Source: Asterionella formosa (taxonomy: Eukaryota). Taken from it: a stretch of DNA of 50,659 nt. The DNA lies in the NCBI GenBank assembly GCA_002256025.1, contig NKIB01013830.1, positions 1 to 50,659 on the forward strand, read 5' to 3'. Shown here one piece after another: positions 1 through 50,659 of the stretch. Each line of letters starts with the position of its first letter. The stretch's first letter is position 1. A model generated the notes under the pieces. It ran no database searches, was not told where the DNA came from, and saw nothing but the letters and a program-made list of their open reading frames with translations. The translations under genes were made by a program, and so were the position numbers.

Positions 1-56
1 TATAGAATTACGTGAACAAAAATTTAAGGCAATGTGAACTGAATTACAGAATTAAT

Positions 57-127
57 TGAAGTATTTCAAATAATTATGTGAAGTATTTCAAATAATTATG
101 TGAAGTATTTCAAATAATTATGTGAAG
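57..127. repeat. 22-bp tandem repeat (TGAAGTATTTCAAATAATTATG) x3.2
   Basis: Exact copies at 57-78, 79-100 and 101-122 plus a partial copy. Bases 117-140 also form an imperfect inverted repeat with 284-308. Confidence 0.9.
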
Positions 128-2605
128 GTGATCACGTAATATAGTGATGATCAAGAATGCATGCATGATACTCTGATCAAATAATTAACGTGATGTATTC
201 AGATAATATATAGATATATTCAAGTAAGCATTTTGATGTATTCAACTAATTCATGTGATCCATTCAAAATCAACTAGGCTTATTTACGTGATGGTCACTT
301 CACATAATACGCGGCTTAGATGTGGCATTTGCTCTTGAAAACCGTGATGCTATGCACAGCTTGTTGATTCCGCCCTTCTCCATCATATTCACTCATTCTT
401 ATCGTGCTGTATTGTCACTTCAGTTTTTCGCATATCCTTCATTTCAGGAGCAAAGTGTATGCATGACAAGGTACATGAAAACATGATTTCAAATGTTTCA
501 GCCGTGAATACATATATATATATAAAGATTTGTAAGAAGTTTAAATGTATATATAGTTGAACATTTGCATAGTTTTAAACACGCTCGGCTCATTATACGT
601 CACATCCTGTGTATAATAATAATAATAATATCAATTTTGATTACACATAATTCAAATATATAAAGTGCATGATGAGTTCATAGTTTTCCATGACCTGTTG
701 AATTTTTTCATTTTGTTTTGTGTCAACTCTTGTACCTACAAGTCAGTGGCTGATTTAATTAAGCCCCTTAATAAACGGGAGTCATCACCAATTTTTATAA
801 TGGTCGAAATCATACATTTATGTATATAGACATATTGACCAAAATTCATGTGGCCTACCAGTAGTACTGTATACTTTGCTGGGAAGTATTTCTATCGTGG
901 AAATGCCACAATAGTGCAGCGGAAAACTGAATATGCTCATGTTTTTAGGATCATTTGATCATATTTTTAAGATCAATTGATCCTGATTCTTGAAAATTAA
1001 TGTTGATCTTTCACTTTCTCATCAACGACACCGTTTATCATATGATCAATATGTTATGATCAAAGTTATAGGATAAACGACTATAAATTCATTGATTAAA
1101 GATCATAGTTTATACCGGAGTAGTTGCTCATGCATGCAACCCCTTCCCCCCTGTATACAGTACGGAAGTGATAACCCCCAAGCTACCAAATGTTTATGTC
1201 TTGTAAGAAGTATTGCAGCATGCATGCATACATGACTCCTACTGGTATATACAATGCGGAAATGATGACCACCAGACTACCAATCCTATAGGTCCTGTAG
1301 AATTATCGCAACATGGCTGCATATCTAATGAAAGGGCGGGAGGAGTCATCCATGCTGCACCTGTATAGTATGAAATATGGAAATGGTCAAATATAGTCTA
1401 CACAAGGAGCAGGAGTGCATCATATATGCCCTGTTATTTTAATTCCTATGAAATCTCTTGATCTGTTCTGCGCTTTTTCGCCACAATTGTTTTCATTGGC
1501 TGTTTCACTGGACAGAATTTGAATTGATTGTGCTTTGAACAAAGCAATGATCAAATTTCACCCCATTGCAGAATGTTGAGTCTCACAACTAAGTATCAGC
1601 CAGTTGATCAAAATTGGACTGTCTTTTGTGCACCCTCGTTGTGTTTGTACTTGACTTGGCAAGTGTTAGCCAAGAGCAGCTATGGTATGCCACCATGTAT
1701 TGTCTATTCGAATGTTCGAATGCGTTCAGCTATGATAACTTTTGCTCTCCCCTCCCAAACACTATCTCACCACCCTAACAGATTTTTCTTTATCCTTTGG
1801 CTTCACAGGCCCAGGTTGCTCAATGCCTTCATCTGCAAGGAGTTCAGCCAATCAGGCCCAAGTTGGCATCAAGAAAACCTCAACCCCGACTTTCCTCACA
1901 TGCTCCACCCATTGACTTCTTCATTGATGAAGTCGAGGTAGCTATACTGACGACATCAGGTGGCGCAGGCTTGTGTATAGCTAGATTGATGATGCCGAAA
2001 GCATTGTTTCCTTTTCCTGTAGGTACCTATTTGTCAACATTTTTTGGGTCAATCTATTCTTGTTCCTGCAAGACCAGAAGCAATTATCCCTTTACTTCTC
2101 CTCCCAAGAACCTTTATTTCTCTTTCACAATTGTCCTGATGTTTGCAGAGCATTTTTAGTTCCCTTTTGATTTTTTCCCACTGGTTTTGATCCCTTTAGC
2201 ATTCAGGTCAAGAAACAAGCAACTCATTGAGATTTCTGGAGGTTTTGGTCAGTGGCACCATAAAGCAACAGTCAACAGATCATGGCAGCTGTTCTCCATT
2301 TTCTGTAGCAAGTGACATTCAAGAAGGGTCTGGGATCATTGGGGAGAAAAATTAGTAGAATTCTCTGTGATTGCCCCACCCGTTTGGCAGCCATTCTACC
2401 ATTGCTTCCTCGCACCAATCAATACTAGCTAGTATAGCTAATAAAAACCGTAATTAGATGAAATGTGACTTCCGGTTTCTAATATTTTACATTGTTCCAC
2501 TACTGAAACTTGAATCCATAAATGGTCATTCAACAAGGTTTTTTTGGCATTTTTGGGTCCATTGCACTTTTTGCATAAAAGTGTCCGAAAATGCATAATG
2601 AGTTA

Positions 2606-3518
2606 GTCAGGGGAACTCGGGATTACTTTTTTGACTAAATTTGTAGCAAATCAATAATAACTTTTATCAATGATAGAAAATTTTCCTAAATAAATTTTCA
2701 ATGACTCTTTTTACTTAGTATATTGAAAATCGAAAAATAAATATATATTTGTACTACTGGACATTTTGTCAAGAAATCGGATGCATAATGTATCAGATGT
2801 ACTTAGCTTTTCGACACGGAACACATCATACATACCATAAACCTCGTATATACTTTGTACATTTTGTATGTATAGCGTTAAATATAATACATGCTTGGTA
2901 CCAGATAACATCAGGCAGTACTTCCATGTGTGTTTGTACAGCTGCCTGTGGTATGGGGTCGATGAGACAGCAACTCCATCTTGACCATGACGAAATTATG
3001 GGATTGAATATCTTCACGAATATTGACAATGAACAATTCCTATTTTGCTTGTTTATGCAGACTAACATAGACGAGATCATCGTTCAATAACAAAATTTTT
3101 TGCACTAGTATTGACAACAAAAAGTTAAAATCGGCGCTGGAAGTTGTTTCTGGTCGTCATTTGCTCAGTTTTGAGGATATGACCAAAGTAGCAACAGTTT
3201 TGAGACCGCGATGATTAGCTTGATAAATTTGACTAGATAAGGTTTCCTATGTTTTGTAGAAATAGATGAGAAAATCTGAGCGACAGTAGTATTCTCGGAG
3301 AGGGAACAACATTTCAAGATGCAATAAATTTCTCTACGTCAGTTTTGTACTGACTTTCATGTACACACTGATTGTTGTGGTTCATATTTCTATGGAATCT
3401 TGATAAGCTCATTTGACAGCTTACTATAGACATACTTTCAGCTATTCAACAATAGACTGCTTGTTCTTTACGCGAATAAAAATTTCACATCGCGGAAATG
3501 ATCACGAACTCCCCTGAC
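2606..3518. mobile_element. Non-autonomous DNA transposon (MITE), ~913 bp
   Basis: Left end GTCAGGGGAACTCGGGATTAC and right end ATGATCACGAACTCCCCTGAC are imperfect inverted repeats. TA flanks both sides (2604-2605, 3519-3520). Interior is AT-rich with no credible ORF. Superfamily not determined. Confidence 0.7.
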
Positions 3519-3779
3519 TAATGGTTTATGCATTTTCCAACACTTTTATGCAAAAAATGTATTCTTTCGCAATTTTGCAGAATAGACTGGCTGGTGTTCA
3601 ATAGGTCAAAGTGTCTGGCTTTTCATGAACATCTACAAAGTAGTGCTTTTGTCGAGGTTTGTGTCTAAATCCAACTGCTGCCATCCATTGAAATATTCCA
3701 GATACATCAAACATGAATACGCTCCTGTCTTCAAAGGTAAGGAACTACGGTAGTAAGATTACAAAGAAAATCTTATCAG

Positions 3780-4451
3780 ACATGAAAATTATAAAACCAG
3801 AATCACAGTGTTACTATAAATAGACAGTCTCATGCTTCTTTGTGCATATTGCCTGCTATGCTGCGTTTCAATTGTAGATGTATTACGTTTTTGTTAGAGA
3901 GATGATGTTATGGAGAAGTAGACTGTGCTGTTCTATAATGGATGTTGTTTAGCTATAATTGAGGTTGTAACACTGATTGATGCTCTGGTGACAGACCGGA
4001 AATATTTGTCTTCTGTGATCAGCCATTTTGTTTTCATTGGATTTCTTTTCAAGCTCTTAACGGATTGCATAGTACAAACATACTGTGCAATGTAGATGAT
4101 GATTCATCAAAGACATATGATGACTTGAACAACAAATGAAGATTTTATCACAAACACTCATTCCTTTTCACAAGGCTGGTTTTTCGTTGTTGCAAGAATC
4201 AGAGTGAGGACTGGCAAGGATGATGAGCCAAACCACATTACTCTAACTAGTACATTATCCTACCAAGAAATTTATATAAAGGAACCTAAAGGAAACAATA
4301 CATATAATAATTAAATTTCCATAGTCAAAAGGGTTACTATTAAAATTATGAGGGCATTTATCAAAATTATTAGATGATATAACAAAAAATTATGATCAGA
4401 TGATCATAATCCCATGATGCATCATAGAAATATGATGGTTTTTATTTGCAG
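3780..4451. repeat. Dispersed repeat copy 1 (probable end of a decayed DNA transposon), terminating in TTTTTATTTGCAG
   Basis: Aligns by eye with ~17190-17850. Similarity is strongest over the last ~160 bp and stops abruptly after TTTTTATTTGCAG in both copies. Left boundary approximate. Confidence 0.75.
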
Positions 4452-5108
4452 GCAATGTTCTGGAATTGTTCTAGATAGGCTTGTGTTGTGGTTGTTCTCC
4501 CTTGGAAAAGCGTGTAAAACCTACTCTTAGATTCATATAACAAGTGCGGCAGATATTTCTGACTCTGGAGGTTGTATGTGATATCTTTAATTGCTCTGAG
4601 TAACATTAGTCCATCACCAGTGGTAGACATTTGCCCAAATGTGTCCATTGCCTCTACCCTTTGTTGCACAATGTCACACAAGGGAGTATAGAGTGCAAAT
4701 GTTCTCTTTGAGATAGGCTGTCCATTTGACATGCTCATCAACTTCTTTCTCCCAGATCCTATTTTCGGTCCGTGTTGCCCCCTTAGGCGGGTCTTTTGGC
4801 ATGTCAATGGCAACCATCTCAAGATTCTCTACCACCAGGCGAATGTCACCACCATACTTGTATGTTGTTCCAACATAGCCGGCAATCTCCTTGGTAGTCT
4901 TTGCAAACAAATCTGATTGTCTTGCATCAGAACAATCATATATGTTCCCTTTAAGGTCTTCGCATTTGCCCTCAAATTTTGTAGGGATGTGTCGATTTGT
5001 AGACTTTGAGAACTGATATGATCCTTTCTTCATTAGGTCCATGTTCTCCTTTTTCTCCTTTGTTACACCTTCCCCGGCTTCAACCTTGATTCCTTCATCC
5101 TTTTTCAT
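4452..5108 (-). pseudogene. Truncated, frameshifted gag of a Ty1/Copia (diatom CoDi-like) LTR retrotransposon
   Basis: ORFs 4674-5108 and 4442-4822 join across a small deletion near 4675 to give KFEGKCEDLKGNIYD...KTTKEIAGYVG...IWEKEVDEHVK...LYSLV/...DGLMLLRAIK...QSQKYL...YLEQFQN. I recognise this as the diatom Copia gag pattern. It is cut off at 4451 by the repeat above. Confidence 0.75.
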
Positions 5109-5140
5109 GATTCTATATCTCTGCTGTTCTATTTTAATTC

Positions 5141-5308
5141 TGTTGAAACCACTGTATCTACAACAGCACCTCTGTGCTGATCAAGCAACAGATCCAGTGT
5201 GTAAATAGAGACAGGGTGATCGAATTGTTTGTAAATTGGAGAATTAAAATAGAATGAGCCAATTTTCATGCTCATTAATCTACACCGATAGTCGTGAAAT
5301 TTCTGACA
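5141..5308 (-). mobile_element. Putative 5' LTR (168 bp) of the Copia element
   Basis: TG...CA bounded segment with imperfect terminal inverted repeats (TGTCAGAAA...TTTCAACA on the minus strand), ending 32 nt upstream of the gag ATG. The second LTR is absent, so the boundary cannot be confirmed. Confidence 0.55.
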
Positions 5309-5634
5309 TGGGTCTTGTTTTTATTCTTGGTACACTTTTCTTTTTCTTCTTTCTTGCTTAACTGTGACCCATTCGTCATCGTGACCTAATAATTTTGTCT
5401 TACCAGCTGTTTCTGTCTGACCATCAGACAACTTTGTCTCGCCATCTTTTAGTTCCAACAGCTAGCTGAGCAAAATTGAAGAACATTTCACACCTGCGCC
5501 TTCTATACAATACCTCTCAAGAATTCATTACCAGGCAGAACAGAATCTGCATTCATCATCAGTCCATCACAGTCATTTCTCCCAATTGGATTACTTCCCA
5601 TGGAATGAGCAACGCTTGAAACGATAGTGCTAAT

Positions 5635-6406
5635 ATGGCTAATCCTCCAGTGCAAACACCGGATCCCAATCAGTTGAGCTTTCGAGAAGCCCTCCTGATT
5701 GTTTTGTCGATTTGTGCTCTGCTTATAATCTTTGTATTCCTGCGATTTGCGTGCAACATCGCGATCGATCTGTTTATTTTGTGCAATCTGGATTCCGTGC
5801 GAGTGACCATGAGTCAATGGAAAGACTTCTTTTGTCCTTGTTTTAAGCGGCGCATGGTCAACCCATTATTCGAAATGCCAAGGGAAGGTCTGACAAATGG
5901 CACAGAGCACCCCCTTCACATCGACTCCCTATTATCCGGGCTATCTGGGCTCACCCCAGTCGATCGACAACGGGTATTAGAGTTCATGATGCCATTCAAG
6001 GTATGCATGTAACAATGGTTTTATTTGTATCTAGTTTCTCCTGCTTACCATTCCCCTTGCTGGAACTTAGATTGTCTCTGATGAGGACCTACGGCAATGG
6101 AAAGACCGGCTAGTAGAAACAGCCTCAATTCAATCTGGAGACAGAAGTTTGGATAGCAACTCCGTCAGCATTAATTCGAAACATGCTATTGTTTGTTCCA
6201 TTTGTATACAAGATTTAGAATTTGGAGATGAAGCAATCATCACCATGCCTTGCAAGCATTACTTTCACCGGATATGCATTATGGAGTGGGTGAATGGCAA
6301 TCATACCGAGTGCCCATATTGTCGAGCAGCGATGTTCACAAGAGCAGATGTGGACAATGCGCTCTCGGAGTTCCATGCGGTTGAATTGGAAGACTCTGTT
6401 CCGTAG
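5635..6406 (+). CDS. Transmembrane RING-H2 E3 ubiquitin ligase (ATL/RNF-like), ~233 aa; exons 5635-6000, 6071-6406
   Basis: N-terminal hydrophobic helix (ALLIVLSICALLIIFVFLRF). A GTATGC...TTAG 70-bp intron joins the two ORFs in frame. C3H2C3 RING motif CSIC...PCKHYFHRICIMEW...CPYCR. Confidence 0.85.
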
Positions 6407-7229
6407 ACAAGTGTAATTTGGATGTTGATTTTATTGGATTCAGGCGGGTGATAGATAATGTCTACTTCATAAACCACTATAAGTGACAGTATCAGAATCT
6501 TGCTTGCCAAAAAATATTATCAAAATTAGTCCCTCTCATAAGTAGATTTACCACTTACCCTGTACCACTTTCACTCCAGCACACCGCAAATCCCTTGAAT
6601 CAACAGCAGCATTCTTGGGTATAATCTATATGCATCTGTGTTGGTCCCTTTGGCTACCGAACACTTGCTGAATGTTCGGACCTGAGGAGATAGGGAAAAT
6701 GACAAACAATAAAGGACTCCGGAGTTGAGTACCGGTAGGCACACAAAAGACCACGACTGCAGGAGTCAGCAAATTTTAAGCACGGAGACAACAAGTACCG
6801 TTACCAATTCTATTGTTCATTTTGCTTATTTGCTCGTGTACTGAACAGCATACCAACACACCACAGTGTACCTCCCCGAGTTATGGATATACCTGGAAGT
6901 CCCATCGCTACCCTGGTATTCTTGTTGGAATGTCAAGAAGGTCGAATCGATCAATGCTTACCACTTCATCACTTATCACAGATTGTGCATACCGACAGAT
7001 TTTAATGAACGACAACAATTATGGAATTTCGTGCTTTTTACTACTACATTCTTCTAGCTCCAGACACAACATTTGAATACGAGTCTGACCAAATATACAT
7101 GTGTGAAACATGAAACCAAAGGATTCATGCTACATAAAGATGACCACCACAACAACTCGTCTCACCGCCATTAAGCAAATACAGCCCGTATACTACATGC
7201 AGCCTGGTTGACCCTATATTAGTGTACCG

Positions 7230-7727
7230 TCATAACTTGATTCCGGTACGGTGACGCTCCCGATTGTTCTTCACTCTTGTTCTCAAACTCTTAAGTTGCC
7301 CCATCTCTAGCTCATGTTGACTCATCCTATTTTTCCCGAAGTAGTTATCCTCGTCCCTTTCGTATGCTTTCGTAGCTAACAATCTCATGATTTGATTTGA
7401 AAATGACCTGTCGTGTTCCACCATACGTCGATCAACACTTGACCTCCAAAACGACCGCAAATGTGCGACCGACGCTGAAAATGTGAGCAATACAACAATC
7501 ATCCCAACACCCATGCGGGCTCGACGTGGGACAGAAGGCAATAATAAGATGTTGATATTTGAAAAGGCACTGCAAATAACTGATGTCCAGAGCAACGGAC
7601 GCATCCGGTCTAGGTCATCTTCTGGAATCGAGAAGTCTTGCTGATCCATTGCAGCAGACATATGTTTGGATGTCCAAGCTAAGGTCAGGGGTTTTGTAAG
7701 CAAAAGCAATAATAAATAAGCAAGCAA
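7230..7727 (-). CDS. Hypothetical membrane protein (start/first exon uncertain)
   Basis: 165-aa ORF with two hydrophobic segments. It begins at TTG; a possible upstream exon (~7778-7931) would splice in frame but only through a weak GTAGAT donor. No family recognised. Confidence 0.35.
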   Translation of the reverse strand: MLAYLLLLLLTKPLTLAWTSKHMSAAMDQQDFSIPEDDLDRMRPLLWTSVICSAFSNINILLLPSVPRRARMGVGMIVVLLTFSASVAHLRSFWRSSVDRRMVEHDRSFSNQIMRLLATKAYERDEDNYFGKNRMSQHELEMGQLKSLRTRVKNNRERHRTGIKL

Positions 7728-10215
7728 TTGGCAGGTAGTGTCAAGAACAGAATCATGAAATGTTGCGTTTCATCTACAAAAAATATTGGCTTCCATGCAT
7801 CGTTGTGAATGAAGCCTGTGGAATAGCCAACGAGAGAGCCTCGCTAACTGCTTTGGTGGTGGACCGGCTCGATGTATCCGTTCAAAGGGTACCAGATGCA
7901 AGGTGCCTATAGGTTGATGCTTCGTCCACATATGGGTTTATGTATTTACTTTCCTACACGTATATATCCCGATAGTATGCATGTTTAAGATTGTATGATC
8001 GTCACATCGTCACGCTAGTTCTGTAATAATGGAGTACCAGGTACCTGGAACCTGGTAGTTAGTCTTGACTCATCTTTCGTTACATGCACAACCTGATGCT
8101 GGGGGTGCCACCACCTCTAACAGCAATTACCACCCTAGCTATCGTCTTGCTTTTCGATGAGAACTGTGGGTGTCTAAGTAAATTTTTGTATCAATAAGTA
8201 ATTTTTATTTAGGGGCAATATGGGGCACAGTGGATTTTTCGGCAGTCAATTTTAGGTTTGAGCAGTAGGGACCATCGAGGAACGTCAGGAGTAGAATTTT
8301 CATGGGAAAAAGTTTGGACACATCAAAAATGCATGGACCACCGAATATACCGGTACCGATATATGCATGAAAAATAGTCACACAAGAATGATTATAACAA
8401 GCATCGAAAATTCGACACGATGTTGTTAAGCAACCAAAGTATGAAACGGAAATCGAAAGGTAAGACGTGAAAATGACAAGCAGGGAGTAGAATAAAAAGT
8501 GAAAAAGAAAATGGGTCAGCGGAAAAACCGTGTGAAAATTTGTCAACACATTTTCATTAACAATTGTCAACTCACACTTTCTTGTCCTTGCAACGACAAA
8601 AATTTCAGAAATGTTCAGATTGGGCCTGGAGGAGCAGAAACAGAAACCGATGCCTGAATGGATTTAGAGGCAGTGCTGTTTTCTGTATTGATTCGGACTT
8701 GTGGTTGCGGAGGTGTTGGAGGAGCAACAGCTTGATAGTGGAGGTTTGGTGCTGGCGATGCAGACTTCTGGTAGTAGTATCTGGCAGGAGGAGGAGCAGG
8801 ATGCGTCGAAAATTTACTGGCTGATGTGGGCGTTTGTGGATTGGAAAATTGAGGAGTACAGGTGTAAGTAGGTTGATAGGGAGCAATGGAGTGATATGTT
8901 TTTGGTGCTGGCGAGATATGTTGCCCACATTGTTTGCGACCTGAAGACTTTGCAATCTTTGTGCGAGTTTCGATAAAAGTGGCTTGCTAGCATTGGGAAA
9001 TAGAAAAAGAATAATGTTAGTGTGTGTTTATAATACCTCGTGAAAACAACAATCAAATGGCAACATATTTCACCTTATTGGACAAGCTGGTTTGACCAGT
9101 GGATACTGATTTGTTGCATCGTCAGGAAGTGGTGGAATAACATGACAATAACCTTCATCAACGTTCTTAAGAGGAAGAAATATGTTTCATAATTAGTATA
9201 CTCGACCATGGCGGGAACTCAAATATGACAACAACAATCAACAAGCACATACATGTCCTCTCTTCCTTGTTGAATACGAGTCAATGCAGAACACTGGTTC
9301 CATCATGTTCCGGCTGCTTTGCAGAGTTTGCGATAGCTCATTGAGATTGATGACTTTTCATTTGTCATGGTAGAAAATTTCTTATTTTTATTTGATGGGC
9401 AATTGCAGGATTGAGTACCGGTAATCCAAAAACTGTACATATATATGATGGGCAATTGGCTAGTTCGCATCCAACATACAAACTATTTAAATTAGGTTTT
9501 CAATGTTAACTGAAAGGGCAATGTAGTGGCGAAAAGCGCGCCGATAGATAGTTAGTGAATTGCCTAGGTAATACCCTAGCAACTCGGGAGGAGTTTGCCT
9601 ACTTGTATTCTTGTATACTTGGCTTGGTATGCCCTCGTGGGCGCCACTCGTTCAGTCAACCTACTCACACATCCCAAGCCTCAAACACAAGAATACTCGC
9701 AGGCAGTCTCCACCCTCAGTTGTGCATTACCTTCAGCATTACATTCTGCATACCATTGCATATGAATCGAAATTCCCTGGTCCCGCCTCAGTCATCCTGA
9801 ATTGCATTTATGTGGTCAGACATGCACAGCATGGGGAGTAACTTTTGGTACTCTTACTATGTCGAAAATTATACTTGTAGAATTTGGTAATACATGTAGC
9901 AAAAAAACAAAGTGTGACTGACTAGTTATGGTATTTGTGTTCAAGTATCCCGGATTAAGAATGACTCGCACAACATGAATATAGTATTTTGCAATGTTAT
10001 AACTAGCTGAATCCATGTATTTCAACCTCTTTCCTGCTGCTGCCATATAGTGTTGTACTTCAAATTAGATGCGACTAAAAGGGCAATTAATTTGACAGTA
10101 AAAACAATTCTAATTTATTCGCATTGTTTATAGCTAAATTAATTTCGTTTTGTCGCTGCAATCAAGAGACACGAATTTCTTTCATTTGTCAGCCAATCTT
10201 CGCCACATTTTAGTC

Positions 10216-10319
10216 TAAGGCTGAAACTTGCGGTGCACGAAATACGAAGATCGAATATTGCGAAGCTATCGCGGCAAAATCTTCGATCTTCGTATTCAGG
10301 AAATTTTATGGCCGCCTTA
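10216..10319. repeat. Short palindromic (hairpin) element
   Basis: 19-bp stem 10241-10259 / 10278-10296 (18/19 complementary) inside outer TAAGGC...GCCTTA inverted ends. It lies just upstream of the Harbinger accessory gene. Confidence 0.6.
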
Positions 10320-10570
10320 CTGTCCCAAAGATTAAATAGTATGTCAATCCATACGTCAAATGACCGATCTCGAGAATTGAAATTTATTTCCTACATGAAA
10401 ATTAGTAGTCTTGTCCGCAGGAATATTGTAGTAATTAATTATAATGAAAATTGTCAACACTCAATGCTTCATCATCATCGTTGCTGTTGTTGTTTTAAGG
10501 TGATCGGCCTTCACATCATCCTATCTCCTTTCTCCTCTGCTCCCACCACCAGCATCTCTCTATTATCACA

Positions 10571-11559
10571 ATGGCGACTGAAGGACCAACAGAATACTCA
10601 ACTGAGGAGGAGCATTCCTTTTGCGACCGTGTTCGATATTGGATAGGCGGCCCCATTCAAGTGCACATGCTTCGAAGTGAGCAGATTGCCATTATATTTG
10701 CTGCTGGTTGTGAACTTCAACACAGGTTTGGATCTAGGGAGGAGAAGAAATTTCGAGATATGGCTGAAGCGTATTTTAGAATTCTGGATGAAGACCTCGA
10801 GGATGATATGTGTGATACCGCCATAAAAACTCAACTGCGATATACATGGGGGTCCAAGGATAAGTCGAGCATGACTGGCGATACCTTATGGAGAAAGTGA
10901 CAGGAGAATAGAAACAAACTTCGCAACAGTATCATTTCTAGTTCAAACATCGCCCAGGATTTGCACAAACTTCCAAGTGGACAAGGTTTGAAGGATACAT
11001 ATTTCAAATTTGTCTGCAATATTTACAAGCAAAGTTTCCAAAAGAAGAATCCGATGTGTTAAATCATGATTGATGGAGTTGATCTACCTGGTCAATCAAC
11101 CAGCAGACTCGAAATCATGGTTGTTCCAAGCCCACCCAATCATTGGGAAAACAGGGATCCAACTTTGTGCTATTTGCGTACTTTAAAGATTTTTCGGAAG
11201 AATATTGGTTCCAGATGTGAAAGACAGTGATGTTGTAAATATAAGTCGACAAGAGATGCTGCTGGCAGATCGCGAAGAGAAGAGGAATAAGGAGCATGGA
11301 AGGAGCAAGCGAGCATGGAAGGAGCAACAAACAAAAGCATCATCATGATGAATATTCATCACCAAGCAAACAGAAAATCCCAACCATGATGGATATGTCG
11401 ATGCTCAATTTTCAAGCAGCACAAACTTGAAAAGGAAAAACTGATGAGATTGTTGCTCATCTTGATCTATATGAAAGATTCAAGCACATACTCCCTGAAG
11501 ACAGATATCATGCAGCTGTTTTGAATTGTTTCGATAATCTACCTTCCCTAAAAACTTAG
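10571..11559 (+). pseudogene. Decayed accessory (ORF2, putative DNA-binding) gene of a PIF/Harbinger transposon
   Basis: The ORF from 10571 reads through an in-frame TGA at 10898-10900 into further protein-like sequence, with later frameshifts, ending ...AHLDLYERFKHILPEDRYHAAVLNCFDNLPSLKT*. It is convergent with the transposase, a two-gene layout known for Harbingers. Confidence 0.5.
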
Positions 11560-11927
11560 GATGTTGAGAGTACAAGTGTTTTGACTGACAAAAGTGTTGT
11601 CAGTGCAACAAGTGTCTTTGGAAATGAGCGCACTCCAACAAATACTACCCCAATTCCCTCTTTTGTTCGTAATGATGAGCAAGATAAAGATCAAGGCCCA
11701 GCACTTGTTGGAGGCATTTGCACTGACTGCCAAGTCATGAACAGTGAACAAAAATTTTTTATGCTCCATTTGCTGTGATGGTTTTCGAAATCTACAGAAC
11801 ATTTGGTGTTGTGGTGCTTGCATTTCTATGCACAGCTCTGATGTTCAGGAACTAATTAGGCAACATAAATACTCATGAATATATTCTAAGCTATCTTGCT
11901 AAGAATATATATAGTTACATAATATTA

Positions 11928-13235
11928 TTAAGCTATCTTGCTACCTTGCTTCTTGTTACATCTTTTACGAAATTCGTCATAATGATCAACAAGTAGTTGA
12001 ACTCTATTCCACCTTCGACTTTGTTTACCCCCAGCCACTGTTTCATTCAAGAAGTTGCGGTGTGAAGTAACATGCAATTCCATGCAGTCACCTCGCACAG
12101 TATGCGCAATATGCTGTGTGTCAGAACTTTCACAGTCAAGGTAACCATTGCTTTCTAATAGAATGTTATGGAGCATACAGCATGATGTGAACGCATTTTC
12201 GATGTGCTCAGGTCGAGACAAGTTGTTCCAGTTCTTAAAAAATGATCATCGACTTTTCAATATACCAAAAGTACATTCAATATCTTTTCGAACTGACTCC
12301 ACCATCATACCCCCTGCCCTTTCTTTTCCATGGTCATTGCCGTATTTAATTGGACAAATAAACACTGGCCATTGTAGGTACCCTCCGTCACAAATGAAAT
12401 AGTAGCCTTTACAAATAAAAGAAGACTCAACAGCGAGCACATTCCACTCTTGCCTGGTGCCAAGAAACGAATTTCTATCATGTAGATTGGAAACAGCTGC
12501 ATCAAACTTGACTTTGTGTTTGTCATTTCTTGTTCCTGGGTGTAGGTAGCTGATTGATAAAATCTTTCTTCTGTGATCAGAAACCACCTCAAAAACAAGT
12601 GTAGGATACCCCTTGGAACCTTTAAATATATTCTTCTGGTAGGCAGGACATCGATTCCATCCAATGTGCACACAATCGACTGAGCCTATACAACCTGGAA
12701 GCCCAATGGAACTGTAAGCATTTAGAATTTGTTGCAGTTGGTCATCATCTTCCTCTTCCTCTCTCAGTATGTATATATATTCATCCTTCTTTTCTGCAAA
12801 CTTTGAAGTCCAATGAATGAAAAATTTTCGGTGTACCTCTTTAGAGATATCAGTTTGAATATAAACATACAAATGGGAAGCACCGGTTGCTAGAGTGTAT
12901 AGAACACCCAGGAGGAGCAACTCAAGGTCCTTGCACAGAAGATTGGTGCAATCTTTCCTGTGCGGATCATACCAACCATTAGCTATTGTCATATCATACA
13001 GTTTCAAGAATATGTCGAATGGAAGACGAAAATTTTTGCCAAAGAGTCTTGCTTCCCATGTGTTCATGTCCAATTGTAAGATGCGCTTTTCGTTTACTAG
13101 GAACTTCTTCCACCAACATGACTCTTCCCTTGACACCAGAGGTCGTTTCTTTCTTTTTCGCTTTGCAGATGTTGTTGGATGGCAATAGCTGTTGGACGGC
13201 GATTGCTGATTCCCTCTTTCAGATTGAGCTTCCAA
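11928..13235 (-). pseudogene. PIF/Harbinger-type DDE transposase (Plant_tran/HARBI1-like), disrupted
   Basis: Motifs GLPGCIGSVDCVHIGW (D1), YFICDGGY (D2) and ESVRKDIECTFGILKSR (E). A stop and frameshift at ~12246 separate the C-terminal AFTSCCMLHNILL motif (ORF 11928-12221). Confidence 0.85.
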
Positions 13236-13895
13236 TAATATAATAATGCTACCCCTTTACATTGTAGCTTCAATGAAGATTTGATTGCTGTTTGATCTTT
13301 TCTAGCGAATATCACATAATACTGTCACACCATGATAAATGAAAAACACGCGACGAAGCTAGTATTTTCTGGTTCCAGCACTACACTGTCTCTATTTTGT
13401 TTAGACAAAATCAACCATGTTATGTAACAGTCGTACATAGTTTCCTAGTATGACTCCAAATAGATAGGCCTGATGCCTTTAAAGGTTGCTTTTAGATCCA
13501 TAGCTAGAGGTCTTAAAAGTTACAGCCATGGTCGTTTCAATGTCACTAGCTTTGGCGTTGTGTTAATTGACTTTTCGGGATATCAAATCAATCTTGACAG
13601 ATGATTACTATTAACTATTACTATAGTGTTTTATTGACAAGCCTCATCAAAAAACTCAGGGAAACTAGAAAAAGAGTTTTAGCATTAATAACGAACCCGG
13701 AAAACTGGAAAAATTTGACTATGGGCACCATTGTTGCTTGCATGTGCACATAATTTAAGGGAATGACATTACATATTTAATAAGGTGCATCACATAATAT
13801 ATATGATAAGAGTGAACTAAATTAGTTTCGACAGCTTCCATATTTTTTAAGAAACCCACATAACTTTTGTTGCTGCTGACAATATTTTTATGTAC

Positions 13896-14218
13896 GATCA
13901 TACAATCCTGAAACTAGTATGATGATTTACTGTCCCGCTGCAATTGCAGATGTCATGAACATATGATGCTCTGTTGCTCGCTTACTACTCCAACTATCCT
14001 TTTTCAATTTTATGATCATACAATCCTGAAACTATGATGATTTACTGTCCCACTGTAGTAGCAGCAGTCATGAACATATGGTGCTCTGTTGCTCGCTTAC
14101 TACTCCGACTATCCTTTTTCAATTTTATGAGCATACGATCCTAAAACTATGATGATTTACTGTCCCACTGCAATAGCAACAGTCATGAACATATGGTGTT
14201 CTGTTGCTCGCTTACTAC
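13896..14218. repeat. ~115-118 bp tandem repeat x2.8
   Basis: Units start at 13896, 14014 and 14129 and are similar along their whole length, with no unique spacers. Confidence 0.9.
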
Positions 14219-16652
14219 CTGGTACTCTGACTACCTGTTACCCCCAGTATATCACTTCCTACCTGCTACTGGTACTCTGTAAATATATAATAAAAAGTTA
14301 TTGTCATATGATGTACTGATACACATGAAGAACTCCCGCCCAAAAAAGGGGCTTCAACAATTTGCTACCAAAATCCTTGCATATAAATAATGATATAAAT
14401 GGGTTATGACTTAGTACACCAATTGAATGGTCTAAATAATTAGTTCCAACGGACGTAGAAAATATTGATGCAAACAAATTTCTAAAAAGAGTACCGGTAC
14501 ACGAAGTCGTGGAAAACAACGGACAAATAGTGCATTGAATATTTTCGAGTTATCTATATGCAAATATGATCATCTCAACAATAGCTACCAGACGTGCCAT
14601 ATTGAGAGTGCCTTTGATTTTTACAAATGTATGACACTTGATATTTTTGTAAATTTACAAATTTTATGACTATATACATGGCAAATATATTTGAAATTGT
14701 TCTGTCATGTTAACAAACAATGCTTGCTTCATGAAAAGAAATATCATAGCTAGTAAAGCACATGACAAGAAAGGAAACTTTACGCAATAACGAAAAACAT
14801 TGTGGCTTCGACAGATTGCGCCTTCGAAGGATGGAGTATGTTTAAGGTAATGAAGCCATCAATGTGGTACTTGGATGACAATCGTTGGGAGGCAGGAAAA
14901 CAACAAATTGTAAGCAAAACGCACATTTCCTTTTTTTCTCAGTTGATTCAACAGAATCAACAGATCGTTTCACTTGTTGGGGAGCACCAATATAAATCTA
15001 AACAAAATTGGTAATTGCTCTTGTCGTTGGGCCTATTCACTTCTATTGGAACATAACTCATGGACACTCCACGTTAACCTTCTCTCAAAGTTAAGCTAAT
15101 GAAAATGAATCGGTAAGTTTTATTCGACAACATTGGATACCTGAAACTTACTTCTTCAAGAATTTACTGACAATTTACTATTGCAGACTTATGCATCACT
15201 TGCTTTGATTGGTGGTAAGTGGCTGGCTGAAGCAAGAGGAAACAATGGAATGGCGTGATGTTGTGTCAGTGTAACATGTCTAGCTAACAAGTCGTTCCTT
15301 CTCATTGATACTGTAACTGCATAGGACAATAAAACCGATCAAACAACGGAAAAGTCGGCGAGTTCAGAATGACACTTACAGCAGGGAGAGAGACGCAATA
15401 TTAGTAAGGCATTGATTGGCAAAAGATTCAGAAAAGAGGAAGGAAAGGGCGAGAAAAGAACAATATACATTGAGCCAAGTAGAGAGAGAAACGTTGGGTC
15501 GCTGGCATGTAGATCAATAGATAGCATTGCTTAATTTGATAGTTATATTACAACCTATTTCAATCTATTTTTAACAATGCTTTTGATTAGAATTATGATC
15601 ATATTTACGATAGATTTACGACGAAACAATTTACATGATAACATAGAGTTTAGTTGATTTAAGAATGCGTTGTAGTAATATTTTAAATCTGGCAATCACG
15701 AGAATTGAAAATAATATGAGAAGGTTTATGATGTTGATGAGTAATGTGAGTAATGTTGTTGATCAGTTGATATACATTGTGTGATGATCATGTTATTATT
15801 ATCATCATACTTCAAGGTCGGAAAAATATTAATAAATCATCATAGTTATAGGATACCTTGATCATAGTTTTGATCCAAAAATTATCATACATACGAAAAT
15901 CTTGTGCCACTTAGTAGTGTACAATACCCTTGATCCTATATGCATGATACTTTTTATTTGCAGACGTGGTGTGATGGTAACCGAGTGTACTGATTGTTGA
16001 ACAGAGCACAAAGTAATCATATGCATGTTCCGCCAGCATAGCGTTTACACAATACATATGCCGGTATATATAGCTATAACAAGGAAACACGACAGGACGA
16101 TGAAAGTGATGGCTGGTTGTTGAGGATACCGGCATGTGAAATGCATTGATCCATATCACAAATCATATAATGGTGATGTACATATCACCACATCCGTATA
16201 CTTAGATCCTATCTACCGTATAATACTATCATATTAACTGTTGGCTTTTACTGTATACATTTAAAGTCGAATATATATATTAAGTAACATACTTTATGAT
16301 TTATTTATTTATTTTCTATGATGTATTGATAACACTTCCGTACATATTTTATCGTATTTTATTATCATTTTATTATTTTGACATGATCATATCTTGATTA
16401 AAAATATATCATAACCCTTAAAAAAATCATCATCATAGTTCTATGATCAATGTATCATAGCTATGTGATATACTTTATTCAATAGTAAAAATATCATATT
16501 TCGGTGATATATGCATCGATGTAACCCTATCGTGATATCACATTATCATCTTATCAATCATGATGAGATGATTGGGAACTGTTTTCTGCATTGTACTATG
16601 GAGTATGATATTATAACACGCACTTTAGTAGCTAAGTCACTCCTGTAATGTA

Positions 16653-17175
16653 CACAAGTCAACAGTGTACGTACACACTCACTAATCAGGTTTGAGGCAA
16701 CCGACAGTGGTTCCAACGAGCGAATGACGATACCACGGGTACCAATTTTTCCAGCGGCAAACCGCAATGATGAAGGACAATTGTACCTCTATTGATGAGG
16801 ATGACATGGACACCGACTTTTCCAGAAGCAAACAACAATGAAGAGACCCACTTGTCGCTCTATTGATGGTAACAAAGATGCGAACAGTGAATACAAGAAC
16901 AACATACCAATGAAAACAAGTCAACAGTGTGCTGTGTGTAAGCACACGCTAAGCAGGTTTGAGTAATTGGACAGTTCCAACAAGCAAATGACGATATGGT
17001 TATCAAATTTTTCCTTCAGCAAACCACAATGATAATAATCTATTGTTTATCATACCAATACCAGGCGGGTTTTCCATGAGCAAACAACAATGAAGAGAGC
17101 CACTTGCTGTCGCTCTCTTGATGGTATCAAAGATGCGGACAAATTCAATAGTAGATACAAGTACAGCATGCGAAA
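16653..17175. repeat. Diverged tandem duplication, two ~260-bp units
   Basis: Both units begin CAAGTCAACAGTGT and share GGTTTGAG, TTCCAAC.AGC.AATGACGATA, AGCAAACAACAATGAAGAGA and TTGATGGTA.CAAAGATGCG in the same order. Confidence 0.75.
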
Positions 17176-17189
17176 TGCGGAAACAAGCG

Positions 17190-17850
17190 ATATGAAAAAG
17201 AAATTTTAATCAGAATCTTTCTATAACTATAACAATGTGGATAGCAGTCTGCTACATTTTCGTATCTCCTTCTATGCTGATTCTCATTAGTAGATGTAGT
17301 ATCATGTCAGAATTGAAAATTTCAACGAGAACAAGTAGAATGTGTTTGTTTACAAATTGATTTGCAAGATTGTCATGCTGGTGGTCAACGAAACGGATTT
17401 ACTATTTGCGCTGTGTGCAGAACCATTGCGAGTTCGAATGATTTCTTCTCTGTAAACTCTTAGTAATTGAATGATTATGAACATACTAGGCTCACTGCAC
17501 ATGACGATTACTCAAAGATATAATGATCACTTGACCAACAATCGAAGATGTCGTTATCGCAAACAATTTTTCCACTTGTCATCGCTAGTATTTCGTTGAT
17601 GTGGAGAAAATCGGAGTGATGACAGATGGAAATGACGAGCAAAATTACATTACTTTAGCTGGTACATTATTCTAACAAAAAATTCAAATAGAAACAATAC
17701 ATATGATAATTAAATATAAATAGTCAAAAGGGTTACTATTTAAATTACAAGGGCATTTATCAAAATTATTAGTTTATATGACGAAAAATTATGATCAGAT
17801 GATCACAATCCTATGATGCATCATGGGAATATGATAGTTTTTATTTGCAG
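17190..17850. repeat. Dispersed repeat copy 2, terminating in TTTTTATTTGCAG
   Basis: Homologous to 3780-4451. The terminal ATGATA.TTTTTATTTGCAGACG also occurs at 15944-15966. Confidence 0.75.
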
Positions 17851-18960
17851 ACGAAACGAAAAGGGCAGGGCACCATTTGCTCCAGCTTGGCTTTGGGAAG
17901 CATTCTTCTCTTAACATCCGCCTGAGAACAGCAGCACTGGCATTTCACCAGCTATTTCAGTAGCAATATATACCGAAGCAAAAAGCAATCATTGTTTAAT
18001 GGTGTACTATCTGAGGAAAACAGTAGAGGAGACTAAAGTGAGTTAGTGTTGTTTTGTTAGAAATTTCAAATCTTTCCCCACATCTTCAACATCTCCTGGT
18101 GCATGCTTGCTTCTCACCATTAATTTACTTCTATGTACTATTTACTCCATCGGATTTGCAGCTTTTCATTGAATGATATCAAGATGAGAGAGAAGTAGTT
18201 TGTTAGTGCATACAGAGAAAGGCGAAGGAATAAACAATACGAACATAACAAAAGAAGCGCCGACAATCAAGGTTTGGAAACGACACCATTCTTGGTTGAA
18301 TCTTGAAGATCGTAACAAACCCGGAGGTAAGATTTGCTACCGATCTGCAGACATGGACCAAACAAATCACTACTACTTAAAGAGGTCTGGAGTAATCCAC
18401 ACCTGACACATCTCACCAACAAGCATTGTTTCATATACCAGTATACAAAAATAAAGGATCACTGCTGGTGTGTGTGTTGCACAAATGTGAATATACATGA
18501 TGCACATCATTGGTCGTGGATTATGGAATAAGCATCATGATGGAGTATTGTTTTTCTTAATTCCCTCTTTTGCCACCATTTAGTGACTCACCAAGGACAC
18601 CAGAGACAGAGTGCGTGACCACAATGAGGATGCAGCATATATTATTGCCACCTGCCTAACAAATGTCAAGAATATGATATCAATGGCCATTATGAGTCAC
18701 AAGAATTGCGGGCTCAACAAAAGTCCAATGAATCAGATGGAGCATTCCCATTTCAAGAATTTTGCAACAAGATTGATGTTTCAGATCAATCAGAAAAAGG
18801 TTTGCATCAGCGAAAAAGGAACTTGAAGAATAGGTTCTCATAGTGTGTAAGAAGCAGTGAGAATTGACAGAGATAGGTCAATAGCGAAAACTAGGAAAAA
18901 GGCTAGCAACAAAAAGTACAGTGCTAGTACAAGGACAGGTAAGGTCTACGTAAGGAGATA

Positions 18961-19048
18961 CCCGCAGAGGAAGGTCCGACAATCGAGATATTTAGCTGAA
19001 TCCTTTCTTAAGTACTAAACGTGTTTTACCGGACCTTCCACATGCGGG
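18961..19048. repeat. Family A ~71-bp inverted-repeat element, copy 1
   Basis: GGAAGGTCCG-AATCGAGATATTTAGC-...-AAACGTGTTT-ACCGGACCTTCC. The inverted repeat extends to CCCGCA...TGCGGG. Confidence 0.8.
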
Positions 19049-19511
19049 AAGGACTCCGAGCAATCAAATGCTTATATCGTTACCTGGTAGGTACCAGGTA
19101 CCAGTACCACTGGTAACGGATTAGCTATCATGATAAGAAAAGCAATACCGTATTCATTTTTAAAGAACCCTACGAGGGTTACTTCCTACCGCTTACTATG
19201 CCAAAAAACGGGAAACCACACCAGCAGGAGCACGGCTCGTCATGAATATCCTGCTCGAGACCCAGCGCATAATCAGCTGTTGCCCCAAATGTACGTTAAT
19301 TTAAGGATTTGGCCATGGCGACACATTCCTTCACAGATGCGTTTGCACAGTATATATAATGTTTATCATCCTGAATAGAATCATTGGAATCTGAGTTTCG
19401 AATCGGCACCCCTTGACCTCTCAAATTGCACTTCGTAGTTTTGTTGACTCACAGAATTTTCTCGCTCGACTCAACACACAGAGCTCATAAAATCAAGTGT
19501 GAAAGTAAACA

Positions 19512-20318
19512 ATGGCTGACGAAGGAGGACGAGGAGAAGGACGTGGAGGTTTCGGCCGCGGAGGCCGAGGACGTGGTCGTGGTGGTCGCGGCCGAGGCGG
19601 AGGTGAAGGAGGCCGCGGAGGCAGTGGACGCGGAGGCGGACGTGACGAGAACGTATGGGTCCCTGTGACCAAGCTCGGACGTTTGGTCAAGGAAGGAAAG
19701 ATTTCTTCCATTGAAGAAATTTTCCTCTACTCTCTGCCTGTCAAGGAAGCTGAGATCATTGATTATTTCCTCAAGGACAAGCTCCAGGATGAGGTCATGA
19801 AGATCATGCCTGTACAGAAGCAGTCGTCTGCCGGTCAGCGCACTCGTTTCAAGGCCTTTGTGGCACTAGGAGATTCCGCTGGACATGTCGGTCTTGGAGT
19901 CAAGTGCTCTTCGGAAGTTGCTACCGCCATCCGCGGTGCCATCACCGCTGCTAAGCTCAACATTGCTCCCGTCCGCCGTGGATACTGGGGACGTACCGCC
20001 GGTTTGCCACACACTGTCCCCTGCAAGGTTACCGGACAGTGCGGTTCCGTCCGTGTTCGCCTCATTCCTGCTCCTCGTGGTACTGGTCTTGTCGCATCCC
20101 CTGCCGGAAAAAAATTGTTGCACATGGCCGGTATTGATGATTGCTACACCAGTGCTCGTGGACACACCCGTACCATGGGTAACTTTATCAAGGCTATCTT
20201 TTATGCGCTTCGTAGCACATATGGATACCTCAGTCCAGAATTGTGGAAGGAAAATGCCCTCACTCCCCTTCCATACCAGGAACACACTGATTTCCTCTCC
20301 AAGAAGCAGGCTTCGTAA
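19512..20318 (+). CDS. RPS2: 40S ribosomal protein S2 (uS5)
   Basis: RGG-rich N-terminus, [54 protein letters not shown]. Strong codon bias, no intron. Confidence 0.98.
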
Positions 20319-20692
20319 CATCCTTGCACACTTGAAAAAGGCTATTCAGCAACGATTATGGTTTGCTATCAATTCTTTTGACCGGGGGATGCTTGGGGCG
20401 AGCGGAGCTGCGTAGGTGGCCACCTCCAACCAGGAGTATTTGATAGTATTGGACAATAACATTACTTTTTATCATTCAACTCTTTGCTGTTCGCATAGTA
20501 GTAGTGCACACGATTTTGTGATTTACGCCGGCTTAAAGACCAAATACTAATCACTTGCAGCAGCAAAAAGTGTTTGTTTGGTACATGGTAGCACCTCGTT
20601 GTGGAAAATGAGTGTCGCTCCTGAATGGCATGTTGCTAGTAAGAAGCAAGATACCGAATCGAAACAGTTTTTACAGTGTTATTGGTCTCTCA

Positions 20693-22176
20693 CTATGCAC
20701 CATCTTGACCAAATTGTCTTGTCCAATCAGTGAATCGCTCCAGCTCGTCTTTGGACACAGACGTGACCGAGTGCTTCAACGCTTTTTCAAAATCACTGAA
20801 CTTCACAGGAGGCGCTTTCAGCTGATCGGGAGGAACATCCCACAACGCCATTCGGCGGGCGCCACAATACGAGCACGTATAGTTTGTGCCTGGCTTATCT
20901 GAAGACAGCTTAGGCGGACAGTACGCACAGTTGGGATATTGCTCGCAAGGAACCAAAAATCCTTCTTCGTCTTCATAAAATTGTTTGGCTTGTTGACATC
21001 GTCGTAGGGGTTCCATCAAGGCTTCTTTCACTAACACCTTGATGTCACTCCCACTGGCACCTTCAGAGACTCGTCCGAGCATTTCGAAATCCTCTTCCCT
21101 TAGATTATTTGGCGTATCCCCCAGGTGTAGTTTCACCATGAATGTTCTTGATTCAGCTTCGGGAAGTGGAATATATACACGCTTTTCGAATCGACGCCGA
21201 ATGGCGGCATCAAGCTCCCACGGGACATTGGTAGCTCCCAAAACCAACACAGATCCTTCCGATTTGCCTACACCATCCATTTGCACCAAAAATTCAGTTT
21301 TAACACGTCTCGCCGAATCGGATTCACCTTCGGATCTCGATCCACATAACGAGTCAACCTCATCGATGAAGATTATGGATTTTCCAGCTTCGCGAGCCAA
21401 TTCAAATAGGTTTCGTACAAGGCGTTCGGACTCTCCCTGCCATTTGGAAATAAGATCAGCACTGGAGATCGAGAAGAAGGTCGAATCTGCTTCAGTTGCA
21501 ACAGCCTTAGCCAGGTAAGACTTTCCTGTGCCGGGAGGTCCATAGAGCAGAATGCCTTTGAAGGGGACACGCTTTCCAGTGAATAGTTGTGGAAATCTGG
21601 TTGGCATAATGACGGTCTTGAGGTGGGACGAGCCGTGTTAGCAATATTAGCAGTGCCAAGAGAAATAGAACAACATATCCCACTCATTCTTTTAGCATCC
21701 TCCGAGGTCTTCGTGGTGCTTATGTTGGAGGAACTCTATTCACTTACCTCCTTCAACGATTCCTTGGCATTTTCCAACCCCGCAACGTCTGTCCATTTCA
21801 CGTTTGGCTTTTCGGTGACAATGGCACCGCTAAGTGCGCCTCGTAGCTTCTTTTTTTCTGCGTCATCTTCTCCAGCATCGTCACCGTCGCCCTTGTTCTT
21901 AGTTCCAGTCGCCGCTCCTCCAGCACCGCCCTTAGCGTCCAATTCCGACTGTTTTTGAAGGTAATCTCTCAATTCTTCCGCACGTTTCATGTACCCTTCC
22001 ACGCGATCGATGACAAGCTTCTTTCTTGCTTCGTTCTTTTCGTATTTCAAGCCCATGGTGAAGCGACCAAGGGCATCTCTGTAAAGACCTAGCGCCTTCT
22101 CATAGTCACCCTCATTGTCGGCTTGGATCGCCCTAGAGACGATCTCAATGGCGTCTGGGATGAACTTATTTTCCAT
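20693..22176 (-). CDS. VPS4: Vacuolar protein sorting 4 AAA+ ATPase, ~450 aa; exons 22176-21748, 21616-20693
   Basis: N-terminal MIT domain, EKPNVKWTDVAGLENAKESLKE, Walker A GPPGTGKS, Walker B IIFIDEVD, SRH AIRRRFEKR, C-terminal FGQDG. A GTAAGT...GCTAAC...AAG 131-bp intron joins the ORFs in phase 0. Confidence 0.95.
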
Positions 22177-22804
22177 TGCGTTCAATTCGTGCCGGGGTAC
22201 AGTATTGTGCAATCCTCCATCGATGATAAATTACATACCATTGATAGTGTAGGTATTCCGAGTACCAGCTACTATATTAACTACCAGGGTGGACTAGGTA
22301 ACGGTACCTGGTACTGGTACTTATGATTACCATCATACGACAATGCACTTCATGCTGAGTGTCGTGCGGTGAGTCGAGCAATATCCGTTGAAAAGATTTT
22401 ACTCTTGCTTTGAAAACTGGAGAAACAATAGCTCGTGAGTCATTCCCTGTCGTGCGAAAAAAATGAAGCCAATAATGCCCCAAAACAATGTACCGGTACG
22501 CTGGGCTAGCTACCAGGTACCGTAGTGGTTTCTCGATCATCTTTCACGGGCCCGACTGTGGTGTTGTGTCTTGTACTGCTGCTACCTAGAGTACCAGTAC
22601 CTGATACCTGGTACCAGGGTTTGCGTAAGTACCGCCGACGGTTGGGGCGTTTCCCGATCTTCGTCACTACATAGCGGTAGCTTGGATTCCATTACGGGTA
22701 AATATCCGACCCGGTAGATATATTACAGTGGCAACCAAAGAAACATGTAAACTGACAAGCCAGAACCTGATGACATAATACCTGAACATCCAATGATCAA
22801 GAGA

Positions 22805-23857
22805 TCACGAGAATTCGTTAAAGTTAACATCATTTGAAGAGACCCAATCTCCCCTGATAAGTGTGGGCTGAATTTCTCCGTCGTCATCATCATCCATGAG
22901 ATCCGACAGCAGCTCATCCTTTGTAGACTTGATTGCTTGAGCTTCCTGTTTGATGTTTCGAATTTTAACTGCTTGCTCTCCAATAAAGTAACCTGCTTGC
23001 GTCCACGACACCATTTCTTGCGTAGTGAATGGTCCATGAACTTGATTGTCCTGGTTACCTTGGTACTCCCATTTTACCTTTGCCTTGTCCTTCGGCTCCG
23101 GGATCTTGTTCATCACACCTTCTCGAGTCATTTGGTACACATCAACATCACCTTTGAGTAACAGGGCATTGGATGCTTCCGTCAGATCATTGAGCGCAGA
23201 TTGCGCCATGAGGTGAGTTTCATGGCCATCGCCGTTGCTTATGCCATGGGGTTTCCTTTGACGCTTGATGAGATTACCGTATCTCACGAGCGCTTGCAAT
23301 ACACTTTCATGGTCACTGACGAGCGGCAAAATTTTCGCATACAGTTCTTCCTTGGTCCAGTCATCCATCGGGTCATGTGCTTCTCCTGGTTCATCCGGTC
23401 TCGTCACAAAGTCTTGGTTTTCCAGGCTCTCCAGCCATGCATCGGGTTCGTCTCCCGGATTGCGTTTTCGAAATACGTAGGTACCACTTTCATCAAAAAA
23501 GCCGCTTCCGTCGTTCGTTTCAGCCTCCATAGTAAAAGCTTCAATGGGTATATCCCCACTCGTTTCTTCCAGCATGAGGCTGGTGATATTGTCAATATGT
23601 GTTTTCTCCGTGTCCCGTTCGGTCGCTTGACCTTGTCGCTGCAATCGACGTATACGTTTCGCTTCCAAAAGCGCTTTAGAGGATGGTACACTGGAACTGT
23701 CGTCGTCGTCGTCGTCGTCTGGTTCATTGATATCCGCCTCTTCTGGATCGTTCGGACGAGGGCGCTTTTTGGCTCGCAGATCTTCGTTATCGTCGTCGTT
23801 GGGGTCGGAAAATCGAACACGTCCTTTTGGACGTCCGTTTGTTCCTTTTGACGACAT
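22805..23857 (-). CDS. CD2BP2: U5 snRNP 52K protein (CD2BP2/Snu40/Lin1), GYF domain
   Basis: IEAFTMEAE...GFFDESGTYV and DAWLES motifs. C-terminal GYF domain KWEY...VHGPFTTQEMVSWTQAGYF. Confidence 0.85.
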   Translation of the reverse strand: MSSKGTNGRPKGRVRFSDPNDDDNEDLRAKKRPRPNDPEEADINEPDDDDDDDSSSVPSSKALLEAKRIRRLQRQGQATERDTEKTHIDNITSLMLEETSGDIPIEAFTMEAETNDGSGFFDESGTYVFRKRNPGDEPDAWLESLENQDFVTRPDEPGEAHDPMDDWTKEELYAKILPLVSDHESVLQALVRYGNLIKRQRKPHGISNGDGHETHLMAQSALNDLTEASNALLLKGDVDVYQMTREGVMNKIPEPKDKAKVKWEYQGNQDNQVHGPFTTQEMVSWTQAGYFIGEQAVKIRNIKQEAQAIKSTKDELLSDLMDDDDDGEIQPTLIRGDWVSSNDVNFNEFS

Positions 23858-24132
23858 TGTGCTTGCTGCTAAAACTTGTGAAATGATGTTATAACAACTG
23901 ATGGTGACACTTGTTGACTTTTCGCTCAGTTGTCGATGATATGAAGTTGGTAGTTTTGGGCTGTGATTTTTATATATTAGCTAGGTCTAGCTATATACCG
24001 GTATGCCAGTCACAGTTGATACAACTGCCATCAGTGAATATTATATATATATTTAAATTATATGATGTATACCGTATATTGGTAAGTGTGCGTGTGAAGT
24101 GGTACATGGTACAGGTACCAGGTGGAGGAACT

Positions 24133-24208
24133 GGAAGGTCCGCTAATCGAGATATTTAGCGTAATCTGCTCTGTAGTACAAAACGTGTTTCACCGGACCT
24201 TCTACATG
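24133..24208. repeat. Family A inverted-repeat element, copy 2
   Basis: GGAAGGTCCGCTAATCGAGATATTTAGC...AAACGTGTTTCACCGGACCTTC, with the same 71-bp span as copy 1. Confidence 0.8.
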
Positions 24209-24492
24209 GTACTGGTACCAGGTGGGTACCATATGCACATACGGTATCATGTGATGTACTGGTACATTGCTAATTTATTTTTATGACTCCCTGGTACCGG
24301 TAGACTGCTGGTACCTGGTACCTCGTAGCAGGTTGAAGTACCAGGTAACGGGCATAACATCATCATGATGGCTCATTTCACACGCACACACGGACAACAT
24401 GTTCTCCTTGAGTTCAAAATCTTTGATCAAGGCATTTAGACATCAAAAGTGATCCCCATTCCCTCATCGTCACACTCTTCATCACCATTGCA

Positions 24493-25422
24493 ATGAAACT
24501 GTCCTCGGTACCACTCGTTTCCGCTCTTTCATTGACTCGTTTACCCACAACGTCGGCTACATTCGCACCAGGCTGGAATACCAAGAGCAGTAGATCGTCG
24601 ATACATCATCAACACTTCCTTCAATGGAAATCGGAGTTTTTGTTCACTCAAGTTATCAGCGACGTGGATGACACGTTGAAAAGTAGTGGAGGAGTCAATG
24701 TTGGTGGCGTTGCCCTGGGTGGAATTGACGTACAGTACGAGCGGGGCGAGTTTTATCCTGGTGTGGCACAATTCATGTTGGAACTCAGCATGCCAGACAA
24801 CACCAAGACCCCACCCAAGGTGGCCATTTTGACGGCGAGAGCAGAAGAATTCAAACTAGCGTTAGAACTCAAGGATTCTTCCAAACTGGCGATTGTGTTT
24901 AGACGTGCTGGAGAATCTGCGGGAATCCAGAATTGGGGATTGGGACCGGTCCTGTACGGGTCTGTTGCAGAATGGATTATTCAGGACAGGAAAGGACTGC
25001 GCAAATTCAATAACTTTGAACGACTACTGCAACAAGACCCATCAGGACGGGTTCTTCAATATATTTATGTGGGAGACACGGGAGAACTAGATCAACAAGC
25101 CGGTGAAACCATGCTGCGAGAATACCCAGACGTTGTCAAGGCCGTCTTTCTGCACGTTGTGTCCGATGCACCGAATCCACCGATTCCACCACCTAAACTT
25201 ATCAACGGCCGGCCCATACTCTTTTTCCGAACGTACGTTGGAGCAGCTGCCAAGGCGACTCAGCTGGGATTCATGAATGATGAGGCACTGGTTCGTGTTG
25301 TTCGAGCCGCGGAGTCTGACTTAGTCAAAGTGCCAAGAACAAATGACAAATGGGTTGATTTGGAACGAGATATCCAAGAAGCCTATCGAACTATAGGCGT
25401 TGATGATGATCAATCCCTGTAG
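24493..25422 (+). CDS. HAD-fold phosphatase, App1/phosphatidate-phosphatase-like, probably plastid-targeted
   Basis: VISDVDDT (DxDDT motif I), AILTAR (motif II), YVGDTGELD (motif IV). Signal-like N-terminus ending SAT-FAP resembles the diatom ASAFAP motif. Confidence 0.7.
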   Translation: MKLSSVPLVSALSLTRLPTTSATFAPGWNTKSSRSSIHHQHFLQWKSEFLFTQVISDVDDTLKSSGGVNVGGVALGGIDVQYERGEFYPGVAQFMLELSMPDNTKTPPKVAILTARAEEFKLALELKDSSKLAIVFRRAGESAGIQNWGLGPVLYGSVAEWIIQDRKGLRKFNNFERLLQQDPSGRVLQYIYVGDTGELDQQAGETMLREYPDVVKAVFLHVVSDAPNPPIPPPKLINGRPILFFRTYVGAAAKATQLGFMNDEALVRVVRAAESDLVKVPRTNDKWVDLERDIQEAYRTIGVDDDQSL

Positions 25423-25497
25423 CATAACTTATTCGCTAGTCCCAAGCGAGCATAAAACATATTAGCAGTAGCATTATTGACTTTACTTTGTCGCCCC

Positions 25498-26437
25498 TTA
25501 CGCCGATTTTGGACTGCTTTGCTTGTTAGCAATCAAACTCAGATAAATAGTCCAGACCAACGAGCAGCCATTGACAAAGAGAGGGATCCACTGAGGTTGA
25601 ATCATACTGTACGAGACCAAGTCAACAAGGGGCCAGAATCCAAGTCCAGCAATCCAAGCTCCCGGCAGGTCATTTTTAATCTTGGTGAACCACTGACCAA
25701 ACGAAAAGCTCCCCGACTGCAATAATGCTGTCGCGAAAAATACGCAAGTGAAGCAAGGTCCGAAAATAGCTTGACCCAGTGCAGCCTTTTGTAGCGTCGA
25801 CACCAAGGAGGTTCCAGGAAGAAGCTTGAAAATCATTCCATACCAAGCTAAGTGAAGAGTAAAAGAGTGAACATCAATTGAATTTAAGCACGAATTTCAC
25901 TCTCATAGCTGTCTATCGACACAACATACCATGAGCTGCTGGTCCAAAGTAAAGAAGACCCACAAGAGCAGATACAACCATACGAGTCTTGTTGATCTTC
26001 TTCTCCTCCCCATTAGCCGTCACTTCCCAACGCTGCGCCAAATAATCCGACAAGCAAAATATGAAACCAGCAGTCACACTCTTGGTGGCGATCGGACGCT
26101 TTTGAAGGGATGCTCCATAAGCAGCCCCAAGTGACGCTAATGTTGACGCCATGGGTGCAATCATGGCACCGACAGCAAACTTAGGACTTGGAGCGACGAT
26201 GGGTTCCAAAACTTTCGCAATCACTTCTGTATCTGCTTCTAATGTTGTTGACACGACGTCAACGTGTTGGGCGGGCGATTCGTCGTCGTTTTCCCCCCCT
26301 CCACGCAACAACCCCAAAACGATCGGCGTTGGGACGAGTAGGGAGCGTGTAGCAGCTCGAGATCCAGCAAAGGTCGAAAAAGCAAAGGAAGGGGAGCTGC
26401 AGAGTAGTGCTGATAGAGTAAGGAGGCGAGATTTCAT
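25498..26437 (-). CDS. Mpv17/PMP22 family membrane protein, ~285 aa; exons 26437-25930, 25847-25498
   Basis: RPIATKSVTAGFIFCLSDYLAQ, YFGPAAH/AWY, KAALGQAIFGP, FWPLVDLVSYSMI and FVNGCSLVWTIYLS. A GTATGT...TTAG 82-bp phase-1 intron restores the frame. Signal peptide ending SFA-F. Confidence 0.9.
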
Positions 26438-27018
26438 GGTTTGTTTACAAACTACCGGTATACACATACGATCCAAAAAGGAAGCAGGCACGTTTTGTAA
26501 AGTGTCAGAAGACATGCCAGTAAATTATTTCACAAGGATCTTTCTTCCATTTCTAGGTGCTGCCAGAGGCATTTTTTAGAAGCAATTTAGCTACCAGTAC
26601 CGGTACACGACATGATGTACACCGGTACCGGTACGGTAAATGAACAATACAGAAAGCAACGGGACACTGCCAGGAGTACGTAGCAGAGTACACCATGTCT
26701 GCTTTTTCTTGCACAGTAGCAAGCTTGATGATCATGAAGGAGTACCACTATAATCTACCAAATTTAAACAGTCAACTACCGGTATACTAGGTACGGCAAC
26801 CTACCTGGTACCTTCAGTTGCTGTGCCAAGTGCAGCATGCTTGTACAGCAATGAGCAGTGCCTCATTCACGCACTTTCTGAAAGTGCTTCAAAACGCAGA
26901 CTACGCTACCAGTAGTAGCGCTCTTTATTACACCAGAAATGAAAACAAAGACAAATGATCATCTTTGGGAAAACCTACAAATGGGTGTGAGTTGTACTAC
27001 ATACTCGTCTTATTCGCA

Positions 27019-30000
27019 TTAAGCAGTTGCGTAGAGAGCAAATGCCACTTGACTTCCAAATCCTGCTGCAAATCGCAGGGCATATTGACAGGCATACGGT
27101 CCTCCCTTGGAAATATTAAGTGTGCCCAAATACTCATCTGGTACCTGATAATTGGGAATAGGAGGTACACATTGTCGCATCAACACTTCTACCGCCGTCA
27201 CGTCTTCAAAGGAAACGCCCATGGGATGGCCTGTGAATCCTTTGGTATTCACAATAAGAAGCTTGGAAAGGAGTTCATCGCCAAAGGCAGATCGAAGCGC
27301 AGCAATTTCGTTGCCTGAGCAGCTGGATGCACTTGTGGCATGAGTGCATGTTTCGTGAGAAAAGTAGACTCCATGAGTCGCAATCTCAGCCTTGCTGATT
27401 CCGTGGACGAGCTCGACGTCTGTCAAGAAGCGAACAAGTTCAGAACCAATATGTTTCCGATCTAGAGCAGCTCCATGGAAGGCGGAATTGGAGTACTGAG
27501 TGGCCAATAAACGAGCCTTAACATCAAAAATTTGTGAGCTTTGACGTTCCATGCACGATTGCTCTGTTTCCAGAACCATACCAATAGCACCAGCGCCAAG
27601 CAACATTCCAGATCGACGCTTGTCAAATGGGCACGCCGCCAAGGCCACATCACCTTCAATGGAAGCAGCTCCAAGAGCGCGGAAACCAGCTCCAAGCCAC
27701 GGAAGAAGAGTATCACCAGACGCATTATCGCCTGCAACTACCACTACACGTTCAGCACGTCCTGAAATGAGCATATCCTGAGCCATGGCAATTGCTTGTG
27801 TAGTACCAGCGCATGCAGCATTGGTTTGAGTGTTGGGTCCGCGACATCCCGCCAACTGAGCCAGCTGAGCATTGCCCAAGACAAGGACACGAAACAAGAA
27901 TTTGCGGTCGAACGTATATGGACTGGTGACCTCGTGCTCTATATCCTTGGCACTGATTAATAAGCGAGCAAAAGCTGCCTCATCTTCATCTGATAGCGCT
28001 CCCTCTGGTGAATTTCGCAACACGCGAGATCGAAGGGCAGAAATCAATCTCATGGTATCAGCGGCACCCACCGTCTTACTTTGTAAAAACCGCATAACTT
28101 CACCGACAGCGGCATCCATTGCGGGAAATGAAGAAGCATATACAACACCAGTAGTGTCGCGATACTTCTCCGGGAGTTTCCAATCTTCTGGATTGTTTGT
28201 TATGCCACTGACAAGACCAGCGTTCTTCAGTGCCTCCATACCAGCTGCCACTGCCACTTGAGCTGCCACATCCATTGTCTCAGCCAATCCGCTTGGCACA
28301 CCATATGATGCTGTCAAGTCAATCTGTCCTAACTGTGCGGCCAACTTGATGGATGCGTCTTGAGTATCAACTGGCTCCTTTGTAGTCGATCCGTCATTGT
28401 TCTTCTTCAATTGCACCACATTTTTGTCCAACATAGCGGTCATTGTGGCTTCAGAAATGGCAGTTATGCATTGATCTCCTCGAATCAAACGTTCTAGGTT
28501 GCTTTCATCAAACACGTGTTTCCCTCCCGGTAATCCCGCCGCCGTTCCCGAAATGACACATGCAATTCTTCGGAGGGACTCGGTCGTAGCGTCCGTCCCG
28601 GTGGTCAAAACTTGCAGCTTGCCAGTGACTGGGATGGATACTGCGTCGAGTTTGGAATAGCGCAAAACAATGGGTGGTGCCAATGTGCTACCATGTGGCG
28701 CCATGGTAGCATCAAGCGGTACGCGACCGTAGGTACGTCTCCAGCTGGAATCAATACCTTGGAGGTAGTAGGTTCCAGGAAAGAGGCGACCAGTGGTGGG
28801 ATACACGGGAGAGTAGGGAGCGCCTGCTCGATGCATACGGGCCCTTGTTTCGAGCGCATGATCTAGCTCGGCTGGATGTACCAATTCGCGGGCGGCCAAA
28901 CGTTCCGATAATTTCAAGGCATTTACCATCTTGGCAATAGTGAATTCAGATTGAATGGGATCACGACTGTTGTTTGGTGTGAGTCATTGAAACATGAAGA
29001 CTTGCAGGAAATAAAAAAGAGTTATACAGTTTTTGACTCAACTTACACTTCAAGTCGGTACATGGTAGCCAGTGCCCCACTTCCGTAAGAGAAGACCACC
29101 ACGTTCTTGCCAGGCGTCAATTCCCCTCTTCCACCAGCACGGTCGACGAGACTCGCCAAACCCAAAAAAACGCTTGCTGTGTAGGTATTTCCCACCGCTT
29201 GCGATGCCGCATTTGAATCATGTAGGCATTTATTGTAGCTTTTCTGCGAGAGTTGTTGGAGTACCTTCTCTAATCCCTTGTCGGTGTAGGTGTCTTGCAG
29301 AGGCTTGGTAAGCCAGTCGCTGAGTGGATCATCGGCAGCTTCCTTCTTTTCTTCTTCCGTCTGGTTAAATGCCCTTTCTCTAGCATCCAAGAAGAACAGT
29401 CTAGCATATGATTTTTGCACTAACTTGTTATAAGGTGCATGGAAGACCATATAATCCGCCTGATCAGCCGTGAAGGGAGCATCCAACTTTCGCGTGAATC
29501 TTGTATACGTGTCTTCCAACGCTTGATAATAACACGTTTGACTCAAGGCTCCATCTACCACGGGATACTCCATCGATGGATCTGGCTTGAAAAAATCCCA
29601 CACATGACTTGCATGTGTTGCCCGTTCCTGCACCACCAACGGCGCATCCCTCCCCACCAAGATTGCCACTGCTCCGGCCCCACACGTGGGGCGAGCCGGT
29701 CCCCGCGCATAGGCGGCAATGTCCACTGCCACCACCAGAGCATAGCGGCCATCCCATCGTTCCGATTCCACCCAATGCAAGGCATTCAACAAGGCCGCTG
29801 TTCCGCCATAGCATGCGTTGACGACGGTTGCTCCTTCCATGTCCGAGTTCTCGGGAAATAGCTGCATGAGGACAGTCTTGGTTGATTTTGACTTGTCTAC
29901 CAACGTTTCCGTCCCCACTTGCAGGTGTCCCACGTCGTTGGGGTCAATATTGTAAGTCTCTAGTAGGTCATGCACGACGGTAAGGGCCAAGGAATTGACG

Positions 30001-30158
30001 TCTTCGTTGTCTCCGCAAACGGCCAAGCCGTGCTGACCCAAGCCAATGGTGAATTTGCCCGCTGGAACGCCTGAGTGCTCCTCTAGTTGGGATTGCAAGA
30101 TGTAGGTAGACGGCGTGTACACTTGCATAGCGAGGATTCCGACATTCTTTGATGTCAT
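27019..30158 (-). CDS. HMGS: HMG-CoA synthase fused to a C-terminal beta-ketoacyl synthase (KS) domain, ~1019 aa; exons 30158-29047, 28966-27019
   Basis: HMGS catalytic motifs GTETLVDKSKS (Glu), NACYGGTAAL (Cys), FHAPYNKLVQKS (His), GNTYTAS and FSYGSG. A GTAAGT...CTCAC...ACAG 80-bp intron joins the ORFs in frame. The HMGS C-terminal motif LFPGTYYLQGIDSSWRRTY lies in the same ORF as the KS motifs GPNTQTNAACAG, FSHETCT, TKGFTGHPMG and AAGFGSQ. Confidence 0.9.
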
Positions 30159-30502
30159 TGTGATGGCAAATGTTCTAGTTGTGTGCGTCTGAATGTGTAC
30201 CGCTTGGGCCTTGACAGCAACTGCAACAAGCACGACTTGAATTAGAACGTGGTTCGATGCTCACGAGACAGGAACCACCGACTATAAATTACAGATGAAC
30301 AAGTGAGTGGAAGGATGTGTTAGTGTCGATCCACGATAGCAGCAGTGGATGGTATAAAACGTCGACGTTGTGTAATGACAAGAAAAAGGAACCAATGCCG
30401 ATAGCATAAATACATACACAAAATAACCACATGCTAATGGTTCCTGGTCGTTTCACTGCATACCTGCACCTGCTGGATGCTGGTACCAGGTACCAGGTAC
30501 GA

Positions 30503-30587
30503 GCAAGTTGCGTTAATTGTGCTGAAGCTAAAGATTTAGCTGTCTTTATCACATTAAATTGTTTATTGCAAAATGACAGTAACATGC
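30503..30587. repeat. Family B ~85-90 bp inverted-repeat element, copy 1
   Basis: GCAAGTTGCGTTAATTGT...CTAAA..TTTAGCT.TCTTTAT...AATTGTT...AAATGACAGTAACATGC. Colinear with 45647-45736. Confidence 0.65.
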
Positions 30588-30736
30588 GGGCCATGCACCA
30601 GGTATGTGGCACACACACAAGAATGATAGAGACATGCGGTGATATACTTGTACGAATGAAACTGTATGTTCATCATGGCTTCCTCTAGTATGAAGATAAG
30701 ATCGTATCGCACATGACATACCCCTCCAGTGCAGTA

Positions 30737-30809
30737 GCAGAGGAAGGTCCCGTAATTGAGATACTACTTACCCTGGATTTTTAAGCCAAAACCGCCTTTT
30801 ACCGGACTT
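30737..30809. repeat. Family A inverted-repeat element, copy 3 (diverged)
   Basis: GCAGAGGAAGGTCCCGTAATTGAGATA...TTTTACCGGACTT. Confidence 0.6.
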
Positions 30810-31154
30810 GGGTGGTACCCTAGTAATCCGAGTACTGGTACCAAGAGGGAGGCTGGCTGTATATGGATACTAAAATCATACCACAGCACAGCCAGGTTGC
30901 GCGGCTATTCTTCGCCTGTCGCAAACTTATTTATGGTATAATGGACATATATGCCGGTATTAATGTAATCATTTGCATTCATCATCATTGAGTCCAAAAT
31001 CGATCATCCATACTACCAGTACCCTGGTACCAGGTAGTTATAATACGTTCGTGCTGTTCAACTCATTGCAATTCTGGTACGACGGTATTCACTTTGTCCA
31101 CAATCAACGTGATCTCCGACATTCGCAACCTCGGATCACGCACCTAGTTGTCCC

Positions 31155-31826
31155 ATGGTTTACTTCCTACCTTCGGCAGCGTTCGTAGTCATCACGTTGA
31201 TTGCCAACGTATCCGCCTTTTCTGTCATTTCATCATCATCGCCACAACGACCTCAATCGGTCTCACATTCATCGACTACCCACTTGGCCGCACTGTCTCG
31301 TCGGGACGCCTTGATATTTACCGCAACGGCGGCGTTCTTACCACTTACAATCCACGCATCGTACGCTGCCTCTACCAATACCGGCCCAACCGCTGCTGAT
31401 TTGGATCGCATCAAGGTTGGATATTCCCAAATCACCTACCTTCTGAACAATTTCGAACAAGAAACAACCACATGTCGCGAAAATGGAGGAGAATGCAAGC
31501 GAGATTCCAATGCCGTTCGCAAGGCCATGGGATTGCGATCCACGACCGATCCATTGTTTCAAATTGACAAAGTTTTTGATAAAGTCAAATATAAGGAGGA
31601 TATGGACCCTGACAAGTTGGATGCGTTCTTTGAAGCTGCGGAAGATTGGAACTCTTGCATGGCCATGAGCAACAGTATGGCGTTCATTAGTCAATTTGGG
31701 GAATACAATCCCGGTGGAGGAAAAGATGAGGTCCTTAAGTACTTGGAAGAGAGTCGTAAACAAGTGATTCTTGCGGAACAAGCGTTGAAGAGGATTATGG
31801 ATGCTCTAGAGATTTCACCCGCTTAA
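31155..31826 (+). CDS. Predicted thylakoid-lumen protein of unknown function
   Basis: Tripartite presequence: signal peptide ending VSA-F, Ser-rich transit peptide, twin-arginine SRRDAL plus hydrophobic stretch and ASYA cleavage site. Helical mature part. Confidence 0.8.
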   Translation: MVYFLPSAAFVVITLIANVSAFSVISSSSPQRPQSVSHSSTTHLAALSRRDALIFTATAAFLPLTIHASYAASTNTGPTAADLDRIKVGYSQITYLLNNFEQETTTCRENGGECKRDSNAVRKAMGLRSTTDPLFQIDKVFDKVKYKEDMDPDKLDAFFEAAEDWNSCMAMSNSMAFISQFGEYNPGGGKDEVLKYLEESRKQVILAEQALKRIMDALEISPA

Positions 31827-32900
31827 TGGTATCATTAGTGCGCTACATTTAAAATAATTTTGAGTATAGAGTGCGTACATAATGAATGCGCGCGCTATTG
31901 ATAAAATGCTACAACAATATATTTAACAAAACAATATTAATTATAACTTATGCTGTGCGCCAGCTTTTGTTTCGTCAGCAGTATCAAGTGTATGATCAAA
32001 CCACTGAGCATGACGAACGCAATTGTATAGCTAGGAGCAGTAGGGTCAGGCTTGGAAGCGACCCATGTCAACTTGACAACCAAAAAAAAGGAAAGGAGAC
32101 TTCCAATCGTCCTGGCACTGTAATGTTCATTAAGCAATGAGACAGCATCATTCTCTGTAATAGGGACAAGGTGGAGAAGCGAATGTGATATGTGAGCTTC
32201 AACAAGAATGGTACAGTCGTCGCTTTAGCAACACATGCGAGATTCCTTCATTCCAGTTCTACTTTGATGTAGTAGAGCAGCATGCAAACACACAAGTCTC
32301 AATATATTTATAAATGGTATCAGTCATGACGTTCGTGATCTCAAACTTTTTAAAGAATCACCGACTCACGTGTTGTTGTTGTTGAAATGAAGGAATACAA
32401 TATGAAACGGCCTCGGAGAATTGTGGTGTACTAGTCGTCAGTTGTGCAATGGGATTTGAGCCTTTCGGCCCAAATTTTGCATCAGAAGAGTCTAACGTGA
32501 TTACTTCATCGGCCTGCTGGGATCATTGACACGAAACTGTGCAACGACAAAACTTACCAAGGAAGCTTAAGTGCTGGCGGTGTCATTGCTATGGTTGAGA
32601 TGATGGAGTTTCACTTTAAGGACAAAGGCTCAACATGATAATAGCAAGACATAACATGGGTGAATTCTTGATTCGATCATGTGGTTGTCCTTGAAGGTCC
32701 ATCGTTCCCCATGATGAATAAAAACAAAAATAAAAATGGATGCAAACGTATTTCCGTAAAGAATAATACTGGTGGCTGATATGTGCTGCACCATTGGTTG
32801 TACTGGTACCAGCAATAGCTAAATAAATGTCTTTGTATGATGTACTACCTACCGGAATACCGGTACTCGGAGTAAACTTGCTACACCTGGTACCAGAGCG

Positions 32901-32970
32901 GGGAGGACGGAAATCGAGCAATTTAGCTTAGTCTTTTTATAAGGTAAAAACGTGTTTGACCGCAGCCATC
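32901..32970. repeat. Family A inverted-repeat element, copy 4 (diverged)
   Basis: GGAGGACGGAAATCGAGCAATTTAGC...AAAACGTGTTTGACCG. Internal motifs are kept while the terminal repeats are eroded. Confidence 0.55.
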
Positions 32971-33121
32971 AGTTGGAGGGAACGTTGCCGAACTGGCAAC
33001 TGGTGCATTGTCACACAACCGGTATATAACGGTATTAAAAACACTTTTCTTGATAGTAGAAATCAATGATTTTCTATTTCTCAAGCTCTGTCTAGAAAGT
33101 ATCTTGAGGTTCATAACCTTA

Positions 33122-33622
33122 GGGCTGATAAAATATCAAAATTTTCTGATAAAAGCAAGTTCTGATAAACAAACCCAGGGATACTATGACATCAAATAGT
33201 ATCCAAGTATATTTTTTCAGATACACAAACATCATGCAATCCATTCACCTCTCAGATCAAAACAGCTATAAATACGATTTCCTTTATTTTCATTAAGATT
33301 GTTGATACCCAGAATTTTTGAAATGGAGGCAATCAAAACCATTTGACATTTACGAAGCATTTTATTGCTGCTGCTGTATATATCTGCCATACATCACAGA
33401 ATACTGTTGGACACCAGTTGGGAGCAAAAAACCAAATGTCCAATTAATGCAGGAAATTACCACAAACGCCATGCTGGGGAATTCACGGATTATCGACAAA
33501 TTATTGATAAACACAGGCGCTCTAAGGGAACCAACAGGCAATTGTGATAAAAGATCTTATGTCATAACTTGCTTGTTTAATCAGAAAGTACCTTATCAAA
33601 AACTCTTATTTTTTATCAGCTC
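33122..33622. mobile_element. Degenerate Tourist-like MITE (~500 bp)
   Basis: Left end TTA|GGGCTGATAAAATATCAAAATTTTCTGATAA versus reverse complement of right end GAGCTGATAAAAAATAAGAGTTTTTGATAA. Further matches (TTCTGAT-AAACAA, TATGACAT) extend ~80 bp. Target duplication not intact. Confidence 0.55.
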
Positions 33623-36377
33623 CAAGAAAATGAACGTGAGCATATGATACCACTGGATTTTGTCATACTGATAGTTCTCAGCTGATGGAGCGTCGATCCT
33701 TCTTTAGGGCCGTTATTATCGCTTTTTCATTGGCTCGTCATCATTTGATATCTTATTTGGGCTTGCTTTTGAAAATGACGGATTTTAGTTGTTATCACGG
33801 CTTTTTCAATGATCTAGCAATTGATCGATGACTGTATATCACAATTTTTGTCACGAATAAAAGAACTGTAAAAACGCCAGCATCACACTTATATTGCAAC
33901 AACTAAATTTTCTGTTTATATATTCTCTCGACATGGCTTTCAGATTCTTTGCTGGTCAAACAAGAATCACTGTTTATACTCTGTACCTGCTATTCATCAT
34001 CTCCTCCCCTCAACAAAGTTCTGCTACTCCAGACTATACCTTGGTTAATTGGTGAAATGAATAGTGAATTAGTGGCTTTCTCTGAATGTTCTGATACCGA
34101 TATTCCCATTTCAACATGCAGCTGATGAGGATGAATACGATATTGTTGAAAAGAAGCGACCTTTTTGTGTACCTGTCCTGTCAACATCGATAATAGCAGT
34201 AGTGTTGAAAAAAGAAAAGCTTTCGCTGGTGGAGGACCTGTTGACATTGATGAGTTCATTAACTTGCTTAAAGTACCTAATGTCTTTCTCTGGATGAAAG
34301 TGAGATGGTATTGAGTCATATAAAATGAGTTAACATAAAACGCATATCTTTCAATTTGCGTGAGATTTAAAGAGTCAGGGTATAGGAATGTCAAGAAGCA
34401 ATCACTAATTCCTTGATTATTTGTTTTTCTAATGAAGAGAGGCTAGTAGGTCAACTATAATCTCCTCCTATCACTTATAATGAAGACAAGGACAACAACG
34501 CACAATGATGATGAAAATAATCCTTTTATTGAAGAAAACGATGAAGAAGAAATTTGTGATTACGATATGGATTTTGATACACACAAACAAAAGCCGGACA
34601 AGGCAGAAGAAGAGCTTGACTTTGTTCTTAATTCGCATAGCAATGGTGATGATGACAAATCATGGCCTCTTCCAATTGAAAAGAAGATAACAAAACGAAT
34701 AAAGCTACAGGAGCAAAATCGAATCCCCCAAGTAGCGTCACATCTGTCAACACAAATTTTCATAATATCAATGCATACACCTGTGAGCAACAAGTAAAAA
34801 TATGTGCTGATGACCGAACGGGTTGGATACAAGAAAATTCAGGCACAAATACATTTTTGATCTGCACAAAACTACATACCTCGATGATGATGATGATGAT
34901 GATGATAATGACTGCAATGTTCTTGCCTTTTCAAAAGATCATTATTATGATCAAATGGGCAGGTATAGACAGTTATGATGCTATGTCCGCTGTCGAATTT
35001 TCTATGGCAATGGGGTACATTAACTTCCATTACCAAATTGCGTACAAGAACAACAAAAAGTCCAGGGGTCTTGATTACTTTTTTAACTTGTTGAAAGTCG
35101 ATCTTATATATATTACTTCCATTTATGCTTGTGCCAAGTTTCTCGCGTTCTCAAATTCGTTGTTTCATTGCTTCCAACATCAACATTCTGTGAAAGTACT
35201 GATATTGTCAAATGCTCTTCCTTATCCTCAAAGACTGTTGGCAGAAAGAAAGGAAAGTATTCGGCTATTTCTTCCTATCATTCTTCGTTGTCGTTGCAAA
35301 TCGCTAATGCTTTACAGTGTTTTGAACGTGTCAATCCAGAGAAAATTTAAGGTCTGCAGTCTTCAGCAGCACCCAGACAAGAAAACCAGATCCTTGATAT
35401 TGTGGATCTCTATAAGAGTCGTCTCAAGATTGCTCAAATGGAATTGGAAGAGTTGGACGATAGATATCTTTTGGTTCAGCTCCTTCAGCTGCTACTTCAG
35501 CTACCTGGTAGAGAAAGAGTTTATCCAGAACAATGTTATCATCACCTGTTTCAACATCAAAATCGTCGTTGGCATCAAGTGACGCTAGAGTTACCAACAG
35601 GATTCATGCTATGATTGATGTGGATTATAATATACTGCTGGTTGACCATCAAAATAGTCTGGAGGGATATACACATGATCTTTGCTGGCCAGTCCCTATT
35701 GAAGATTCATTTTACACCATGATACACTGTGATACGATTTTGTGGATAATGGAGGAAATTCAGTTCAAATCGAGTTCTCATTGCTGATACATTTTCAAAT
35801 GAAGTAATTCCCAATGCAAGAAGATAAGAAAGGTCCTGTAAGGAGGCGATGCATTCCCTTTTGCAGGAAGGAATAACAGGCCCTTAAATCACATAATTTA
35901 AAATTTCGGCTCCTAATGATGCTGCCAACTTTCTCTTTGCATTGTCGTTATTCTCTCTAGTTTGGGCAGATGAGCCGACACCTTCTAGCTTCCCTGTTCA
36001 TTCCTCGCTTCCTAGCTAGTGATGAGTGGATTGGGTCCTGATAAATTACAAATAAGTTTGATGGATCCTCTACCGAGATTTCATCAATACTTTTATGGTG
36101 CAATACTCCAAGGTACTGAATCAAACAGGATAATTCTCGATTTAAGTGCTTGTGCAATATTGTTTCTATTTACCATGAAATTCAGTTATTATATGGTTCA
36201 TAGTGTTTGCCTGTAGGTCATTTGGAAATACTTGGAGAGCTGCTTTTCCTTCATTATAATAGTCATCATTGAAAAAACCATGATACCCAATGGAATATGC
36301 ATAACTAAAATAATAATAAAAGAACCAACTACAATAACTATAATCTTCATAATGCATTCGAAAAAATAACTGTAGCC

Positions 36378-37565
36378 TTAATCAATTCCTTCATTGTCAT
36401 CATCATGACTGGGATCATATGCGAAAATTCTAGGCTCTGCTGCCCCGCCACTGGATTCATATAATCCATACTGTGCATCATATTCATCATCGTCATCATG
36501 AATATAGCCATTCGAAATATAGCTCGTTTGGGTTCCTTCTGGCATGTTGTAGATGGGAATATGTCTGTACTTATCATCATAGTCAGATCCGTTATCTTCT
36601 CCACTTTCGTTCTCTTCTTCGGGGTAATCATTGGCGTCTGCATCTTCCGCATTTGAATCTTCATCATCGTCATCGTACTTGAGTGAATCTGCTTCCCCAA
36701 AATCTTCAGGGCAAAGAGCTTCCAAGATTAATTCTCCAAATTCATTCCAGTAACCTACACCTCCAGATAAATCAACTCTTAGTGGATGATGCTGCTTGAT
36801 GTCATCCTCTTCTTCCACAACATCCTTATGAAGATGATAAATATCATAAACAAAATCAGAAGTATCAGCCCCAAAGGCCTCCAACACTTCCGCAACATGC
36901 ACGTGACTTGTTGATAGGGCAACTTGATATGGACGCTGATGCGAGTGATCTGAATGCTCTAACAATTTATGCGATGAGTAGACCATGCACAACCTCCGAC
37001 ACATTTCCACATCATTGAACAAAGCACACAAGTGGAGGATGTTTGACCCGTCGTCGCATTCCACCAGAATCCACATTTTGCAGTCCAAGGATAAACCCGG
37101 ATCTTGTTCAATATAGTTCAAATGCTGAAGGACAGTCTTGTTACCTGCTTGAACCATCTCGAGGGATTCTTTGACCAATCTAGCAGCGGGATTCATGATG
37201 GTTGCTCGCCGTTGAATTTTGTGAGCTGGAGATGACGACGGTGACTCCTGAACAAGCGTCAGAAGTCGCTGCTTCTTGCTACTTGACTCCCCCTCCAATA
37301 TTGCATCTACGCAAGTTATTGAGCGCTTGGTTATGAAACTGACTGCTTGATGCGGCTCCAATGCTGTTTCCTTGCGCTTCCAAACGAGATGGTTTGTTGT
37401 TCGCTTGGAAGGATCAGCTTCAGATTTCACCGTGGATTCCCCGAGCGCCTCTACCAAATTAGCTATTTCATCCACTCTTGGTCGCTTTTTGCCCTGGAAT
37501 GTAAGGACAGGGACTGGAGCCACATGGCGGGGGCGCTTGATTCGAAGAACCGTCGTGCTGCTCAT
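36378..37565 (-). CDS. IWR1: Iwr1/SLC7A6OS-like RNA polymerase II nuclear-import factor with an internal ankyrin-like region
   Basis: N-terminal VLRIKRPR, FVYDIY and DDDEDSNAEDADANDYPEEE are the Iwr1 signature motifs. GSNILHLCALFNDVEMCRRL and RPYQVALSTSHVHVAEVLEAFGAD resemble two ankyrin repeats. Confidence 0.7.
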   Translation of the reverse strand: MSSTTVLRIKRPRHVAPVPVLTFQGKKRPRVDEIANLVEALGESTVKSEADPSKRTTNHLVWKRKETALEPHQAVSFITKRSITCVDAILEGESSSKKQRLLTLVQESPSSSPAHKIQRRATIMNPAARLVKESLEMVQAGNKTVLQHLNYIEQDPGLSLDCKMWILVECDDGSNILHLCALFNDVEMCRRLCMVYSSHKLLEHSDHSHQRPYQVALSTSHVHVAEVLEAFGADTSDFVYDIYHLHKDVVEEEDDIKQHHPLRVDLSGGVGYWNEFGELILEALCPEDFGEADSLKYDDDDEDSNAEDADANDYPEEENESGEDNGSDYDDKYRHIPIYNMPEGTQTSYISNGYIHDDDDEYDAQYGLYESSGGAAEPRIFAYDPSHDDDNEGID

Positions 37566-38142
37566 GGTCTCCTGTGTATTGTTATTTTTTCACCTGTATG
37601 AATATACCGGTTTACGCATACATACGAGGGATTGATCCTTTGCATTACCGGTACGTATGTATAGAAAACTTACCAACTTCCAGGTACCAGGTACTAACCC
37701 TTGCCTGTCCTCCGAGCACCGGTAGGTACCAGGTATGTGCGTACCGCTACTGATACATAGTATCCCTTTACGTGTTTGTAATGGTACTAGCACCAGGTAT
37801 CGAACAGTACAAATCTTAGGCTACCCATGCTTCTGCCGGCCGGCCGAAATTCTTCCTTTGAGAGTCGTTCTGCCCAGCAGAAGGTATGCTTAGTATCCTG
37901 GGTACTGGTGTGTATTTTGAAGTACACCATGGAGTTGCCTACAATGTATACTGCTACACATCTAGTACCTGGTACCAACTAAATTTATTACACCATTCTA
38001 TATTGTTTTCTGCCGTCGTCTTCTTGTGACTTGGCTGCATCTTTTCTTGATTCCTGCTCATTATTATGTTCTCGTGTAAAATAATTCTTTTGCAGCTACA
38101 TTAATAAGGCAGCAAGTCAGATAAATCATCTCGCTCATTAGT

Positions 38143-39096
38143 ATGTCAGCACCAACAACGGCAGCGGCAATTCCAACCATTCGCTTGGACGACCCAGACG
38201 AGGCACAAAAAGTGGCCTCACTTCGATCGGCTTGCATCAATGTTGGCTTCTTCTACCTAGAAGGCCACGGAATCTCCGAGGAATTTCTAGATCAAGTGTT
38301 TGCGCAATCTAAGGCGCTCTTTGATCTGCCCCTAGAAGAAAAGCTCAATCTACAAGATTGCATCCTCAATCGTGGATACACTGCGATGGAAGAAGAAACA
38401 TTGGATCCCGCTCATCAGTCAAAGGGAGATACGAAGGAAGGATTTTATATTGGCAAGGACGTTCCTCAAGAACTTTTCGATGCTACCAAATTGTCTGGTC
38501 CGAATCAGTGGCCAACGAAATCATGTCCCGATTTTCAGTCCATCATGACATCCTATCGAGATCAAATTAGTCAGGTAGGATATAGGCTGGTACAACTTCT
38601 GGCTTTGGCCATTGGGTTGGAAGACAAGCACTACTTTGATGAATACTTCGCAGATCCCATATGCACACTGAGACTCCTGCACTACTCAAGGGAAACATCC
38701 AAACCTGAGGACGGCGTGTTTGCTTGTGGCGCTCATTCAGATTATGGTGTGATTACATTGCTTTTGACTGACTCAAATCCTGGTTTGGAAATTTATGACA
38801 CCGCCATCCAGCAATGGATCAGTGTCCCACCCCGGCCGACTGCATTTGTTGTCAATCTGGGCGACATGTTGGAACGATGGACGAATGGGTTGTTTCGATC
38901 CACGCTACATCGAGTCCTAACTGCAGGAGATACCGATAGATATAGTATTCCCGTCTTTTATGATCCTCATTTTGACACCGAGATCAAAGTGTTGGAGGTG
39001 TGCTGTCGTGAAGAACCAGCCAAGTATCCTCCCACAACGGTGGGACAGCATTTGATGAGTAAATACCGCGAGACACATTCTGAATTTGAGCAATGA
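38143..39096 (+). CDS. 2-oxoglutarate/Fe(II)-dependent dioxygenase (IPNS/DIOX_N family)
   Basis: ACINVGFFYLEGHGI, LRLLHY, HSDYG (HxD), VVNLGDMLERWTNG, STLHRV (distal His), RYS (2OG binding). Substrate unknown. Confidence 0.93.
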   Translation: MSAPTTAAAIPTIRLDDPDEAQKVASLRSACINVGFFYLEGHGISEEFLDQVFAQSKALFDLPLEEKLNLQDCILNRGYTAMEEETLDPAHQSKGDTKEGFYIGKDVPQELFDATKLSGPNQWPTKSCPDFQSIMTSYRDQISQVGYRLVQLLALAIGLEDKHYFDEYFADPICTLRLLHYSRETSKPEDGVFACGAHSDYGVITLLLTDSNPGLEIYDTAIQQWISVPPRPTAFVVNLGDMLERWTNGLFRSTLHRVLTAGDTDRYSIPVFYDPHFDTEIKVLEVCCREEPAKYPPTTVGQHLMSKYRETHSEFEQ

Positions 39097-39158
39097 AGCG
39101 AAGAAATATCTTACATGTATAGTAGAGAATGTCCTCTTGGCGGTAGAATTAAATCTAA

Positions 39159-40724
39159 CTATCTTTTTGTTTTCTTTGTTTTGCTCTTTTTGGATTTGAT
39201 TGCCATAGCCAAATCGTTGACATCGTCATCGTCCTCCAAAGTTGTGCCCTTTTTTATGGGCTCTTTATTTATTTTGTCAAATTCAGTTTGCAGCGTGATC
39301 GTCGTTTCTTCTTCGTCGTCTGATTCATGGGCTGCATTCTGTTTTGCCTTTTCGGCAAACTGAGAAAACTCCTCCATGGCAACGTCCTTTTTTGATGGCA
39401 GGATTTTAGCGGCAAAAGCTTCTGTCACCATTTCTTGCATTGGTTCGTCCTTGTCTTGCACTTGCACGGACTTAAGCATGGCAGCCAGTAATGACGACGA
39501 CTCCTTCGTCTTGTATGTGTCCGCAGTCTCCTTGACCCGTGCCGCCACATGACCTTGCGTAAAATCTAAAGCCTTGAGTCGATATTCTTCTTCTTCTTTG
39601 CTAGCTTGTTCCACGAACGACGGTGTTTCCACAAATAACTCCACTTCGGCCCCCATTTCCTCTTCTTGCCAAAATGGCACTTGCGGTGGACCCTGCGGCA
39701 GGGGAGGTAGGCTCTGCTGTAGTCGCCGTAACCTTCCTAAATTCGCAGTCTCATCTGCTTTCGTTAGCGATTCTTCCAACATGTGACAGAGCTTCACAAT
39801 CGCATTTTTTGCTAGGGTCCAACACTGACGCAACTGCCCGGCCTTGAGTTCACATCCTCCTCCGAAGTCCAACAGGCATACTTCAGCATGAACATTCATA
39901 CCGATGGAAATAGCACCAGTCTGAACGAGTTCTTCGCGATCTGTCGGATCCAATAAGGCAGCGACAGTACTGGTGCTGCTGGTGGAAAGGGCCATATCGT
40001 CGGCGTGAATCAAAGCAAAACTACAAGTGAGTGGAGTATGGTGGAGTGGCAGAGGGGTCGGTTCGCGGATGTCTGCATGCATCAGTGAAAAGTTGGTTGC
40101 ATCCACATGGGGCTTTCTGTAGTGACGGAGAGATGCCATCGCAGCTAGGATGCTTGCATCTAGGGCATTCCCGCCGTGATCCAATAGTCGTACTTGCAGG
40201 GTAAGTTTCCAGACCCAAGCGCCGGAGGAAACACAAAGAGCTTCCGTGTCCAACGCGCCTCCGGTCAAAATGGTACGTTCTAAACATCGCAATATTCTGT
40301 TGGAGAGCAGTTTTTGATGTGAATCATGCATGGTGGGGAGACTTGTATCGCCTCCGCCTGGGGTCGTCGTCAGCGCGGCTGCCATTACAAAGGAAGTGGA
40401 TGCCATTGGACTCAGTTGAACTGAAATGGACAAGACACCTTCCGAAGGTCGTTCTGGATTCGGAGGCTGCAGCGAGCCTGTCAGTGTGGCTGAAACTCTC
40501 GTAGAGCCCCACTGCACAGTACATTCTGCCCCGTTGTCCCATCGGTTCAATGTTGTTTGAATCTTGCGCAAATCGCCCGGTCCCCTTCCATCGCCTCGAA
40601 TGACTCGTGATGAGTGCTCTGCTAGCGCACAGGATCGAAGGAAGTTGCGTTCATTTGTGGAGAGCGACTTGAGGCCAGCGTCGTCACGGATGGCAACATG
40701 GGACCGAGTATTCGTCGTCGCCAT
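39159..40724 (-). CDS. RRP45: Exosome complex component RRP45 (EXOSC9), RNase PH fold
   Basis: RGDGRGPGDLR, ALDTEALCVSSGAWVW, LLDHGGNALDASILAAMASLRHYRKP, REPTPLPLHHTP, LLDPTDREE. Acidic/basic C-terminal tail. Confidence 0.88.
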   Translation of the reverse strand: MATTNTRSHVAIRDDAGLKSLSTNERNFLRSCALAEHSSRVIRGDGRGPGDLRKIQTTLNRWDNGAECTVQWGSTRVSATLTGSLQPPNPERPSEGVLSISVQLSPMASTSFVMAAALTTTPGGGDTSLPTMHDSHQKLLSNRILRCLERTILTGGALDTEALCVSSGAWVWKLTLQVRLLDHGGNALDASILAAMASLRHYRKPHVDATNFSLMHADIREPTPLPLHHTPLTCSFALIHADDMALSTSSTSTVAALLDPTDREELVQTGAISIGMNVHAEVCLLDFGGGCELKAGQLRQCWTLAKNAIVKLCHMLEESLTKADETANLGRLRRLQQSLPPLPQGPPQVPFWQEEEMGAEVELFVETPSFVEQASKEEEEYRLKALDFTQGHVAARVKETADTYKTKESSSLLAAMLKSVQVQDKDEPMQEMVTEAFAAKILPSKKDVAMEEFSQFAEKAKQNAAHESDDEEETTITLQTEFDKINKEPIKKGTTLEDDDDVNDLAMAIKSKKSKTKKTKR

Positions 40725-41801
40725 TGTGTCAACTGCAGATCCTTGCCCTATCTATGAGCGGGGAATGGTGTTGTCATCGCCGTGTACCTGCTGTAACACA
40801 TTCATACATCATACCCGGCACGGTACGAGGTAGACTATCTTGTATACTGGATGAAGTACCAGTAAACATACCGGTACCTACCGTACTTCTACTAGGTATA
40901 TAAGATAACTACCGGTATGTATTGTTATTGGCTCTAAAACATCGAGTCGAGCTAGTATTTTGTTTCTGTCCTTGGCTGCGGAATCATTCGACCAGCCACG
41001 ATGTTGGCGGGCGGCGGCTCTACGTTCCGATGATACACCACCAGTGAGACGAATCATGCTACCTGGTACTTACTACCTGGTACCAGGTACCGTTTTCTAA
41101 TTCGCTGCTCGTCGTACCGGTACTGTACTTGTCGAGAATAATACCGGTAGCTAGAATAGCAGCTGCCGTCTCGTGCAGCATAATCATACGGCCGGTAAGT
41201 AGGATACAATAGTTTTCTAAAGTTCTTTCTTGAAATGACGTGGTGTTCACTCAGGCGTTGATTATTATATTTCCCAATGTTCAGTATCATCATATGATTC
41301 CATTGCTTGAGAAGAGTTTGTACAAGGTACCTAGTAGGTACAGTACCAGTACATACCCGGTATGATGCAGCCAGTTCCAGAATTTTGAAAACAAAATTCA
41401 TTCTTAAAAAAATAATGATATTCACATATTCCGGTATGAATATTGTAGGTACCTGGTACTTACAATTGCGTACGCTGGTTTTCTTCAACGACTTTGACTG
41501 ACACGCCATCATACTCTATGCCGGTACATAAATACCAGTACCAGGTACACCAGGATACGGTACCTGGTAACAGGGTACTGGCACCCTGGTACCGGTACTC
41601 TATTCTATATGTGTGGTTCTTTTTCGATTTACTACTACATACAGAAAAGAATAAAATATGCATGCTTCACGTCGCTCAACTTCACTCGTGGGGATTGTTC
41701 TTGTTCCCATTAGAGTTAGCTTTCTCACAAAATTAAAGATCCAGTTTCCCTCGGACCTTTCAAAATCTCATTTCCAAAACGAATCTAAATTTTCATTAAT
41801 C

Positions 41802-42184
41802 ATGGCGATTGCTGCAACTTCATCTCGTGCTCTCCATCGTTATTCCAGACGAGCGATCTCCACATATATTGAACCTGGCCCCTTGTTTTCTGCTACTTGC
41901 ACTGACCCCCGCGTTCGCCAAGCTTGCTTGACAAGGCCCAAAATAACAATAGCATCGAAATTACCAGAACAAGGAATTCTCCTTTTTTCCATGCCATCGC
42001 TTGCGGAGCTTGGGATCCAGGGAGGAGAAGCGATTCCAGGGGACAAGACAATGTGGGAGCTCATGGTACGTTCACTGTTTGGACTTCTACAATTTTCAAA
42101 CTTGTGATTGACTCTGGTTTTCCTGGTTGCTTGTCGTTTCAGAAACTGAAACAATCAAATGATCGATTTGATCGTTGTCTTTAA
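41802..42184 (+). CDS. Small hypothetical protein (~101 aa), possibly mitochondrial; exons 41802-42065, 42143-42184
   Basis: Arg/Ser-rich, acid-free N-terminus MAIAATSSRALHRYSRRAIST. A GTACGT...TTGAC...TTTCAG 77-bp phase-0 intron leads to KLKQSNDRFDRCL*. Confidence 0.5.
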
Positions 42185-42478
42185 TCGAAGGACGCTGGGG
42201 TTATGATGCATTCAAAGAAAACGAAGGTCATTCTTCTGCACATTTCAGATTGTACATTAAATACATCAGCACAAAGAATCATTAAAATCCACTAAATGCT
42301 TCTTAAACAACTGCCATCTACAGCAAAAAATTGATGCTTCAATAAAGAATTCGAGCAGGATGTGCCGCAGAGTATATGCATCTAATATAATAGCCATTAA
42401 CTGGTACTATAAAACAATTTACTAAAATAATTTCGGCTTTTCAGAACAGGGCTTGTCGCCCGCATTTCAGACTAGTAG

Positions 42479-45421
42479 CTACGATGCCCCCATAATTTGC
42501 CGGAAAAACGTGAAGAGCTTTTGCCCAGTAACAGGGCCAGCAATCTCCCGCAGTCTCTCCCTTGACATTGCCACCAGATCGGTCAAGGAATCGCATTCCT
42601 TCATAATTTTTCGTGCATTATGAACATTAACTCCAGGCATCCGTAAAAGCATATCACGCGCTGCATCATTGATGTCGTCTTCCTCCTCTCGCAATACTTG
42701 TTTAAAGGCGTCTTCAGAATCGTTACGGCCGACTTCGATAGCCTTTTCTACGTCAACTTCATCGTGATTGGCTTTGAGTTCTTTGAAGATACGCAAAGTT
42801 TCATGGGGACTTTTGGACCATAGAATACGGAGATGTGGAAAGTGCATGGTTAACAAGGCCATCTTGGAGCAGGTGGAATCAGTTCGAATCTCGACGCCAA
42901 GTTCGTTAGAGTTTTGAAGACTAAAAGACTTGCTAGGATCGAACTCAATCAAAAGGCACGGACATTTGTAATGCTTGGACATGCTCTCTACTTGAGTGTA
43001 AAGGCGGCCACTTGCGAAACTTCCAAACAAATCACTTATTGATTTGCGTTCGACACAATGGACGTTGCTCAACACGAAATCACCAACAGTTAATGTGACG
43101 GGAGCCAATCGCATTCCGCCTTGATGCAAGATGGAAGGCAATGCAGATCGAAACTCACGAACATCGACAGCAATATCACGTTTAGTATTGTCTTTCTTCG
43201 CCTTGCCTCTACCGGTCCTTGTATCGATTGACAACGGCAACGCTCCTTCAGCATACGATCCCGCCACCTGGCCAGTTGCCATGGCTTGCTGCATTTCTTG
43301 CGTCGTCCCTGCCAAAGTATAGACTGGCAATGGCATGGTCTTCTTGTGATGAATGAGGCGCTCAAAGGCATTCTGTTCACGCTCCAACGATTTCATAAAC
43401 GTCTTTTCTTCGGCACTGGCTTCAAACAACAAAAAATAAACTCGAAGTTGATCCATAGCAGAATCACGGAGGCTTGAATGAATCTCAATCGATCTGACAA
43501 AGGAGACAACAGCGTCATAAAGAATAATATATGAAGGTTCCAAGTCCTGAAGCAGTAAACTGGCGTCATTCCCGTTCATGCTAGAGTAAGACTTGAGAAC
43601 AACCTTCACACCATCGGGTTCTGTCGCTTGATACCACAAGTCTTCGTTATCGTGTTCGTCATGTTCTCCCTCCCAGTGAAATCGATGAGATTCCTCAACC
43701 TTCAGGTCCTGTTCCATCTCTTCTAAAGCTTCGTCAAGGACAGCACGCTGGTTCCGATCGTCCATACCGTGCAGTGTTTGGTCACCACGGCCCTTTTCCA
43801 CTGCGATTCGTCGTCTCTTCCTCATGAAATCCGGCACATGATTAAGTGGTCGCTTTGGTTCAGCATTTTTCGTTCCATTTTTGACCCCAAACAGCAAATT
43901 CCTAGCTCGGCCTTCGTCTTCTAGTAACAGTCTTGCTTCTTCTGAAATGGCCGAAGTTCCTCCCGTTGTCTTGGATACGGATCTGGATCGATCGTTGTTG
44001 GACTCGAGATAGCTCAACCATCGGAGTGTCATGGTCCGGTCCTTACCATCCACTAAATATGACCGAATATTGTCCAAGGTTCTTTGATCCTTTACCATCA
44101 CCACGAGATTGGCAGCAGAATGACTCGCCTTTTCATGGTCTTGCAAAATCTCTTTTATGAGAGAGGCAAGGAGCCTCCATTTAGGGTTCTCTTCAAGAAT
44201 GGGAATTAGTTTGGCAACTGGAGTCGGAACCTTTTTGGTTGCTTTGGGGACGATTAATTGATACATTCGCTCCTTGGCCTTGCTAAAGAGCAAATTCCCA
44301 GCTGGTGACAAAAGCCACATACTAGGATTACGAGAAGCAGCCGACATGCACTTGATGGAATTAATAAGTTTCCAAAAGGAAACACAATCATAATGTATCA
44401 ACGATTGAAAGAGTGTGCGTAAAGTTCGTAAATCTTGCACCAGTTGTTTAGTCTTTGGCGAGAGTCGATGCCATTCTGGTTCCAATTGACGAGAAATGGC
44501 TTGATCAAAGGACTTGGTAACACAGTTCTCGATGCTGAGGTCAGTGTCACTCCACTCCAACTTTGTAGTCAAACTCTTGAGTTCGCGCATGACCGTAATA
44601 ACACAAGCAGCTATGGCGGATTGAATTTCTTTCATTGTGGGGGATAACTCTTGACGAAGTTCTTCCACCTGGGGAGGATTTCGGTCCAGCTCATCGGCGA
44701 TGGAGGAATGAAAGCGAGGGAATAAGAATAGTCGGCGAACGTACAGGGCCTTCAGAATTTTGTCCACCTGAGCAAAGCCACTCAACAATGCCTCAGGTGC
44801 ATCTGACAGAGCTTTAACAAATCCAGGATTTTCTGGAGATATGAATTGCTTTTGAGTTCGAAAGATACGCAAAATAAATGCTTCCGTGGACTGTTCCGTT
44901 ACGTTTTCTGCATGGGCCACAATGAGTCCTTCGATGTACCTAGGGTTAGCCACATTCGTCAATAAATCCACAATCAAAATCCTTGAAGTGATGCAGAAGA
45001 CGCCTCCTCGAGCATAGAGGACGGCTCTATCCTTGGCCTGGCCGGATTCGTTGGTAATCATTTGGGGCAGAATATTCGAAGGTGTCCCCCACGTCTCGAG
45101 AATAGAAACCAAAGCGTCGCGGTCGCCTTCTTTCAGACCCAAGACAAAAACGAGCGGAGGCGTCTGTTGAGGCGTACTGACATCTTTTCCTATGCTTGCA
45201 TGCCCTTCTTCGACATCGGCATAGAAACGAACGAAACTTGCAAGTAGAGGCAACAGACCAAGGCCCCTTCCGAGAACTAACAGACCATCTTCAGCATACA
45301 AATCTTCGAAAGCCTCAGACAAATATGTTGGAAGGACGCCTGGTGGAATAAGCGGCTCTTTCGGCGATTCTTGATCGTCATTTTCGTCCTTGTCCTTGTC
45401 CTTGTCCTTGTCAAGGGGCAT
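42479..45421 (-). CDS. XPF: DNA repair endonuclease XPF (ERCC4/Rad1)
   Basis: Helicase-like N-terminus (GGVFCITSRILIVDLL, EAFILRIFR, LEENPKW), nuclease VDVREFRSALP and GDFVLS...CVERKSISDLFGSFASGRL, C-terminal HhH (LLRMPGV). Confidence 0.95.
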   Translation of the reverse strand: MPLDKDKDKDKDENDDQESPKEPLIPPGVLPTYLSEAFEDLYAEDGLLVLGRGLGLLPLLASFVRFYADVEEGHASIGKDVSTPQQTPPLVFVLGLKEGDRDALVSILETWGTPSNILPQMITNESGQAKDRAVLYARGGVFCITSRILIVDLLTNVANPRYIEGLIVAHAENVTEQSTEAFILRIFRTQKQFISPENPGFVKALSDAPEALLSGFAQVDKILKALYVRRLFLFPRFHSSIADELDRNPPQVEELRQELSPTMKEIQSAIAACVITVMRELKSLTTKLEWSDTDLSIENCVTKSFDQAISRQLEPEWHRLSPKTKQLVQDLRTLRTLFQSLIHYDCVSFWKLINSIKCMSAASRNPSMWLLSPAGNLLFSKAKERMYQLIVPKATKKVPTPVAKLIPILEENPKWRLLASLIKEILQDHEKASHSAANLVVMVKDQRTLDNIRSYLVDGKDRTMTLRWLSYLESNNDRSRSVSKTTGGTSAISEEARLLLEDEGRARNLLFGVKNGTKNAEPKRPLNHVPDFMRKRRRIAVEKGRGDQTLHGMDDRNQRAVLDEALEEMEQDLKVEESHRFHWEGEHDEHDNEDLWYQATEPDGVKVVLKSYSSMNGNDASLLLQDLEPSYIILYDAVVSFVRSIEIHSSLRDSAMDQLRVYFLLFEASAEEKTFMKSLEREQNAFERLIHHKKTMPLPVYTLAGTTQEMQQAMATGQVAGSYAEGALPLSIDTRTGRGKAKKDNTKRDIAVDVREFRSALPSILHQGGMRLAPVTLTVGDFVLSNVHCVERKSISDLFGSFASGRLYTQVESMSKHYKCPCLLIEFDPSKSFSLQNSNELGVEIRTDSTCSKMALLTMHFPHLRILWSKSPHETLRIFKELKANHDEVDVEKAIEVGRNDSEDAFKQVLREEEDDINDAARDMLLRMPGVNVHNARKIMKECDSLTDLVAMSRERLREIAGPVTGQKLFTFFRQIMGAS

Positions 45422-45646
45422 GTGTAACCTGAGTCCAGTGATGCTCCTATTCGTTTCAGAATTCTACTGTTTGGCAGCAGCACCATCATGCCATCATGCG
45501 TGGTACCTGGTACTGGTACCAGGTAACAGGAGTACCAATATGGACTACCCGGTACTGGTAGCTTGTTAGCTACCCCTGCTCTGCTCCATTCGAAAAGCTG
45601 AGATTTGGCCAACGAGAGGGGGCGGGGACGAGGCAGCATGGTATCA

Positions 45647-45736
45647 GCAAGTTGCGGTAATTGTTCTGAAAACTAAAACTTTAGCTTTCTTTATGCTATA
45701 TTCAATTGTTATTTAAGCCAAATGACCGCAATTTGC
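45647..45736. repeat. Family B inverted-repeat element, copy 2
   Basis: Terminal inverted repeats GCAAGTTGCGGTAATT / AAATGACCGCAATTTGC around an AT-rich core similar to 30503-30587. Confidence 0.7.
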
Positions 45737-46566
45737 AGTTACCCTGACATGTAGAACAAGGATCACTCATGGTGACACCAGCGCCAAGGTTCATACCGGT
45801 TTCTGAGTTTCTGAGTATCACAGTGGTATATCGTTCACGGGAATCGCCTATATAAAGGCAGGTGCCCTTAAATAAACTCTATTTGGAGCATGGGAATCTT
45901 CACCGAATCTTCTTGCATACTATCAGAAAGCAACCACAACACACCGTGGTCAGCCGATGTATTGCCTGCGGCCCCGTCATCAATCCCAATACATCTGGTG
46001 GCTCATACAAGACTCGTTCGAATTCCTACGCGTCATCCGCTTTGCAATTTCATTAAAGCAAGAACACGTGCATAAGTATGACAGTAATAAATACATGTGG
46101 ATTTCTGGCATCGCCTTTAAATATTCTTGCCGTCTGTACATCCGTGTACTATGCTGGAATGAGGTCGAGCGAGGTGGTCAAGCAATTTTAGTCGCAAAAC
46201 ATGGGAATGCACCGAAATCAAATATCTCTATGTATGCCAAGGTCGACCACTCACCACAAGTTAATTTCGCGAACAACGTCAAACATTTTGAATCGTATGC
46301 CAGTATCTCATGGTACATATGTACGAGAGGATGAGAAATCGAATGAAGTGTTCGTTCCACGTATGAACGACTGCTTATGTAGCTATGATAAATGTACAAC
46401 GGCATACGGGTGCCAGGTATCATGTACTGAAATGTACTTGTGTCTTGTATAACGAAAAGAATAGTTGACCAGAAATCTGGAAGCAGAGCTAACGTCACCT
46501 TCTTTCATTTTCTTGCCGACAAGTTGCAACTAACTCTTAACAGACCTCGTTGTTTTCACCTGAACC

Positions 46567-48173
46567 ATGTCGTCTATCAACCTTATGCACTCGGCCACCG
46601 ATCCTGTCAAGGAGGCTTCCACCCCAGAGACTCTTTCACTTGCAGGAGAAGAATCCACCTTTACCAAGGACTACAGCACCAGCTGCAACTCAAGCAAGGA
46701 TGGAAGCGGAAGCGGAAATACTGACAATGAACCCGTTGCTGGATGCATTCCTTGCTCCGTAGAAGTGCAACTTGATGAAGCTGCGAGCGAGACTAACAAT
46801 CTTGCCACCATTGTGAGTTCATCGATGCGTCGAGTTGAGCCATCCATGGCTATCGGAAAACGAAAGAGTTCAGATTTAGACCTCGTCGCTCGGAGCTTTA
46901 CGTGACTCAGTCCTGTCTGCAATGATCGCATTGCGGTTTCGATTTCCTAACACTGCATTGCTTGTCTTTCATTCAACAGGTTGGTGAATTCAAGGAGTGG
47001 TGCGGGACCAAATTCTTTTCCGATCTCGTCGCTGAAGGTTTGGAGTATTTAAACCATCCATCAGAGGATGTGGTCATGATCTATGAATGTCCTTCCTCGA
47101 ATACCGACAAAACCTCCTTCCAAAACGTTGACAACTACTTTATTCATGATTATCCTCCTACTCCTGTCACACACTCCATGCTTCTGCTCCCGCTACGATA
47201 CTCTGTCATGAACGGGGACGCAACATCGGTCTTTTTTGCCGGCCAAGTTCCCAACGCGCTTGTTGCCCACTGGCACGCGAGCATTCCGGGTTTTAAGGAG
47301 CCTCATTTCATCCCTGCCATCCCCACCAATGCCAAGGTGCATGCTTACCTCCCAATGGAGGGTTTCGAAAACAACGTGCACGATCCTGACGTACACTATA
47401 GACTGGCTGGAAAGGATGTCATTAACGAAATGACTGACAAGACAACCAAATTGCTGCCAAATACCAAGACAGTGCGACCTTGCATTGCCAAGGTGACCCA
47501 TGCCAAGGGCTCTCTAGGCATCTTTGTCATTCGCAATGACGATGATGAAGCGGAATTTGCCGAATTTCTCGACATCTCTGGAAACCCTGACTACGTTGTG
47601 ACGGAATTGGTTAATATTCACCAAAACCTGTCTTGCCACTTCTTCATGCATCCCAATGGCGACGTCATTTGGTTTGGGTCATCGGAGAACTTGCAGCTCG
47701 CAGATGGTACGTGGTCGGATGACTCGACAATTGAGCTGAAGAAGCAAGAACTATACCGTGAAATGATGACCCCTTATGTTCGCGATGTGGTTCAATATTG
47801 CCTTTTGAACGGACATTGGGGTTTTGCTGGCATTGATGTCCTCTTTGACTTTGATGGCGCTGGTTATACAGTGGATGTTAACCCTCGCGTCACTGGTACT
47901 ATGCCAGCGTTGATGGCGGCCCAGCTTCTCAATCGAAGCGACCTGGAGATTGGAAAGTTTCGAAAATCCTCCAAGTACACTTACTTCGGCGGATGCGACG
48001 AGCTCATGGCAAAAGTGGAAGCCTACAATGCCAAGCACTCTGAGGAATCGATGATTATTGTCTTATCTGCATTTGAGTCGGAACCTACCAAGACTTTTTG
48101 CAACATGGCGGTCTTCGGAAAATCTCATGACGGATGTGAGTCTGTTATTGAATCGTTTTTGCAAACACGATGA
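46567..48173 (+). CDS. ATP-grasp fold ligase of unknown substrate, ~479 aa; exons 46567-46812, 46980-48173
   Basis: A GTGAGT...CTAAC...ACAG 167-bp phase-0 intron joins a low-complexity N-terminal exon to the large ORF. ATP-grasp motifs PCIAKVTHAKGSLGIFVI, YVVTELV and GFAGIDVLFD...TVDVNPRVTGT. Confidence 0.8.
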
Positions 48174-49550
48174 TTGCAATCACATCACAAATGTAAGTAG
48201 AAAAGAAATTGATTGTCAAAAATACAATATCGTACTTTTATGTTACAAAAATGAACTTTTTGTTGTTGCTTCCGAGCTGTTGCCTGTTTTAAGGCCTGTT
48301 TTGATCTGCTAGGTCCTTGACAGAGTTGTTATGCAACAAATATAATTATATGAGTATACACAATGGACTATGTTGTACTTGCCTATAGTTTTCACTGTAG
48401 TTTTGTTTGGAACAATAGAATAAGAAGGAGTTGTATTCACTTCTGTTTCGCGGAGACGGTCGTCTAACTAAATTTCATTAGGACACCGGTGTATTCACGC
48501 CAGTTACTACTTCACATGATTAAATGACACTTACATCTGAAAATAAGGTAACAGTACTTTTAATGTGTTTCGTGTGACATTTAAATGGTAAACATTGAAC
48601 TCAAGACTGAAATCGTTAGTGTTTCAAAAAATCAAACTTTCAAACGTCAACTAACAGTCTACTTTAAAGGATAAGTCACTTGCAACACCCACCTTCATTT
48701 ACAAAATGAATCAATTCACAAAAACAACATTCAACAAGTGAATATTATATGTTTCAAGCATGGGGCATCCTCCCATCAACCTTTAGAGCATCCCCCTGCC
48801 AGCTTTCCAGCTGCCTTATTACTGACAAATCCTGTGACAAACTGACCTGTTTCATCAATTCACATTTTTCTTTGCAACTGAAGGTGGAATGATGCAACAT
48901 TGAGTTACACAAGGGATACTTTTAAGGTAAGGTTAACTTTTGTTCTTGTCTTGTGAGCGAAAGTGAGTGATAACTTACACTGCTGATCTGCCATTGCTTG
49001 TTCTCATCATTTATTCATACTGATCTGTTATTGCTATACATTTATTTGACATGTCAACTAACTCTTTGAGAACAGGTGCATTCTTACAGGAGTGAGTTGA
49101 TGTGTTGCCTGGCTGCTGATACTGTGTTGCTGCCAAATCAATGGCTCTGTAAAACAGTTGAATGGTACATGTGTGTGTGATGCTTTGCTGCTGCTGCAGC
49201 TTGTTATATCAAACAAACTATTGACACATTGTTGCTATGAAAAACTTCACAGGTCAATGACGAAGCCACTTTGAGGAATAAGAAGCCAGTGTGGTGCATT
49301 CCTTTTGCATGTTCCCCAATGGCTGTTCAAGAGTGAAGGCTCTCTTCTAAAAGAATGGCCTTTATTGTATGCATGTCAAGGGTTGTTACTTGTTTTGTGA
49401 GAAATAGTTGAATTATTCAACTACATTATTTGATAGAATTCTGTAAATTAATTGAACAAAGCAAAGATCTAAAATGTAGGTGATTTTCAATCAAATGACA
49501 TTGCATGTATCAAGTCTTATGATCGTAAATTTTTTGACAAACTTCACGAT

Positions 49551-49835
49551 TTGCACCCAGAAATCGAGATTTCCCTTGAGCAGTTTATGGTACCAATCGG
49601 GGCTACAGAAATGTTGAAAGCCGTGGAACATGGCCTAGCAAACTCTGCAGCATGCTTTTGTTGCCAAATGACTCTCAAATGTGTTCCTGATGCTGAGCTG
49701 GTGATTAGCCCAGACTATCCTGTGATTAGTTCTTTACCTAATATTCAAGTTCAGGATGACGATCGAACGAGATGTGAATTTTCTAGATTGAAAATTGGAG
49801 GTGTTGGGCGTGGTCTTAAGGTCAAATTATGCTGA
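49551..49835 (+). pseudogene. Relic of a Cys-rich diatom protein domain (EI..[P]G...CxCC...C..DA..V.CP.C...GGVG.G type)
   Basis: EIEIS...IGATEM...CFCCQMTLKCVPDAELVISPDY...GGVGRGL matches a domain I recall from uncharacterised diatom proteins. The expected second CxxC reads SPDY and there is no clear start or upstream exon. Confidence 0.4.
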
Positions 49836-50467
49836 CTGGGAATTGAGTTTCAGCTTTGTTCATGTTGTGGCACTGTGGGGCAGCCAACTTTACGACAGTC
49901 CATTTCTACTAATTTTTTGTGTTGTTGAAGACTACCAGGTACTGGTAACATCCTATGACGCCGTGTAAATATAATATACATTATTCAATAGCATGTACGC
50001 TCTATAGCTACTAGCTATCTCGCCAGCAAGACTCTACTCTAGACTCCACAGTAGACTGTAACTTCCCAGCCAAATACTGCAAATTCATGCATGTTATTCT
50101 TGCTGCAAGCCAAACTTAGTGACAGCTCTATAAAGGCAATGGAATCCTATTCATAACCTAAGAAGTAACTTGAACTTGGCATCTATCAATTTGTTCAATT
50201 ACCAGTCGTTCATCACTCATCTTTCTACTCCATATTGTGACTACGTGAACAGTGCTGGTTTTTTTTCGTTTTAAAATTGATCAAAAAGCGCGTCCCTCTC
50301 AAAACGTCGTTTTTCCTACCGAAACAATAGATTTTGATAAAGTAGTAAGACAACGACACAGCTAAATCGCCCATTAATTAACCTTGCTACGCCACGCACG
50401 ATCCTGGACAGGTAGGGCAGTCATCAATACAAATAGAAAGGAGAAAAAAGTTACACCGTAAAACCAT

Positions 50468-50659
50468 TTACGATTGCTGCAAAAAGGCGAAGGAAAGAGT
50501 TCATGAGGACAGTGTTAACACTTAATTTTTGTAAAGGCTATGAGCAGACTTACCATCATTGCCTTAAATTCCTCGAAACTGATCTCTCCATCGCCATTCG
50601 TATCAACTTCGTCCATCATGGCATCAAGTTCTGCCTCGGTAAGAGCTTGTCCAAGCTTC
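50468..50659 (-). CDS. 3' end of a calmodulin-like EF-hand protein (partial); exons >50659-50554, 50476-50468
   Basis: KLGQALTEAELDAMMDEVDTNGDGEISFEEFKAMM is a canonical EF-hand. A GTAAGT...TTGCAG 77-bp intron leads to CAA TCG TAA (QS*). Confidence 0.85.

Follow-up and report, generated by a model that had tools for sequence, protein, structure and literature searches.

The window analysed here covers positions 1 to 50,659 (50,659 nucleotides) of contig NKIB01013830.1 of the Asterionella formosa assembly GCA_002256025.1, and encodes on its minus strand an HMG-CoA synthase (HMGS) that continues into a ketosynthase (KS) domain. The neighbouring genes within the window are unrelated nuclear genes. 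The features of the HMGS-KS gene are as follows:

27019..30158, minus strand: HMGS-KS coding region in two exons (ATG 30158-30156, stop 27021-27019), giving 1019 amino acids once spliced
29047..30158, minus strand: exon 1, HMGS residues 1-370 and two bases of codon 371
28967..29046, minus strand: intron of 80 nt, GTAAGT...ACAG (GT..AG), the joint 28966 to 29047 being spliced in 4/4 RNA runs
28699..28966, minus strand: start of exon 2, the C-terminal end of HMGS (residues 371-460, including LFPGTYYL and WRRTY), matching positions 207-279 of the 280 of HMG_CoA_synt_C
28573..28698, minus strand: linker, residues 461-502, conserved among diatoms only
27022..28572, minus strand: FabF-type ketosynthase domain, residues 503-1019 (PF00109, ketoacyl-synt, 42.2 bits; AlphaFold model)
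29907-29909, minus strand: HMGS Glu84, kept in 39/41 full-length fusions (substituted in P0123, gapped in P0126)
29811..29813, minus strand: HMGS catalytic Cys116 (NACYGG), kept in 40/41 full-length fusions
29439-29441, minus strand: HMGS His240, kept in 40/41 full-length fusions
29187-29189, minus strand: HMGS Asn324, kept in 40/41 full-length fusions
27844..28131 (approximate limits), minus strand: helical insert of ~100-110 residues in the KS cap region, with helices at model residues 160-250
27811..27813, minus strand: KS active-site Cys756 (TNAAC), aligned to FabF Cys163, invariant in 142/142 relatives
27355..27357, minus strand: KS His908 (FSHET), the first catalytic His, invariant in 142/142
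27226..27243, minus strand: KS Lys946 (27241-27243) and His951 (27226-27228) of TKGFTGH, aligned to FabF Lys335 and His340, both invariant in 142/142
27058..27060, minus strand: KS gate Phe1007 (GFGS), invariant in 142/142

Two minus-strand stop-to-stop frames underlie the gene, one carrying HMGS (29043-30260) and the other the HMGS tail together with the KS (27019-28983). Contigs assembled from polyA RNA span 26900-30300, that is, the whole coding region and its flanks, and contigs joining 28966 to 29047 were recovered from 4/4 runs, representing three studies, with both exons covered. The spliced contigs have depths of 695, 852, 47 and 11, compared with 6-30 for unspliced contigs. The junction reads ...GAAGT/GTAAGT...AACAG/TCGT and keeps the frame (..YRLE-V-RDPIQ..), and a 1019-aa database protein on a 3579-nt contig (P0003) is exactly the spliced product. 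The intron, the single transcript and the fusion itself, all of which had been called in an earlier sequence-only reading, are thus borne out. As that reading had also argued, the fusion holds whether or not the intron is accepted, because a single open frame runs through the HMGS tail and the KS; the last 73 positions of HMG_CoA_synt_C fall in exon 2, upstream of ketoacyl-synt, with the conserved tail motifs at 28729-28785, where they had been placed. The probability that two adjacent genes were merged by gene modelling or assembly is negligible. No point in favour of such an artefact was found, and it is refuted by the shared frame, the spliced joint in all four RNA runs and the identical database protein, while all three families (HMG_CoA_synt_N, HMG_CoA_synt_C and ketoacyl-synt) occur in one protein for 40/120 among the relatives listed, several of them from transcriptomes.

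Judged by its sequence, the first half of the protein (residues 1-460) is a canonical eukaryotic HMG-CoA synthase with predicted activity. Profile searches yielded 239.6 bits for HMG_CoA_synt_N (PF01154), and 187.9 bits in exon 1 plus a further 36.1 bits for HMG_CoA_synt_C (PF08540). Curated cut-offs for the eukaryotic enzyme are exceeded over the domain, with exon 1 alone scoring 468.9 bits against the TIGR01833 cut-off of 286.2. The closest matches of known structure are plant and human enzymes (Brassica HMGS1 2f82, E 3.9e-112; human HMGS, E 1.6e-102), and the Glu-Cys-His-Asn tetrad, of which the first three residues had already been recognised, is present and aligns to that of plant HMGS1. 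This tetrad is named as that of HMGS in PMC12960953. In one fusion relative, P0123, none of the four HMGS catalytic residues remains, while its KS triad is intact.

The second half is confidently predicted to fold as a FabF-type ketosynthase. The AlphaFold model of the KS (pLDDT 90.4, pTM 0.87) superimposes on FabF with TM scores of 0.85-0.88 by target length, and a structure search returned Z-scores of 50.0 to the actinorhodin KS and 49.2 to E. coli FabF, with an rmsd of 2.1-2.4 over ~400 residues at ~20 % identity. A search of the ESM Atlas confirmed the KS families and added nothing further. The diatom domain has the fold, the Cys-His-His triad, the Lys and the gate Phe in common with FabF/KAS II and type II polyketide KS enzymes, and can be placed among the Cys-His-His condensing enzymes, broadly defined, with the thiolase fold, the Cys, two His, the Lys and the gate Phe all located. 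It does not classify with FabF/KAS II itself, as it scores 113.5 bits against the TIGR03150 cut-off of 493.75 and also falls below the cut-offs of the other KAS I/II models; unlike FabF, it has the helical insert of ~110 residues, is fused to HMGS and has no known carrier partner. The insert is without counterpart in any solved KS, as only ~400/525 residues align to any of these. Assignment to the KAS III family is likewise not supported, given FabH model scores of 17.7-25.5 bits against cut-offs of 249-304, a Cys-His-His triad, and Z-scores of ~24.7 for KAS III structures versus 49-50 for those of FabF type. NphT7 of Streptomyces, a stand-alone FabH-like enzyme (KAS III, Cys-His-Asn), converts acetyl-CoA and malonyl-CoA to acetoacetyl-CoA and CO2, feeding a mevalonate pathway. 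This is the reaction proposed below for the diatom KS, which is FabF-like instead.

The catalytic residues of the KS lie where they had been located from the sequence, and their possible loss in orthologues was looked for across 142 relatives, all of which retain the Cys, His, Lys and His. Among 41 full-length fusions these four residues are invariant (41/41), and the gate Phe occurs in 40/41, P0125 being gapped at this position. HMMER paired FabF His303 with the adjacent His of CTHATS rather than with that of FSHET; however, it is the FSHET His that is invariant across the 142 relatives, the CTHATS position being Pro in 89/90 megasynthase domains. Identity among 35 diatom sequences is 78 % for the KS (85 % for its core) and 73 % for HMGS. 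By this measure the KS half is under strong constraint, and is conserved at least as well as the HMGS half. Taken together with the model, the KS half is predicted to be an intact FabF-type decarboxylating Claisen condensing enzyme.

In beta-branching cassettes, an HMGS homologue is paired with a Cys-to-Ser KS whose activity is limited to decarboxylating malonyl-ACP, every partner there acting on ACPs. The pairing of an HMGS-type with a KS-type enzyme is common to these cassettes and the diatom protein, but the latter has an invariant KS Cys, an HMGS of the primary-metabolism type and no ACP. A decarboxylating KS of the Cys-to-Ser or Cys-to-Gln kind, as found in beta-branching or loading modules, was rejected as an identity for the domain, with Cys756 present in 142/142, and the earlier argument from the retained Cys against a pure decarboxylase therefore holds. 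The KS could also be pictured as a scaffold without catalysis, or as a decarboxylase or sensor of malonyl thioesters, comparable to the inactive HMGS-like proteins in bacterial thiolase complexes or to Cys-to-Ser KS domains. Non-catalytic scaffolds of the thiolase superfamily do exist (PMC12960953), but scaffolds lose catalytic residues of the kind that are all retained here, the nucleophilic Cys included, in a core 85 % identical among diatoms, making this a very improbable role.

No family match to ACP, AT, KR, another reductase, DUF35 or thiolase (PF00108) was found in the HMGS-KS protein in profile searches at E<=0.01, in agreement with the earlier observation that ACP, AT and reductive domains are lacking. 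An ACP hidden in the KS insert, suggested by an LSDED motif, is excluded because the candidate Ser is not kept, being found in only 10/16 fusions with Arg or Lys elsewhere, including the megasynthases, and because the PP-binding family has no match in the protein at the same threshold. The linker shows 57 % pairwise identity among diatoms versus 11-22 % to distant fusions. The full-length AlphaFold model (pTM 0.53) consists of two good domains joined by a segment of low confidence (residues 478-503, pLDDT <50), and the lack of confident packing between HMGS and KS in this model bears neither way on docking.

The nearest relatives of the KS are the second KS domains (KS2) of prokaryotic PfaA-like type I megasynthases, with 41-46 % identity over almost all of the 510 residues. 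A phylogeny of the KS domain, which the sequence-only reading had called for, places a eukaryote clade of 37 sequences inside the KS2 group and far from KS1 (support 100/100), and within it an HMGS-fused subclade (support 100/99) where the sequence nearest to that of A. formosa is from Fragilaria. The megasynthases, for which PfaA is the best-scoring model (968.7 bits, below its cut-off of 1010.1), have the architecture KS1-AT-KS2-ACPn-KR-DH, with or without a PPTase and with or without an N-terminal FabK-like reductase. Their KS2 has the same Cys-His-Lys-His-Phe set and most of the insert, which most of the megasynthase relatives possess (matched in a single stretch, q13-521), and only five positions differ systematically between fused KS and KS2, none of them interpretable. 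However, KS2 lies within proteins of 1600-3600 amino acids and adjoins AT and ACP domains, whereas the diatom KS has neither and is fused to HMGS instead. Since its nearest relatives are positioned upstream of ACPs, the ancestor of the KS was probably ACP-dependent.

The eukaryote-wide clade to which the KS is assigned by sequence also includes stand-alone, membrane-anchored forms. These carry an N-terminal hydrophobic anchor and are found in Aureoumbra (a pelagophyte), Pterocystis (a centrohelid) and Prymnesium (a haptophyte), while in other relatives the KS is joined to a methyltransferase-like or glycosyltransferase domain. As stand-alone and otherwise fused forms exist, the KS has a role that does not require HMGS. 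Among database relatives, the HMGS-KS fusion was found in diatoms, Phaeothamnion and Pythium; its conservation, for which a check across stramenopiles had been proposed, is thereby borne out for these groups, and the fusion predates the split of diatoms, phaeothamniophytes and oomycetes. How widely it had already been noted, a question the earlier reading had left open, can also be answered: papers of 2009 and 2014 (PMC2705460, PMC4052811) record it from diatoms and oomycetes as well as from Nannochloropsis and Ectocarpus, the carriers named being Phytophthora, Thalassiosira, Phaeodactylum, Nannochloropsis and Ectocarpus. The architecture is thus ancient, is spread widely among diatoms and related groups, and is known from the literature. 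A partly loose literature search, covering papers available without subscription, returned no experimental test of the KS half and mentions of the fusion only in these two papers. In Nannochloropsis oceanica, the same fusion was reported without the rest of the mevalonate pathway, and a function unrelated to that pathway was proposed for it (Lu et al. 2014).

The two halves might be independent enzymes on one polypeptide, the KS serving a pathway of its own, perhaps with a carrier protein in trans, and the fusion serving only co-expression or membrane co-localisation with no hand-over of an intermediate. This would fit a linker that is long, of low confidence and poorly conserved outside the diatoms, the occurrence of the KS in other eukaryotes either by itself or joined to different partners, and the decay of HMGS beside a retained KS in P0123. 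However, retention of a fusion since before the diatom, phaeothamniophyte and oomycete split would be unusual for unrelated activities, and the two halves have chemistries that follow on from each other; the arrangement is accordingly considered improbable, if less so than a scaffold.

The most economical reading, advanced tentatively, is that the KS is a malonyl-dependent acetoacetyl-CoA synthase feeding the fused HMGS in one bifunctional cytosolic enzyme. A KS yields a 3-ketoacyl thioester, and compounds of this class are what HMGS accepts as substrate, which suggests this assignment. The KS would load an acetyl group on Cys756, decarboxylate a malonyl thioester, which is most likely malonyl-CoA because the protein has no carrier-protein domain, and release acetoacetyl-CoA. 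The fused HMGS would then condense this with a further acetyl-CoA to HMG-CoA, the intermediate being either channelled or simply released nearby. Acetoacetyl-CoA formation would thereby become irreversible and be placed beside its consumer. The use of malonyl-CoA by a FabF-type KS is unusual. Precedent for an acetyl-CoA primer in the KAS I/II class is provided by FabY of Pseudomonas aeruginosa, a Cys-His-His enzyme larger than FabF with malonyl-ACP as extender (PMC4549310). Kinship with FabY was rejected (4cw4_A, Z 32.8 at 17 % identity, compared with 49.2 for FabF; absent from the sequence matches at E<=0.001), and the greater structural distance of this acetyl-CoA-primed precedent is an observation that counts against the acetoacetyl-CoA assignment.

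Decarboxylation in the diatom enzyme would do what archaea achieve by complexing thiolase with HMGS. PMC12960953 states, citing Voegeli 2018, that the archaeal coupling overcomes an unfavourable first step, and that coupling of acetoacetyl-CoA formation to HMGS has been selected for in archaea. In the archaeal thiolase/HMGS/DUF35 complex, as in the arrangement proposed here, the maker of acetoacetyl-CoA is physically joined to HMGS. In the archaeal system, however, HMGS is associated non-covalently with a DUF35 scaffold and a thiolase that does not decarboxylate, while the diatom protein is a covalent fusion with a predicted decarboxylating KS, and does not belong to the archaeal type, having no PF00108 or DUF35 match at E<=0.01.

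The link between the KS and mevalonate is weakened by the fusion in N. oceanica, the dead HMGS of P0123, the stand-alone KS forms and the relatives that sit beside carrier-protein domains. Instead, the KS might make another 3-ketoacyl thioester by elongating a medium- or long-chain acyl-CoA or acyl-ACP, in the way of a polyketide KS or of the condensing enzyme of a membrane-associated elongase, with HMGS beta-branching the product or merely being co-located. Probably chain-elongating domains of PfaA-like synthases are the closest relatives, and this, the anchored stand-alone forms, the fusions to methyltransferase-like or glycosyltransferase domains, the persistence of the fusion in mevalonate-less N. 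oceanica and the retention in P0123 of nothing but the KS chemistry all point in this direction. Against it stand the canonical primary-metabolism character of the HMGS half, which is no beta-branching homologue, the lack of an ACP in the protein, and the simpler account of the fusion offered by a direct product-substrate link through acetoacetyl-CoA. This alternative is unlikely, though more probable than two independent enzymes. A further point against the acetoacetyl-CoA assignment is that in reviews, to judge by a figure legend, the Phaeodactylum pathway continues to be shown beginning with thiolase (AACT).

Extended across the clade, the acetoacetyl-CoA proposal would describe a eukaryote-wide, carrier-protein-independent FabF-type KS, derived from KS2 of prokaryotic PfaA-like synthases, which acts as an irreversible, malonyl-CoA-driven acetoacetyl-CoA synthase and was welded to HMGS in stramenopiles, so that thiolase was supplanted or circumvented at the committed step towards HMG-CoA, and in mevalonate-less lineages serving another acetoacetyl- or HMG-CoA-derived product. 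This broader scenario is possible but doubtful, more so than the proposal for the fused enzyme itself. In textbooks and in reviews on diatoms, thiolase is given as the first enzyme of the mevalonate pathway. Should the fused KS indeed produce acetoacetyl-CoA from malonyl-CoA, the route to isoprenoids and sterols in diatoms, brown-algal relatives and oomycetes would open with a driven step that is paid for in ATP and coupled to acetyl-CoA carboxylase. The thiolase equilibrium would then have been overcome in a second, independent way, alongside NphT7 and the archaeal complex. Models of flux and plans for engineering terpenoid production in Phaeodactylum and related hosts would change, and oomycete pathogens would be seen to possess a lineage-specific enzyme. 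Even if the acetoacetyl-CoA assignment fails, the KS clade constitutes a conserved, uncharacterised condensing enzyme in many protist groups.

The gene on the minus strand comprises two adjoining long open frames and the intron that joins them:

29043-30260, minus strand, upstream open frame (HMGS)
28967-29046, minus strand, 80-nt GT..AG intron (GAAGT/GTAAGT...AACAG/TCGT), frame preserved
27019-28983, minus strand, downstream open frame (HMGS tail and KS)

The first frame is opened by an ATG at 30158, and its translation covers the complete N-terminal and most of the C-terminal HMGS family, while the second frame encodes the final 73 positions of the C-terminal family followed by the ketosynthase (KS), with no stop between them. 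As the HMGS tail and the KS share one stop-free frame, the fusion does not depend on the intron call. The predicted splice, 28966 joined to 29047, was nevertheless recovered in the RNA contigs of all four runs (three studies), with depths of 695, 852, 47 and 11 for the spliced contigs versus 6-30 for unspliced ones, and these contigs span both exons (26900-30300). Furthermore, the predicted spliced product agrees at every residue with the 1019-residue database protein P0003, whose contig measures 3579 nt, so that a fusion produced by artefact can practically be dismissed. The sequence-only reading, which had proposed a fused HMGS-KS gene with this splice, is thus confirmed in every particular of its observation, including all of its motif coordinates. 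A minor alternative joint that skips 75 nt (28965-29041, plus-strand ends AC..CA) accompanies the main 80-nt splice in one study, where two runs show it at a depth of approximately 4; it may have arisen in assembly or alignment. Single-base differences from some of the RNA contigs at 27484, 28379, 28462, 28468 and 28921 (G>A, T>C and A>G in runs X2/X3; G>A and A>G in run X7) are most simply explained by strain variation. Elsewhere in the window, an AT-richer stretch holds an open frame matching Plant_tran/DDE_Tnp_4 (PIF/Harbinger-type transposase; 12249-13256, minus strand), and the other neighbours are ordinary nuclear genes, coding for ribosomal protein uS5, Vps4, a GYF protein, an APP1-like phosphatase, Iwr1, a 2OG oxygenase, RNase PH, ERCC4 and an ATP-grasp protein.

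The HMGS half is a canonical HMGS. Exon 1 alone scores 468.9 bits with the eukaryotic HMGS model (cut-off 286.2), residues 1-460 match plant HMGS1 (E 3.9e-112) and human HMGCS1 (1.6e-102), and Glu84, Cys116, His240 and Asn324 are all retained. The KS half (residues 503-1019) is matched only weakly by ketoacyl-synt (42 bits) and falls below the cut-off of all curated KAS I/II models (113.5 versus 493.75 for FabF). Its high-confidence predicted model (pLDDT 90.4, pTM 0.87) nevertheless has a FabF-type KS fold, with TM 0.85-0.88, by target length, against many FabF structures, and Z 50.0 and 49.2 against the actinorhodin KS and E. coli FabF, respectively, both over approximately 400 residues; the other 110 or so KS residues form a helical insert that has no counterpart in solved structures. 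In agreement with the earlier claim that ACP, acyltransferase and reductive domains are absent, the family search of the protein gave no hit to ACP, acyltransferase, reductase, thiolase or DUF35 families. The KS insert contains an ACP-like 'LSDED' stretch, which was considered as a hidden ACP and rejected because relatives do not conserve it. A single polypeptide thus combines a canonical HMGS with an intact decarboxylating condensing enzyme and no carrier protein. The full-length model (pTM 0.53) shows both domains well folded and the linker between them at pLDDT <50, and therefore gives no view on channelling.

The fusion itself is already known, from two papers and from database names: Morris et al. 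(PMC2705460) had the HMGS-KS architecture in print, and Lu et al. 2014 (PMC4052811) recorded that in Nannochloropsis oceanica and Ectocarpus siliculosus, too, the HMGS bears PF00109. Among the best 120 of 441 relatives with E<=1e-5, the HMGS C-terminal family accompanies the KS in 116 and, by our count, all three families are present in 40, which are approximately 960-1140 residues long; the remainder are mostly metagenome gene calls of exon-2 size. Conservation of the fusion extends across pennate and centric diatoms (Fragilaria, Nitzschia, Cylindrotheca, Mayamaea, Entomoneis, Skeletonema, Thalassiosira, Cyclotella, Stephanocyclus, Leptocylindrus and Corethron), with remoter fusions in Phaeothamnion confervicola and Pythium insidiosum. 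The literature searched contained no test of the KS half, and a figure legend in a recent review still has the Phaeodactylum pathway begin with thiolase.

When the KS alone was searched against 1.84 billion representatives (501 hits <1e-30), the best non-fusion hits were the internal second KS of proteins of 1600-3600 residues (40-46 % identity over the whole domain, approximately 400 bits). The domain order of these megasynthases is KS1-AT-KS2-ACP(n)-KR-DH; a phosphopantetheinyl transferase often follows at the C-terminus and a FabK-like reductase sometimes precedes at the N-terminus. Their best model is PfaA (968.7 bits; cut-off 1010.1). Examples include P0137, P0138 and P0157 and the fetched loci L001-L080 (e.g. 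L019:4926-14429); in Ca. Oscillochloris fontis an acyl-CoA dehydrogenase, a PPTase and a carboxyltransferase flank the megasynthase. Hosts include MAGs that carry the labels Thermoplasmatota, Heimdallarchaeota/Asgard or Bathyarchaeia, as well as Chloroflexota, Myxococcota, Acidobacteriota and Actinomycetota. With 3899 hits <1e-20 and at least 535 matched stretches in species-representative genomes, the two-KS PfaA-like megasynthases are a very large prokaryotic family. The KS match lies at least 838 residues into a long frame in 67/80 fetched loci, and seven of the remaining thirteen are cut by a contig end. In a maximum-likelihood tree (61 rows, LG+G4), with which quick trees agree, KS2 is separated from KS1 (100/100) and every eukaryote row falls in a single 37-row clade (100/100), within which a 22-row subclade (100/99) holds the HMGS-fused rows and six KS-only rows. 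The attachment of the eukaryote clade among prokaryotic KS2 has low support (41-51). It is a new finding that the window's KS belongs to a eukaryote-wide clade with its origin in the second KS of PfaA-like synthases.

Also new is the evidence for full catalytic constraint on the KS. Cys756, His908, Lys946, His951 and Phe1007 are invariant in 142/142 full-length KS matches (16 HMGS-fused, 90 megasynthase and 36 others, after removal of partial matches, three duplicates and the majority of near-identical diatom rows), which bears out the proposed retention of the Cys, His and Lys...His residues and shows no loss of the triad among relatives. The residue that HMMER aligned with FabF His303 is a variable His, while the FSHET His (His908) named from the sequence is the conserved one. 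For the 35 diatom rows within a 41-row alignment of full-length fusions, mean pairwise identity is higher in the KS (78 %; core 85 %) than in the HMGS (73 %), a pattern that points to a working enzyme and argues against the KS half being a scaffold; a scaffold or decarboxylase is very improbable.

Other relatives carry the KS outside this fusion. KS-only proteins occur within the fused subclade in Aureoumbra (pelagophyte) and Pterocystis (centrohelid), and the sister group includes Prymnesium, the glaucophytes Cyanophora and Gloeochaete, and Ceratiomyxa. In this sister clade, P0140, P0155 and P0270 have a weak N-terminal Methyltransf_11 match (22 bits) and represent a second kind of fusion. 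Since a Met and a hydrophobic anchor directly precede the KS core, the KS-only forms are not truncated fusions, and the anchor, seen in the stand-alone relatives P0386, P0130, P0150, P0169 and P0135, suggests membrane attachment. The fusions P0123 and P0127 have a similar anchor ahead of the HMGS half, which is absent in the window's protein and that of Fragilaria; N-terminal extensions of at least 20 residues occur in 25/41 full-length fusions, the window's protein having none. In P0123 (1088 aa, a single sequence from a 3767-nt contig, with an N-terminal transmembrane-like segment) all four HMGS catalytic residues are replaced (Ser, Lys, Asp, Gly); identity to the window's protein is 34 % in the HMGS half and 61 % in the KS, whose triad is intact, and P0123 groups weakly with Phaeothamnion (70/72). 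In the actinobacterium Nostocoides australiense Ben110, one frame of 1406 aa (L053:7584-11801) combines the same KS type with a family-2 glycosyltransferase, with no ACP nearby. Both the stand-alone anchored KS forms and the fusion whose HMGS half is dead are new.

The KS would catalyse a condensation between an acetyl group and a malonyl thioester, for which malonyl-CoA is the most plausible candidate, and the fused HMGS would use the acetoacetyl-CoA so made. This role, proposed in the sequence-only reading as a bypass of thiolase, is plausible but unproven, and we hold it tentatively, at somewhat below even chances. It is favoured by the chemically consecutive KS and HMGS reactions, by the old age of the fusion, and by the functional precedent of NphT7 for acetoacetyl-CoA synthesis, although the fold class of NphT7 differs from that of the window's KS. 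It is also favoured by archaea, which likewise couple both steps physically according to PMC12960953, and by FabY, a KAS I/II-class enzyme that is no close relative of the window's KS (Z 32.8), for which PMC4549310 describes acetyl-CoA as an accepted primer. That the HMGS and KS are independent enzymes is rather improbable. Four points weigh against the acetoacetyl-CoA reading and leave room for elongation of other acyl thioesters to another 3-ketoacyl product, a less likely alternative: the closest relatives have ACP-bound neighbours, the fusion is retained without the mevalonate pathway, a variant has a dead HMGS half, and stand-alone and differently fused KS forms exist. None of the four is at odds with acetoacetyl-CoA synthesis itself; they do show a role for the KS beyond feeding mevalonate, to which the original interpretation was tied too narrowly.
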